Below, in pieces: positions 1-55,722 of a stretch of 55,722 bases of DNA (its first letter is position 1; each line of letters opens with the position of its first letter). The DNA is taken from the NCBI GenBank assembly GCA_033763635.1, contig JANRKG010000083.1, positions 1 to 55,722 on the forward strand. The letters run 5' to 3'. Source of the DNA: Leptolyngbyaceae cyanobacterium bins.59. Its GTDB lineage: Bacteria > Cyanobacteriota > Cyanobacteriia > GCF-001939115. The position numbers were made by a program, and so were the translations under genes. The notes under the pieces are model-generated. The model saw nothing but the letters and a program-made list of their open reading frames with translations, was not told the DNA's origin and made no database searches.

Positions 1-163
1 GGCGCGATTCAGCCGTTTCAGCCTGGGCGATCGGAGACGGGGTTGATTGGGACAGTTTCCCCTGCCCGAGCGCAAGGCTGGGCTGGACCGCAGCAAGCAG
101 GGTGAATCCTGCTAGACCAAGGGTGATAGAAATTTGTTTTAACGGTGAATAAGTGTGTGTCAT
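1..163 (-). CDS. 5' end of a gene running off the window edge; unknown, probably secreted protein
   Basis: ATG at 163-161 on the minus strand, open to position 1. Translation MTHTYSPLKQISITLGLAGFTLLAAVQPSLALGQGKLSQ... has a signal-peptide-like hydrophobic core. Too short to appear in the supplied ORF track. Confidence 0.35.
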   Translation of the reverse strand, partial: MTHTYSPLKQISITLGLAGFTLLAAVQPSLALGQGKLSQSTPSPIAQAETAESR

Positions 164-434
164 TGATTTTCAGTTATACCAGGGTTGATGATTCCCGTTT
201 GGAATGGATCAGGCTCAAAACAGTGAGGCTTACAGGACGGTTCCAGTTGACAGGTAAGAGGATTTTGGTATCTCTATGGTTAGGCATACCAGGGCGATCG
301 TCACGTTTCCGCAAAAAATTTTAGCCTGTTGCCTGGGGAGGGGTGGCCTCTGCCCCCATCCTACCGGAGCTTGAAAATAGGATAATAAAAGGTAAGCCCT
401 CAAATCATCTACCGGACAGTCATGAGTGCCAAGC

Positions 435-1268
435 ATGTTTAATGCAACTGAAATCCTCATCGATCAATTTGTGGAGCAACTGAAGGATGGTTACAACCGC
501 ACCTATGGCGGTTGGAAAACTGACTATCAAGACATCATTGCCTGGGCGGGTAGTATGGCCCTGGAAAATATTGCCAACAGTGACGCGCTCTACCACAATG
601 TGGAACACACGATTCTTGTGACGCTGGTGGGGCAGGAGATTTTGCGGGGGAAGCATATTCGGGAAGGAGGGGTCTCCTGTGAAGATTGGTTACATTTCAT
701 TATTTCCCTGGTGTGTCACGATATAGGGTACGTAAAAGGGGTGTGCCGTCAAGATCGGGATGGCATGTACGCGACCGGGCGGGATGGGCAGATGGTGGCG
801 CTTTCTCCCGGTTCCTCCGATGCGGGGCTGACTCCTTACCATGTCGATCGGGCCAAGCTGTTTATCGATGAACGGTTTGGAGGGCACAAGTTGATTGATG
901 CAGAACTGATCAAACAAAATATTGAACTTACCCGTTTCCCTGTGCCCTCAGTGGAGGATCATCAGGATACGGTGAACTATTGCGGCCTGCTACGAGCGTC
1001 TGATCTCATTGGGCAACTGAGTGATCCCCGCTATCTGAAAAAAATTTGCGCCCTTTTCTATGAGTTTGAAGAGACGGGGGTGAACAAGCATCTGGGCTAC
1101 CGAAATCCCTCTGATTTACGGAGAAACTATCCCAAGTTCTACTGGCAGGGGGTCTATCCCTATGTGAAGGATGCCCTCCACTATCTGTCTTTAACGCAAC
1201 AAGGAAAACAGGTCATTGCTAACCTATACTCGAACGTGTTTGTTGTGGAGCATGAAGAGTTAGCATGA
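435..1268 (+). CDS. HD-domain metal-dependent phosphohydrolase
   Basis: ORF 426-1268 (GTG); first ATG at 435. Motifs YHNVEHT and LVCHDIGY form an H...HD signature. Its stop overlaps the next start (ATGA at 1265-1268). Confidence 0.8.
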   Translation: MFNATEILIDQFVEQLKDGYNRTYGGWKTDYQDIIAWAGSMALENIANSDALYHNVEHTILVTLVGQEILRGKHIREGGVSCEDWLHFIISLVCHDIGYVKGVCRQDRDGMYATGRDGQMVALSPGSSDAGLTPYHVDRAKLFIDERFGGHKLIDAELIKQNIELTRFPVPSVEDHQDTVNYCGLLRASDLIGQLSDPRYLKKICALFYEFEETGVNKHLGYRNPSDLRRNYPKFYWQGVYPYVKDALHYLSLTQQGKQVIANLYSNVFVVEHEELA

Positions 1269-2428
1269 ACTCGGTTTTCTCCCCCGTCCAGCAAGTTTTG
1301 ATTACCTGGCTGTTGGTTTTGCTCACAGGTTGGGCGACTTTAAACTTTTTGGGCTTTTTTGGAGAATTAATCAGCATTCTGGTAACAGCGGCCTTGATTG
1401 CGTTTTTGCTGAACTACCCTGTAGTGCGGTTGCAACGGTTTCTCCCCCGATCGATGGCAGCGTTATTGGTGTATCTCTTTGCCGCGCTGGCAGTGGGGGT
1501 GGTGGGGCTGACGGTCGCCCCGACTGCGATCGTGCAGGCCCGTCAACTGGTCTTGAATTTGCCAAACTTGCTGGAGTCCGGGCGGGATCAATTGGAAGCC
1601 TTTCAAGCCTGGAGCCAGGCCCGCAACCTCCCTTTTGATGTGGTGTTGCTGCAACAACAATTATTAGCCCAGGCGCGGGATCAGGCTCAGGCGATTGCGA
1701 AACCCCTCCTGAGTGGAATTGCCAGTCAGGGGGTTGGGTTAGTGGTGGGAACGTTTAATGGGGTGTTGGACCTGGTATTAATCCTGGTTATTTCGTTTTA
1801 TATGTTGCTGGATGGGGAACGGGTCTGGCGAAATTTGACCAGCTTATTTTCACCAGAAATTGGAGATCAGTTAACGGGTGCCCTGGAACGGAATTTGCGG
1901 CAGTTTTTTGCGGGTCAACTCCTTTTAGGGTTATTTATGGGAGTCACCCTCTCTCTATCGTTCTGGTGGTTGCGAGTGCCCTTCTTCCTGATCTTTGCTG
2001 CGTTTATTGGGGCAATGGAAGTCATCCCTTTTATTGGGGCGACGTTAGGGATCGCGGCTGTTGGGATTCTCGTCACCTTTATTGACTGGTGGCTGGCATT
2101 ACAGGTGTTGGGAACGGCGATCGTTGTTCAGCAAATTAAGGATAACTTCCTGGCTCCCCGAATTCTTGGTAACCTGACAGGTCTCAGCCCTGTGATTATT
2201 TTTGCGTCCCTTTTGATTGGAACTAAGATCGGGGGATTGCTGGGGGCGATTTTGGCAATTCCGCTAACAGGGGTAGTTAAGGGCATTACAGAAATTGTGC
2301 TGGACCCAACTTTGCCTCCTCAGACGGGAGGGGCGTTTTTCTCCAATCCCCTGGAACAGGGGGATGGGCTGGTAGTGGAGAATGGGGCTTCAGAATCGAA
2401 ATCGGTTTCGTCTGATAAATTGTTGTAA
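1265..2428 (+). CDS. AI-2E family transporter (PerM/UPF0118-type permease)
   Basis: 387 aa with multiple TM helices. The conserved C-terminal region (AFIGAMEVIPFIGATLG ... LSPVIIFASLLIG) is typical of the family. ATGA overlap with the upstream HD gene suggests an operon. Confidence 0.85.
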   Translation: MNSVFSPVQQVLITWLLVLLTGWATLNFLGFFGELISILVTAALIAFLLNYPVVRLQRFLPRSMAALLVYLFAALAVGVVGLTVAPTAIVQARQLVLNLPNLLESGRDQLEAFQAWSQARNLPFDVVLLQQQLLAQARDQAQAIAKPLLSGIASQGVGLVVGTFNGVLDLVLILVISFYMLLDGERVWRNLTSLFSPEIGDQLTGALERNLRQFFAGQLLLGLFMGVTLSLSFWWLRVPFFLIFAAFIGAMEVIPFIGATLGIAAVGILVTFIDWWLALQVLGTAIVVQQIKDNFLAPRILGNLTGLSPVIIFASLLIGTKIGGLLGAILAIPLTGVVKGITEIVLDPTLPPQTGGAFFSNPLEQGDGLVVENGASESKSVSSDKLL

Positions 2429-2482
2429 TGAGATGGGAATTGTTTTATCCCACCCCTCCCATGACCGTCATCACGACATTTT

Positions 2483-3622
2483 TTGAATCCTATGAATTGG
2501 TGGCAACGGCTGAAAAAAAATCCCCTGGCTCAATTGGGGGCAATTCTCCTGATCCTCTTTTACGTCACGGTGCTGGCAGCGGATTTGGTCGCCCCCTATG
2601 ATCCCTACGAATCCCAGTTGGATGGTGCATTGTTGCCCCCAACCCAGATCTATTGGACCAATCAAAATGGACAGTTCATTGGTCCCCATGTATATCCGAC
2701 CACTCAGGGTCCGGTGAGTTTGGAGACGGGCGATCGGCAATTGCTCGTCGATCGTACCCAACCTTCGCCGCTGCGTCTGTTTGTCGGTGGCTCACCGTAT
2801 CGCGTCTTTCAGATCAAACTACCCCTGCCAACTCAGTTGTCACCCCTCAAGATTGAAGATGTGGAGTTGTTTGGCGGTATTCCTGCAAATCTGCACCTCT
2901 TTGGCACGACAGGTCCGGGTAAGTTCAATGTGTTGGGAACAGATGAGCAAGCGCGTGACCAGTTCAGCCGTCTGCTGCATGGGGGCCGCATTAGCTTATT
3001 CATCGGGCTCGTTGGGGTTTCCATCACCTTTCCCCTGGGAATGCTGGTTGGTGGCATTTCCGGTTACTTTGGGGGGTGGATTGATAGCGTGTTGATGCGG
3101 ATTGTGGAAGTGTTGATGACCATTCCCGGAATTTACTTGCTGGTGGCTCTGGCAGCGGTGTTGCCCCCCGGCCTTAGTAGCGCCCAGCGATTTTTACTGA
3201 TTGTGTTTATCACGTCTTTTATCAGTTGGGCTGGACTCGCAAGGGTCATTCGAGGACAGGTGCTGTCCATTAAGGAACGGGAATTTGTTCAGGCGGCACG
3301 GGCAATGGGAGGTCGTCCCTTCTACACAATCCTGCGTCATGTGCTTCCCCAAACGTCTACCTATGTCATCATTTCAGCGACGCTGGCAATTCCCAGTTTT
3401 ATTGTCGCAGAGTCAGTTCTCAGCTTAATTGGGCTGGGAATTCAGCAACCTGATCCCTCCTGGGGAAACATGCTGTCTATCGCAACAAATGCATCCATTC
3501 TTGTGTTGCAACCCTGGTTAATTTGGCCCCCTGCTACGTTGATTGTGCTGACGGTACTGGCCTTTAACCTGCTGGGAGATGGGTTGCGGGATGCCCTTGA
3601 TCCACGCAGTTTGCAACGTTAG
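2483..3622 (+). CDS. ABC transporter permease, peptide/nickel (DppC/OppC-type)
   Basis: 379 aa. EAA-loop region REFVQAARAMGGRPFYTILRHVLP and C-terminal LAFNLLGDGLRDALDPR are typical of OppC/DppC permeases. No cognate OppB/D/F is present in the window. Confidence 0.85.
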   Translation: MNPMNWWQRLKKNPLAQLGAILLILFYVTVLAADLVAPYDPYESQLDGALLPPTQIYWTNQNGQFIGPHVYPTTQGPVSLETGDRQLLVDRTQPSPLRLFVGGSPYRVFQIKLPLPTQLSPLKIEDVELFGGIPANLHLFGTTGPGKFNVLGTDEQARDQFSRLLHGGRISLFIGLVGVSITFPLGMLVGGISGYFGGWIDSVLMRIVEVLMTIPGIYLLVALAAVLPPGLSSAQRFLLIVFITSFISWAGLARVIRGQVLSIKEREFVQAARAMGGRPFYTILRHVLPQTSTYVIISATLAIPSFIVAESVLSLIGLGIQQPDPSWGNMLSIATNASILVLQPWLIWPPATLIVLTVLAFNLLGDGLRDALDPRSLQR

Positions 3623-3629
3623 GAGAAGG

Positions 3630-3683
3630 TGGGTTTTGACTGTGTGCTCAACCCGCCAAGTCCGGTGACTGGTCCTTTATCAA
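3630..3683. repeat. Copy E of a 3'-intergenic repeat family; deletion derivative of copy D
   Basis: gggttttgactgtgtgctcaaccc-gccaagtccggtgactggtcctttatcaa aligns with 29904-29980 (gggtttcgactttgctcaacc...gccaaagcccggtgactggtactttattaa) but lacks about 25 nt carrying the second hairpin arm. It lies between two convergent stop codons (3622 and 3736). Confidence 0.6.
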
Positions 3684-3735
3684 GTTGCAAATTCCTAAGT
3701 AACCTGAGCACCGTCGAAATCTAATTCATTTTCAA

Positions 3736-4479
3736 CTACAACACAGTCATCACTTGTAAAAGTTCCCTGGATAGATCGACTTGATTAGGCTTGCGTTGTT
3801 TGAATAACACCCCTGCCAGGAAATAGATATTGGGTGAAAAGAAGGCTTTCCGTTGCTGTTGCAGGGTGGCGATCGTATTTCTCACCTTGGGTTCACAACT
3901 GTAATACCCAAACTTAAGGGGAGAAACCATAAAATCCACTACCTGATATCCCTGAGTTAGGGCATAGTCGATCGTCTCGACGGGATTGGAGTAAGCCGAA
4001 ATCATCAGCAAAACAGCCGGATATTCCATTGCCAACAGTTGCATCGTAATTGTTGCCCCGTCACTGCCTCCATGCAGGGAAGGCATATACAGATCGTCGT
4101 CTGGAGCAGGTAAATAGGGTGGGTTGGCGATCAAATAATCCGCATCCGCAAGGGCATGTTGGAAGAAACACCGATTATGAACTGTGTATTGATGGGTCAA
4201 CTGATATTCTTCAATACGGGATTGGGCAACTTTGCAAGCTGCGGGGTTTAGTTCATAGCCATGAATCAATCCGGCAAAGTTTGTTTTTAGCAAACCACTA
4301 ATCACAGGACTACCATCCCCAGCCCCAAATTCTACCACCCGATCGCCTTGAGTGCAGGAATTTAGCACCATCTTTTCTAAACATTGAGAATAAAATTGGG
4401 ATTCTTCTGGACAAAAAAAGACTTCGTTGGGTGAGGAAGGTTGCACCGCAACGGTTGACGTTAATAATGTTTCTTTCAT
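3736..4479 (-). CDS. Class I SAM-dependent methyltransferase, PrmC/HemK-like with NPPY motif
   Basis: Motif I VVEFGAGDGSP, motif IV IANPPYLP, and LHGGSDG resembling the PrmC xGGxDG segment. 247 aa. Confidence 0.75.
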   Translation of the reverse strand: MKETLLTSTVAVQPSSPNEVFFCPEESQFYSQCLEKMVLNSCTQGDRVVEFGAGDGSPVISGLLKTNFAGLIHGYELNPAACKVAQSRIEEYQLTHQYTVHNRCFFQHALADADYLIANPPYLPAPDDDLYMPSLHGGSDGATITMQLLAMEYPAVLLMISAYSNPVETIDYALTQGYQVVDFMVSPLKFGYYSCEPKVRNTIATLQQQRKAFFSPNIYFLAGVLFKQRKPNQVDLSRELLQVMTVL

Positions 4480-4493
4480 AGTAAGGAGTGAGT

Positions 4494-4566
4494 AAAGGGG
4501 TAATGGGTAATGGGTGATGGGTTGCGATGACTTATTCCCGATGATCCATTACCCATGCCCCTTTTC
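4494..4566. repeat. Heptamer tandem array (GGGTAAT x about 3.4) forming an imperfect hairpin with the 3' end of the upstream gene; G-quadruplex motif
   Basis: 4497-4521 reads GGGG-TAAT-GGG-TAAT-GGG-TGAT-GGG. 4547-4566 (ccattacccatgcccctttt) is its near-complement. It sits between the HDO stop (4549) and the methyltransferase start (4479). Confidence 0.7.
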
Positions 4567-5664
4567 TGCTTGCTTGACTGCCTGAATGACCGCATCTCCG
4601 GCCCGATCGCCCATCAATTTTTCCTGGTCATATCCCAATACCAATTCCCAGGCAAACTGGGGGTACATCTTTGCCAGGGGCAGGGCGGCTTCGTGCAACA
4701 TCCATTGTCCATGCCGTTCGTCTTCTCGGATGTGCAGTTCCCAATATCCCATTGCCAGGTCAGACAATCCCAATCGTTTTGCTGCCAGCAAGTAATCGGT
4801 ATAAAAAGTTGGGCCTGCAATTTCAAAATAGGTCAGGCCACCGTTGTAGCGCAGGAAATAACGTTTACATTCCGTGAGTAAGAAGTTGTGATTAATGGTT
4901 GCTAATACTTCCCAGGGGGCGAGGTGGAAATAGCCTTCTGGAGACGTATCCAGGCTCAATTCTGCCATCATTTTGGCGAAGAAAGTTGAGTGCTTCCGGG
5001 GAAGACGACCGTTCCCATACTCTTCCAACAACACCCGAATTAAGGTTGCCTGGACCTCGTTACTGGCCCCTCCTAAAATTCGCGAGAGACGACTCGCTTC
5101 TACCAGCCCATCCAGGGAGGCGATCGCCAGCAGATGACGATATCCCTCTACGGACATCTCTTCCCGCAGGTAGCGTTTATTGTTCGTGATGGGTGGGTTC
5201 AAATCCGCTTCGCACCGTTCCATCAGGGCTTGTTGCACATCTAACTTTTGTAAGTGAGCAACATCCAGTTGAGCCAGTTCCCAGGCTTGCCAGGGAGATT
5301 CAATCACATTACGAAGCTGCTGCAAATAAAACGATCGCTCATTTTCATAGCTCTGCAAATCGTCATACCAGAAGAGATTTAACCGATTGATGCGATAAAG
5401 AATTCGTTGCAGGAAGAGATGAGCCTCACTGATTGTACCCAGAGAAGCACCTGACGGATAGGCAGCCTGGATCGCCGCCGCGATCGTTGCTTCAAACTGG
5501 GTAGCCTCCTCTGGTTGGGAACGAACCCAGTGATCCAAGTCAGGAATTGCTAAAAAATTAATGAATTGAAGTTCCGCTGCATGGTAGTCAGGGGAGGCTA
5601 CGGGAGAAGGAAGATCTCGCAATGCCCCGCTCGTGACCCGATCGGAACTGACTGCTACAGCCAT
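4549..5664 (-). CDS. Heme-oxygenase-like iron-containing redox enzyme family protein (HDO-type)
   Basis: 371 aa. LLEEYGNGRLPRKHSTFFAKMM and IREDERHGQWM resemble the E...H / ExxH ligand helices of heme-oxygenase-like diiron enzymes. All-helical character. Confidence 0.7.
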   Translation of the reverse strand: MAVAVSSDRVTSGALRDLPSPVASPDYHAAELQFINFLAIPDLDHWVRSQPEEATQFEATIAAAIQAAYPSGASLGTISEAHLFLQRILYRINRLNLFWYDDLQSYENERSFYLQQLRNVIESPWQAWELAQLDVAHLQKLDVQQALMERCEADLNPPITNNKRYLREEMSVEGYRHLLAIASLDGLVEASRLSRILGGASNEVQATLIRVLLEEYGNGRLPRKHSTFFAKMMAELSLDTSPEGYFHLAPWEVLATINHNFLLTECKRYFLRYNGGLTYFEIAGPTFYTDYLLAAKRLGLSDLAMGYWELHIREDERHGQWMLHEAALPLAKMYPQFAWELVLGYDQEKLMGDRAGDAVIQAVKQAEKGHG

Positions 5665-5901
5665 AGGAAAGTTGCCTAATTACAGTTGAATTAAATGGAA
5701 GTTAGATGAGAAAGACATTAAGAATTGTATTTTCTCTTCAATACAACCATAAACAAGCAATGCCCCCTGATCCGTCCATCCATAGATAGAATGCTGGGGT
5801 GGAAATGGGAGGAAAGAGGCAGAGGGCAGAAGGGGATATTGAGTAGACGGATTGGGGTGCAGGATACCCTGAATAGGAACTGCTGGATCACGGTTCGGGT
5901 G

Positions 5902-7467
5902 CTAGCGGACGCTCACAAATCTTTCGCGGGCGATCGATCGCAGTTGTTCCACGTCTTCCCGTCGGGATACGGAGAGGGGAATGGTGCTCTTGATCTCCTG
6001 TAACAGCAGAGCCGTGTCCAGAGGCTTATTCAAGTAAAGGGTATGGTAAAGAGCGGTGACGATCGCTTGTTGAATTTCTGCCCCACTAAACCCGTCTGTA
6101 GCGGCAATCAGGGCAGGCATATCAAAATTTTGTGGCGATTGTTTGTGATAGGTCAGGTGAATGCGGAGAATGGCACCCCGTTCCTGGACATCGGGTAAAT
6201 CAACATAAAAAATTTCGTCAAACCGCCCTTTCCGCAGTAATTCGGGGGGAACTTGGGAAATGTTATTCGCAGTTGCTACCACAAAGACTTCCTCTGCCTT
6301 TTCCTGCATCCAGGTCAGAAACGACCCAAATAAACGACGGCTTAACCCTCCGTCTCCATCACCGTTGTTACTATTTCCAAGACTCTTTTCAATCTCATCT
6401 ATCCACAAAACAGTGGGAGCCATCGACTCCGCCAGGGTAATCGCCTGTCGAAAGTTCTTTTCCGATTCCCCCACAAACTTGTCATACAATCTGCCCGCAT
6501 CCAATCGTAACAGCGGTAACTTCCATTCCTGGGCGATCGCCTTTGCTGCCAGGGATTTCCCGCAACCCTGAATTCCCACAATCAGAATGCCTCGTGGTGG
6601 ATGCAGGTTCAGCGATCGGGCCTGGGTGCTGAATCCAACTTTGGCGCGTGCCAGCCAGCGTTTCAGTCCAGTAAATCCTCCCAATTCCAGTCCGACTTGC
6701 TCTGGAGGTAAACACTCCAGCACCCCGCCTTCTCGAATAATCTGGGCCTTGCGGTCTAGAATGGGTTGAATGTCACTGACCGTTAACTTGCCATCTTCCA
6801 AGGCTGCATAGGCAATGACCTGACGGGCTTGCTTTAAGGTCATCCCACGGAGGGACTGCACCAGAGTCTGGGTTTCGTGGGGTTGCAGTTGCACCTGAAT
6901 GCGGTTTTTGGTGGTTAACGATCGCACCACCTCAGAGACGGCCTGTTGCAATTCATCCCGCCCAGGAAGTTTTAAGTCGAAATACACGGCATCATGGACA
7001 ACTTCGGAGGGCAGGGTGATGCTATCGCCACTTAAAACGAGCGCTGAGACTTTCTTAGAAAAGATCTGGGCAACTTCCCGCAATTGACGAGCCACCAGGG
7101 GGTCATTCAGGTGTTTTGCAAAATCCTTGAGTAAGAACACGGCCTTAATCGGCAAGTCCTGGATATACTGAAGCACTTGCAGTGGTTCCAGAGTATTGTC
7201 CAGGGTGGCAGGTTTGGGGGGGGTGCATTCATCGACCCAACGGTTATCAGTAGCCGATCGCACTAAGCCCTGCGTAATGCTCCACTCAAAGAGGGAGATT
7301 TTCATCTCTTGCACCACTGTCTGAAGAAGTGTCTGGACCCGTTCTTCTTCAACGGTTTCAATCACAATAATGGGATGGAAAGAAAGGAGCAGGGTTTGAA
7401 GTTCGTGGACACGCTCAGCGAAACTCATGCGATCGGGGGTAGATAGGTTGTTCCTAGCATGCGTCAT
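5902..7467 (-). CDS. AAA+ ATPase with one active C-terminal module and a P-loop-less N-terminal domain
   Basis: Walker A GIQGCGKSLAAK, Walker B VLWIDEIEK, and second region of homology/arginine finger RKGRFDEIFYV. The N-terminal 250 aa or so has no GxxxxGK[ST]. Confidence 0.8.
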   Translation of the reverse strand: MTHARNNLSTPDRMSFAERVHELQTLLLSFHPIIVIETVEEERVQTLLQTVVQEMKISLFEWSITQGLVRSATDNRWVDECTPPKPATLDNTLEPLQVLQYIQDLPIKAVFLLKDFAKHLNDPLVARQLREVAQIFSKKVSALVLSGDSITLPSEVVHDAVYFDLKLPGRDELQQAVSEVVRSLTTKNRIQVQLQPHETQTLVQSLRGMTLKQARQVIAYAALEDGKLTVSDIQPILDRKAQIIREGGVLECLPPEQVGLELGGFTGLKRWLARAKVGFSTQARSLNLHPPRGILIVGIQGCGKSLAAKAIAQEWKLPLLRLDAGRLYDKFVGESEKNFRQAITLAESMAPTVLWIDEIEKSLGNSNNGDGDGGLSRRLFGSFLTWMQEKAEEVFVVATANNISQVPPELLRKGRFDEIFYVDLPDVQERGAILRIHLTYHKQSPQNFDMPALIAATDGFSGAEIQQAIVTALYHTLYLNKPLDTALLLQEIKSTIPLSVSRREDVEQLRSIARERFVSVR

Positions 7468-7661
7468 GAAAATCTTGGATTTTAGATCTCTTTAAATAAA
7501 TTCTGGTTTGAGAGCACGTCGCAAAAACTCTTCAAGCTGAAAGGTTTGATTGTAAGGAATCAGTTTTCATTGACCATCAAGAAGCTGCTTTTGCTTTCAG
7601 TATAGTAGATGAGGATCTTTGAAATCCTCGATCGCGTTCATCCTTTTGCCCCACTAAAACC

Positions 7662-8870
7662 GTGCCATTTTCTTCTTACCAATCCTTCTGGTCCCTTGAC
7701 CCCAGGGTGACATTTTTGAATCATGGAGCCTTTGGAGCCTGTCCTCGCCCTGTGTTAGAAGCCCAGCAACGATGGCGCGATCGGTTAGAAGCCCAACCCC
7801 TCAAGTTCCTGGGGCGCGAGATTGAGGAGTTATTGGATACAGCGCGATCGGACCTGGCGGCGTTTGTGGGGGCGGAGTCCGGGGAATTGGCCTTTATTCC
7901 TAATGCAACGACTGGGGTGAATGCGGTGTTGCGGTCTCTGATGCCGCAGTGGGGAATCGGGGATGAGCTATTAACGACAAACCATGAATACAATGCCTGT
8001 CGCAATGCTCTGAATTATGTGGCTCAAACTTCTGGAGCAACGATCGTTGTTGCAGAAGTGCCTTTTCCCATCACAGATCCCGAACAAATGCTAGAAGCAG
8101 TGTTGGCAAAGGTTTCAGAAAGAACTCGGCTTGTCCTCGTGGATCACATTTCCAGTCAGACGGCTTTGATCTTTCCGATCGCATCACTTACGAAAGCACT
8201 GAGAACACAAGGGATTGAAGTTCTGATCGATGGTGCCCATGCACCGGGAATGATCCCTCTGAACCTGACTGAATTGGGGGCAACCTACTACACAGGGAAT
8301 TGCCACAAATGGCTATGCGCTCCCAAGGGAGCCGCATTTTTGTATGTGCAACGCGATCGTCAGGCACAAATTCGACCCCTGACGATTAGTCACGGGGCTA
8401 ATGATCCAAGGAAGCATCGAAGTCGCTTTCACCTGGAATTTGATTGGATGGGAACGGGGGACCCAAGCGCTTATCTCTGTGTCCCTGAAGCGATTCGATT
8501 TATGGGATCTTTATTGCCGGGGGGCTGGCCTGAGTTAATGGCAACCAATCGAAACCTGGCTCTGGCGGCTCGACAGGTTCTCTGTGAAGGGTTGGCAGTG
8601 CCTCCCCCCAGTCCCGATGAAATGGCCGGGGCGATGGTGAGTATTCCCTTGGCGAACTCTCTGCCAGAGGATTTGTACGATCGTCTGGTTCATGAATTCC
8701 AAATAGAAGTGCCCGTTATTCCCTGGCACCCTCCCCTGCGGCGACTGATTCGGGTTTCTGCCCAGGTGTATAACCTTTTGGAACAGTACACCTATCTAAC
8801 AACGGCTCTGAAACACCTGTCAGTGGGCAATAACTTTACTCCTGAAAAGATAATAAAAAACCTTCAGTGA
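7662..8870 (+). CDS. Class V PLP-dependent aminotransferase (isopenicillin-N-epimerase / cysteine-desulfurase-like)
   Basis: 402 aa with a GTG start. Contains LVDHISSQTA, DGAHAPG, and GNCHKWLCAPKG carrying the PLP-lysine HK motif. Confidence 0.8.
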   Translation: MPFSSYQSFWSLDPRVTFLNHGAFGACPRPVLEAQQRWRDRLEAQPLKFLGREIEELLDTARSDLAAFVGAESGELAFIPNATTGVNAVLRSLMPQWGIGDELLTTNHEYNACRNALNYVAQTSGATIVVAEVPFPITDPEQMLEAVLAKVSERTRLVLVDHISSQTALIFPIASLTKALRTQGIEVLIDGAHAPGMIPLNLTELGATYYTGNCHKWLCAPKGAAFLYVQRDRQAQIRPLTISHGANDPRKHRSRFHLEFDWMGTGDPSAYLCVPEAIRFMGSLLPGGWPELMATNRNLALAARQVLCEGLAVPPPSPDEMAGAMVSIPLANSLPEDLYDRLVHEFQIEVPVIPWHPPLRRLIRVSAQVYNLLEQYTYLTTALKHLSVGNNFTPEKIIKNLQ

Positions 8871-8895
8871 TAGCACTGAAGGTTTGATTTGTTCC
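8859..8895 (+). terminator. Rho-independent terminator of the aminotransferase gene
   Basis: Perfect 11-bp stem aaccttcagtg / cactgaaggtt (8859-8869 / 8874-8884) with loop atag, followed by the T-rich tail tgatttgttcc. The stop codon lies inside the stem. Confidence 0.7.
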
Positions 8896-9180
8896 TTTGA
8901 TTTGATACCAAAAATTTACCATTGTTACTCAAAAGCCTTTGCACTCTGAGTCACATCATTAAACTTGCTTCATAATTGGTGTACGCCTTTTCGATCTGCT
9001 CTCGCAGTTCCCAAACCCTTAGACGATACGGTGAAAGCCCACAAGCGTAGGCTGTAGAATGTCCATACTTCCCCAGGAAGGAAAGAAATTGTTGCATCTC
9101 CCGTTATCGAAAATTTTGTGAAGACGAGTATCGTGGTACGGAACCCTTTCTTTAGAAAATCACTGTGCTGTTTTGGGTAA

Positions 9181-10494
9181 ATGCTTATGCAATGGGTTAA
9201 GACACTAGCAGTAAGAACAGGAAGCTTATGCAGTCTGCTATTACTGGCAACCTATCCCCTTGTAAATCATCGTTCACTCGTAGAACCAGGAAAACTTCTT
9301 GCCCAGACCTCCCTAGCATCCCTTTCGGGTTCTGTCCAAATTGGGTTGGAGCCGTCCGGCACTTCTGCGTTGACCGTTTCTGCTGCCAGTGCTTCGCCAT
9401 CCCCGTTGTTCCAGCAGCCTCCCGTTTTTCCTTCCCCCACCTTCAACAGTGAGCAACTCGATCGCCAGTTGGTCCTCTATTACCAATATTTGGAACTCTC
9501 CGGTCCACCGGATGTGTTGATTGTCGGAAGTTCCCGCGCCCTGTCGGGGATTGATCCCCTCACCCTTCAGCAAACCCTTTGGCAGCGGGGATACTCTGAC
9601 CTGCGAGTGTTTAACTTTAGTATCAACGGGGCAACGGCGCAGGTGATCGATATTCTCCTGCGGCAAATTTTGACCCCCGATCAACTCCCCCGGATGATTA
9701 TCTGGGGAGATGGGGTGCGGGCCTTTAACAGCGGTCGTCCGGATCATACGTATCAGAAAATTGTAGTGTCCCAGGGGCTTCGATCGCTTCTGGCTTTCCG
9801 GTCTCGACCTTCAGGGCAATCCCCAGAAACCTGTGCCATTGCCCCGATCGCCTCCCTGCTCCAGAACCGACGGCCTTTCTGGCTTACATTAACAGCGGCC
9901 CTGCGTCCCCCCGCTGTTCAGAAGCCCTGCCCGGTGCCCGATGCGATCGGGGGACCGATCGATCCCGGAGAAACCATCCTGGACCGCGAAAGGTTAGGAT
10001 TTCAAATTATTACCCAACAATTCAATCCAACTCACTATTTTCGGCAGTTTCCCCGGGTGTCGGGGCGCTATGACGGCGACTACCACAAGTTCAATTTGCG
10101 AGGCTCTCAACATGCGGCATTAGTGCGTGTGACTCAGTTTGCCCGCAACCAGCGGATTCCTCTAGTCTTTGTCAATTTGCCCTTGACCGCAACCTACATG
10201 GACTCGACTCGAATAGCCTATGAGCGGCAGTTCTGGAATTACATGCAACAGTTCGATCGTCGCGACCAACTGATTTTTCGCAACTTGAATCGGCCTAACC
10301 TGGCAAAGAATCAATACTTTATGGACCCCAGCCATATTAATGAACGGGGTGCCCGTGCCGTTGCGCTGGCTCTGGGACAGGATGCGACCCTACCCTGGCC
10401 CCATCCCTGGAGCAGTTTAGCTCCTTTGCCAACCCCCCCCATTGCCATGATCCGTATTTTCTGGCTGGCCCTCGTGCCCCATTTGCATTCCTGA
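9181..10494 (+). CDS. Hypothetical exported protein (possibly DUF1574 / SGNH-DltD-like)
   Basis: 437 aa with an N-terminal hydrophobic anchor, then VLIVGSSRALSGIDP, IIWGDGVRAFN and MDPSHINERGA, which are reminiscent of SGNH/DltD-type motifs. The function call is weak. Confidence 0.55.
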   Translation: MLMQWVKTLAVRTGSLCSLLLLATYPLVNHRSLVEPGKLLAQTSLASLSGSVQIGLEPSGTSALTVSAASASPSPLFQQPPVFPSPTFNSEQLDRQLVLYYQYLELSGPPDVLIVGSSRALSGIDPLTLQQTLWQRGYSDLRVFNFSINGATAQVIDILLRQILTPDQLPRMIIWGDGVRAFNSGRPDHTYQKIVVSQGLRSLLAFRSRPSGQSPETCAIAPIASLLQNRRPFWLTLTAALRPPAVQKPCPVPDAIGGPIDPGETILDRERLGFQIITQQFNPTHYFRQFPRVSGRYDGDYHKFNLRGSQHAALVRVTQFARNQRIPLVFVNLPLTATYMDSTRIAYERQFWNYMQQFDRRDQLIFRNLNRPNLAKNQYFMDPSHINERGARAVALALGQDATLPWPHPWSSLAPLPTPPIAMIRIFWLALVPHLHS

Positions 10495-10559
10495 GGGAAA
10501 TCTCTGTAGCGGAGAACGCTACACTAAACAAGCACCGATCGCCCCTTCTCTGGTTTCTC

Positions 10560-11747
10560 ATGACATCGTTTCCTCGCATCACCCTACAAAAACACAAGGC
10601 AGAAGCGGTTAAACGCTTTCACCCCTGGATCTTTTCGGGAGCTATTAAGAAAAAGCAAGATGATCTGCAAGAAGGGGCGATCGTTGAGGTTTACAGCGAC
10701 AGTGGGGAATACCTGGCAACCGGGCATTATGGTACGGGAAGCATTGCCGTCAAAATCTTTGCCTTTGAACCCATTCAAAATTTCCAACAACTGCTTCTCG
10801 AACGACTCAAAGATGCTTACCTTGCCAGAGTGGGCATGGGTTTAGTCGGCAATTCAGCCACAACTTGCTATCGCCTCGTCAATGCTGAGGGGGATGGGCT
10901 TCCGGGGCTGATTATTGATTGGTACCACGGAACGGCGATCATTCAGGCTCACTCGGTTGGGATGTATGAGCAACGTCACGCGATCGCCCAGGCCTTGCAA
11001 CAGGTGTACGGTCAGGACTTGAAGGCCGTGTATGAGAAAAGCGCCCTGATGTTGTCCAAACAGGCGGCGGCAGAGAACAAGGGAGCGTATTTGTTTGGGG
11101 AACCGACCGATCGCGAAGTGTTGGAATATAACCATCGCTTTCGGGTGGATTGGGAAGAGGGGCAGAAGACAGGCTTTTTCATTGATCAGCGGGAAAATCG
11201 TGCGTTGTTGGCTCACTATGTCACTGATCGCAGGGTTCTCAATACGTTCTGCTATTCGGGTGGGTTCTCGGTTTATGCCGTGCAGTCGGGGGCCAGTCTG
11301 GTGCATTCGGTGGACACATCCGCCCGGGCGATCGAATGGACGGAAGAGAATGTTGCCTTGAACAATCCGCATCAAGTACCCCATGCAACTTACACGAAGG
11401 ATGTATTTGATTTCCTCAAACAGTGTGAAGACACCTATGATGTGATCGTGCTTGACCCTCCCGCTTTTGCGAAGGGTTTGTCCGCCCGTCATCAAGCGAT
11501 GATGGCTTATAAGCGGTTGAACATGCAGGCATTTTCGAAGCTTACAAAGGGCGGAATTGTCTTTACTTTCTCCTGTTCCCAGGTGGTCACGCCAGAGCAT
11601 TTTAATGGGGCGATCACGGCAGCGGCGATCGAGTCTGGGAAACGGGTGCGAGTGTTGCATCATCTTACTCAACCTGCTGACCATCCAGTGAGTATTTATC
11701 ATCCGGAAGGGCTGTATTTGAAGGGGTTGGTGTTGATGGTGGATTAG
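10560..11747 (+). CDS. RlmI-like class I SAM-dependent rRNA (cytosine-C5) methyltransferase with PUA-like N-terminus
   Basis: 395 aa. Contains HPWIFSGAI, GLPGLIIDWY, VLNTFCYSGGFSVYA (motif I), VLDPPAFAK (motif IV) and GLYLKG. Confidence 0.8.
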   Translation: MTSFPRITLQKHKAEAVKRFHPWIFSGAIKKKQDDLQEGAIVEVYSDSGEYLATGHYGTGSIAVKIFAFEPIQNFQQLLLERLKDAYLARVGMGLVGNSATTCYRLVNAEGDGLPGLIIDWYHGTAIIQAHSVGMYEQRHAIAQALQQVYGQDLKAVYEKSALMLSKQAAAENKGAYLFGEPTDREVLEYNHRFRVDWEEGQKTGFFIDQRENRALLAHYVTDRRVLNTFCYSGGFSVYAVQSGASLVHSVDTSARAIEWTEENVALNNPHQVPHATYTKDVFDFLKQCEDTYDVIVLDPPAFAKGLSARHQAMMAYKRLNMQAFSKLTKGGIVFTFSCSQVVTPEHFNGAITAAAIESGKRVRVLHHLTQPADHPVSIYHPEGLYLKGLVLMVD

Positions 11748-11810
11748 GAAAGAGTAGGAGCGTCACGATCAAACGGTCACGAGTTCCTACCCTTTTCTAA
11801 AGGGTAATCC

Positions 11811-12512
11811 CTATGGTTGCTGAATCGATCCTGCCGTCTGCCCGAAGAGAATTTTGCGGCTTTCGTCATTGACGGTTGGACGGCTGCTTAATGCTTCTCC
11901 CTTCTCATAAGCCCGAATCACGGCTGGACGATCGCCCATGACTGCAAACCAGCGTTGCAGATTCGGGAAGTCCGCCAAATTTTGCTGTTGCCGTTCGTAG
12001 GGCACAATCCAGGGATAACAGGCCATGTCGGCGATCGAATAGGCTCCGGCGATAAAGTCTCGCCCTTCCAGTTGTTTATTCAACACTCCATAGAGGCGAT
12101 TGGTTTCCTTAACGTAGCGATCGATCGCATAGGGAATTTTTTCGGGAGCATACTGGGTGAAGTGGTGGTTTTGTCCCGCCATCGGTCCCAATCCGCCCAT
12201 CTGCCAGAACAACCACTCTGTCACTGTTTTGCGACCCCGAAGGTCACTGGGCAAGAACTTGCCCGTCTTCTCTGCCAGGTATAACAGAATTGCACCGGAT
12301 TCAAAGATTGAGATGGGTTCTCCTCCATCGATCGGATTCGGGTCAATGATCGCGGGCATTCGGTTATTGGGGGCAATTTTCAGGAAATCTGGTTTAAATT
12401 GATCCCCTGCTCCGATATTGACGGGAACAATCTGATATTCCAGTTCTGCTTCTTCCAAAAAGATTGTGATCTTGTGTCCGTTAGGAGTCGGCCAGTAGTG
12501 CAGTTCAATCAT
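11811..12512 (-). CDS. Glutathione S-transferase, YfcG-like (Nu class)
   Basis: MIELHYWPTPNGHKITIFLEEAELEYQIVPVNIGAGDQFKPDFLKIAPNNRMPAIID closely resembles E. coli YfcG as I recall it. The ORF track begins at a TTG (12524); the first ATG is at 12512. Confidence 0.85.
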   Translation of the reverse strand: MIELHYWPTPNGHKITIFLEEAELEYQIVPVNIGAGDQFKPDFLKIAPNNRMPAIIDPNPIDGGEPISIFESGAILLYLAEKTGKFLPSDLRGRKTVTEWLFWQMGGLGPMAGQNHHFTQYAPEKIPYAIDRYVKETNRLYGVLNKQLEGRDFIAGAYSIADMACYPWIVPYERQQQNLADFPNLQRWFAVMGDRPAVIRAYEKGEALSSRPTVNDESRKILFGQTAGSIQQP

Positions 12513-12643
12513 GGGAGCAACCAAATTTAGAGTTTAGAGTTTGGATTGACTGCATCGGTTAGGAGTGCAGTACCAGAATTTTAGGCTCCCAAGTTTTGGT
12601 TGGCTTCACCCGAAAGGGGATGGGGCGAGGATTCAAAATTTCG

Positions 12644-13768
12644 TTAAAAATCCACCCCTCGCTTCAAATCGATGCCCCGCTCCGCATAGTGTTTGTGGTT
12701 AATCATCTCAGAATGCACACTGGCGAGGTCGAAATAGGCAGGAGGGTTCTTGCATCGACCCGTAATGATAATTTCCGTATCGCGGGGTTTGCGGAGCATA
12801 GCTTCCACGATCGGGTCTTGGGGCAAGAGTTCCAGATCCACAGTGGGATTCAGTTCATCCAGAATGATGGTTTTATAAAGACCAGAGGCGATCGCCGCCC
12901 GTGCAATTTCCCAGCCCCGTTCCGCCTCTACATAGTCCAATTCCTGCTGTTGCCCGCGCCACACAATCGCATCCCGACCGCAGCGCTGATGATCGACTAA
13001 ATTGGGGTAACTTTGCTGGAGGGCGGCGATTGCTGCATCTTCTGTATAACCCGATCCTCCCTTCAGCCATTGCAGGATTAGCACTCGATGGGACTTATCC
13101 TGACTGATTCCCCGTCCGATCGCCTGAAGCGCTTTTCCCAACGCACTGGTGGATTTTCCCTTTCCGGCACCCGTGTAGATCTCGATCCCCTCAATCCCGT
13201 GTTCCGATGGACCCACAGGCTTCATTTCCGAGTGCAAATCGGCAATATCGAGGAGTTTCTGGGGTGCCCCCCGTCCGGTGGCGATCACTTCCATGTAATC
13301 GGGCTTGGTTTTGAGTGCTTTTACCACATCGTCCGCTGAGAGCAGTTCCAGATCCAGCACTGGATTTAGTTCGTCCAGGACCACGACTGAGTAAAGGCCA
13401 GAGGCGATCGCTCCCTTCGCCACATCCCAACCTCGCTGGGCTTCGAGGCGATCGAAGCGGCTAATGTCGCCTGGGCCAAAAAATTCGGCTCGACCTGTGC
13501 GTACCTGGTCAATCAGGTGGGGGAAGCCCCGTTGTAGGGCTTCGATTGCTGCATCTTCGTCGTAGGTCCGGCCTGGGCCTTTAAGGAAGCGCAGCAGTAA
13601 GACTCGCGTTTGCTCAGAGGTTTTGATACCTAAGCCGATCGAGCGGAGGACAACCCCTAATGCTGCCTGAGACTTGCCCTTCCCGGCCCCGTCGTAGACG
13701 TGGATCTGACCGACCATTCGTTCTGAAAGACCCTGTGCTGTCCGAATGCCAATCCCCGTTCTGACCAT
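12644..13768 (-). CDS. cobO: Tandem-duplicated cob(I)yrinic acid a,c-diamide adenosyltransferase (CobO/BtuR-type) domains in one polypeptide
   Basis: Two homologous halves, each with a P-loop (YDGAGKGKSQAALG; YTGAGKGKSTSALG), a YTEDAAI/YDEDAAI segment and ASGLY...LDELN. The start is ambiguous: GTG at 13816 or ATG at 13768. Confidence 0.8.
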   Translation of the reverse strand: MVRTGIGIRTAQGLSERMVGQIHVYDGAGKGKSQAALGVVLRSIGLGIKTSEQTRVLLLRFLKGPGRTYDEDAAIEALQRGFPHLIDQVRTGRAEFFGPGDISRFDRLEAQRGWDVAKGAIASGLYSVVVLDELNPVLDLELLSADDVVKALKTKPDYMEVIATGRGAPQKLLDIADLHSEMKPVGPSEHGIEGIEIYTGAGKGKSTSALGKALQAIGRGISQDKSHRVLILQWLKGGSGYTEDAAIAALQQSYPNLVDHQRCGRDAIVWRGQQQELDYVEAERGWEIARAAIASGLYKTIILDELNPTVDLELLPQDPIVEAMLRKPRDTEIIITGRCKNPPAYFDLASVHSEMINHKHYAERGIDLKRGVDF

Positions 13769-13866
13769 ATCGCTTGTTCTGCTCTTACTGTCTGATTGTA
13801 GCGGAGATTTCCCCACCCCATTGACCTTGTTCAGGCTACCATAGCAGTGCTGCTGAGGGTTGATCG

Positions 13867-14424
13867 ATGCTACTCCTGAGTCTCTCCCTGCGAACCTATT
13901 TATTCCAATTTCTCTTTATTTTTGTGACGATCGCCATTGAAGCTTTTGTGATTCATCGGGGCCTACGGGTGACGCGGCGGGTGAGTCTGGAATATGCGAT
14001 TTCCCTCAACCTATTCTCTACCGTGATTGGTTGGATGATCTTCTTTCAGTTGGAATCGCTCATTCCTCCCCAACTCAAAGTGCAATTAGTGAGTTACATG
14101 GTATCTGATGAGTTTTTGCCAGAGGTGCAGGAAGCAGGCAGCAATACGTTTTTGATTTTGACAGCCTTTCTCACGTTTTTAATTACCTTTGTTGTCGAAC
14201 TACGGGGATTAGATCTGCTGGATTTTATCCGGGAGGGAAAGAAGCCAGAACTGTCAGAGGAGCCGACGATGGATGCCCGGACCCGCCGCCGTTTAGCCTG
14301 GATGCGGATTCAAGTCAAAGCCCCCCGCAATCAGACGAGGGCGAGTACGATTTTGTTGGCGAATGCTTGCAGCTATAGTGTGATTTCTCTCGTGTTGCTG
14401 GCTCGAATTCTGAGTGCAGATTGA
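13867..14424 (+). CDS. Hypothetical integral membrane protein
   Basis: 185 aa with 4-5 hydrophobic helices and no recognisable motif. Plausible ATG. Confidence 0.5.
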   Translation: MLLLSLSLRTYLFQFLFIFVTIAIEAFVIHRGLRVTRRVSLEYAISLNLFSTVIGWMIFFQLESLIPPQLKVQLVSYMVSDEFLPEVQEAGSNTFLILTAFLTFLITFVVELRGLDLLDFIREGKKPELSEEPTMDARTRRRLAWMRIQVKAPRNQTRASTILLANACSYSVISLVLLARILSAD

Positions 14425-14580
14425 GAGACGGCATTGATTGAGTAGATGTGGAAACAATTTGAGATGTTGTTCAAACGGATTTACCACCGTTGCTAGAATC
14501 TCTAGAAGCCTTGCTCAAAGACCTGTAATGTTTCATCCCACTTCTAAGTTCACCCATCCAATCGATCAGAGTGGTACGCC

Positions 14581-15597
14581 ATGTTTGATTGGCTGAAATC
14601 GCAGGTTGCCTGGATTCAGAAGGAGTTGCTGCCAGAGAAAGCATTCTCCTGGCAAACCCTGGCCTGGTTGAGTGCCTTTTCCTACTTGATGGCGGCGCTT
14701 GCCTCCCCTCTGGTGCGCGAACTTCTGTCTCTGTTTGGGTGGGTCTTTCTGATTGCAGCGGTTGCCTGGGTGACGAAGGAACATCCCGTTAAAGTTGCCA
14801 AATTTGATATCGGTCCCTGGATCACGGGAGCATTAGTCACGACTCTGTTCTTTGGAAATTTGTTTGATGAAGTGCCCTCTGTACCGCTAGTGAGTTGGCC
14901 GATTATCTCTTCCCTGATTGCTTCCGGTCCTAGATTTTTTAAGGATGGAAAAGCAATGCTTCCCGGTCCTAAAGATCGTCAGGAAATCACGGTTTTAATT
15001 TTGAGTAATCTGGTGATTAGTTGCTGGTTTCAGTTCTATTTCACGGTTCAAGGGTGGTCCCAACAGTACCCGGCCCTGATGAGTAGCTACGCTGGACGAG
15101 ATTCCCTGATCGCTCGCTTTGGGTTTCCCGTGATCAATGCGGCTCAAGGACAGGCGATCTTAGAACGGGCAGGGGAAGTTTTAGATCAGCAATTACAAAA
15201 TAAACTCTGGTCCCAGGTAGAACTCTGGTTGTTGGACTTGCGGCGACAACCCGATCGCCTCAATCAATTGGTAAAAGAACGGTTGGATCAGGAGGCCCAA
15301 AATCCTCTGACCCGTCGGGGTAATCGGGCGATCGAGGAATTCCTGTGGAAGTTAGAAGCGCGCATTGTTCCCGGAAATCCTTATACCTTGCAATTGTTTG
15401 CAATCTGGCAAGGGCCAAGTTTGAACCAGAATGGCTATTACCTGACCCGTTCCTGTGAGATTACCGAAGTGCAGCCTTCAGAAGCCGATCGTGCTTTTCT
15501 GCCAGAGGAAACGGCGAGCGACCCCGATGTCACCCTGGGACGAATCAGTTGCGGTCCCATTAGTAGACCTTTGCTCGGTCAACCTCCAGCCCGTTAA
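14581..15597 (+). CDS. Hypothetical membrane protein (N-terminal TM bundle plus soluble C-terminal domain)
   Basis: 338 aa. Several TM segments lie in the first 170 aa. No enzymatic motif recognised. Confidence 0.55.
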   Translation: MFDWLKSQVAWIQKELLPEKAFSWQTLAWLSAFSYLMAALASPLVRELLSLFGWVFLIAAVAWVTKEHPVKVAKFDIGPWITGALVTTLFFGNLFDEVPSVPLVSWPIISSLIASGPRFFKDGKAMLPGPKDRQEITVLILSNLVISCWFQFYFTVQGWSQQYPALMSSYAGRDSLIARFGFPVINAAQGQAILERAGEVLDQQLQNKLWSQVELWLLDLRRQPDRLNQLVKERLDQEAQNPLTRRGNRAIEEFLWKLEARIVPGNPYTLQLFAIWQGPSLNQNGYYLTRSCEITEVQPSEADRAFLPEETASDPDVTLGRISCGPISRPLLGQPPAR

Positions 15598-15745
15598 GTC
15601 CTTGTCTGTCGGCAGAGAGCAGGGTACTGCTTGCGGTAGATTCGGCCCCCTGGGGAAACTGGTAGTCTGCTAAAACAATCACTTTTCTCTGGTGAATTGT
15701 AAACGATTGTAAATCATTCATCCACTCCTCCTATACTGACTCCCT

Positions 15746-17674
15746 ATGGTTGCAACTCCTCCTTCCCAGGCATCCCAGATTCAGCATGAGTTAGAACGGG
15801 CTGATGTTGAAGTCAATGCCCTGGCACAAGCACCTCAGCAAGAAATTGATATTGATCTGGAATTTCTATACACCCGTGATATTGAGTTTCGGCAAGAAAC
15901 GATTTATTTTGTCGTAGTCGATCGCTTCCATGATGGCGATCCAGAAAACAGCGAAGGTCCAAACCCAGAACTGTATGACCCCTCTGGTCAAGATTGGGGC
16001 AAGTATTGGGGCGGCGACCTCCAGGGGGTGATTGATAAGCTGGGTTATTTGAAAAACATGGGAGTGACAGCTATCTGGCTCACTCCTTTGTTCGAGCAAA
16101 TTGAAGATTTGTTTGTGGGGAACGCGGCGATTCATGGCTACTGGACACGGGACTTCAAACGCTTGAATCCCCGCTTTATTGGAAAAGATGAGGAGCCTTC
16201 CCTCAACAAAACCCAGGAAACTCGCAACACAACATTCGATCGCCTGGTTGAAGAGGTACACAAGCGCAACATGAAGCTAATTCTGGACATTGTGTGCAAT
16301 CACAGTAACCCAGATATCAGTGGTCGTAAGGGTGAACTGTACGATGATGGTGTGAAAATTGCCGACTTTAATGACGACAAAGACCACTGGTATCACCATT
16401 ATGGGGAAGTCACCAACTGGGAAGACGAGTGGCAACTCCAGAACTGTGAATTATCCGGTCTGGCAACCTTCAATGAGAACAATATCCAATACCGGAATTA
16501 CATTAAGGCTGCGATTAAACAATGGCTCGATCGGGGGGTGGATGCCCTGCGAGTAGATACCGTGAAACACATGCCCACCTGGTTCTGGCAAGAATTCATC
16601 GCTGACATTCAGAATCACAAGCCGGATGTGTTTGTGTTTGGAGAATGGATTTTTAGCCATCCTCAAGACCCCACTTCGATCGAGTTTGCTAACTGCTCAG
16701 GAATGAGCATTCTGGACTTTGGTCTCTGTGTTGCGATTCGGGAAGCGTTGGGTAAGGGGGCAACGGCTGGCTTCCAACTGGTACAGGATATTTTTGATTT
16801 GGATCATCATTACAACCGGGCAACGGAATTGGTGACATTCATCGATAACCATGACATGCCCCGGTTCCAATCCCTCAATTCCGATCCGGAAATGTTGCGG
16901 GTTGCGATCGCCCTGATCATGACTTCTCGTGGAATTCCCTGCCTTTACTATGGGACGGAACAGTATCTCCATGATGATACGAATGGGGGAAATGATCCTT
17001 ACAACCGTCCGATGATGACCCAGTGGGACAGTGATACGGAAGTTTATCGCTGGGTTCGGTTGCTCTCAGGCTTACGCCGACTGAATCCTGCGGTTTCGGT
17101 GGGAAGTCATCAACAGCGCTTTATTACCCCGGAAGTTTACTGTTATGAGCGTAATTATGGGAAATGTACCTGCTTTGTTGCTATGACCCGTGGAGAAGCA
17201 ACGACGATCGCCAATGTCACAACCCGCTTACCCGATGGCGAACATACCTGTGTGCTCACCCACCGCAAAGTCACGGTCGAAAATGGGGTGATTTCCAACC
17301 TGGAATTAGGGCGACGGGAAGTGATGGTATTGAGCCACATTGGAGAACGGGCGAAGGGGCAAGTTCTGGTCCGGGCACAGTTGAATGGAATTTACACCCA
17401 ACCGGGAGAATTCATCGTTGTCACTGGAGATTGCCCTGAATTGGGGAATTGGGATATTGCCCAAGCCTATCCTCTGGAGTACATCAATGCAAGTACCTGG
17501 TTTGCAGAAATCCCCTTTAATGAAAGTGCTGGGAAGTTGATTACTTACAAATATGTGTTGCTCAGGGAAGGGATTTCTCCCATACGAGAAAATCTTGTCT
17601 CTCGTCGCTGGTATCTCTCAACTGAGGGAACCGTGAAGTGGCGCGATATTTGGGCAAGTTCTGGAAGTTGTTAA
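15746..17674 (+). CDS. GH13 alpha-amylase family glycosidase with C-terminal starch-binding (CBM20-like) domain
   Basis: GH13 regions DIVCNHSNP, GVDALRVDTVKHM, FVFGEW and FIDNHDMPRF. The C-terminal 100 aa or so (VRAQLNGIYTQPGEFIVVTGDCPELGNWD...YKYVL) resembles CBM20. Confidence 0.85.
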   Translation: MVATPPSQASQIQHELERADVEVNALAQAPQQEIDIDLEFLYTRDIEFRQETIYFVVVDRFHDGDPENSEGPNPELYDPSGQDWGKYWGGDLQGVIDKLGYLKNMGVTAIWLTPLFEQIEDLFVGNAAIHGYWTRDFKRLNPRFIGKDEEPSLNKTQETRNTTFDRLVEEVHKRNMKLILDIVCNHSNPDISGRKGELYDDGVKIADFNDDKDHWYHHYGEVTNWEDEWQLQNCELSGLATFNENNIQYRNYIKAAIKQWLDRGVDALRVDTVKHMPTWFWQEFIADIQNHKPDVFVFGEWIFSHPQDPTSIEFANCSGMSILDFGLCVAIREALGKGATAGFQLVQDIFDLDHHYNRATELVTFIDNHDMPRFQSLNSDPEMLRVAIALIMTSRGIPCLYYGTEQYLHDDTNGGNDPYNRPMMTQWDSDTEVYRWVRLLSGLRRLNPAVSVGSHQQRFITPEVYCYERNYGKCTCFVAMTRGEATTIANVTTRLPDGEHTCVLTHRKVTVENGVISNLELGRREVMVLSHIGERAKGQVLVRAQLNGIYTQPGEFIVVTGDCPELGNWDIAQAYPLEYINASTWFAEIPFNESAGKLITYKYVLLREGISPIRENLVSRRWYLSTEGTVKWRDIWASSGSC

Positions 17675-17733
17675 ATAGGTAATAGGTAGTGGGTCTTCTA
17701 TCACCCACTACCCATTACCCACTACCCATTACT
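17675..17733. terminator. Bidirectional hairpin built from heptamer repeats (ACCCAYT)n between convergent genes
   Basis: 17-bp stem with one mismatch, ggtaataggtagtgggt (17678-17694) / acccactacccattacc (17703-17719). The array acccact-acccatt-acccact-acccatt continues to 17733 and overlaps the last treZ codons. Confidence 0.65.
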
Positions 17734-19578
17734 CAAAAACTCATAAACAACGATCGCTTCAGCCGGAATTGTGATTTCTTGCCCTTGGGAAACTTCCTTG
17801 GGAAGGGAAGATCCTGGCCCTTTCCAGGATTCATCGGCTGAATTTAATAGTTGATGGCCTGTTCCGATGATCGTTGGGAAGTTGGTTGTGATGACCTCTC
17901 GATTGAAATTCAGGAGACAGATCAATTGGCTGTTTCCACCCGATCGCTGAAGAATAATTAATTTCTTTTCCTCATCTCCGCTGGCTTGAATACTATCCCG
18001 TTCCCAGTTCAGTAAGGCAGGATGGCTTTGGCGTAACTGGATCAAGTGGCGATGGAAGTTGAGTAACACTTGATAGGAACCTTGTTGGCGCTTTTCCCAA
18101 TGCAACTTGCAGATCAAGTAAGTCTCGATCGCCTGGGGATCTTGCGGATCACACTCGTAATGAAAGGCTTCCCCTTCCTTTTTCCGGCCTTCCTGCACCA
18201 TACGAATGAGATCAGGTTGGGAATGGCTGATGAAATAGGTAAAGGGTACATCTTCCCCATATTCTTCTCCCATAAATAACATGGGAAGAGAGGGAGATAG
18301 AAAAATCGCTCCGGCAGCAAGTTTCAAGGCTTCAAACGAAAGGCGTTGGGAAAGCCTTCGGCCTAACATTTGGTTTCCCACCTGATCATGATTTTGGGTG
18401 AAAACCACAAATTGGGAAGGAGGACGATCGCGCCCAGAGATGCCATGAAATCGATACCGATGGGGGGCGTATTTCCAATCGTACACAAAGCTGTCTTCGT
18501 AAGCCTTTGCAAGATGGGCACACTTCCCAAAGTCCTGATAGTACGCCTGGTTATCTCCCGTCAGTAAAGCATGAAGGGAATGATGGAAATCATCACACCA
18601 TTGGGCATCTAAGCCATAGCCTCCCCGGTCGGGCGATCGAATCATTTTGGGATCGTTCAGATCACTCTCGGCAATCAGATATCGCTGCCAGCCCTCTTCT
18701 TGAGAAAGAACGGCGGTGACTTCTGCCAATTCTTGCAGGAAATGTTTCGCGCCTAAATCATAAATCGCCTGGGTTGCATCCAGCCTTAATCCATCAAAGT
18801 GGAAGTCCCGGAGCCAATAGAGGGCATTTTGCAGAAAGTAATTTCGCACGCCTGGACTATGGGCATCGTCAAAGTTCATCGCAGCCCCCCAGGGGGTGCG
18901 GTAAATTTCTGTAAAGTAAGGTCCGAAGTGGCTCATGTAATTACCTTCGGGACCGAAGTGGTTATACACCACATCCAAAACCACTGCGATTCCTTCTCGA
19001 TGACAGGCATCAATCAGTTTTTTTAACCCCTGTGGTCCTCCATAGGAATTCTGGACTGCGAAGGGAAAAACTCCATCGTATCCCCAGTTGCGATAGGCCA
19101 GTTCTGCCTCTGAAGTGTTGTCTCCCGGAAACTGACCGATCGGCATGAGTTCGATCGCATTTACACCCGTTTCCCGCAAATCCTTGAGACGGGAAATGAT
19201 GGCTTCAAAAGTTCCTTCTGGAGTAAATGTCCCGACATGAAGTTCATAGAGAATCATTGACTCTAGCGGAATTCCTTTCCAGGTGCCATCTGTCCATTTA
19301 AAGGCAGGATCGATGACTTGCGAAGGCCCGTGAACGCCTTCCGGTTGATAAAAGGAAGCAGGGTCCGGATGGGCTTCATTTCCATCCAGTTCATAACGAT
19401 ATAGGGTTCCGGGCTGGATATCCGGGAGGGTCTTCTGCCAGTAGCCATCCGTCTGCTGTTCCAGGGGAATAGTCCGCGCTTCTGGGGTGAGCAACTGCAC
19501 CGCTACCTGTTTCTTCATCGGTGCCCAAACCCTAAACTCACAGTTTCCATCGCCCAGGTAATGTGCCCCGATTTTCAC
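17722..19578 (-). CDS. treZ: Malto-oligosyltrehalose trehalohydrolase
   Basis: 618 aa with a GTG start. N-terminus MKIGAHYLGDGNCEFRVWAP; GH13 regions VVLDVVYNH, GLRLDATQAI, IAESD and FTQNHDQVGN. Confidence 0.85.
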   Translation of the reverse strand: MKIGAHYLGDGNCEFRVWAPMKKQVAVQLLTPEARTIPLEQQTDGYWQKTLPDIQPGTLYRYELDGNEAHPDPASFYQPEGVHGPSQVIDPAFKWTDGTWKGIPLESMILYELHVGTFTPEGTFEAIISRLKDLRETGVNAIELMPIGQFPGDNTSEAELAYRNWGYDGVFPFAVQNSYGGPQGLKKLIDACHREGIAVVLDVVYNHFGPEGNYMSHFGPYFTEIYRTPWGAAMNFDDAHSPGVRNYFLQNALYWLRDFHFDGLRLDATQAIYDLGAKHFLQELAEVTAVLSQEEGWQRYLIAESDLNDPKMIRSPDRGGYGLDAQWCDDFHHSLHALLTGDNQAYYQDFGKCAHLAKAYEDSFVYDWKYAPHRYRFHGISGRDRPPSQFVVFTQNHDQVGNQMLGRRLSQRLSFEALKLAAGAIFLSPSLPMLFMGEEYGEDVPFTYFISHSQPDLIRMVQEGRKKEGEAFHYECDPQDPQAIETYLICKLHWEKRQQGSYQVLLNFHRHLIQLRQSHPALLNWERDSIQASGDEEKKLIILQRSGGNSQLICLLNFNREVITTNFPTIIGTGHQLLNSADESWKGPGSSLPKEVSQGQEITIPAEAIVVYEFLSNG

Positions 19579-19708
19579 GCTCGGTCCTCTCTTATATGAA
19601 TACTCAATGTTCTGTAGGTATCATTTCAGTCAGGAAAGGATAACCGTTAGTATCTGTAGAGAGATTTTGCAGGGAAAGGGCCTTGCTACTTGATAAAACC
19701 CCCATACA

Positions 19709-20668
19709 ATGTTGAATCAAGGATGGATTTACCGGGACCAGATCGATCGCACTAGTGCCGGAAAAACAGTTCTGGAATACTACTGCGATCGATATACCCA
19801 CTCAACGCCAGAAGAATGGGGCGATCGCATTGCGACAGGTCAGGTGTTGCTAGAGGGAAACCCTGTACTACCCGAAACCCTCCTGCAAATGGGCCAACAT
19901 CTCACCTACCATCGTCCTCCTTGGGAAGAACCGGACGTACCCCTCAATTTCTCAGTGCTGCATGAAGATCCGGATCTGATGGTTGTGGCAAAGCCTGCTG
20001 GCTTACCTGTCCTGCCAGGGGGTGGGTTTCTGGAACATACCCTGCTCTGGCAACTACAACAGCGCTATCCCCAGGAAACACCCTTACCCATCCATCGGTT
20101 GGGCCGGGGCACTTCTGGCTTGATGCTGCTGGCCCGATCGCCTCTGGCCCGCGCTCACCTGAGCCAGCAGATGCGCGATCGACACATTCGTAAAACTTAT
20201 CGTGTCCTCGTGGGTCCAGGGGATATTCCTGAGACGTTTACCATCACGCAACCCATTGGAAAACTGGTCCATTCTGTATTGGGATATGTGTATGGTGCAA
20301 ATCCTGAAGGCAGTGCGGCTTACAGTGAGGGGCAGGTGCTGCAACGGTGGTGCGATCGAACTCTGCTAGAAGTGACCATTCTCACAGGTCGCCCCCATCA
20401 GATTCGGATTCACCTCGCTAGTCTGGGCTATCCCCTCCTGGGTGATCCGCTCTATGATCCCGGAGGCATTCCCAAACCCCTTTTGAAAGACGGAAAAAAA
20501 CTTCCTGTTCCTGGAGATTGTGGCTACCATCTCCATGCTTACCATCTGACCCTGATTCATCCTGTCACCCATTCCCCCATCGCCTTTTCCTGTTTACCTC
20601 CTGAGGTGTTAAGGATTGAGGAAACTGACGATAGGGATAAAAGTTTACGGTATGGAAATAAACTTTAA
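19709..20668 (+). CDS. RluA-family pseudouridine synthase
   Basis: HRLGRGTSGLMLLA contains the catalytic Asp-region analogue. RKTYRVLV and GRPHQIRIHLASLGYPLLGDPLY are also present. Confidence 0.85.
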   Translation: MLNQGWIYRDQIDRTSAGKTVLEYYCDRYTHSTPEEWGDRIATGQVLLEGNPVLPETLLQMGQHLTYHRPPWEEPDVPLNFSVLHEDPDLMVVAKPAGLPVLPGGGFLEHTLLWQLQQRYPQETPLPIHRLGRGTSGLMLLARSPLARAHLSQQMRDRHIRKTYRVLVGPGDIPETFTITQPIGKLVHSVLGYVYGANPEGSAAYSEGQVLQRWCDRTLLEVTILTGRPHQIRIHLASLGYPLLGDPLYDPGGIPKPLLKDGKKLPVPGDCGYHLHAYHLTLIHPVTHSPIAFSCLPPEVLRIEETDDRDKSLRYGNKL

Positions 20669-20809
20669 TTCTTTTTAAGAATGGTTGCACCATCGGATCT
20701 TGTATTAAAATGAAATCGACTGAGTTTAGCGGTAGAGTTTGTTTCTGAGTATTTCTTCAAGCACCTCTCCGAATCTGACTCTTCAATTTCTCGATTCCTG
20801 AGGTGTTTT

Positions 20810-21142
20810 ATGGCGATTTATGTTGGTAATCTGTCTTATCAGGTTACACAAGAAGACTTGAGCGAAGTTTTCGCAGAATATGGGACTGTGAAGCGGGTTC
20901 AGTTACCTACTGACCGTGAAACAGGCCGGATGCGGGGCTTCGGTTTTGTCGAAATGGCAACGGATGCAGAAGAGGCCGCTGCTATTGAAGCATTAGACGG
21001 TGCAGAATGGATGGGCCGTGACCTGAAGGTTAATAAGGCCAAACCTCGGGAAGAAAAACCCAGATCCAACGGAGGCGGTTGGAATCAAGGAGGGGGAGGC
21101 CGTCGTGAGGGCCGAGGTGGAGGTGGCTACCGCCGCTTCTAA
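20810..21142 (+). CDS. RRM-type RNA-binding protein with Gly/Arg-rich tail (cyanobacterial Rbp class)
   Basis: RNP2 IYVGNL, RNP1 RGFGFVEM, and C-terminal GGGWNQGGGGRREGRGGGGYRRF. Confidence 0.9.
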   Translation: MAIYVGNLSYQVTQEDLSEVFAEYGTVKRVQLPTDRETGRMRGFGFVEMATDAEEAAAIEALDGAEWMGRDLKVNKAKPREEKPRSNGGGWNQGGGGRREGRGGGGYRRF

Positions 21143-21366
21143 GCTGTTAGAAACAATCATTTAGAAAAACTGGCAAAATTCTGAGGCTTTTCTGAGGCTT
21201 TGTTCTCCGGATATGTTTCTTAGAAATCTGGTTTTAGGAATGATTTTTTCTGAGGCAAGCCCAAACGAGTTTCGGCAAAGTTTTTAACTAGTTGAAATTA
21301 GTTTTTTAAATTAGTTTCTGTTGGTTAAGCTTGTTGATTGGTTTGTTAATTGATTTGTTGAAGAGG

Positions 21367-21398
21367 CTGATAGGTGTATCAACACCTATCAGTTTTTT
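21367..21398 (+). terminator. Rho-independent terminator, probably of the rbp transcript
   Basis: 10-bp perfect stem ctgataggtg / cacctatcag followed by TTTTTT. It lies about 225 nt downstream of the rbp stop codon. Confidence 0.65.
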
Positions 21399-21458
21399 GG
21401 TTTTTGTGGGTAATCGGTAGAGGACAGAAGGCAAAGGGAATGTACGATTGATCAGAAT

Positions 21459-21800
21459 TCAACCGTGTTTAAGCAGATCTAACCCCAACAAAACTCGTTC
21501 TGTATTGGACATATCTCCAATAATCCGCTGTAACGGCAGAGGTAGTTTCTTGATGAGCGTCGGGATGGCAACGATGTTTTCCGATAGGACCAGGTGGGGG
21601 CTTTCGTGAACATCAATCACTTCTAGCTGGTAGCGATCCTTCAGATGTTCCTCGCAAATCTTGTGAATATTTCGCAACGCCCTAACGGAATTCGGAGTTT
21701 TCCCTGCAATGTATAACCGCAGGTAATAGATGGGTTCTTCATCCAGGAGCCTATCTTGGCCGATGGGAGGCTGGAACGCTTCATTTCGCTCATGATTCAT
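21459..21800 (-). CDS. kaiB: KaiB-family clock protein
   Basis: YYLRLYIAGKTPNSVRALRNIHKICEEHLKDRYQLEVIDV...AIPTLIKKLPLPLQRIIGDMS matches the thioredoxin-like KaiB signature. It starts 17 nt downstream of kaiC. Confidence 0.85.
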   Translation of the reverse strand: MNHERNEAFQPPIGQDRLLDEEPIYYLRLYIAGKTPNSVRALRNIHKICEEHLKDRYQLEVIDVHESPHLVLSENIVAIPTLIKKLPLPLQRIIGDMSNTERVLLGLDLLKHG

Positions 21801-21817
21801 GTCAGTTGCCCCACAGC

Positions 21818-23536
21818 TTAAGATAGGTCTGAATTGAAGGTGATATGCTCAGCCTTCCGGGAATAGGCCATTGCTTCTTGCTCTACTATCAAGTTTTGAT
21901 GGTAAAGTTCCTCCTGTTTTTGCATCAGTCGCAGTTCCTCTTCCTCTGCCTGAAGTTGGGCCTGGAGAGCGGCCATTTGGGCCTGAACGATCGCTTGCTT
22001 CCGTTCAAATTCCCGTTGTTTGCGCTCAAACTCGTGCTGCCGGGCCAGAACTGTCTGCCGTTCCTTCACTTCCTGGGCGAGGCGGGCGCTTCCTGTGAGA
22101 ACCTCTCCCTGACCGATATAGGCTTCTCGTAACTCGATGCCCTGACGGGAGAGGGAAAATTCTCGAACTTGATTCGAGTGTTCCATACCTCTCGATTTGA
22201 GAATATATAAAACTCGGTTACGTTCTCCACTGCGTTCGAGCGTTCGCAATTCTAACCAGGTATCGATCAGAGATGAAACCCCGATCTCCGTCTGTTCCAG
22301 TGGGCTTCCACCTGCCGTCAGGTTGGTCAACAGAACAGTAATATGCTCGGCTTTCAGAAAATCAATCAGGCGAATGAAAAAAGTTCTGGCCTGATTCAGG
22401 GTGCCGCTCAGACTCAGGTTACTCATCGGGTCCATAATGACCGTTGTCACCTGGTAGGTTTGGAGCCAACTGAAGATTTTTACCAGATGCATTTCCAATC
22501 CGTAGGCCGTTGGGCGAACGGCTTTGAAATGAAGTAATCCCCGTTCTACAAAGGGTTCTAAATCCAGATTGACCGATCGCATGTTGCGTAAAATCTGTTG
22601 GGGCGCTTCTTCGAGAGCCAGATACAGGCAACGTTCTCCCCGAAGACAGGCTGCGTAGGCAACGTGAGCCGAGATTGTACTTTTCCCGGTGCCTGCGGTT
22701 CCGGTGATCAGGATGCTACTGCCCCGGTAAAACCCCTGCCCTCCCAACATTGCATCTAACTGGGGAATGCCAGAAGAAATTCGATCGTCCGATACAGAGT
22801 GATCGAGTTTGACAGAAGTGATGGGCAGAACGGAAATTCCATCTTCCTCAATGAGAAATGGATATTCATTGGTGCCGTGGCTAGACCCCCGGTACTTCAA
22901 GATTTGTAACCGTCGCGTCGCCAATTCTTCATTCAGGCGTTGATCGAGTCGAATGACGCAATCGGAGACGTATTCTTCCAGCCCCTGGCGGGTGAGGGTC
23001 TTTTCTCCCCGCTCGCCTGTGATAATTGTGGTAACTCCCTGAGCCTTAAGCCAGCGGAATAACCGTTGGAGTTCTGAGCGGATAATGGCACTGTTTGAGA
23101 GGCTGGTAAAGAGTACCTCGATCGTATCCAGAACGATCCGCTTGGCCCCAACGGATTGAATCGCAGCCCCTAACCGGATGAACAGCCCTTCCAGGTCATA
23201 GTCTCCAGTTTCATGGATTTCCTGGGGATCGATCGCAATGTGATCGATCGCCAACTTCTTCTCTTGGATGAGGTGTTCCAGATCCCACCCCAGAGATGCC
23301 ACATTCTGCGTGAGTTCTTCAGCGGTTTCCTCAAAAGCAACGAAAACGCCTGGTTCGTCGTATAAGGTGGCTCCCCGCACGAGAAATTCCATTCCCAAAA
23401 GGGTTTTGCCGCATCCTGCGGACCCACAGATCAGGGTTGGACGGCCCTTCGGCAATCCCCCGTCTGTTATTTCATCCAGTCCTCGAACTCCGGTCGGGCA
23501 CTTGGGTAGGACATTTTTAGAGGTGGATGTATTCAT
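21818..23536 (-). CDS. kaiC: KaiC-family double RecA/DnaB-like ATPase with extended C-terminal coiled coil
   Basis: CI Walker A GSAGCGKT with catalytic FEET. CII Walker A GTAGTGKS with LEEA. The phosphosite-equivalent segment is GVSSLIDT. At 572 aa it is about 50-60 aa longer than the canonical KaiC of roughly 520 aa, with a heptad-rich charged tail. Confidence 0.9.
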   Translation of the reverse strand: MNTSTSKNVLPKCPTGVRGLDEITDGGLPKGRPTLICGSAGCGKTLLGMEFLVRGATLYDEPGVFVAFEETAEELTQNVASLGWDLEHLIQEKKLAIDHIAIDPQEIHETGDYDLEGLFIRLGAAIQSVGAKRIVLDTIEVLFTSLSNSAIIRSELQRLFRWLKAQGVTTIITGERGEKTLTRQGLEEYVSDCVIRLDQRLNEELATRRLQILKYRGSSHGTNEYPFLIEEDGISVLPITSVKLDHSVSDDRISSGIPQLDAMLGGQGFYRGSSILITGTAGTGKSTISAHVAYAACLRGERCLYLALEEAPQQILRNMRSVNLDLEPFVERGLLHFKAVRPTAYGLEMHLVKIFSWLQTYQVTTVIMDPMSNLSLSGTLNQARTFFIRLIDFLKAEHITVLLTNLTAGGSPLEQTEIGVSSLIDTWLELRTLERSGERNRVLYILKSRGMEHSNQVREFSLSRQGIELREAYIGQGEVLTGSARLAQEVKERQTVLARQHEFERKQREFERKQAIVQAQMAALQAQLQAEEEELRLMQKQEELYHQNLIVEQEAMAYSRKAEHITFNSDLS

Positions 23537-23727
23537 GGACCAACAACCATCAGCGGTAAAGATAAGATCGAACGAGATGAATCAATGTAACGGGGGGAGG
23601 GGGATCGGTCCATTCCAATGCAACGCTTGAACGTCTTTGAAGTGTTCAAACATTTTAAGCATCAGGGTGTCCTAAACCCTCTTTATTTCATCCTAAGTCT
23701 CAAAGATGAAGAACTTCTGGAGATGGG

Positions 23728-24153
23728 TTAGTTGCGATAAAACTTGATGCTGTAACGATGATGCAGCGATTGTCCCCAAAACCAGCCAGCGATACTCCCT
23801 AAGAAGTAGGAGAGGAAGTCTTTCCAGGAAAAAACATTTCCTAAGATTAGTCTTCCCAGGAAAGTGGAGCGGAGTGCTTGCAGAATGGGAAGTTGCCAAA
23901 GTTGGAGAAATTCAATCAAACAAGTCGCTAAAAAGACCCCGATTGCAACCCCGGATACTGACGCTTGGGGCCAGATCAGTAGCACCAGTAAAATCCAAAA
24001 GATTTCGTAGGCCACACTGCCCAAAAAATCACTGAGCCAATGGGTGCCTCCTCCGTAGAAGCGCACAAAGTACCCCAGAGGAATGAGGATGAGCAAGCTC
24101 AGGAGTAACGTGAGGCGATATTTCCAAACCTGGGGAGATGGGGAGGATGACAC
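23728..24153 (-). CDS. Small integral membrane protein (DUF2809-like)
   Basis: 141 aa with a GTG start and four hydrophobic helices. The VRFYGGG..LSDFLGSVAYE region resembles DUF2809 proteins. It starts 2 nt after the upstream ORF stop. Confidence 0.5.
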   Translation of the reverse strand: MSSSPSPQVWKYRLTLLLSLLILIPLGYFVRFYGGGTHWLSDFLGSVAYEIFWILLVLLIWPQASVSGVAIGVFLATCLIEFLQLWQLPILQALRSTFLGRLILGNVFSWKDFLSYFLGSIAGWFWGQSLHHRYSIKFYRN

Positions 24154-24155
24154 AA

Positions 24156-24422
24156 TTACGATCGCTGCACTCGATTCTCAAACTCCTCGCGGGTGGACTC
24201 GACCAGGGCCAGCGCTTGCGGGTAGACCGTCGGCTGTTCTTGTTTCAACCAGGCCAACAACCGAGACATCTGGGCATTTCGCAAATCCAGATCTGCTTGA
24301 AAGATGGTCGTGGTTGCCAGATAGACAGCGTACTGTTCCGGATGGCCCTGAGCAACAAACTGGGCTGTCAAATAGGTCAAAGCTTGTTGCCGCACCGGAT
24401 CGGGAGTCTGATCAGGAATCAT
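24156..24422 (-). CDS. Hypothetical small soluble protein
   Basis: 88 aa, helical and acidic. Tightly packed between the AAA+ gene and the membrane-protein gene on the same strand. Confidence 0.45.
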   Translation of the reverse strand: MIPDQTPDPVRQQALTYLTAQFVAQGHPEQYAVYLATTTIFQADLDLRNAQMSRLLAWLKQEQPTVYPQALALVESTREEFENRVQRS

Positions 24423-24491
24423 AGATCTTAAGAAGAATGGATGGATTAATATTTCTGTATTGAAGAGGGATTGGCTCTGTCCTCTGCCTTC

Positions 24492-26363
24492 CTAAGCTTG
24501 CCGTTGTTGCATTAATGCCTGATACGCCAACTGGAAGTCTTCAGCGGTAATGCGAATCTGAGTAGGGTCGGTTTGCCCCTGCACTCGATAGCGACGAATG
24601 GCTTCCAAGGCTGCCTGATTGCTCAATAAAGCGAGGTCGGCACCGTTCCACCCGTCCGTTTGGGTGGCCCACTCGGTCAAATCGATCTCTTCCAGCGGAC
24701 GGTCTTGATTGTGAACTTGCAGAATTGCCAGTCGGCTTTCCAGATTGGGCAGATCGACCTTTAGTTGCAGGTCTAAGCGTCCGGCACGGAGAAGGGCGGG
24801 GTCCAGAGCAGAAGGACGATTGGTGGCTCCCACCAGGATCACATTCGGGCATCCCTGCAAGCCATCCAGTTCAGTCAGCAGTTGACCAACGACCCGATCG
24901 CTCACGCCCGAATCCCCCTGATGCTGACCGCGCACGGGAGCCAGGGTATCAATTTCATCAATAAAAACAACACAAGGCGCGGCCTGTCTGGCTTTGGTAA
25001 ACAATTCCCGCACTTCCTGTTCCGCTGCCCCAACCCAACGAGTCATCAGTTCAGGGCCATTCACGGCAATGAAGTTGGCCCGCGCCTGGGAGGCAACGGC
25101 TTTTGCCAATAAGGTTTTCCCCGTTCCGGGTGGACCCCACAACAGAATCCCTCTGGGCGCTTTCGCCCCCGTTTGGCGATAGAGTTCTGGATAGAGCAGA
25201 CCCCCTTCAACCGATTCCTGCAACTTCCGCTTGATCTCCTCCAACCCTCCAATTTCATCCCATTGGACGTTGGGAGCTTCGACTTCCACCGATCGCAGCA
25301 CCGAGGGTTTAATTTCCCGTGCCGCCAGGAGTAGATCCTCCTGGCTAATCGTCATATTGTCGGGCAGGGGGGCTTTCAGAGAGGGCACTTGGCGACGCAG
25401 AGCGGTATAGGCTGCTTTTTGGGTCAGGGCTTTTAAGTCGGCTCCCACTAGTCCCACACTCAAATCCGCGATCACCTCCAAATCAATTGAGCTATCCAGG
25501 GGCATGGAGCGGGTTAGAATTTTGAGAATTTCCAATCGCCCTTCACGATCGGGCACCCGGAACTGCACCTCACGATCGAACCGGCCCGGACGACGCAGGG
25601 CGGGATCAAGGTGATCGGGGCGATTGGTGGCTGCCAGCACAATGACCCCTGAGAGTTTAGCAAACCCATCCATCAAACCCAGAAGTTGGGCAACAAGGCG
25701 CTTCTCGACTTCCCCTTCTACTTTGCTGCGATCGGGCGCTAACGTATCAATTTCATCGATAAAAACGAGACAGGGAGCCGATCGCGAAGCTTTTTCAAAA
25801 ATGCTCCGCAACCGGGCTTCTGCTTCTCCGTAGTGTTTGCCCATCACCTCCGGGCCAACGATTGCAATATAGTTCGCGTCTAATTCTTCCGCCAGGGCAC
25901 GGGCGGTTAGGGTTTTCCCGGTGCCAGGGGGGCCAACCAGCAGAACTCCTCGTGTGGGTTCCAGTCCCATTTTCTTTAGCAGGTCTGGACGCTTGAGGGG
26001 AAGTTCCACCAGTTCCCGCAATTCCTGTAAAATGTCTCCCAGTCCACCGACATCGGTTAGAGAAACGCCTCCGGTACTATCCTCTTCGTCTTCAGAGACA
26101 GGAGGGGTGATGATGACGTTCGGATTGGCTGGATTTGATGAATTAGTTGGAGTTTCGGATGGTGCAGGGCTGGGACCGGGAGTTCGGATGCGGCTAGTAC
26201 CAATGCCTCCAGCACCTCCAGGAATATTTCCCTGGCGAGGAATACTACTCAGCGATCGAGAGTTAATCTGAATATCTGCCTTCAGTTCTCCCTTTTCCGC
26301 TTTTTCCTCTAACGTTTTTGCCAGTTCTAATAACTGCTCAAAGCCCTTAAATAAATTATCCAT
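24492..26363 (-). CDS. Cdc48/p97-like tandem AAA+ ATPase lacking a recognisable N-domain
   Basis: D1: GPPGTGKTLTARA and LVFIDEID. D2: GPPGTGKTLLAKA and VVFIDEID. Both carry GRFD/GRLD arginine-finger regions. The N-terminal 110 aa or so is a short helix plus a Pro/Ser/Gly-rich low-complexity linker. Confidence 0.85.
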   Translation of the reverse strand: MDNLFKGFEQLLELAKTLEEKAEKGELKADIQINSRSLSSIPRQGNIPGGAGGIGTSRIRTPGPSPAPSETPTNSSNPANPNVIITPPVSEDEEDSTGGVSLTDVGGLGDILQELRELVELPLKRPDLLKKMGLEPTRGVLLVGPPGTGKTLTARALAEELDANYIAIVGPEVMGKHYGEAEARLRSIFEKASRSAPCLVFIDEIDTLAPDRSKVEGEVEKRLVAQLLGLMDGFAKLSGVIVLAATNRPDHLDPALRRPGRFDREVQFRVPDREGRLEILKILTRSMPLDSSIDLEVIADLSVGLVGADLKALTQKAAYTALRRQVPSLKAPLPDNMTISQEDLLLAAREIKPSVLRSVEVEAPNVQWDEIGGLEEIKRKLQESVEGGLLYPELYRQTGAKAPRGILLWGPPGTGKTLLAKAVASQARANFIAVNGPELMTRWVGAAEQEVRELFTKARQAAPCVVFIDEIDTLAPVRGQHQGDSGVSDRVVGQLLTELDGLQGCPNVILVGATNRPSALDPALLRAGRLDLQLKVDLPNLESRLAILQVHNQDRPLEEIDLTEWATQTDGWNGADLALLSNQAALEAIRRYRVQGQTDPTQIRITAEDFQLAYQALMQQRQA

Positions 26364-26550
26364 TGGCTACCACTCTCCGGCGAACCCCAACAGCCTGCCT
26401 GAAGCCTAAAAGAATGGAACTTAGAGATGACAACGTATTTTGCGACGTTTCTGAAAATTCCAGTTCAAACGGTTTCAATCCAGTATAGCGAGGGAACCCC
26501 GATCCACCCGGACAATAGAGCATTCTTTACTCAAGCGTTCTTGTCAGATC

Positions 26551-27024
26551 CTAAGCGGCAAACAAAATTCGGTGTATTTCTACATCCAGCGTCCCAGGAA
26601 CTTCTTTAGCAATATGAATAATACGTTGGAGAACTCGACGATTCGGGACTTCTCCTTTCAAAATGACGACTCTACCTCGTTGAGAGACATGGAGATTCGC
26701 AACTTCACTTAACTGTAATTTTTGACTCAGAGCCAAAGCCACTCGCTTTGCAAGACCGTGATAGTCATATTCCCCGTTCACTCCGGTGCGCTCTGGAGGA
26801 ATTGTCGTAAACATGCGCTCTAGAACCACTGGTTCAAAACGGGAGCCTACACACTTCGATTGTAAAATCGGGCGCTTTTCCAGTCTTTTTTCTACATGCA
26901 AAGGTTTTTCCCTCACGCTCATAGGACTTAGCGTTCCTTGTGAAACTTTAATCAAACTACATCTATCTTGAGGTTTCTTAAAGAATATATGAACATCCTT
27001 CAAAAGACTATCTGCCTTTAGCAT
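26551..27024 (-). CDS. BON-domain protein
   Basis: C-terminal LHVSQRGRVVILKGEVPNRRVLQRIIHIAKEVPGTLDVEIHRI fits the BON pattern. The start is uncertain, with an internal ATG at codon 35. Confidence 0.5.
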   Translation of the reverse strand: MLKADSLLKDVHIFFKKPQDRCSLIKVSQGTLSPMSVREKPLHVEKRLEKRPILQSKCVGSRFEPVVLERMFTTIPPERTGVNGEYDYHGLAKRVALALSQKLQLSEVANLHVSQRGRVVILKGEVPNRRVLQRIIHIAKEVPGTLDVEIHRILFAA

Positions 27025-27338
27025 TAATTTCCGTAAGGTTACGTAGGATACCTAAATGATAGGAAAGTAGGGGAAAACACACGAACGAAGACAGGGGAAA
27101 AAGCAAGCTAAGTTTTGAGAAACTTGCTGTTTTGTAGACTGTTAACAGTTCTGCCAAGAGCCTGTTAAATCTGGTTTCACTATGAATGTGAATTTATTAT
27201 GAACTAAATCTTTAAAATCATCCAGAGGGGAAATGGGGAACAATCCACTCTTTGTACCCTTTAAGGCAACCGTAAATCTGCTTATTTCGAACAAATGCGC
27301 TGCTAGCCTTACCTTGCTCTTCTACCCAATTTCCAGTC

Positions 27339-27450
27339 AAGGCGATTTCTTGAAAAGAATTTACCGATGAGTTGCCCTTCGGCTTCGCTCAGGGCACGAA
27401 CATTGCTTGAGCGGAGCCGAAACCAGCAGGGAAATTGTTTGCTGGAAATC
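27339..27450. repeat. Copy A of a 112-bp palindromic (MITE/REP-like) intergenic repeat
   Basis: Nearly colinear with 53869-53980. Core hairpin cggcttcgctca / tgagcggagccg, with outer arms gatttcttgaaaagaattt / aaattgtttgctggaaatc also inverted. It begins 28 nt downstream of the GvpF-like stop. Confidence 0.75.
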
Positions 27451-27477
27451 TCCCAATACTCATGAATTGTGCTGGAC

Positions 27478-28149
27478 CTACATAAAGTGATAGGGAGGCA
27501 GCGGGTCATCCAGAACAAATTGCCAACCTGGGCAGGCACTTTGCCAGTCGGTTAAGAAGTTTAGAATAGAAGACTCATCGGTGCGAGGGGCTAGGAGATA
27601 AATGCGAGCAGTGTCCTCCTGAGGTTCCCCAATGATGCCCTCCAGGGAAGACTGTAGAACGGCTCCCTTGAACGCTTCTAACTGGGCTTCCTGTTGTTGC
27701 TGCCACTCGATTTGGGAGGTGTAGCGCTGTTTCTTTGCCAGAAAGTAGGCCCGACCTGGAAGTTCTGTCAGAGGAGCGGTATCTTCTGGAGGAGGAAGGG
27801 GAATGAGCCGTAGCGTGTACTCGGCTTTTCCTTTAAGGTGACGCAGCTTATCGAGATATTCCTGACGGTGACTTTCGAGATGACGAGTCAGGGTTTCTAC
27901 GGAAAAAAATTGGGTTCCGAATCGTAGAGGCAATAAATCGGTTTGGGAGAAGAGGTTTTGAATAACGCGATCGTGGGCCAGCACTGCCTGAATCAAACGC
28001 TCATCACGCTGTTCTAGATCTTCCCAGGGAACTTCTAACTCAACAACGGCAGCCAGGTCGGGCGTTTGGATCATCCGCAGGGGTTCGATGATCCCCATTG
28101 GCAGAACTAACGGATTGTCCGGTTTTGGCAACAGGGCATAGACATACAT
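27478..28149 (-). CDS. GvpL/GvpF-family protein (orphan; no other gas-vesicle genes nearby)
   Basis: MYVYALLP N-terminus, AVLAHDRVIQNLFSQTDLLPLRFGTQF, KGKAEYTLRL and a C-terminal PLPPYHF. These parallel conserved GvpF blocks as I recall them (LYLYGIFP, LLPLRFG, GK.E..., APYTF). Confidence 0.7.
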   Translation of the reverse strand: MYVYALLPKPDNPLVLPMGIIEPLRMIQTPDLAAVVELEVPWEDLEQRDERLIQAVLAHDRVIQNLFSQTDLLPLRFGTQFFSVETLTRHLESHRQEYLDKLRHLKGKAEYTLRLIPLPPPEDTAPLTELPGRAYFLAKKQRYTSQIEWQQQQEAQLEAFKGAVLQSSLEGIIGEPQEDTARIYLLAPRTDESSILNFLTDWQSACPGWQFVLDDPLPPYHFM

Positions 28150-28169
28150 AACAAATCAGGCATCGGCAG

Positions 28170-29705
28170 CTAAGGATAGGTAGAAGCCAGGGGATACAGA
28201 TGAAATCCCAGATGAAGTTGGAGGAATCCAGATTGCCAGTCTTCCTGATCCATCTTGCACTCAATTTGACATCCCCGTCTCAATAAGGGAAGTAGGGAAA
28301 TGGAGCCAAGCATCTGAAGGTCTAACCGTTCAAATAGCACCTCAATCCGTTCCGGTTCTTGACAAAACTCATGGTTGCGAGACTGAACAACCACAGTGGA
28401 ATTGAGCAGGGCTGGAGCCTGATCGAGGAGGTGTCCCGTTGCCAGATCCATCACCCAGATCTGACCATCGATCGTCAAATGAATCATCGCCAGTAGGCGC
28501 AATAATCCCGTTTCCCAATCTTGCTGGGGCTGCAAAACCCGCGCCGGAATCCCACTCATCAATTGGGTTAACTCTGGGGAAACACGGGTTAATTGCCAGA
28601 ACCATTGGGGGAGCCACCCACTTCCTAAACAATCTGTTTTTAAGAGAGGATGGGACTCATTTGCACTACTGGAATGCAAATGGTTGACGAGATGGTGGGC
28701 GATGTGGATGAATTGTTCGACGATCGCTTCTTCCTCTTGATCTAACAGAGCTTCCAGGGGATGGAGGGTTAGAAAACTGATCAACTGAGGGATGAGCAGT
28801 TCTTGAGTCACCTGCTGGAGGAAGGTAGGGTCTGTCAACCGGAGGGGAAACTCGGTAATGCTAGGGGGTTGGGACTCGTGATCAATCTTCCCCGGAAGGG
28901 AGAGGAGCCTCGGTTCTGGCGTGAACTCCAGATGCAGCCTTAACCGAACAACTCCTGCTTGCCAGGGCTGTCCGGGAACCAGCAAATCCGCTTCGGCCCC
29001 TGCCATAAACAGAGCAATATCAGGGGCAACGGCCTGGACCTGGCGGGTCAGGGATTGCAGCAGGTTTTCCCCCCAGATCGGAGCAGGGCAAAGGCTGCCC
29101 TGCTCCGATCGCACCACCTGATCCGTCAGGAACGTTTCGTGGGATAGGGAGTGGGTCACGAGATCGAGAGAACAGTCTGCGATCGGGGTTTTGACTTCGA
29201 GCACGGGAACGAGGCGCAGCATGCCAGACTGCCAGGATTCCCCCGGTTTGCAGACCTGGCCCGGAATCCCACCAACCAGTTGCATGATGTCATAGGAGGT
29301 CCGGGCGAGGCTCCAGAGCAAGCGGGGCGCGAGTTGTTCGATCGAACAGTAGTGTTGCAGAAAATCTTCCTGGGACGTGCCACCGATGGAGTGGAGGGGC
29401 AGGATCGGGACTGGGCTGTTTTGAACTGCGCTCCAAACCTCGTAGGCTTCTTCTAAAACATAGGGCGCGAGGTTTTGGGGGGTTTGTTCCAGGTTCGCGG
29501 GCCAGCCACTTCCGGGTGATCGTAAGTGATTCACCATGTCGATCAGGTGTAGCATTGCAGTGGCGATCGGCTCCGCGACGGTGAGGGTGGGAGCTTGTTC
29601 TGGGAAGGTTGGTTCAGCAAGCTTCAGGACGGTTTTGCTGATGGTCGCAGGATTGCCGGGTTCAGCAGAGGGGTGGGGGGTGTGGGTGGGAGGAGGTTCT
29701 AACAT
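28170..29705 (-). CDS. Hypothetical 511-aa protein: tandem degenerate MazG-like domains, each extended by a repeated beta-rich module
   Basis: aa 51-94 (LHLIDMVNHLRSPGSGWPANLEQTPQNLAPYVLEEAYEVWSAV) resembles the MazG N-terminal helices, echoed at aa 333-366. Modules at aa 141-170/379-408 (GIPxxVxxPxxxWxxGxLRL) and 236-262/477-505 (PxQxWQxG..L.L) show an internal duplication. Confidence 0.6.
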   Translation of the reverse strand: MLEPPPTHTPHPSAEPGNPATISKTVLKLAEPTFPEQAPTLTVAEPIATAMLHLIDMVNHLRSPGSGWPANLEQTPQNLAPYVLEEAYEVWSAVQNSPVPILPLHSIGGTSQEDFLQHYCSIEQLAPRLLWSLARTSYDIMQLVGGIPGQVCKPGESWQSGMLRLVPVLEVKTPIADCSLDLVTHSLSHETFLTDQVVRSEQGSLCPAPIWGENLLQSLTRQVQAVAPDIALFMAGAEADLLVPGQPWQAGVVRLRLHLEFTPEPRLLSLPGKIDHESQPPSITEFPLRLTDPTFLQQVTQELLIPQLISFLTLHPLEALLDQEEEAIVEQFIHIAHHLVNHLHSSSANESHPLLKTDCLGSGWLPQWFWQLTRVSPELTQLMSGIPARVLQPQQDWETGLLRLLAMIHLTIDGQIWVMDLATGHLLDQAPALLNSTVVVQSRNHEFCQEPERIEVLFERLDLQMLGSISLLPLLRRGCQIECKMDQEDWQSGFLQLHLGFHLYPLASTYP

Positions 29706-29903
29706 GCAACCGATGGGTAGGGGAATGAGAGCTTGCAGCGCACCCTGAAGGCATGACGGACATACCTCAATATGCCCGGATTAGGGGCTTCTTCTACTCT
29801 AATTCTCCGGGGATGGCTTGAAACAGGGAGGATTGTGATGGTTTGTTACTGATTGGGAAAGATTGTTGTCAGGAACATTCAGCAAAATAATAACCTGGCG
29901 ATC

Positions 29904-29959
29904 GGGTTTCGACTTTGCTCAACCTGGGAGAAATTGAGGGCTGAGCAAAGCCAAAGCCC
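29904..29959. repeat. Copy D of the hairpin repeat family (subfamily with a ccggtgactggt flank)
   Basis: gggtttcgactttgctcaacc...ggctgagcaaagccaaagccc with arms ctttgctca / tgagcaaag. The core resembles copy C (ggtttcggcttcgctcaagc). It ends 32 nt downstream of the flotillin stop. Confidence 0.65.
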
Positions 29960-29990
29960 GGTGACTGGTACTTTATTAATTTGTCGATTC

Positions 29991-31916
29991 TTATGCGTCT
30001 GGAGGGGGTTGGGATGGGGTCACGATCGCCCCGTTCTCACTCGCAGTTTGATTTTGCAACAATTGTTTAACCTGACTGACGACTCCAGATAATTTTCCTT
30101 CGTCTAGCAAGGTGTTGATCAGGGAAAGGCCACTAGTGGACAGCAGCAGCTTATTGATATCTGAAACACCGCTGCCGTTGCTGCCACTTACGCCAGGGAA
30201 AGAATAGATGCGGGCATCCCCCAAAACTCCCGGTTGGGGGGCGAGGGCCTGAAGCACTTCAGGGAGACGTTCTGCCAGATCGGGCCACATGGTTGTCAGT
30301 AAGTTAGCAGTCAGGTTGGCGTTGCTGATCACGTTCTTCGCTTCCATCAATGCCCGTAATCCTTCGGCCTCCGCCAGGGACTTATCTCGGTTCGCCTCGG
30401 CCAGGGTCCGGATGGCTACGGCTTCCAGTTCAGCGGCTTGTTGCGCGATCTCCGCCTGTCGTCGGCGACGGAAAACATCAATTTCCACCACGTTTTGTTC
30501 CAGAACCCGTTTTTCCTGGGCGGTTTGTTCCGCTGCGATGACCGCCAATTTTTGGGAACGTTCCGCCTTTTCTACTTCGGTGGCAGTGATGACCCCGGAC
30601 TCTGCCTTGGCTTGCTGGGCTTCTGCCAGGAAACTTTCGCGGCGTTTGGTGGCGATCGCGATATTCAAATCTTCCTGGGCCAGTTTTGCCAGTCGCTCCG
30701 ATTCGGTCAGTTGCACCTGGGCCTGGAACTTGCTCGACTCTACGGCTTGCTGACGGGTGACTTCTGCGATCTGGGCTTCCTGTTGCTGAAGCGCCTGGGT
30801 GACTTTCAGTTGTTTGCTCCGTTCCTCCAGGGCGATGTCGGCTTCGATCTGGCTCTGTTGTACTGCCAGTCGCTTGCGAATTTCCTCTTCCTCGACGGCC
30901 TGATCTTGCAAAATTTTGGTGCGGCGAGTGGTCGCGGCCTCCCGGTCCTTGGATTCCTGGATTTCCCGTTCCTGTTGCGCCCGGAGAGCTTCCACCTGGA
31001 GTTCCTGTTCTAACCGGGCGGCTTCCTGTTCCTGGGCAATTTGCAGGGATCGCTTCCGGGCATCCAGTTCTTTTTGCTCGATTTCCACCTGGGTTTCCAG
31101 TTCCACTTCCCGTTTCTGCTGGATCGATCGCTGGATCGTTTCCGTCCGTAACCGAACCCCCTGCGCGTCAAAGAAATTGTTCGTGTCGTAGGTGTCGCTT
31201 TCCTGAACTTCCGAGATCGCGATGTTGTTGAGGGTCAAACCGACTTTGCTGAGATCCTGTTGCATCAACTCCAGCACTTTTTGGGCGAACCCCAACTTAT
31301 CGGAATCGATTTCTGCCAGATCTTTATTTTTGGCTGCGGCCCGAATGGCATCATCGGCCCGTTTTTCCAGTGCATTTTTAATGTCTTCGGGCGTAATCCG
31401 ATTATTTTGGGAGAGCCGAGCCGCAGCGGTCAGGACATCTTCTTCCGTTGCACTAATACAGACATATAATGTCACGCGCATATCGGCCCGCAGGTAATCT
31501 TTTGTGCGAACAGCCAGCTTTCCCGTCCGTTCCACGTCGATCGACAGTTCCCGTAGGGGCACCCGTGTCAGTTCATGAAAACCGGGAAGCACCACACAGC
31601 CCCCATTCAGGATAACCATTTTTCGTTTAACAAAAATTCCCCCGGTTCTCACAAAGGCTTCGTTATTGGGGGTAATGACGTAGACCCGTGTATAGGCCCA
31701 GACACTAAAGAGCAGGAGAAAAATCAGCCCTGCAACTAATCCTGGCAGAATGAGTAACCCACTTCCGCCAAGTTGTCCTATCAATGCCTGGGAGGGAGGG
31801 GCTGTTTGGGCGAGCAGGGGTTGCGGTTCCCGAAAGTCGGAGTCGGTTTGCTGAAGAGAGACTTCTTCCGGAGAAGCGATCGGTAAGGATTGAAGCAACG
31901 TGAACCAGAACAGCAT
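29991..31916 (-). CDS. Flotillin/YqiK-type SPFH (band 7) protein with long coiled coil
   Basis: N-terminal TM, an SPFH block (YVITPNNEAFVRTGG...LRADMRVTLYV), then about 300 aa of E/Q/A/R-rich coiled coil. I place the start at the ATG overlapping the NfeD stop (TAATG at 31914-31918) rather than the 691-aa ORF start at 32066. Confidence 0.85.
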   Translation of the reverse strand: MLFWFTLLQSLPIASPEEVSLQQTDSDFREPQPLLAQTAPPSQALIGQLGGSGLLILPGLVAGLIFLLLFSVWAYTRVYVITPNNEAFVRTGGIFVKRKMVILNGGCVVLPGFHELTRVPLRELSIDVERTGKLAVRTKDYLRADMRVTLYVCISATEEDVLTAAARLSQNNRITPEDIKNALEKRADDAIRAAAKNKDLAEIDSDKLGFAQKVLELMQQDLSKVGLTLNNIAISEVQESDTYDTNNFFDAQGVRLRTETIQRSIQQKREVELETQVEIEQKELDARKRSLQIAQEQEAARLEQELQVEALRAQQEREIQESKDREAATTRRTKILQDQAVEEEEIRKRLAVQQSQIEADIALEERSKQLKVTQALQQQEAQIAEVTRQQAVESSKFQAQVQLTESERLAKLAQEDLNIAIATKRRESFLAEAQQAKAESGVITATEVEKAERSQKLAVIAAEQTAQEKRVLEQNVVEIDVFRRRRQAEIAQQAAELEAVAIRTLAEANRDKSLAEAEGLRALMEAKNVISNANLTANLLTTMWPDLAERLPEVLQALAPQPGVLGDARIYSFPGVSGSNGSGVSDINKLLLSTSGLSLINTLLDEGKLSGVVSQVKQLLQNQTASENGAIVTPSQPPPDA

Positions 31917-32593
31917 TATGAATCCCCTTTCTGTGACGCTTGTGAGGTGGATGAATTCAACCAGTTTTGTTCGTCCAAGCTGTTGCGAACGATGACGAAG
32001 TAGACCTGCTCCCGACGATCGATCACTAACACCTTGTCTCCTAAGACGGGCCGCACCGTTGCCCATTCTGGAAAGACTGCATTGATGGAAACCAGATTTC
32101 GGGCGGCATCAATGGCATTGACCTGCCCAATGCGTCCATCGCGATCGTCTGGGATCACAGCGGAACTGACCGTTCCGTTACACCCAATCAGGCGATCGGC
32201 ACTGACATCTTCGCCAAAGGTTGCCAGGGCTTTTCCCATTGGGCGGGCCAGTAATCCTCCGCCTGCCACTGCCAGTCCCAGCGACACCCCCAATACGGCT
32301 CCACTCAGCAGATTTCCCGGCATCTGACCGAAAATTCCGGCGATCGTGACGTTCAGCATCCAGCCAAAAAGTCCCCAGAGGCTCAAGTCTGTGGCGAGTA
32401 GCAAGATCAACGGTGCTTTCCCAAAGCCGATCCAGCCTAATGCCTGACCCATCTCAAATCCACCATCCCCCTCTGCATCCAGATCCCCATCTCCGTCCCC
32501 ATCATCCCCGCCGGAGACAATAACGAGGAGAAACAGACCGATCCCCATTCCCAGGAACAGCCAATAGGGTAAATTGGCAGGATGAAAGAGCAT
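31916..32593 (-). CDS. NfeD/YqiJ-like membrane protein (flotillin partner)
   Basis: N-terminal TM, an acidic DGDGDGDLDAEGDGG loop, further TMs, and a C-terminal OB-like soluble domain (GTVSSAVIPDDRDGRIGQV...VLVIDRRE). Translationally coupled to the flotillin gene. Confidence 0.75.
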   Translation of the reverse strand: MLFHPANLPYWLFLGMGIGLFLLVIVSGGDDGDGDGDLDAEGDGGFEMGQALGWIGFGKAPLILLLATDLSLWGLFGWMLNVTIAGIFGQMPGNLLSGAVLGVSLGLAVAGGGLLARPMGKALATFGEDVSADRLIGCNGTVSSAVIPDDRDGRIGQVNAIDAARNLVSINAVFPEWATVRPVLGDKVLVIDRREQVYFVIVRNSLDEQNWLNSSTSQASQKGDS

Positions 32594-32696
32594 AATCGCC
32601 CAATAGAGTTTGCAAACTTAGTTACAGTTCAGGTTTAGCCTACCCTGAAGCTCTTCTCTTTTTACTAAAGATCTATTAAGAAGCGATCGGTTAAGC

Positions 32697-32776
32697 AGAT
32701 TTTTAGAAAACAAATTCCCCGCTGGTTTCGGCTTCGCTCAAGCAGCATGTGTGCCCTGGAGCGGAGTCGAAGCCCT
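32697..32776. repeat. Copy C (inverted, truncated) of the palindromic repeat
   Basis: gatttttagaaaacaaattccccgctggtttcggcttcgctcaagc...ggagcggagtcgaagccc matches the reverse complement of copies A and B but lacks one outer arm. It lies downstream of the DUF1194-like stop (32989). Confidence 0.7.
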
Positions 32777-32988
32777 CGTCTAGCCTGAAGTTAAGCATTG
32801 AGTGTGAGTCTGAATCCTCTTCGCCTCCATAGGAAATAGCCTCACTTGTTACAAGTAAGGCTGAAAAGGATTGATATGATTTGCTACACCTTTTTGCAGA
32901 CATGATTTGCTGCATAGTAGAGTGCCACTGAAAAATTCTCTAAATTAATTTGGCAGATACGTGAACGGTAGGCTGCTGAAGCAACAAA

Positions 32989-33888
32989 CTATGCTTCGGC
33001 TTCGACTTTTTTGCCCGTTAGTTGGCGGCGTAGCGAGAACGCGGTGCCACCGAGAAACGCTAATCCCAATAGGGACGAGGGTTCAGGGACAGAGGTAGGG
33101 GGAGTCGGCGTAATTTCTCGAACTAACTTCTGTTTAACGGCTTGTTCAAAAGTATCGAAGGTAGATGCGGCAATGACAAATGCGCCATTCCCTCCCTTAA
33201 TATTGTTGCTGTACCAATTCAGTAAGCTCTGATCATTTGCCAGAATGGGCAGTCCATTAATTGCATCAATCCCCTTTGCCAGAGCTGCATTCCGGGCGAC
33301 ACTTGTTGAGGTTTCCCCAGTCCCATCCCCAGAGACATCAATGACCTGTCGGGTTGAGTTGAACCCATTTTGCACACTTCCGGTTTCTGTCCCAAATAAA
33401 GGAGTTGCGTAGGTTATGGCCGCGCCAGGAGCCGTGCCTCCACCAAAGGGGCGAGAGGTTGCGTTGATGGCATTTGCAAAACTTTGAGCAGCCGCAAGAC
33501 TGTCAATCAGCGTCCAGCCTACCGCTTGTGTCTGTAAAGTCGTTGAAGACCAGTAGATGAGGTTAACGGCGATTTTGCCAATTGGCCCCCCACTGATGGC
33601 AGACCATAGGGTGATGTCTTTGAACGCATTCACGTAGCCTTGTTTTTGTAAGTTAAATTCATTGGCGTTGATACTGCCTGAGACATCTACCAGCAGGGAC
33701 AATTCCAGATCAACGGCGATCGGGTTATTGGGATCTCCGTTGGTCAATGCTCCATTCCCAAGAGTGATCGTTGCCGCCTGAACGGGTTTCACAAAAAATG
33801 AAGAACCCAGCGTCATTAAGGTTGTAAAGGCTACAAGTGACAATTGGACCGCGATTGACTTCGAGACAACTGTTTTACTTTTCATCAA
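32989..33888 (-). CDS. vWA-like DUF1194-family protein with C-terminal PEP-CTERM sorting signal
   Basis: Signal peptide, LLVDVSGSINANEF (MIDAS-like DxSxS), VIDVSGDG, and a C-terminal VPEPSSLLGLAFLGGTAFSLRRQ (PEP motif, TM helix, basic tail). Confidence 0.75.
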   Translation of the reverse strand: MMKSKTVVSKSIAVQLSLVAFTTLMTLGSSFFVKPVQAATITLGNGALTNGDPNNPIAVDLELSLLVDVSGSINANEFNLQKQGYVNAFKDITLWSAISGGPIGKIAVNLIYWSSTTLQTQAVGWTLIDSLAAAQSFANAINATSRPFGGGTAPGAAITYATPLFGTETGSVQNGFNSTRQVIDVSGDGTGETSTSVARNAALAKGIDAINGLPILANDQSLLNWYSNNIKGGNGAFVIAASTFDTFEQAVKQKLVREITPTPPTSVPEPSSLLGLAFLGGTAFSLRRQLTGKKVEAEA

Positions 33889-34223
33889 ATGATCTCCTGA
33901 TTAAAAGTGAATGCACTAGGAACTCATGTCCCTGGAGTAAGAAAAAAGAGGATTCAGTGCATGTGAGGATATCCTGACAAGTAATTCTCTTTTTCCGCAG
34001 AGTGAGCATCACTTTCTCACAGAAGAAATACAGATAATCCCCCTCCTCTTTATCAGAACTTTGTATGAAGAAAGTTGAATCTACGAATTTTCTCTGAAAA
34101 ATGCTGAGATTTTCTCCGCATACAAGGGTTTTAGGTTGGGATCAGTAAGCTTCCCAACCTAAACCTCCAAGGAGCCTGGGCGGTCTATGAAATTTTGGTA
34201 AATCATGCAGGTAAAGGGCTGAT

Positions 34224-35582
34224 TTACGAGAAGTTCTGCTTTCGATCGGGCGGATCTTGAGAGGCTGAAGCTTGAAACGATGCCCCCATGCTGGAGAAGC
34301 CAGGTTGAATTAACCGCACTGAACGATCGTTAAAGAAGTAGGCGTGGAGCCAGCTAATCAGCAGCAGCAGCCGATTCCGAAACCCCGGTAGGTACACGAG
34401 ATGTACCGTCAACCACATCAGCCAGGGGAGAAACCCCGTCAGCAGGACCGGGCCAACTTTCCCTACCCCTGAAAAACAGCCGATGATCGCCAATCTACCT
34501 TTATTGAAATACTGAAAGGGTTGAGGATCGCGCCCCCGCATCTGTCTCTGAATATTGCGAGCGACCGTTACTCCAGCCTGTAATGCTTCAGGTGCAACCC
34601 CTGCCAGTGGTTTTCCCTGCTGTTCGATATGGGCAGTGTCTCCGATCGCATACACTTCTGGATACCCTGGCACCTGGAGCGTCGGTCGCACAAAAACTCG
34701 ATTGCGGGTTGCAGTCGGTAAGTGTTCTGTCCCTGCTAGCAAATTGGCATCCAGTCCAGCAGTCCAGATGACGGTTTCAGTAGGAATTTTTTGTCCATTG
34801 GTCAGATACACGGTATCTTCTGTGACGCGATTGACGCGTGCTTGCAAATACACCTCTACTCCAATTTGGCGAAGTCGCTTGCGGGTATAGTCTCCTAACG
34901 AGGAAGGGAGTTCTGCCAGCAACCGATCGCCCGCATGGAGCAGAATAATCTGCACTTGCCGTAAGTCCAGCGTGGAGTAATCTCGTTTCAGGGGGCCTCG
35001 AATGAGTTCAGTCAGCGCACCTGCCACCTCAATGCCTGTTGCGCCACCCCCCACGATTGTAAAGGTGAGTAACTGCTGTCGGCGTTGGGGATCGGGTTCC
35101 CAGGCAGCGGCTTCAAACTGTTTGAGAATATGGCTGCGTAGGACGATCGCATCCTCTAAACTTCCCAACAATAAACCGTGTTGCGCCACCCCCGACACCC
35201 CCAGAAATTGGGGTTTGCTTCCGGTTGCCAGCACGAGATAGTCGTAGGGCAACGGTCCGCCCTCCGTCTCCACGATCCGGTTTTTCAGATCGACCCGCTG
35301 CACGGTGGTTCGCAAAAAACGCACCCCTGCCCTCGACGATCGGGGTGCAAACCGTCGTAGGAGAGTGCGAATGGGAAGGGTTGCCTGCCCGGGTTCAATC
35401 TGAGCGGTGGCAACCTGGTAGAGCAAGGGGACAAAGGTATGGTAGTTGTGTTGGTCAATCAGCAAAACCTCAGCACCCGATCGCCCCAGGGATTGAGCCG
35501 CTTGTAATCCAGCAAATCCAGCCCCGACAATGATCACTTTTGGGGAATGTTGCACAACGAAACCTCGATGCGTGGGTTGCAA
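34224..35582 (-). CDS. Type II NADH dehydrogenase (NDH-2) family FAD/NAD(P)-dependent oxidoreductase
   Basis: KVIIVGAGFAGLQAA (FAD) and FTIVGGGATGIEVAGAL (NAD) dinucleotide folds; GDTA segment. The ORF-track start is a TTG and there is no nearby ATG, so the start is uncertain. Confidence 0.8.
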   Translation of the reverse strand: MQPTHRGFVVQHSPKVIIVGAGFAGLQAAQSLGRSGAEVLLIDQHNYHTFVPLLYQVATAQIEPGQATLPIRTLLRRFAPRSSRAGVRFLRTTVQRVDLKNRIVETEGGPLPYDYLVLATGSKPQFLGVSGVAQHGLLLGSLEDAIVLRSHILKQFEAAAWEPDPQRRQQLLTFTIVGGGATGIEVAGALTELIRGPLKRDYSTLDLRQVQIILLHAGDRLLAELPSSLGDYTRKRLRQIGVEVYLQARVNRVTEDTVYLTNGQKIPTETVIWTAGLDANLLAGTEHLPTATRNRVFVRPTLQVPGYPEVYAIGDTAHIEQQGKPLAGVAPEALQAGVTVARNIQRQMRGRDPQPFQYFNKGRLAIIGCFSGVGKVGPVLLTGFLPWLMWLTVHLVYLPGFRNRLLLLISWLHAYFFNDRSVRLIQPGFSSMGASFQASASQDPPDRKQNFS

Positions 35583-35645
35583 GAAGGAACGGAGGGTTGA
35601 TTATTCGATCATCAATGGGTTAGCAGAATAAACCCCAATATTTTT

Positions 35646-35687
35646 GTATCCAGGGTTACGTTCTTCCGAAAGTGATTTGTATACAGT
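35646..35687 (+). promoter_or_regulatory. Candidate NtcA-activated promoter of xdhABC (GTA-N8-TAC, 22-nt spacer, TAN3T)
   Basis: GTAtccagggtTAC at 35646-35659, a 22-nt spacer, then TACAGT at 35682-35687, about 77 nt upstream of the xdhA ATG. It matches the canonical class II NtcA promoter layout. The motif alone is expected by chance about a dozen times in 55 kb. Confidence 0.35.
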
Positions 35688-35763
35688 ATGCAGTGAAAAA
35701 GTCAGGGGTTAGAAATCAGAATGCCAGGATGCCCTTGATTTGATGCCTCTGATTTCTTGATTC

Positions 35764-37200
35764 ATGCACCCATCTATGCCAGAAACGACGCTGCTCCTGA
35801 CGATTAATGGAAAGTCTCTCCGCCTCAAAGATGTCTCTCCTACAATGACATTGTTGGAGTATCTGCGCCAGAGTGGGCAGGTGGGTACGAAAGAAGGATG
35901 TGGGGATGGAGATTGTGGGGCTTGCACGGTCGCGATCGTGGCTGAAGATGCCAATGGTAAATCCCACTATCAAGCAGTGAATAGTTGTTTGGTGCCGATC
36001 GGGGCACTGGCTGGACGGGAAATTTGGACGGTGGAAGGTATCGGCGAGGGAGACATCCATCCCGTGCAACAGGCAATGATAGAAACGGGGGGATCGCAGT
36101 GTGGGTATTGCACACCGGGTTTTATCATGAGCCTGTTTGCTGCCTATTATCAGGGGCAGGTGGAGGATGGCTGTGTGGAGGGGAATCTCTGTCGATGTAC
36201 GGGATATTTACCGATTCGCAGAGCCACCCATCAGTTAACCGGGGCACAGCCAAACGATCGCTTTACAGAAAAATTGGCCCAGTCCTCGCCTGTCTTACGT
36301 GCCTTAGCCTACGAAGGAAATGAGCAACGGTTTTACCGTCCAACTCAGTTAGAGGAAGTCCTAGACCTGTTGCAACACCACCCGGAAGCAACGCTAGTGG
36401 CGGGGGCTACGGATTTAGGGCTGGAAATGAGCCACCATCGCCAGCACTATCCAGTGATGATTTCCCTAGAAGCGGTGGCAGAAATGCGGGGCATTGCGAT
36501 TCGACCCGATCGGGTCGAGGTTGGGGCTGCTGTGCCTCTCAGTCAGATTGAAACCCAATTGCAGGGCTTGTTCCCTAGTCTAGATGAAATGCTGTTCTGG
36601 TTCGCAGCCCGTCAGGTTCGCAATCGGGCCACGTTGGGGGGCAATATTGGCACCGCTTCCCCCATTGGCGATCTGCCTCCGGTGCTTCTGGCCCTAGATG
36701 CTGAATTGACTCTGGCGAGTGCCTCAGGTCAGCGCATTGTGCCCCTGAAGGAGTTTTTCACGGGCTACCGTCGGACGATTCTGCAACCGGGGGAAGTGAT
36801 TGTGTCGGTTGGCATTCCTCGATCGCTTCCAACAGGAACGGTGCGCCGCCTCAGTCAGTCCTACAAAATTGGCAAGCGGGGAACGGATGACATCAGTATT
36901 GTGGCAGCGGCTTTTACCATTGACCTGGATGGGAAAAATCGGATTGTCCAGGCTCGGCTCGGTTATGGAGGGGTTGCGGCAACTCCTATCCGGGCGATCG
37001 GGGTTGAGAATTTTCTCGTGGGCCAAGCCTGGACTCTCGCAACAGTCCAACAGGTCAAGCCCATGCTCCGGGAAGCTTTTACACCCCTGACGGACCTACG
37101 GGGCAGTGCAGACTATCGGCGGATGCTGGTTGCGAATCTGTTTGAAAAGTTTTTTGTGGAAATGGCAACCCAAGGGGATCGGCAGGAGGTGCTGGCATGA
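35764..37200 (+). CDS. xdhA: Xanthine dehydrogenase small subunit ([2Fe-2S] plus FAD-binding)
   Basis: GTKEGCGDGDCGACTV and CGYCTPGFIMS form the two 2Fe-2S clusters. ATLVAGATDLGLE is the FAD domain. ATGA overlap with xdhB. Confidence 0.85.
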   Translation: MHPSMPETTLLLTINGKSLRLKDVSPTMTLLEYLRQSGQVGTKEGCGDGDCGACTVAIVAEDANGKSHYQAVNSCLVPIGALAGREIWTVEGIGEGDIHPVQQAMIETGGSQCGYCTPGFIMSLFAAYYQGQVEDGCVEGNLCRCTGYLPIRRATHQLTGAQPNDRFTEKLAQSSPVLRALAYEGNEQRFYRPTQLEEVLDLLQHHPEATLVAGATDLGLEMSHHRQHYPVMISLEAVAEMRGIAIRPDRVEVGAAVPLSQIETQLQGLFPSLDEMLFWFAARQVRNRATLGGNIGTASPIGDLPPVLLALDAELTLASASGQRIVPLKEFFTGYRRTILQPGEVIVSVGIPRSLPTGTVRRLSQSYKIGKRGTDDISIVAAAFTIDLDGKNRIVQARLGYGGVAATPIRAIGVENFLVGQAWTLATVQQVKPMLREAFTPLTDLRGSADYRRMLVANLFEKFFVEMATQGDRQEVLA

Positions 37201-39554
37201 GTGGAGTGGGTCAACGGAAAAGTCATGAAAGCGCGATCGGTCATGTGACGGGAAAGGCGGTCTATACCGACGATCAGCGGCTTCCAGTCGGTATGCTGTC
37301 TCTGTATCCGGTGATCTCTCCCCATGCCCATGCTCGGATTACCCGTCTGGATGTCTCTTTGGCCCTGGAAGTGGAGGGTGTGGTGACAGTCCTGACTCCA
37401 GAAGATGTTCCCGGCATGAATAATACGGGAGCGATCATCCCGGATGAGGTGCTTTTACCAACAGATGAGGTGAGCTATTGGGGGCAACCGATCGTCTGGG
37501 TGGTCGGGGAAACGGAAACGGCGGCCCGTTTGGGAGCTGCGAAAGTGATTGCAGAATACGAACCCCTGGAACCCATTCGCACGATTGAAGAGGCGATCGA
37601 GCAACAAAGTTTTCACCTGTCTCCCCAAACGATTCGGCGCGGAAATCCAACCCTGGCTTTGGCACAGGCGGAACACACCTTCACCGGAGAAGTGCAGATG
37701 AATGGGCAGGATCACTTCTACCTGGAAACCCATACCAGTTGGGTGATCCCCGATGGGGAGGGCAACTATCACGTTTATGCCTCGACCCAGCATCCTACGG
37801 AAACTCAGGCGATCGTGGCAGGGGTGTTGGGGGTGCCTGTGAATCGGGTGGTGACAACCTGCTTGCGGATGGGTGGTGGATTTGGGGGCAAGGAAACCCA
37901 GGCCAATCCCTTTGCGTCGATCGCAGCGGTGGCGGTTCACAAAACGGGTCGTCCGGCGCGGGTGCGGTTGCGTCGTCACCACGACATGATCATCACTGGG
38001 AAGCGACACGGCTTCCTGGGACGGTATCGGGTGGGCTTCACTGGAGAAGGGCGGATCACGGCTCTCGATGTGGATCTCTTTTCAGATGGCGGATGGAGTG
38101 CGGATCTGTCTCCTCCGGTCCTCTCGCGGGCACTGGCCCACATTGATAACGCTTACTACATTCCTGATTTAGAAGTCCGGGGTCGCATTGCGAAAACCCA
38201 TAAGGTTTCCAACACAGCCTTTCGGGGCTTTGGGGGACCGCAAGGCATGGTGGTGATCGAGGAAGTGGTCGATCGGGTGGCCCGATCGCTGGGCTTGCCT
38301 CCAGAGGTCGTGCGAGAACGCAACTTTTATCACGGCACTGGAGAAACCTGCACTACCCATTACGGACAGGAAATTGTTGATAATCGCATTCAGCGGGTTT
38401 GGGAGGAAGTGAAGGCAAATGCTCAGTTCGAGGAGCGCAAGGCCGCGATCGTCCAGTTCAATCAATCCAACCCCTATCAAAAGCGCGGGATTGCCATCAC
38501 ACCCGTAAAGTTTGGGATCTCTTTCAATAAAACGCCCTATAACCAGGCGGGAGCTTTGATCCTGATCTACACCGATGGCAGTATTCAACTAAATCATGGG
38601 GGCACGGAGATGGGGCAGGGTCTTCATACGAAGATGCTCCAGGTGGCGGCGACCAGTTTAGGGGTCAGGGTCGATCGCTTCCGGATGATGCCAACCAGCA
38701 CCGACAAGGTACCCAATACTTCTGCCACTTCTGCCTCCAGTGGGTCGGATCTCAATGGGCAAGCGGTTCGGGATGCCTGTCAGACGTTGAAAGCTCGCCT
38801 CGCGCCGATCGCTGCCAGACTGCTGGATCTGGATGGTCCCGAAGAAATGGTGTTTGAGAACGATTGGGTGTACTGCCGTACTTACCCATCGGCGCGGGTG
38901 GCTTTTGAAAAAGTAGTTCAGGAAGCCTACACCAGTCGGATCAGCCTCTCTGCAACCGGATATTACCGAACACCGAATATTCACTGGGACCCGGTAAAGG
39001 GTAAGGGAAAACCCTTCTACTACTACGCCTATGGCTCGGCAGTGAGTGAAGTGGAAGTGGATGGGTTTACAGGCACCTTCAGACTGCGACGGGTGGATAT
39101 TGTGCATGATGTGGGATCTTCTCTCAATCCCCTTGTGGATCAGGGCCAGATTGAAGGGGGCTTTGTGCAGGGGATGGGATGGCTGACTATGGAAGAACTG
39201 GTATGGGACGACCAGGCTCGGCTCCGCACCTTTGCTCCCAGTACCTACAAAATTCCCACCATCAGTGAAGTCCCAGAAGCATTTCATATCCACTTACTAG
39301 AGCGGGCGGCTCAGGATGGGGTGATCTATGGGAGCAAGGCCGTCGGAGAACCTCCCTTTATGTTGGCGCTCTCAGTGCGGGAAGCGTTACGGGATGCAGT
39401 TGCTGCTTTCGCGCCTGTTGATGTTGCGATCACTGCTGTTCCCCTGGCCTGTCCTGCCACTCCGGAAGCGACCCTGTGGGCGATCGAGCAAATCCGCTCG
39501 GCTGGGCTTTCCCAGGAAACGCCTCCTGCCCTGCAACTGTCTCCGACTCCATGA
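37197..39554 (+). CDS. xdhB: Xanthine dehydrogenase molybdopterin-binding subunit
   Basis: 785 aa. Contains GGGFGGKE, FRGFGGPQG, GTEMGQG and GEPP, typical of the XDH/aldehyde oxidase MoCo subunit. Confidence 0.9.
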   Translation: MSGVGQRKSHESAIGHVTGKAVYTDDQRLPVGMLSLYPVISPHAHARITRLDVSLALEVEGVVTVLTPEDVPGMNNTGAIIPDEVLLPTDEVSYWGQPIVWVVGETETAARLGAAKVIAEYEPLEPIRTIEEAIEQQSFHLSPQTIRRGNPTLALAQAEHTFTGEVQMNGQDHFYLETHTSWVIPDGEGNYHVYASTQHPTETQAIVAGVLGVPVNRVVTTCLRMGGGFGGKETQANPFASIAAVAVHKTGRPARVRLRRHHDMIITGKRHGFLGRYRVGFTGEGRITALDVDLFSDGGWSADLSPPVLSRALAHIDNAYYIPDLEVRGRIAKTHKVSNTAFRGFGGPQGMVVIEEVVDRVARSLGLPPEVVRERNFYHGTGETCTTHYGQEIVDNRIQRVWEEVKANAQFEERKAAIVQFNQSNPYQKRGIAITPVKFGISFNKTPYNQAGALILIYTDGSIQLNHGGTEMGQGLHTKMLQVAATSLGVRVDRFRMMPTSTDKVPNTSATSASSGSDLNGQAVRDACQTLKARLAPIAARLLDLDGPEEMVFENDWVYCRTYPSARVAFEKVVQEAYTSRISLSATGYYRTPNIHWDPVKGKGKPFYYYAYGSAVSEVEVDGFTGTFRLRRVDIVHDVGSSLNPLVDQGQIEGGFVQGMGWLTMEELVWDDQARLRTFAPSTYKIPTISEVPEAFHIHLLERAAQDGVIYGSKAVGEPPFMLALSVREALRDAVAAFAPVDVAITAVPLACPATPEATLWAIEQIRSAGLSQETPPALQLSPTP

Positions 39555-40534
39555 CGAGCCGCTGGGATCACGACCTGATTGAATTGCTCAAGACAGGTCC
39601 GGCTGTGTTGGCAACGGTGGTTCAGGTGCGGGGATCAGTGCCCAGGGAAGTGGGTGCCCGGATGGTTGTGAATGCTCAGGGGCAGATCTGGGGTACGATT
39701 GGGGGAGGAGCGGGTGAAGCGAAGGTGATCCGGCAAGCGTTGGAGGCACTGTCAACGGGGATCAGCCGCAGCATTGAGATTGACCTTACAGGGGCTTCCC
39801 ATCAGGAAACCCAGGGCGTATGCGGTGGAATCATGCGAGTGTGGTTGGGCTATTGGGAGGGAGAAGCGGCTCTGGCGATCGCCCACCGCATTCAAACAAC
39901 CCTGAATCAGGGAAAATCCCTCACTCTGATCACACCCCTAAACCCGGATCAGGTTGCCTACGTGGTAGATAGCCCTCCCCACATCCTGCCAGCCAATTCG
40001 TTTACTGAAACCCTGCAACCTCGGCCTACCTTACTGATTGTGGGGGCAGGGCATGTTGGGGAGCAATTGGCAAAAACGGCTGCTTCCGTTGGCTTTCAGA
40101 TCGTGGTGCAGGACGATCGCGCTGAGTGGGCCAATTCCCAACGCTATCCCCAGGCCGATCGCCTCTTTAACGATCCCATTGCTGTTGCTCTGAAAAACTT
40201 AGCTCATCATTCCCAACTCTATGTTGCCCTTGTAACACGCGGGTATCAGTACGATCTGGAAGCCCTGGAAGCCTTGCTAAATCGGTCGATTCACTGCCAA
40301 TACATCGGCATGATTGGCAGTGAAAAACGGATTCGTCAAGTGTATGAAGAACTGATTCAACAAGGGTTTCCAGATGTTAAACTGCGATCGATCTATGCGC
40401 CGATCGGTCTGGATATTGGTGCCTTATCCCCTGAAGAAATCGCTGTGAGCATTGCGGCAGAACTCATCCTGGTGCGACGGGGTGGCACTGGGAAACCTTT
40501 ATCACACCTTAGGCAATCAAAGGTTTATCCCTAA
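39551..40534 (+). CDS. xdhC: XdhC/CoxI-family accessory (molybdenum cofactor insertion) protein
   Basis: ATGA overlap with the xdhB stop at 39551-39554. N-terminal XdhC domain (ATVVQVRGSVPREVGARM) and a Rossmann-like LLIVGAGHVGEQLA. The longer ORF start at 39476 lies inside xdhB. Confidence 0.8.
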   Translation: MTSRWDHDLIELLKTGPAVLATVVQVRGSVPREVGARMVVNAQGQIWGTIGGGAGEAKVIRQALEALSTGISRSIEIDLTGASHQETQGVCGGIMRVWLGYWEGEAALAIAHRIQTTLNQGKSLTLITPLNPDQVAYVVDSPPHILPANSFTETLQPRPTLLIVGAGHVGEQLAKTAASVGFQIVVQDDRAEWANSQRYPQADRLFNDPIAVALKNLAHHSQLYVALVTRGYQYDLEALEALLNRSIHCQYIGMIGSEKRIRQVYEELIQQGFPDVKLRSIYAPIGLDIGALSPEEIAVSIAAELILVRRGGTGKPLSHLRQSKVYP

Positions 40535-40539
40535 AACAA

Positions 40540-40566
40540 GAGAGATATTCCAGAGGAATATCTCTC
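40540..40566. terminator. Perfect 12-bp hairpin between convergent xdhC and the PG-binding gene
   Basis: gagagatattcc-aga-ggaatatctctc. An A-rich 5' flank gives a U-tail on the minus-strand transcript. The tail on the plus strand is weak. Confidence 0.5.
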
Positions 40567-40659
40567 AATCAAAATCTGAATTGTCTTTTGCTTTTCAGAA
40601 ACTAAGAGACGGAGGTTAGGGGGGAAGGCTAGAACTTGTTCACTCCCTAACCTTGCCAA

Positions 40660-41505
40660 CTACTGAACCCGCAGAAACTGTCCTGATGCCCATCCACCGC
40701 GAGTTAACTCATACCACCCGCCGGACTGCCGCCCCGTAATGCTGATCGTTGCTCCATTTGCAACTCGATCGACTACAGTAGCGGTTGAACTGGGCTGATT
40801 CCGAACATTGAGCCGTCCTCCACTGGTTCTCACAATCGCCGAAGAACCCGTCACGACCCCGCCACCGCCTGTTCCGGTCCCAGTTGCTGAGGTATAGGTC
40901 AAAGCAATCCATCCTTCTCGACCTGCCAGCTTCACAAAACCATTGCTTTGTTGACTGCGATCGATTTGAACCTGCTGCCCTCGACTCAGGGAACCGACTT
41001 GGGCCGAGTTGCTGGTTGCAAGGGCACGAATCCGGAGCCGGGAAGCCGTAATGGTGACGGTATTGGGGCTGATCGCGCCTCCGGGGGACGTTGTGCCACC
41101 ACCACCACCACCACCAACAGCGTAGGGACCTAAGGTACTAGACGTTGCAATTCCCAGGGCGATCGCAGTTCGTGGACCCACGACTCCATCCGCAGTCAAT
41201 CCCCTCTGCCGTTGAAACTCGCGCACTGCTGCCTGGGTCTGAGAGCCGTATGATCCATCCACGGCTGTAATAATTCCAAAGTTTCTCAGGGCTGATTGTA
41301 CATTGGTGACAGCCTGCCCCTTACTACCAACCCCAACCACTGCCTCAGCCGAAGACCCCATCACCAGGCCAGACAAAACCAGGCTTGCCCCAACGGCTCC
41401 TACAACCGTAGAGGAAGGCAGCATATTTTGGAAGGAACGAAGTGTTGGTTCAGGGTTTGGGCTTTCATACCCTACGGCAGCGTGAACAAAAGCGAGTGTT
41501 TCCAT
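40660..41505 (-). CDS. Peptidoglycan-binding domain protein with two SH3b-like domains
   Basis: PG_binding_1-like VQSALRNFGIITAVDGSYGSQTQAAVREFQRQRGLTADGVVGPRT, followed by two SH3-like repeats (LRIRALATSNS...; LNVRNQPSS...) separated by poly-Gly/Thr linkers. Confidence 0.7.
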   Translation of the reverse strand: METLAFVHAAVGYESPNPEPTLRSFQNMLPSSTVVGAVGASLVLSGLVMGSSAEAVVGVGSKGQAVTNVQSALRNFGIITAVDGSYGSQTQAAVREFQRQRGLTADGVVGPRTAIALGIATSSTLGPYAVGGGGGGGTTSPGGAISPNTVTITASRLRIRALATSNSAQVGSLSRGQQVQIDRSQQSNGFVKLAGREGWIALTYTSATGTGTGGGGVVTGSSAIVRTSGGRLNVRNQPSSTATVVDRVANGATISITGRQSGGWYELTRGGWASGQFLRVQ

Positions 41506-41763
41506 AGGCCCTCTAAGTTTCTAAAACCGTAGCAGATTGCATTTTAAAGTGCGATCGGTAATGCACAGGCAGATATTCCTTTCCCAATAATAACCGTGAT
41601 AAAAACCTGGTGATAAAAACACCCAGATTTTATGTCTACGGAAGGAACGGTTATTCACTAGCGTGGGAATACCCTGTGCAACGTTTCATTAGAAATCTAA
41701 CTGTTGAGAAACTAACTTTTTCTTGATCCCCTTATGAAGGGTATGAATTTTCCAAAATTCCTT

Positions 41764-42570
41764 CTACCCTTGTCGGATCGCATAGTGATATTCGGGGGTA
41801 GGGAATCCAGCCTGACCAAAGCTTTCCCGAATCACCATGTTGGTATCAAAATAAACTTGCCAGTAATGCTCATTGTTGCAGTAAGGTCTTACTGCTAGAA
41901 CAGGTCCAGCCAGATTGAATTCTAAAATTTCCACATCGGGAGCAGGCGCGGAAATCACATTGGGAATTTGGCTCAACCGAGTTTTTAATAGGTTGATTGC
42001 TTCCTTCGGATCAACGGAGTGATTGAGTTGAGCGACCAAATCCACCCGTCGATAGGGATTGACAGAAAAGTTTTGAATATTGTCGGCAAAGATTTTGTTA
42101 TTGGCGACGATATTCAACACATTATCGAGAGTAGTAATGGAAGTTACAAATAGTCCAATTTCTTGAACCGTTCCGGTCACTCCCCCTGCACAAATAAAGT
42201 CGCCAACCTTAAAGGGCCGAAAGATAACCAGGAAGACTCCCGCTGCAAAGTTTGCGAGCAAACCACTCCATGCTGCCCCAATCGCTACCCCTGCGGCGGC
42301 TAGCAACGCAGCAAAGGAAGTGGTTTCGACACCAAAGAATCCCAGAATGGCAACAATCAGAATAATCTGAAGGGCCACAGAGACGATATTGACTGTGTAA
42401 TTGACAACGGTGGCATCTACAGGTTGCCCTTTCAGGCTCCGGCGAATTAACGCCGTTCCCATGTTAATTAGCCAGCGACCGACAACCCACAGGGCGATCG
42501 CACCGATCGCCTGGAAAACGAACGCAACAACGATCGTGTTGACAGTCGTGATAATTGGACCTAAATCCAT
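41764..42570 (-). CDS. Small-conductance mechanosensitive channel (MscS family)
   Basis: Three N-terminal TMs, the pore helix region GAAWSGLLANFAAGVFLVIFRPFKVGD, and a beta-domain GTVQEIGLFVTSITTLDN. Confidence 0.85.
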   Translation of the reverse strand: MDLGPIITTVNTIVVAFVFQAIGAIALWVVGRWLINMGTALIRRSLKGQPVDATVVNYTVNIVSVALQIILIVAILGFFGVETTSFAALLAAAGVAIGAAWSGLLANFAAGVFLVIFRPFKVGDFICAGGVTGTVQEIGLFVTSITTLDNVLNIVANNKIFADNIQNFSVNPYRRVDLVAQLNHSVDPKEAINLLKTRLSQIPNVISAPAPDVEILEFNLAGPVLAVRPYCNNEHYWQVYFDTNMVIRESFGQAGFPTPEYHYAIRQG

Positions 42571-43433
42571 AATTCTCCTCTACCCGTACAGAGCTTAATG
42601 AAGTGATGTTCCCTGGAAGTGGAAAGACAGTGATTCCAGGACGAAACCTTAGGGAACTGCCAAAACCAAGAACAATTTTATGTTTGGGATTTGGCAATCC
42701 TGAAACTTGGAAACACAAAGACACTCGTGAAACCACAAAGTCCCAGAGTACCAAGACCCAAGGAAAAAGTCCTAAGTAACGGGCCTTTCACAAAAATTGA
42801 GGGTAATGACAGCAAGCTAGACAAAGAAAGAATAGTCTTTTCTGAAAAGTTTTTGCAAGGATTCCACATTCTTTAACTTTTGAAGGATTTCTCCAATTCC
42901 TTTTTCTCCTTGCCCATTTACACAACCGTCACACACAGGAGGGTATGAATGAATTTATGGTCAAAGCCAAACTAACCTTGTGGATTCTGCTGAAAATTAA
43001 GATAACTTGAAATCAAGCCTGGTAAAAAACCGGACGATTTCTGAACACTCACAAGATTAAAGTGAAAATATAAAGACTAATTGCTTGTAACGCAAATTTC
43101 CGAGGTGGAACTTCCTCAAAGCGTAGGGTTACATAGCAAGCAACGCCACAGTTAGGAAAATAAACAAGACAGTAAATAAGACAGTAAATAAAACTGTCAA
43201 CACAAAAAGCCTCAACACAAAAAGCTCCACCAGAACCAGCGAAAACAATCGCAAGTGTGGCAAATCGTCAATCTAGCAGTAGTTTAGCAGCAAGAGTGTA
43301 TTCCCTACAGGTAAGGTGAATCGTATGTCTCGCAACTATCACAACCAACCATTCATTAAAATCGTGTATTCCCAAGTGAAGGTCAATGGCAAGTTGGAAC
43401 TCGTTCCGATGGAACTTTATGCGGACGGTTCTC

Positions 43434-44486
43434 TCAAGCGGAGTGCCTAGCTTCAAATCTTGTCGATCGCTCAGTTTCCAAACTTTCATCCTGATTGCTG
43501 AATGACCAGGATGAGGCTTGTAATTGATTCACATATTGCATGTACTGGGCGATCGGCTTGTCAATAGGTAAAAGTGCTTTCGGCTCAAAACGAATATTGT
43601 CATAGATTTTGCCATCCTCATCCCGCAGCATGTAGTAGGCAAATCGAGTTAGTAATAAAAGAGCCTGACTGACCATCCATCCTCTTAATCCCTGACGCTG
43701 GGCGGTGACATAAATTGGCTGTACCCGCGTCCGCCCCCTGGGAAGGGGAACATAGGCATAAATCATATGCAATGGAGGTAATAACTTAACTTCCTTTGCA
43801 AGAGTTAATAACCCGATACATCCGTCGGCATAGCGCATCGAATACCCGTAGGTCGGTCCCAGAACTCTGCCGAGGAAGCGTTCTCTCCAGGTTGTTTGAG
43901 GCACTTCTCCCCGCAGGGTGAAGTCCATCCAGTTTCCTGTCTGGTTCTGGTGCAGCGACAGTTCCATTTTGACCGTGAGCCGATGGATGGTTTGCAGGTG
44001 TTGGGCATCGATCCCGTTCATCATACAGATATGGTGATGGCAATTCCGTTCCAGAGGGCGATCGGGTTGCACGATGAGGGGTTTCCCCCGCAACTCGTCA
44101 AATTCAGCAATCGGCTCTGGAGCCGTTGCATCTGGGTAGATCCAAATGAAGCCGTACTGTTCAGTTGTGGCATAGGCTGAGAGATGGGCCTGGGATGGGA
44201 TCACTTCCTGGCAAGGGATCTGACGACATTGGCCCGTTTCGTCGAAGGCCCAGTGGTGAAAATAACAGCGAATCCAGTTCCCCTCTACGCGACCGATGCT
44301 CAAATCGGTTCCCATGTGAGGGCAGAAGGCATCCAGGGCACGGATGCGATCGTCTTCTCCACGAAACAGTACGAACCGCTGCCCACAGAGCGTGAGGGAC
44401 TTGACCCCACCTCTGGGAATCTCGCGACTGGGACAGGCAATGTACCAGCCCTTGGCGATGATCTCTGGGTTATTAAAAATCTGCAT
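43434..44486 (-). CDS. Rieske [2Fe-2S] non-heme-iron oxygenase (alpha-subunit type, VanA/PaO-like)
   Basis: Rieske CPHMG...CYFHHW. Mononuclear iron motif NGIDAQHLQTIH (D-x2-H-x4-H). Confidence 0.8.
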   Translation of the reverse strand: MQIFNNPEIIAKGWYIACPSREIPRGGVKSLTLCGQRFVLFRGEDDRIRALDAFCPHMGTDLSIGRVEGNWIRCYFHHWAFDETGQCRQIPCQEVIPSQAHLSAYATTEQYGFIWIYPDATAPEPIAEFDELRGKPLIVQPDRPLERNCHHHICMMNGIDAQHLQTIHRLTVKMELSLHQNQTGNWMDFTLRGEVPQTTWRERFLGRVLGPTYGYSMRYADGCIGLLTLAKEVKLLPPLHMIYAYVPLPRGRTRVQPIYVTAQRQGLRGWMVSQALLLLTRFAYYMLRDEDGKIYDNIRFEPKALLPIDKPIAQYMQYVNQLQASSWSFSNQDESLETERSTRFEARHSA

Positions 44487-44743
44487 AACCTTCTAGCCTC
44501 TGGAGGAGCGTTTCATCAAAACGTCCTTTTGCTGCACATCCCTTAATTAGCAAAAGATAAATTGCAGACGGAAATTTTCAAAAAAGTAGGTAGTGTTAAT
44601 AAATCACTATGAACGAATTATGATGAATGGTGGTTACTGTAAATTTTTTGTTGTAAATTTTTCATACTTAATTTGAACTTCTTAAGAGATTCTATTGTTA
44701 AAATCAGTAACAAATATGAAAAGATAGGGAAAGTTTTGTTGCT

Positions 44744-45907
44744 ATGGGCCGTACTGGGGTTTTACTGCTGAACTTGGGTGGGCCGGACCAGTTGGAGGAT
44801 GTCCGTCCGTTTCTCTACAACCTGTTCTCTGACCCAGAGATCATCCGTCTGCCGCTGCCCTGGCTCCAAAAGCCCCTGGCCTGGATGATTTCAACCTCGC
44901 GGGTCAAAAAATCTCAAGAGAATTACCGTCAAATTGGAGGCGGTTCACCCCTGCGGCGCATCACCGAAGAGCAAGCCCAGGCTTTACAGGAAACCCTACG
45001 CCACAAAGGGCATGAAGTCAGTATTTACATTGGCATGCGCTATTGGCATCCTTTTACGGAAGAAGCCATCTCCCGGATTCGGCGGGATCAAATTGAGCAG
45101 TTGGTAATTCTGCCCCTGTATCCCCAATTCTCAGTCAGTACCAGTGGTTCTAGCTTCCGTTTATTAGAGCGAATTTGGCAGGAAGACCCGGAACTGCAAA
45201 AGATTGACTATACGGTCGTTCCCTCATGGCACGATCGCCCAGGGTACGTTCAGGCAATGGCCCAACTCATTCGGCAAGAATTGGACCAATTATCTGACCC
45301 GGATCAGGTTCATATCTTCTTCAGTGCCCATGGTGTGCCTGTCAGCTATGTGGAAGAAGCGGGCGACCCCTATCAGACCCAAATTGAAGAGTGTACGGCT
45401 CTGATTATGCAAACATTGGGGCGGCCCAATCCCCATACACTGGCCTATCAGAGTCGGGTGGGTCCAGTGGAGTGGCTGCGTCCCTATACAGAAGATGCGA
45501 TCGAAGACCTGGCAAGTCAGGGGATAGAGAAGTTGCTGGTGGTGCCCATTAGCTTCGTTTCTGAGCACATTGAAACCCTGCAAGAAATTGATATGGAATA
45601 TCGGGAACTGGCAGAGGAACATGGAATTCACCACTTCTATCGCGTTCCTGCCCTGAACACCTATCCCGCATTTATTGATGATCTGGCTAATCTGGTGGTT
45701 GAAAGTTTGGATGCCCCCAGAGTTCATCTGTCCCAGGTGACTCAGTTGCCCAAGAAGATGAAGATTTACCCACCAGAACAGTGGGAGTGGGGCATGACCA
45801 CTGCCGCTGAGGTGTGGAATGGTCGGCTTGCCATGCTGGGCTTCCTGGCTCTGGTACTGGAACTGATCACCGGACGTGGGTTACTTCACTTCGTTGGAAT
45901 TCTGTAA
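44744..45907 (+). CDS. hemH: Ferrochelatase with C-terminal CAB (LHC-motif) transmembrane helix
   Basis: [17 protein letters not shown] and VSEHIETL. The C-terminal [24 protein letters not shown] is the chlorophyll a/b-binding motif typical of cyanobacterial and plant type II enzymes. Confidence 0.9.
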
Positions 45908-45953
45908 TTTTTCTTTTTTCTATTAAAAATTAATTAGAAATTACGTAGAAATT

Positions 45954-45987
45954 AAAAAGAGGCGTTCTATTGAGAGCGCCTCTTTTT
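45954..45987. terminator. Bidirectional rho-independent terminator between hemH and ugd
   Basis: aaaaagaggcg ... cgcctcttttt. An 11-bp stem including the A/T runs gives U-tails on both strands. Confidence 0.65.
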
Positions 45988-46054
45988 TAAAACGGAACTG
46001 AGAGAGTTTTTAAAGCGGGGGCGAGCGAAGCTGACCCCCCGTTTTGCCAATCGA

Positions 46055-47443
46055 CTAGTGACCAACTCCGACGTAACGGAATCCAGCCGCTTCGAGTTCC
46101 TGCTGATCCAGGAAGTTCCGACCGTCGATCATGACAGGGGAACTCATTAAGCTTGCCATCTTCTTATAGTCCAGGTTTCGGAATTGCTGCCAGTCCGTCA
46201 CCAACACCAAAGCATCGCAGCCGTCTGCCAAGCGCTCTGGATCGGTTTCCACCAAGACATTCGACAAGCCGTGCCGTAAACCCGTCTGAGACACCAGGGG
46301 ATCATATGCTTTCACCTTAACCCCTAGACGGTTCAGATTCTCAATCAAATCCAGGGCTGGGGCATCCCGCATGTCGTCCGTGTCAGGCTTAAAGGTCAGC
46401 CCCAAGAGGCCGATCGTCTTCCCTTTCAAGATCTTCAACACTTGTTGTAATTTCTCGATCGCAATCAGCCGTTGCCGCTGGTTCACGCTCACCGCTGCCC
46501 GCAGGAGTTGGGCTTCGTAACCGTAGTCATCGGCTGTGTGAATGAGGGCAGAGACATCCTTCGGGAAGCACGATCCACCCCAGCCAATCCCGGCTTGGAG
46601 GAACTTGGAACCAATCCGGGAATCTAACCCGATCCCTCTTGCAATCTGGACAACATCTGCCCCAACCCGATCGCAAATGTTGGCAATTTCGTTAATGAAG
46701 CTGATCTTGGTTGCCAGGAACGCGTTCGCGGCATACTTAATCATCTCAGCAGAACTCAAGTCCGTGACCACTACTGGGACGGGAGGCAGGGACGGATCTT
46801 CTGCAAACTTCCGTTCAACGATGGGAGCGTACAACTGCTGCATCATTGCGACCGCCTTGGGATTATTGCCGCCCAAAACGATGCGATCGGGGTTGAAGGT
46901 GTCGTACACGGCTGAACCTTCTCGCAGGAATTCGGGGTTGCTGACCACATCAAAGGTTGCCTGTACTTCGGGAGAGATTTCTTCTAGGGTACCCCCTGCG
47001 GTGACGGGCACCTGTTGCCGTTCCCGAATTCCATCCAGCACAATCCGACGAACCCAATCCCCTGAGCCAATGGGTACTGTGGACTTGTTGACAATGACTT
47101 TGTACCCGCCATCTAGATGGGCACCGATTCCCTTAGCAACCGCTTCTACATATCGGGTATCACTTTCCCCCGTTGGTAGAGGGGGAGTTCCCACTGCAAT
47201 GAATAAAATTTCTCCGTGAGTCACTCCCGCACCCAGGTCAGTTGTGAACTCGATCGTCCCGGACTGGATCGCATTCTGCATAATCTCCGAGAGTCCCGGT
47301 TCGAAGATGGGTGACTGGCCGGACTGCATCAATTTCACTTTCTCTTCATTGTTATCCACACAGATAACCTGATGCCCGGTATGAGCCAAGCAAGCTCCCG
47401 TAACCAGTCCAACATATCCTGTACCGATGACACAAACGCGCAT
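46055..47443 (-). CDS. ugd: UDP-glucose 6-dehydrogenase
   Basis: MRVCVIGTGYVGLVTGACLA (NAD fold) and GGSCFPKD (catalytic Cys). 462 aa. Confidence 0.9.
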   Translation of the reverse strand: MRVCVIGTGYVGLVTGACLAHTGHQVICVDNNEEKVKLMQSGQSPIFEPGLSEIMQNAIQSGTIEFTTDLGAGVTHGEILFIAVGTPPLPTGESDTRYVEAVAKGIGAHLDGGYKVIVNKSTVPIGSGDWVRRIVLDGIRERQQVPVTAGGTLEEISPEVQATFDVVSNPEFLREGSAVYDTFNPDRIVLGGNNPKAVAMMQQLYAPIVERKFAEDPSLPPVPVVVTDLSSAEMIKYAANAFLATKISFINEIANICDRVGADVVQIARGIGLDSRIGSKFLQAGIGWGGSCFPKDVSALIHTADDYGYEAQLLRAAVSVNQRQRLIAIEKLQQVLKILKGKTIGLLGLTFKPDTDDMRDAPALDLIENLNRLGVKVKAYDPLVSQTGLRHGLSNVLVETDPERLADGCDALVLVTDWQQFRNLDYKKMASLMSSPVMIDGRNFLDQQELEAAGFRYVGVGH

Positions 47444-47568
47444 AAGGGTGAATCCTCTCTAGATGGATAGTGAAATGACTCGACAGCCATCACAGAATCG
47501 AGATCAAATCGAAATGAAATCGCGGAATGCGATGCAAGCAGGAAAAACCAGATAGAAGACCCATCCGA

Positions 47569-48525
47569 TTAGCTGACTCCCGCTTGCTCCTCCATAATTC
47601 GAGACCGAAAATCTTCAACCGTAAGTTTTAGACCTTCTTGAAGGGGAATGGTGGGTTCCCAGTTCAGCCAGGTTTTCGCTCGGGTAATGTCCGGCTGTCG
47701 CCGCCGAGGATCGTCCTGAGGCAGAGGCTCGAACTTAATTTCCACATCTGGGTTAACCATCTGCTTAACAGCTTGGGCTAATTCCAAAATGGTATACTCA
47801 CCAGGATTCCCCAAATTGACGGGTCCGATGTAATCACTGTTCATCATTCTGATGAATCCTTCTACTAAATCAGAGACATAGCAGAAACTACGGGTCTGTT
47901 TGCCTTCTCCATAAACGGTTAGGGGCCGATTGCGGAGTGCTTGAGCAATAAAGTTACTCACCACTCGACCATCGTTCTCTAACATTCGAGGACCGTAAGT
48001 GTTAAAAATACGAACGACTCGAATATCAACGCCGTGCTGTCGGTGATAGTCAAAGGATAGGGTTTCTGCAATTCGTTTACCCTCGTCGTAACAACTACGA
48101 ATGCCGATCGTATTGACATTCCCCCGGTAATCCTCGGTTTGAGGATGGATCTCTGGATCTCCATAGATTTCAGAGGTAGAGGCCAGGAAGAAACGGGCTT
48201 TTACCTGTCTCGCTAACTCCAACATATTGAGGGTTCCCAATACATTCGTTTTGATCGTCTTAATGGGGTCGTATTGGTAATGCGGTGGGGAAGCGGGGCA
48301 GGCGAGATGATAAACCTGATCGACTTCGAGTTGAATGGGATCAGTAATGTCGTGGCGGATCAGTTCAAAATTTGGGTGGCCCACCCACTTCTGCACATTC
48401 CGCTTGTGCCCGGTGAAAAAGTTATCTAGACAAATGATTTCGTGGCCTTTGGCCATCAGCCTATCAGTTAGATGGGAACCGAGGAATCCAGCACCACCAG
48501 TTATGAGAATTCTCATTGGCTTCAC
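47569..48525 (-). CDS. UDP-glucuronate decarboxylase (UDP-xylose synthase), SDR family
   Basis: [16 protein letters not shown] and YDEGKR (YxxxK). High overall resemblance to UXS enzymes. Adjacent to ugd, which supplies its substrate. Confidence 0.9.
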
Positions 48526-49069
48526 AGAATAACGACTGCATCAAGTTAGAACTAAAAAGTTAGAACTATATAGAACAGTTCAACTTCACTTTGGTTTCCG
48601 GTCAAGTTTTCAGGTCTTTTAGGAACCCTCAGACTTAATAATCCCAATATTTGAACCGTATTTCTACCAATTGGGTTTCTAGATTCATCCCATTAGCAGC
48701 CGCCTGACAATCTCTTTTTCTTCAATAGAGATACAACTTTTGACCCTGTTCTAAAACTGTTTCTTGGGAAAAATACCTAAAAATCATTTTGGATGGAGAT
48801 TGCTGAGAAGGATTTAAAGGTTTTGTAAAGCTGTCAATCCCCCTCAGAAAAATTTAGAAATGATTTTTAGGGCAGAGAACCCCTTTGTTGCCCTCCGTTT
48901 ATGCCATTCGTTTAATAGATGCCAAATTAACGGATGTTAATTTATTGGAGGGCACCCATCGATATAGCTCTAATGACAGATAGCTTTCGCCTGATCAAAC
49001 GGATAAGCTGTAAAAAAATTATTTATGAGAAAAGTAACAGAATCAATTAAGAGGAATTGAGTGGTAGCT

Positions 49070-49798
49070 ATGAGTGAGATCCGTGTTGCGTTGGTTGAAG
49101 ATCACGACCTTACACGAGTTGGCCTGAAAACCACTCTACAACGGGGGGGGGTGAAAGTCATCGGGGAAGCTGCGAATGGTGTAGAAGGGCTGAAACTTTT
49201 GCAATCTTCTAGGCCCGATGTGGCAGTGATTGACATTGGCCTTCCTAATATGGATGGGATTGAGCTAACCCGTCGGTTTAAGCAATTTTTGTCAGAAGGG
49301 GAGCCATCCGGTCTACCCCCCACTCGTGTCATGATGCTGACGATGCAAAATGACGAAGATGCAGTGTTGGCAGCATTTGCTGCGGGAGCAGACTCCTACT
49401 GCATGAAGGACTTGAATGCAGAAAGTTTGATTCAAGCTTTGCATGTTACCCATGAGGGTAACCACTGGATTGATCCGGCGATCGCCCGTATTGTCCTGCA
49501 ACAAAGTCAGCAGAGCCAGGAAGCCCATGCTGGTGCGGAAATGGCTGCCGGAAAAACTGTCACCATCAATGCGGATTCGGACTACAGCGAAATGCTGGAG
49601 ACCTACCCCCTGACGGAACGAGAACTGGAAGTTCTGGAATTGATTGTGGCAGGGAGCAGCAATGCAGATATTGCTGACAAGCTCTATATCACAGTGGGGA
49701 CCGTTAAAACTCACGTTCGGAACATTCTGAACAAGCTCTGTGCGGATGACCGGACTCAGGCAGCGGTACGGGCACTTCGGGCGGGCTTGGTTAGCTAG
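49070..49798 (+). CDS. NarL/LuxR-family response regulator
   Basis: Receiver domain (VEDHDL, phospho-acceptor VIDIGLPNMDG, a conserved Lys region) plus a C-terminal HTH (LTERELEVLELIVAGSSNADIADKLYITVGTVKTHVRNIL). ATG at 49070; the ORF track starts at GTG 49061. No kinase gene is adjacent. Confidence 0.85.
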   Translation: MSEIRVALVEDHDLTRVGLKTTLQRGGVKVIGEAANGVEGLKLLQSSRPDVAVIDIGLPNMDGIELTRRFKQFLSEGEPSGLPPTRVMMLTMQNDEDAVLAAFAAGADSYCMKDLNAESLIQALHVTHEGNHWIDPAIARIVLQQSQQSQEAHAGAEMAAGKTVTINADSDYSEMLETYPLTERELEVLELIVAGSSNADIADKLYITVGTVKTHVRNILNKLCADDRTQAAVRALRAGLVS

Positions 49799-49946
49799 TT
49801 GGACCAAAATTGAGGCGGTAAATTGGAAAATTCACCGAGTCGGGGAATAGACAGAAGGCACCCTGCCACAAGACACTGTTGAAGGAACCAAGCCAGTCTG
49901 AATGACCAGCAACCGTAAACCTACCTAAAACAGTTAAGGAGCCTCC

Positions 49947-50348
49947 ATGCAGCGATTTATTCCCCTGATTGCACGGGCGTTTCTCGCAGCCATTTTTATT
50001 AAGTCCGGCACTGATAAACTCCTTGATCCGGCTGCAACTCAGCAGTATATGGCTTCCGCAGGGTTGCCCCTCACAGGGCTGCTACTTGCTGGGGCGATCG
50101 TCGCTGAACTGGTCGGGGCAGTCTCCGTGATTCTTGGTTGGAAGGCCCGTTGGGGTGCGATCGCCCTGATTGTATTCCTGGTTCCCACGACCCTGATCTT
50201 TCACACGGACTTTTCCCAACGCATGCAGTTAATTCAGTTCTTGAAGAATCTGGGTCTAATTGGCGGCTTACTGATGGTTGTTGCCTACGGTTCAGGCCCC
50301 CTGAGCCTGGATGAACGACTGGGGGGCGATGGGAAGGTAGATGGGTAA
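49947..50348 (+). CDS. DoxX-family membrane protein
   Basis: 133 aa with four TMs. RAFLAAIFIKSGTDKL and LKNLGLIGGLL are typical of DoxX. Confidence 0.8.
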   Translation: MQRFIPLIARAFLAAIFIKSGTDKLLDPAATQQYMASAGLPLTGLLLAGAIVAELVGAVSVILGWKARWGAIALIVFLVPTTLIFHTDFSQRMQLIQFLKNLGLIGGLLMVVAYGSGPLSLDERLGGDGKVDG

Positions 50349-50427
50349 GGGGGATTGGCGTGGCTCCTGGGAGGGCACAGGGCGAATTCTTCTTAGCCTT
50401 CCCATGACCCAATCACTCATTACCCTC

Positions 50428-51327
50428 TCAAGCTGAAACCTTGGCCTCTTCTAACGGCAACTTCTCTGCTTCTTCGTCATAGAGTTGCAAAACCATTCCT
50501 TCGCGGGCTAATAGCGCGTGGGGAAAGTGCTTAACTGCCTGAAGCGCTATGTCATCTAAAAACTCGTCGTTGTGAAGGGGGTCATGGTGGAAGATGACCA
50601 GTTGCTTCACTTGGGCGGCACGGGCGACCTTGATCGCCTCCTGCCAAGTGGAGTGGCCCCAACCGACTCGACTACTCTTAGTGGAGTTATATTCTTCGTC
50701 TGTGTAGGTCGCATCGTAAATCAAGACATCCGCTTCGCGGGCCAGATGAAGTAGATTTTCGTCCAAATGATCGGCGAAATGTTCCGTATCGGAGGCGTAG
50801 ACTGCCGCATGGCCCCGCCAATTTACCCGATAGCCAACGGCCTGTCCTGGGTGATTCAAAGGCCCTGTTTCGATCGTCACGTCTCCAATTTGAATGGATT
50901 GACCCACTTCAACATCATAAAAGTGTAGGTCGGCCCCCATTACCTGGAGTGGCACCGGAAAGTTGGGATGCAGCATTTGATCGTTCAATCGCCGCTCAAT
51001 GGTGAATCCGTTTGGGGCAACTGCCCCGTATATATGAAAACGGTTGCCTTTCACAAAAGCGGGCGAGAAAAAAGGAAAACCTTGGATATGATCCCAGTGG
51101 GAATGGGTAAAGAACAGAGAGGCTTCTACGGGCATTTGGGTCAGCAAGTGTTGCCCCAGAACCCGCAGCCCGGTTCCTCCGTCGAAGATCAACCGACGAC
51201 CGCCAACGCGCATCTCAATGCAAGGGGTGTTTCCGCCGTAACGAACCGTTTCGGACCCTGGACAGGCAATACTTCCCCTCACCCCCCAGAAATGAACCGT
51301 AAACTGGTTTTCCTCCATTTCAAACAT
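50428..51327 (-). CDS. MBL-fold metallo-hydrolase
   Basis: FTHSHWDHIQG (HxHxDH) with downstream His/Asp ligands. 299 aa. Confidence 0.8.
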   Translation of the reverse strand: MFEMEENQFTVHFWGVRGSIACPGSETVRYGGNTPCIEMRVGGRRLIFDGGTGLRVLGQHLLTQMPVEASLFFTHSHWDHIQGFPFFSPAFVKGNRFHIYGAVAPNGFTIERRLNDQMLHPNFPVPLQVMGADLHFYDVEVGQSIQIGDVTIETGPLNHPGQAVGYRVNWRGHAAVYASDTEHFADHLDENLLHLAREADVLIYDATYTDEEYNSTKSSRVGWGHSTWQEAIKVARAAQVKQLVIFHHDPLHNDEFLDDIALQAVKHFPHALLAREGMVLQLYDEEAEKLPLEEAKVSA

Positions 51328-51407
51328 GCGCTCTCCATCGGATTCGATCGAATCTAAACGCTAGCATTCCGGTTATCTATCTGCTTATCTATCGTTGCTG
51401 TGGCCTT

Positions 51408-51472
51408 TGCTGTTTCTCTCTGCTGTTTCTCTCTGCTGTTTCTCTTTGCTGTTTCTCTTTGCTGTGTGTCCC
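51408..51472. repeat. Tandem repeat, 13-bp unit tgctgtttctctc x4 plus one degenerate copy
   Basis: Units at 51408, 51421, 51434 and 51447 (the last two end in tt), with a degenerate fifth unit at 51460. It lies about 80 bp upstream of the MBL-hydrolase start and is preceded by the direct repeat ttatctatc x2. Confidence 0.85.
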
Positions 51473-51793
51473 TGGATGCTATTACAACCATTTTCACTTG
51501 TAATAACAATGATTCACCCCTTAAAATACTGAACCTTACAAAACTATCCCTGGTTGTTTGTGAAACAATGCCAAATCCAAAATGCTAAAAAATAGTATTT
51601 TTTGATACTGGCTGCTCGATATGGATAATTCTTATCCTGAATTTCAATTTTTCAACAGTCCCTACTTTTTGAAATCAGTATTCTACTTTAAGATGCCCAC
51701 TCTGCCCTGGAATGTCATTAATCTACTCTCTATTATCTGCCAGTAAAATTGTTACCAGGTTGGTTTGCTAGAACTTTATAGGAGAAATTTAGC

Positions 51794-52612
51794 TCAATAA
51801 ATTATTTTTTTGTCTAACGAAACATTGAGTTGCCACTCCTGTAAGCTCTTGAGACCTCTGGGACAGGTGAGATCGTATTGTAAAGGGGTGATGGTGATGT
51901 AATTATCCCGGATCGCCTGGACATCTGAAGGCACCTGATCGAGCCATTCAATCCCAGTTTCGCCTGTAATTTCCTCCAATAATTCTCCCGCTAGCCAGTA
52001 ATAACTTTTACCTCGTGGATCGAGGCGTTTCTGGAAAACATCAAAATAACGCCGTACTCCCTGCCGTGTGACTGCCACCCCTGCGATTTCCTCTTGCTTT
52101 ACAGCCGGAACATTGACATTGAGCAGCATTGGAACGGCGAGGGGAGATTGGGACAACTGGGCAATGAGCGTTTTTGCAAAGGTAACCGTCGGTTCAAACT
52201 CTCGATAAGTATAGCTGGCAAGGCTAAAGGCAATCCCTGGAATTCCTTCAATCACCCCTTCCATCGCGGCAGAAACCGTTCCTGAATACAGTACATCCGT
52301 TCCCAGGTTGGAGCCATGATTGATGCCGGAAAGAACAAAGTCTGGAGGGCTACTCAATAAAGCACCCAGAGCGAGCTTGATGCAATCGGAAGGGGTGCCG
52401 GAGCAAGCCCAGGCTTTTACAGACGGATGAAAAATCGTATCGATTGCTTCTGCCCGAATGGGGTGGTGAAGGGTCAGTCCGTGCCCAGTCGCCGATCGTT
52501 CCTGGTCTGGGCAAACCACGGTTACGTCGTATCCTGCCTCAGCAAAAGCATTGGCAAGGCTCCGAATGCCCTGGGCAAAGATACCATCATCGTTACTGAT
52601 TAAGAGTTTCAT
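51794..52612 (-). CDS. surE: 5'/3'-nucleotidase SurE
   Basis: [21 protein letters not shown] and [11 protein letters not shown]. Confidence 0.9.
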
Positions 52613-52846
52613 GCCAAATTGTTGGGACGCACACGGTACACAAGACCCTTACCCTAACATGCCCAAAACCGAGGGGTTGCACCGGATCGGTCGGGAATTT
52701 GATGTCGGACAGGCAGAAAAGCACTGTAAACTGAAAAAGTAAAACTCCAAACTCTGGTATAGCACTCCTATAAGCAGAGTAAAGAGATAGGGGTCGGTGT
52801 GATCGGTGATTGTTATCACTAGCCACCCAACTTGATATTGAATGGC

Positions 52847-53851
52847 ATGACTACTCAGACAGACAATCTGGCAGAACAACTGGAAACCCTGCGTCGGGAG
52901 GCGGAGCAGGTGATCGCATCCACAGACAATTTAGAGCAGCTTGAACAACTCCGGATTAAATATCTGGGTAAGAAGGGTCAATTGTCTGGCCTATTAGGGG
53001 GGATGGGGAAGTTACCCGCCGAGGAACGTCCTCGCATTGGGGCTTTAACGAATGAGGTCAAAGATGCCCTACAAACGGCCTTAGACGATAAGAAGACCGC
53101 ACTTCAGGCAGCGGAAATTCAAGCGCGGCTGGAAGCGGAAACCCTGGATGTTACGATGCCCGGAACCTACTACCCTCAGGGTCAGGTCCACCCGATTAAC
53201 GGCATGATCGATCGAGTTATTGATATCTTTGTGGGATTGGGGTACACCGTTGCAGACGGGCCAGAGTTAGAAACGGATTACTACAACTTTGCAGCCCTGA
53301 ACACCCCACCGGACCATCCGGCCCGTGATATGCAGGATACCTTCTACTTGCCGGATGGCAACCTGCTCCGTACCCATACCTCTTCTATTCAAATTCGTTA
53401 TATGGCGGAGAACGATCCGCCGATTCGGATTGTGGCTCCGGGTCGCTGCTACCGTCGGGATACGGTGGATGCGACCCACGCAGCCGTGTTTCATCAGGTC
53501 GAATTGTTAGCGATCGACGAAGGACTGACCTTCACAGACCTGAAGGGGATCATCAAAGTCTTCTTGCAAGAAATGTTCGGTGATGATCTGCCGATTCGCT
53601 TCCGGGGGAGCTACTTCCCCTTCACGGAACCCTCGATTGAGGTAGACGTACAGTGGCGGGGCCGCTGGCTGGAGGTCATGGGCGGGGGCATGGTAGACCC
53701 CAATGTGTTAAAAGCGGTTGGCTATGATCCGGAGGTTTACACGGGTTTCGCAGCAGGGTTTGGGGTGGAACGGTTCGCGATGGTTCTTCACCAGATCGAT
53801 GATATCCGTCGTCTCTATGCCAGCGATCTGCGATTTCTGCGACAGTTCTAA
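52847..53851 (+). CDS. pheS: Phenylalanine--tRNA ligase alpha subunit
   Basis: Class II motifs ([31 protein letters not shown]). First in-frame ATG at 52847; the ORF track starts at TTG 52832. Confidence 0.9.
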
Positions 53852-53868
53852 AAAACTGCATCTCTACT

Positions 53869-53980
53869 AAGGCGATTTCTGGCAAAGAATTTACTGATAG
53901 GTTGCCCTTCAACTCCGCTCAGGGCAGGAACGCTGGTTGAGCGAAGCCGAAACCAGAGGGGAAATTTTTTCTAGAAATTT
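53869..53980. repeat. Copy B of the 112-bp palindromic intergenic repeat
   Basis: Colinear with 27339-27450. Core arms ctccgctca / tgagcgaagcc. It lies between the convergent pheS and eno stops. Confidence 0.75.
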
Positions 53981-53983
53981 ACT

Positions 53984-54014
53984 AAAAGAGACGTTCCACT
54001 GGAACGTCTCTTTT
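53984..54014. terminator. Bidirectional rho-independent terminator between pheS and eno
   Basis: aaaagagacgttcc-act-ggaacgtctctttt, a 14-bp perfect inverted repeat with A/T runs on both sides. Confidence 0.7.
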
Positions 54015-54040
54015 GCTTTTGTCTTTAATCGGTTGGAAAC

Positions 54041-55552
<1,512 letters not shown>

Positions 55553-55592
55553 TTACTCAGATCTGTCGAAAAGACCCCTGGGGAGTGAGTGT

Positions 55593-55722
55593 GTGAGGAA
55601 ACAAATTATACAGGTTGTGCTGTTGGGCGTTTTAGGGGCGATCGGGCCGGGATGGATGGCTTATGTACAGTCGGGATCGACTTTCCCCGATCCCCGTGGC
55701 ATGGCTCAGGTGACATCGGTTT
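55593..55722 (+). CDS. 5' end of a gene leaving the window; unknown membrane-anchored protein
   Basis: GTG at 55593, preceded by GGGGAG 7 nt upstream. Translation MRKQIIQVVLLGVLGAIGPGWMAYVQSG... has an N-terminal TM/signal segment and is open to the window end. Confidence 0.35.
   Translation, partial: MRKQIIQVVLLGVLGAIGPGWMAYVQSGSTFPDPRGMAQVTSV

Follow-up and report, generated by a model that had tools for sequence, protein, structure and literature searches.

Proteins of the GvpL/GvpF family are soluble assembly factors and interaction hubs. To our knowledge they have been understood solely as factors for the assembly of gas vesicles, and GvpW ranks among those about which least is understood. 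MazG enzymes, as established for that of E. coli, modulate the response to nutritional stress. The KGK domain is specific for cyanobacteria, and a role in protein-protein interactions has been suggested for it (PMC5827413). Among the peripheral, non-structural ATPases of gas-vesicle (gvp) clusters there is an ArsA homologue, which travels with gvpW in the gvp clusters of Anabaena and Nostoc (Castillo and Saier 2010, PMC2963123). The locus described here lies in a stretch of 55,722 nt (55.7 kb, below called the window) from Leptolyngbyaceae cyanobacterium bins.59 (GCA_033763635.1, contig JANRKG010000083.1, forward strand 1-55,722). A gene of the gas-vesicle family had been predicted there in close coupling with a MazG-like gene, and the two reading frames, of 223 and 511 aa, are both present on the minus strand with a gap of 20 nt between them (Table 1). 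The 511-aa protein is here named A1.

Table 1. Features in the window; positions are counted from its first nucleotide.
Feature	Position	Strand	Basis
223-aa protein, GvpL/GvpF family, assigned to the GvpW type	27478..28149	minus	ORF list; Pfam E 4.2e-37
511-aa protein, A1	28170..29705	minus	ORF list; tandem repeat, MazG-derived helices and KGK-like modules
Spacer between A1 stop and GvpW-like start, 20 nt	28150..28169	minus	TAG stop to ATG start
A1 aa 45-96, two helices homologous to the MazG N-terminus (LRSPGSGWP...PYVLEEAYEV)	29418..29573	minus	EExxE present
A1 repeat unit 1, aa 41-270	28896..29585	minus	Duplication; half-unit AlphaFold model
A1 repeat unit 2, aa 286-511	28173..28850	minus	Duplication and family alignment
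A1 aa 215-265, Pfam KGK (PF08872) match above the gathering score	28911..29063	minus	Pfam search
BON-domain protein, 157 aa	26551..27024	minus	Pfam BON 26.8 bits, just below the cut-off of 27
Cdc48-like double AAA+ ATPase, 623 aa	24492..26363	minus	Pfam/NCBIfam and orthologue identity
88-aa conserved protein, motif IFQ[AT]DLDLRNAQ	24156..24422	minus	Homologue alignment

The 223-aa protein and its gas-vesicle context

Membership of the 223-aa protein in the GvpL/GvpF family, as originally predicted, is borne out by Pfam PF06386 (E 4.2e-37, 128.9 bits, cut-off 23.6), with a match that spans residues 1-223 of the protein and positions 2-244 of the 245 in the profile. It is however not a generic GvpF/L. 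The identity to GvpW of Anabaena PCC 7120 (alr2245, P0109) is 43% at 100% coverage, and the range for cyanobacterial GvpW proteins (Anabaena alr2245 and Microcystis aeruginosa) is 40-47% over the full length. The alignment of GvpW-like proteins has 32 invariant columns, and the motifs LLPLRFGT, YFLAKK and a C-terminal LPPYHF are invariant in it. A neighbour-joining tree, made without support values, groups the protein with in-cluster GvpW and away from GvpF. Against the equivalog model for cyanobacterial GvpF (NF052351) it scores 19.8 bits, below the curated cut-off of 350 that Anabaena GvpF, the positive control, passes with 388.7, and against that for GvpL (NF045778) it scores 26.5 bits, below the cut-off of 200; the genuine GvpW from the Anabaena gvp cluster does no better on either model. 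The GvpF/GvpL structures 4QSG and 6L5D give marginal matches to the sequence (E ~0.4). Judged from its sequence the protein is thus of the GvpW subtype, and the earlier statement that the window holds no gvpW is wrong, because this gene itself is one of that type.

The gene had also been called an orphan. A tblastn search of the 55.7 kb with Anabaena GvpA, C, N, J, K, G and V as well as ArsA gave nothing credible at E <= 1, and the sole match of Anabaena GvpF was the 223-aa gene, a weak one (E 0.008). Neither are there any gvp structural genes within 10 kb of the class B loci. The gene is therefore alone as far as structural genes are concerned, but two genes associated with gvp clusters follow downstream, one for a Cdc48-like AAA+ ATPase after 1.1 kb and one for an 88-aa protein after 3.0 kb. 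Over its full length the AAA+ protein is 71-73% identical to its orthologues in the gvp clusters of Anabaena 7120 and Nostoc 106C, and both genes flank gvp clusters in Nostocales, the AAA+ gene beside gvpW and the 88-aa gene beside gvpA. The 88-aa protein, with 103 homologues of which most are 55-78% identical, is a constant partner of the AAA+ gene; the two genes adjoin in the loci L091 and L092, and in L093 the 88-aa gene comes after an unannotated truncated gene. In L091 they are linked to a GvpW-like gene without gvpA. The pair of AAA+ and 88-aa genes was not found described in Castillo and Saier 2010 (PMC2963123). In the majority of the loci of classes B and C the AAA, 88-aa and ArsA genes are absent within 10 kb, so the link to the AAA gene is weaker than the link to A1. 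BON homologues (E ~1e-23) are found near GvpW-like genes in the loci L021 and L027, and this is a recurring, not a constant, neighbour.

The architecture of A1

The MazG-like helices that had been read into the 511-aa frame are real, though short. NCBIfam PRK09562 matches A1 at aa 52-97 (E 1.8e-8), the profile of the A1 family matches residues 6-53 of E. coli MazG 3CRC (E 6e-11), and canonical MazG genes are 50-60% identical to A1 over the aa 45-96 stretch. Of the Pfam profiles proposed for checking the two proteins, GvpL_GvpF is thus well above its cut-off, but MazG (PF03819) reaches only 15.5 bits on A1 against a cut-off of 22, covers just positions 1-23 of the 74 in the profile, and matches 4 of 13 A1 homologues weakly. 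Nor did a structure search recover the MazG fold: AlphaFold models of full A1 (pLDDT 77.8) and of a half-unit (pLDDT 83.1, pTM 0.71) had no significant Foldseek match in the PDB (best E 0.24 and 0.11, respectively), and no MazG entries were listed. By the profile and sequence matches A1 is nevertheless descended from a MazG NTP pyrophosphohydrolase.

The duplication that had been predicted is real. The segments aa 41-285 and aa 286-511 match each other in BLASTP with E 2e-17, and when the family alignment is cut into its two halves, hhalign pairs them with a probability of 100% and E 5.4e-45. The added beta modules are supported too, and within each half there is a weaker sub-repeat, a hairpin module W-Q-x-G-x-L-R-L. 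Pfam KGK (PF08872) matches A1 with 27.3 bits (cut-off 25.6; profile positions 43-97 of 119) as well as 11 of 13 homologues, at best with E 1.1e-10. An A1 unit consists of MazG-derived helices and two KGK-like helix-helix-beta-hairpin modules, with four modules per protein. Neither GvpV nor the 88-aa protein is related to these modules (hhalign probability <1% for both).

Among 154 members of the A1 family, 89-96% have the residues of the first acidic motif, EExx[E/D] (E85, E86, E89; [E/D]85 in 94%, E86 in 96% and [E/D]89 in 89%), and for the triad and Y82 the range is about 90-96%. The second acidic metal-binding motif (E-x-x-D, helix 3) is not conserved, and the window protein has IEQLAPRLLW in that region. 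An acidic residue stands at position 124 in 46% of the members and the positions adjacent to LLW are non-acidic, with an exact register that is uncertain as the MazG alignment stops short of it. The degeneration that had been read from EQLAP, at the second motif, is supported with that uncertainty. In repeat 2 the MazG-type acidic motif has been lost and the beta modules are retained, with W370, G400, R403 and D420 conserved.

A1 is on these grounds probably a pseudo-enzyme, although the strong retention of EExx[E/D] gives room for some residual catalysis. An A1 that on its own is an active, divergent NTP/alarmone pyrophosphohydrolase, with the GvpW-like protein merely sharing its operon, we regard as quite unlikely. 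The strong homology to the MazG N-terminus, the retained triad and Y82, and a homologue labelled ‘NTP pyrophosphatase’ by one source are what such an enzyme would predict, but there is no conserved second metal-binding motif, the acidic motif is gone from repeat 2, Pfam MazG stays below its cut-off and Foldseek did not recover the fold. A metagenome scan keyed on the MazG motif of three A1 sequences gave 80 control loci, 79 with canonical MazG and one with a truncated A1-like ORF (L131), and none of the 80 has a GvpW-like gene next to it. The canonical MazG genes found in this way also bear out the MazG ancestry of A1. A1 is always beside a GvpW-like gene and canonical MazG never is, which argues for a joint function.

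Linkage of A1 and the GvpW-like gene

A word-based protein search gave 13 homologues and the impression of a tiny A1 family, which was overturned by an exhaustive HMM search (E <= 1e-30). At 50% identity this search gave at least 221 clusters, and almost all of the proteins are of full length. The GvpW-like gene is carried by 173 species genomes. At all informative A1 loci a GvpW-like gene is at most 2.2 kb away, and there are 22 distinct loci with both genes in total. Five A1 loci had been picked up without reference to GvpW; the GvpW-like gene is directly downstream in four of them and 2.1 kb off in the fifth. Among the same-strand loci listed, 26 when duplicates are counted, 15 have a spacing between stop and start of -1 (an overlap), 3 or 5 nt; in Nodosilinea the gap is 180-416 nt, so the tight coupling is not universal. 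No terminator-like site was found in the 20-nt spacer of the window, a spacer which suggests co-transcription and possibly translational coupling. A1 is split into two ORFs in one MAG (L059), and in Scytolyngbya (L063) the order is a GvpV-like gene, A1 and the GvpW-like gene.

The prediction of a conserved, tightly coupled two-gene unit is supported in several cyanobacterial lineages. Synteny is one-sided, since a GvpW-like gene accompanies A1 at each informative locus but just 17 of 71 informative GvpW-like loci are paired with A1. Where A1 is lacking, the GvpW-like gene is part of a gvp cluster or follows hpf, which encodes a ribosome hibernation factor and is directly upstream on the same strand in 15 such loci. 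The gene of ~225 aa upstream of GvpW-like in A1-less loci was considered as a single A1 unit, but it is hpf (hhalign probability 0.2%; Pfam Ribosomal_S30AE in L091). The wider neighbourhood was rejected as a part of the module, as it is not conserved across lineages (flotillin/NfeD in the window, a kinase and phycobilisome genes in Laspinema, and FHA, Clp and ABC-F elsewhere). Neither A1 nor the GvpW-like protein matches the PADLOC models for anti-phage defence. The arrangement had been noted as one not known from any described system, and we found no description of it in the searchable literature, as far as which the pair is undescribed.

Both genes are under purifying selection, with dN/dS of 0.16-0.32 for A1 and 0.08-0.22 for GvpW-like in three clades. 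It is thus very improbable that the pair is a decaying relic, left without current function after the loss of a gvp cluster. A relic could account for the patchy phyletic pattern, for GvpW-like genes occurring with and without gvp clusters, and for the split A1 in L059, but the ORFs are intact, the 32 invariant columns, 173 species and 221 A1 clusters speak against it, and the selection analysis (0.08-0.32 over both genes and three clades) largely refutes it.

Both genes are carried by Nodosilinea, Laspinema, Stenomitos, Leptolyngbya, Scytolyngbya and Allocoleopsis, genera that are described as lacking aerotopes. This bears on the other reading tied to gas vesicles, that the GvpW-like gene, if not the whole pair, is a displaced accessory serving a gvp cluster elsewhere in the genome. 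The clade shared with in-cluster GvpW, the downstream AAA+ and 88-aa genes that are gvp-cluster neighbours in Nostocales, and the GvpV-like gene ahead of the pair in Scytolyngbya all agree with it. Still, gvpW is inside the cluster in all 24 gvp-cluster loci and A1 is in none of them, the A1-bearing genera are described as having no aerotopes, and the 55.7-kb window has no gvp structural gene. We therefore consider a displaced accessory unlikely.

Proposed role and comparison with known systems

The pair recurs in many cyanobacteria without gvp structural genes nearby, and it therefore probably has a job unrelated to flotation. The explanation that we favour, at slightly less than even confidence, is that A1 and GvpW-like form a conserved two-gene operon working independently of gas vesicles, whose products, a probable pseudo-enzyme and an adaptor, would act together. 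The two proteins would form a stoichiometric complex, in which A1 would be a non-catalytic scaffold, possibly nucleotide-binding, and the GvpW-like protein the binding or adaptor subunit. In the window a plausible cooperation would be that of the complex with two proteins encoded 1-3 kb downstream, the Cdc48-like AAA+ unfoldase and the 88-aa protein that is its partner; the same genes accompany gvpW in gas-vesicle clusters.

The job could also belong to a stress or dormancy programme, where A1, with its MazG ancestry, would sense nucleotides or (p)ppGpp and control the GvpW-type adaptor. The GvpW-like genes directly behind hpf on the same strand in 15 A1-less loci point in this direction, as does the established role of E. 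coli MazG in the nutritional stress response, but the synteny with hpf may just mirror the shared ancestry of one clade, and we hold the programme to be rather improbable. A wider speculation, to which we give a similarly low chance, is that GvpW-type proteins are substrate-binding adaptors of an ancient cyanobacterial remodelling set (Cdc48-like AAA+, 88-aa protein and ArsA-like ATPase) that was recruited by gvp clusters, and which in the lack of gas vesicles is paired with A1, a putative MazG-derived nucleotide or alarmone sensor, and directed at starvation or dark dormancy. The hpf-gvpW-like arrangement is a further hint at such a link to dormancy.

At the loci examined, selection appears to maintain a GvpW-type gene in many cyanobacteria although its surroundings are free of gvp genes. 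In A1 it apparently has a dedicated, translationally coupled partner, whose architecture is novel. If this holds, the GvpF/L family has a second role, independent of gas vesicles. To define the role of the pair could clarify what GvpW, AAA+ and ArsA do in gas-vesicle biogenesis, with a bearing on the engineering of acoustic reporter genes. The unnamed cyanobacterial proteins of at least 221 clusters would also gain a function, as would the enigmatic KGK domain, and there would be a further example of an enzyme, here MazG, that was turned into a scaffold.

Compared with GvpW of the gvp clusters (alr2245 and Microcystis aeruginosa), the 223-aa protein has the same length class (220-235 aa), motifs, Pfam family and clade, but its gene stands outside any gvp cluster within 55.7 kb and is preceded by A1, which is absent from gvp-cluster loci. 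With GvpF/GvpL (4QSG, 6L5D), which act in nucleation and as interaction hubs, it shares PF06386 over the full length, and their protein-binding role in assembly is a model for what it may do; it differs in failing both NCBIfam equivalogs and in its marginal matches to the structures. The association of ArsA with gvp (PMC2963123) has a counterpart in the window in another such ATPase, the Cdc48-like AAA+, whereas the ArsA homologue is absent there. The tandem-domain MazG of E. coli (3CRA/3CRC) and A1 have a two-fold repeat architecture in common, and the first two helices with the signature LR-x-P-x-x-G-x-P...PY-x-x-EE-x-x-E are homologous; A1 differs by having no second acidic motif, by ~130 extra residues of KGK-like beta modules per unit, by its score below the Pfam cut-off and by the missing structural match. 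The KGK-domain proteins (PF08872) are small and encoded beside dynamin-like proteins. One module of A1 passes the KGK gathering score, but A1 is at least 500 aa long with four modules fused to MazG-derived helices, and its partner is a GvpW-like protein instead of a dynamin-like one.

The gene pair and its protein families

The two adjacent open reading frames of the original prediction were recovered as described, and the 20-nt spacer between them holds no terminator-like site.

Features of the gene pair and its downstream neighbours in the window
Feature	Position	Strand	Remarks
A1, 511 aa	28170-29705	minus	ORF
GvpW-like protein, 223 aa	27478-28149	minus	ORF; Pfam GvpL_GvpF
BON-domain protein, 157 aa	26551-27024	minus	between GvpW-like and AAA+ genes
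Cdc48-like double AAA+ ATPase	24492-26363	minus	two genes downstream of GvpW-like gene
88-aa protein	24156-24422	minus	ORF after AAA+ gene; motif IFQ[AT]DLDLRNAQ

The 223-aa protein matches the Pfam GvpL_GvpF profile from end to end (E 4.2e-37, 128.9 bits, cut-off 23.6), which confirms the family first proposed for it. A strict GvpF or GvpL identity is ruled out by the NCBIfam equivalogs, where it scores 19.8 bits (cut-off 350) and 26.5 bits (cut-off 200), respectively; Anabaena GvpF reaches 388.7 bits against the GvpF equivalog, and the bona fide Anabaena GvpW is equally poor against the two (23 and 31 bits). The 223-aa protein has some 200 cyanobacterial relatives, which are 220-235 aa long and 40-50% identical over the full length. 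One of them is encoded by alr2245 of Anabaena PCC 7120, which closes the gvp cluster (gvpA, A, C, N, J, K, F, G, a small gvpV on the opposite strand, then alr2245) and was designated gvpW by Cai et al. 2020 (PMC7204071); the distant kinship of GvpW to GvpL/F is also already published (PMC2963123). A neighbour-joining tree, without support values, groups the GvpW-like sequences into one clade that a long branch separates from GvpF; 32 columns of their alignment are invariant, among them those of LLPLRFGT, YFLAKK and a C-terminal LPPYHF. Because of the kinship to Anabaena GvpW, the tree placement, the like equivalog scores and the invariant motifs, the gene is by sequence of the GvpW type within the GvpF/L family, and the earlier claim that gvpW is missing from the window was the single factual slip. 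The gene, which databases already auto-annotate as "GvpL/GvpF family", adds a member to a known family.

A1 is a tandem repeat, as had been claimed: its halves match each other in BLASTP (E 2e-17), and the halves of the family alignment do so in hhalign (probability 100%, E 5.4e-45). Within each half there is a weaker sub-repeat of a helix-helix-hairpin module (W-Q-x-G-x-L-R-L). Residues ~40-100 are 50-60% identical to genuine MazG proteins, so that descent from MazG can be regarded as secure on sequence similarity. The proposed relationship holds for the N-terminal helices, with aa 52-97 matching NCBIfam PRK09562 (E 1.8e-8) and a profile of 13 A1 homologues matching residues 6-53 of E. coli MazG (3CRC, E 6e-11), the only match in the PDB sequence set. 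The likeness is however restricted to these first helices, the Pfam MazG score is below the cut-off (15.5 against 22 bits), and membership of the MazG enzyme family is not secure. A structural check for the MazG fold was negative, since Foldseek searches of the PDB with models of the whole protein and of repeat unit 1 found no fold match (best E 0.24 and 0.11, TM about 0.1). These AlphaFold models had a mean pLDDT of 77.8 and pTM of 0.67 (whole A1, 13 sequences) and 83.1 and 0.71 (unit 1 alone). A unit is predicted to consist of two long MazG-like helices, a variable disordered loop, two short helices, a beta-hairpin sheet and then a second helix-helix-hairpin module. This last module corresponds to the part that matches Pfam KGK (aa 215-265, 27.3 bits, just above the gathering score of 25.6), as do 11 of the 13 homologues. 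KGK is a cyanobacteria-specific domain of unknown function, found in a small protein encoded beside dynamin-like proteins (PMC5827413).

Among 154 family members, Y82, [E/D]85, E86 and [E/D]89, the MazG motif PY-x-x-EE-x-x-E, are retained in 89-96%. No such conservation is seen where the second acidic motif would lie, in agreement with its predicted loss, and repeat 2 is without the acidic motif. Invariance is highest in the added modules (W131, G146, G161, R164, D181, W248, W370, G400, D420). It is quite unlikely that A1 is an independent pyrophosphohydrolase with a putative activity of its own; A1 would more probably be a scaffold of MazG descent in which half of the catalytic site is gone, and putative nucleotide binding may persist through the retained EExx[E/D] helix. 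A1 represents an unnamed protein family, and not a rare one, because an exhaustive HMM search (E <= 1e-30) gave 221 representatives at 50% identity, nearly all full length (about 445-770 aa), against only 13 homologues by a word-indexed protein search.

Linkage of A1 to the GvpW-like gene

Five loci from other genomes were ascertained by A1 similarity alone, and in four of them (L002, L003, L094, L098) the GvpW-like gene lies immediately downstream of A1, while in the fifth (L096) a local rearrangement has placed it 2.1 kb off and on the other strand. A further locus, L001, is uninformative, as its sequence ends 210 nt past A1. The synteny expected among related genomes is thus found. The distance from A1 stop to GvpW-like start is -1 nt at L002, L038, L094 (with its duplicate L095) and L098, 3-5 nt at nine loci, 20-27 nt in the window and L003, 80-105 nt at three loci and 180-416 nt in Nodosilinea. 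A control set of 80 loci retrieved by the MazG motif had no GvpW-like gene nearby (0/80); almost all are canonical MazG, with a median hit ORF of about 285 aa covering at most ~100 A1-profile positions, and one, L131, is a truncated A1-like ORF. The adjacency of A1 to a GvpW-like gene is obligatory and tightly spaced, save for the 2.1 kb at L096. Both genes evolve under purifying selection in three clades, with a dN/dS of 0.16-0.32 (A1) and 0.08-0.22 (GvpW-like gene), which contradicts the very improbable explanation that the pair is a decaying relic.

Some loci show peculiarities. The order at L094 3266-8007 is TP_methylase(-), lgt(-), A1(+), GvpW-like(+), and at L096/L097 3188-7611 the GvpW-like gene lies beyond TP_methylase. 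At L059 8325-9988, from a MAG, A1 is split into overlapping ORFs (8325-9413 and 9377-9988) by a frameshift, pseudogenization or an assembly error. Assembly GCA_014695575.1 contains both L091, with an hpf-linked GvpW-like gene, and L001, with A1 on another contig, and may have two GvpW-like paralogues or an unpaired A1. Just upstream of A1 in the window (29991-32593, minus strand) are a flotillin (SPFH/Band 7 + Flot, 691 aa) and an NfeD/YqiJ-like membrane protein (225 aa), whose ORFs overlap by ~150 nt; this neighbourhood is not kept at other A1 loci.

GvpW-like genes turned up in 173 species, apparently all cyanobacteria, when one genome was scanned for each GTDB species. The closest match was only 50% identical, and the source organism is therefore without a close representative in the scan. 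Six-frame ORFs of the 80 best loci were searched with the A1 profile and the Anabaena Gvp proteins. Of the loci whose sequence extends 2.5 kb or more upstream, 22 have the GvpW-like gene within a gvp cluster, 17 have it immediately preceded by A1 and 32 have it with neither. A1 was found at none of 24 gvp-cluster loci. The A1 type spans several clades (Nodosilinea; Laspinema and Oscillatoria; Stenomitos, Leptolyngbya, Scytolyngbya and Allocoleopsis). Since A1 loci carry a GvpW-like gene and GvpW-like loci often are without A1, the dependence is one-way, of A1 on the GvpW-like gene.

At 15 of the 32 loci with neither, hpf, encoding a ribosome hibernation factor, directly precedes the GvpW-like gene on the same strand, a conserved context alternative to A1. 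It hints at a role in sensing stress or dormancy, which we nevertheless consider improbable. The hpf loci, 15 from the genome scan plus L091, are L012, L019, L021, L023, L025, L030, L031, L036, L044, L049, L065, L073, L074, L082, L084 and L091; hpf is of the long type, and a conserved gene of ~240 aa is divergent upstream of it at 14 of them, with a lipB-like gene there at L091. A variant gvp cluster at L032, L035, L080 and L081, with the order gvpG(-), gvpN, J, K, F, AAA+, gvpW, gvpA, differs from that of Anabaena, and in the neighbour-joining tree the GvpW proteins of these clusters are the closest to that of the window.

Gas-vesicle-associated genes in the neighbourhood

Anabaena GvpA, C, N, J, K, G, V and ArsA gave no credible tblastn match in the 55.7 kb, and the only match of GvpF was a weak one to the 223-aa gene itself, so the gvp structural genes are missing as predicted. 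The gene is nevertheless not a complete orphan, as the AAA+ and 88-aa genes downstream are associated with gvp clusters elsewhere. Over the full length, the AAA+ protein shares 71-73% identity with one encoded in gvp clusters. In the clusters of Nostocales the gene for the latter comes after gvpW and an ArsA homologue; Trichodesmium-type and Nostoc 106C-type clusters have it right before gvpW and, if that flank is present, right behind gvpF. The association of ArsA with gvp clusters has been published (PMC2963123). The 88-aa family is well conserved (103 matches, most at 55-78% identity), and members adjoin gvpA at the other cluster end in eight Nostocales and Floridaenema loci. That the GvpW-like gene is a displaced accessory serving a gvp cluster elsewhere in the genome seems unlikely. 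The linkage of the AAA+ and 88-aa genes to it is looser than that of A1, because these and the ArsA-like genes are missing within 10 kb at most loci with A1 or with neither context.

The AAA+ and 88-aa genes are adjacent in the window, L091 and L092 and bracket the gvp cluster in Nostocales (window 24156-26363, L005, L018, L029, L039, L091, L092); we found no description of this pair in the literature. Leptolyngbya FACHB-8 (L091) has lipB, hpf, the GvpW-like gene, two small genes, ArsA-like, AAA+ and 88-aa, without a gvp structural gene, and Leptothermofonsia (L092) has the AAA+ and 88-aa genes alone. In Egbenema and Kaiparowitsia, GvpW-like genes have homologues of the BON-domain protein (E ~1e-23) within 1-3 kb (L021 13392-13775, L027 8490-8903). 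Scytolyngbya sp. HA4215-MV1 (L063 6883-10672) is the sole non-cluster locus with GvpV; the gene (E 4e-41 against the GvpV profile) is immediately upstream of A1 and the GvpW-like gene, among housekeeping genes (lysS, pepA, chpX, ndhD/F).

A possible role of the pair

GvpF/L-family proteins are soluble binders, with GvpF binding GvpA and GvpL acting as a hub in haloarchaeal and cyanobacterial gas-vesicle systems, and by analogy the GvpW-like protein would be a binding or adaptor subunit, with A1 as its dedicated partner. We tentatively propose that the A1 scaffold and the GvpW-like adaptor form a complex working outside gas-vesicle formation, perhaps jointly with the nearby AAA+ unfoldase in the case of the window. 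The data beneath this proposal are the family memberships, the adjacency of the two genes, their tight spacing, the purifying selection and the lack of gvp structural genes nearby. No account of the pair was found in the searchable literature, in line with the claim that the arrangement is undescribed. With its strong synteny and unusual architecture, it appears to be a case in which a factor of the GvpF/L family has been put to new use with a novel partner.
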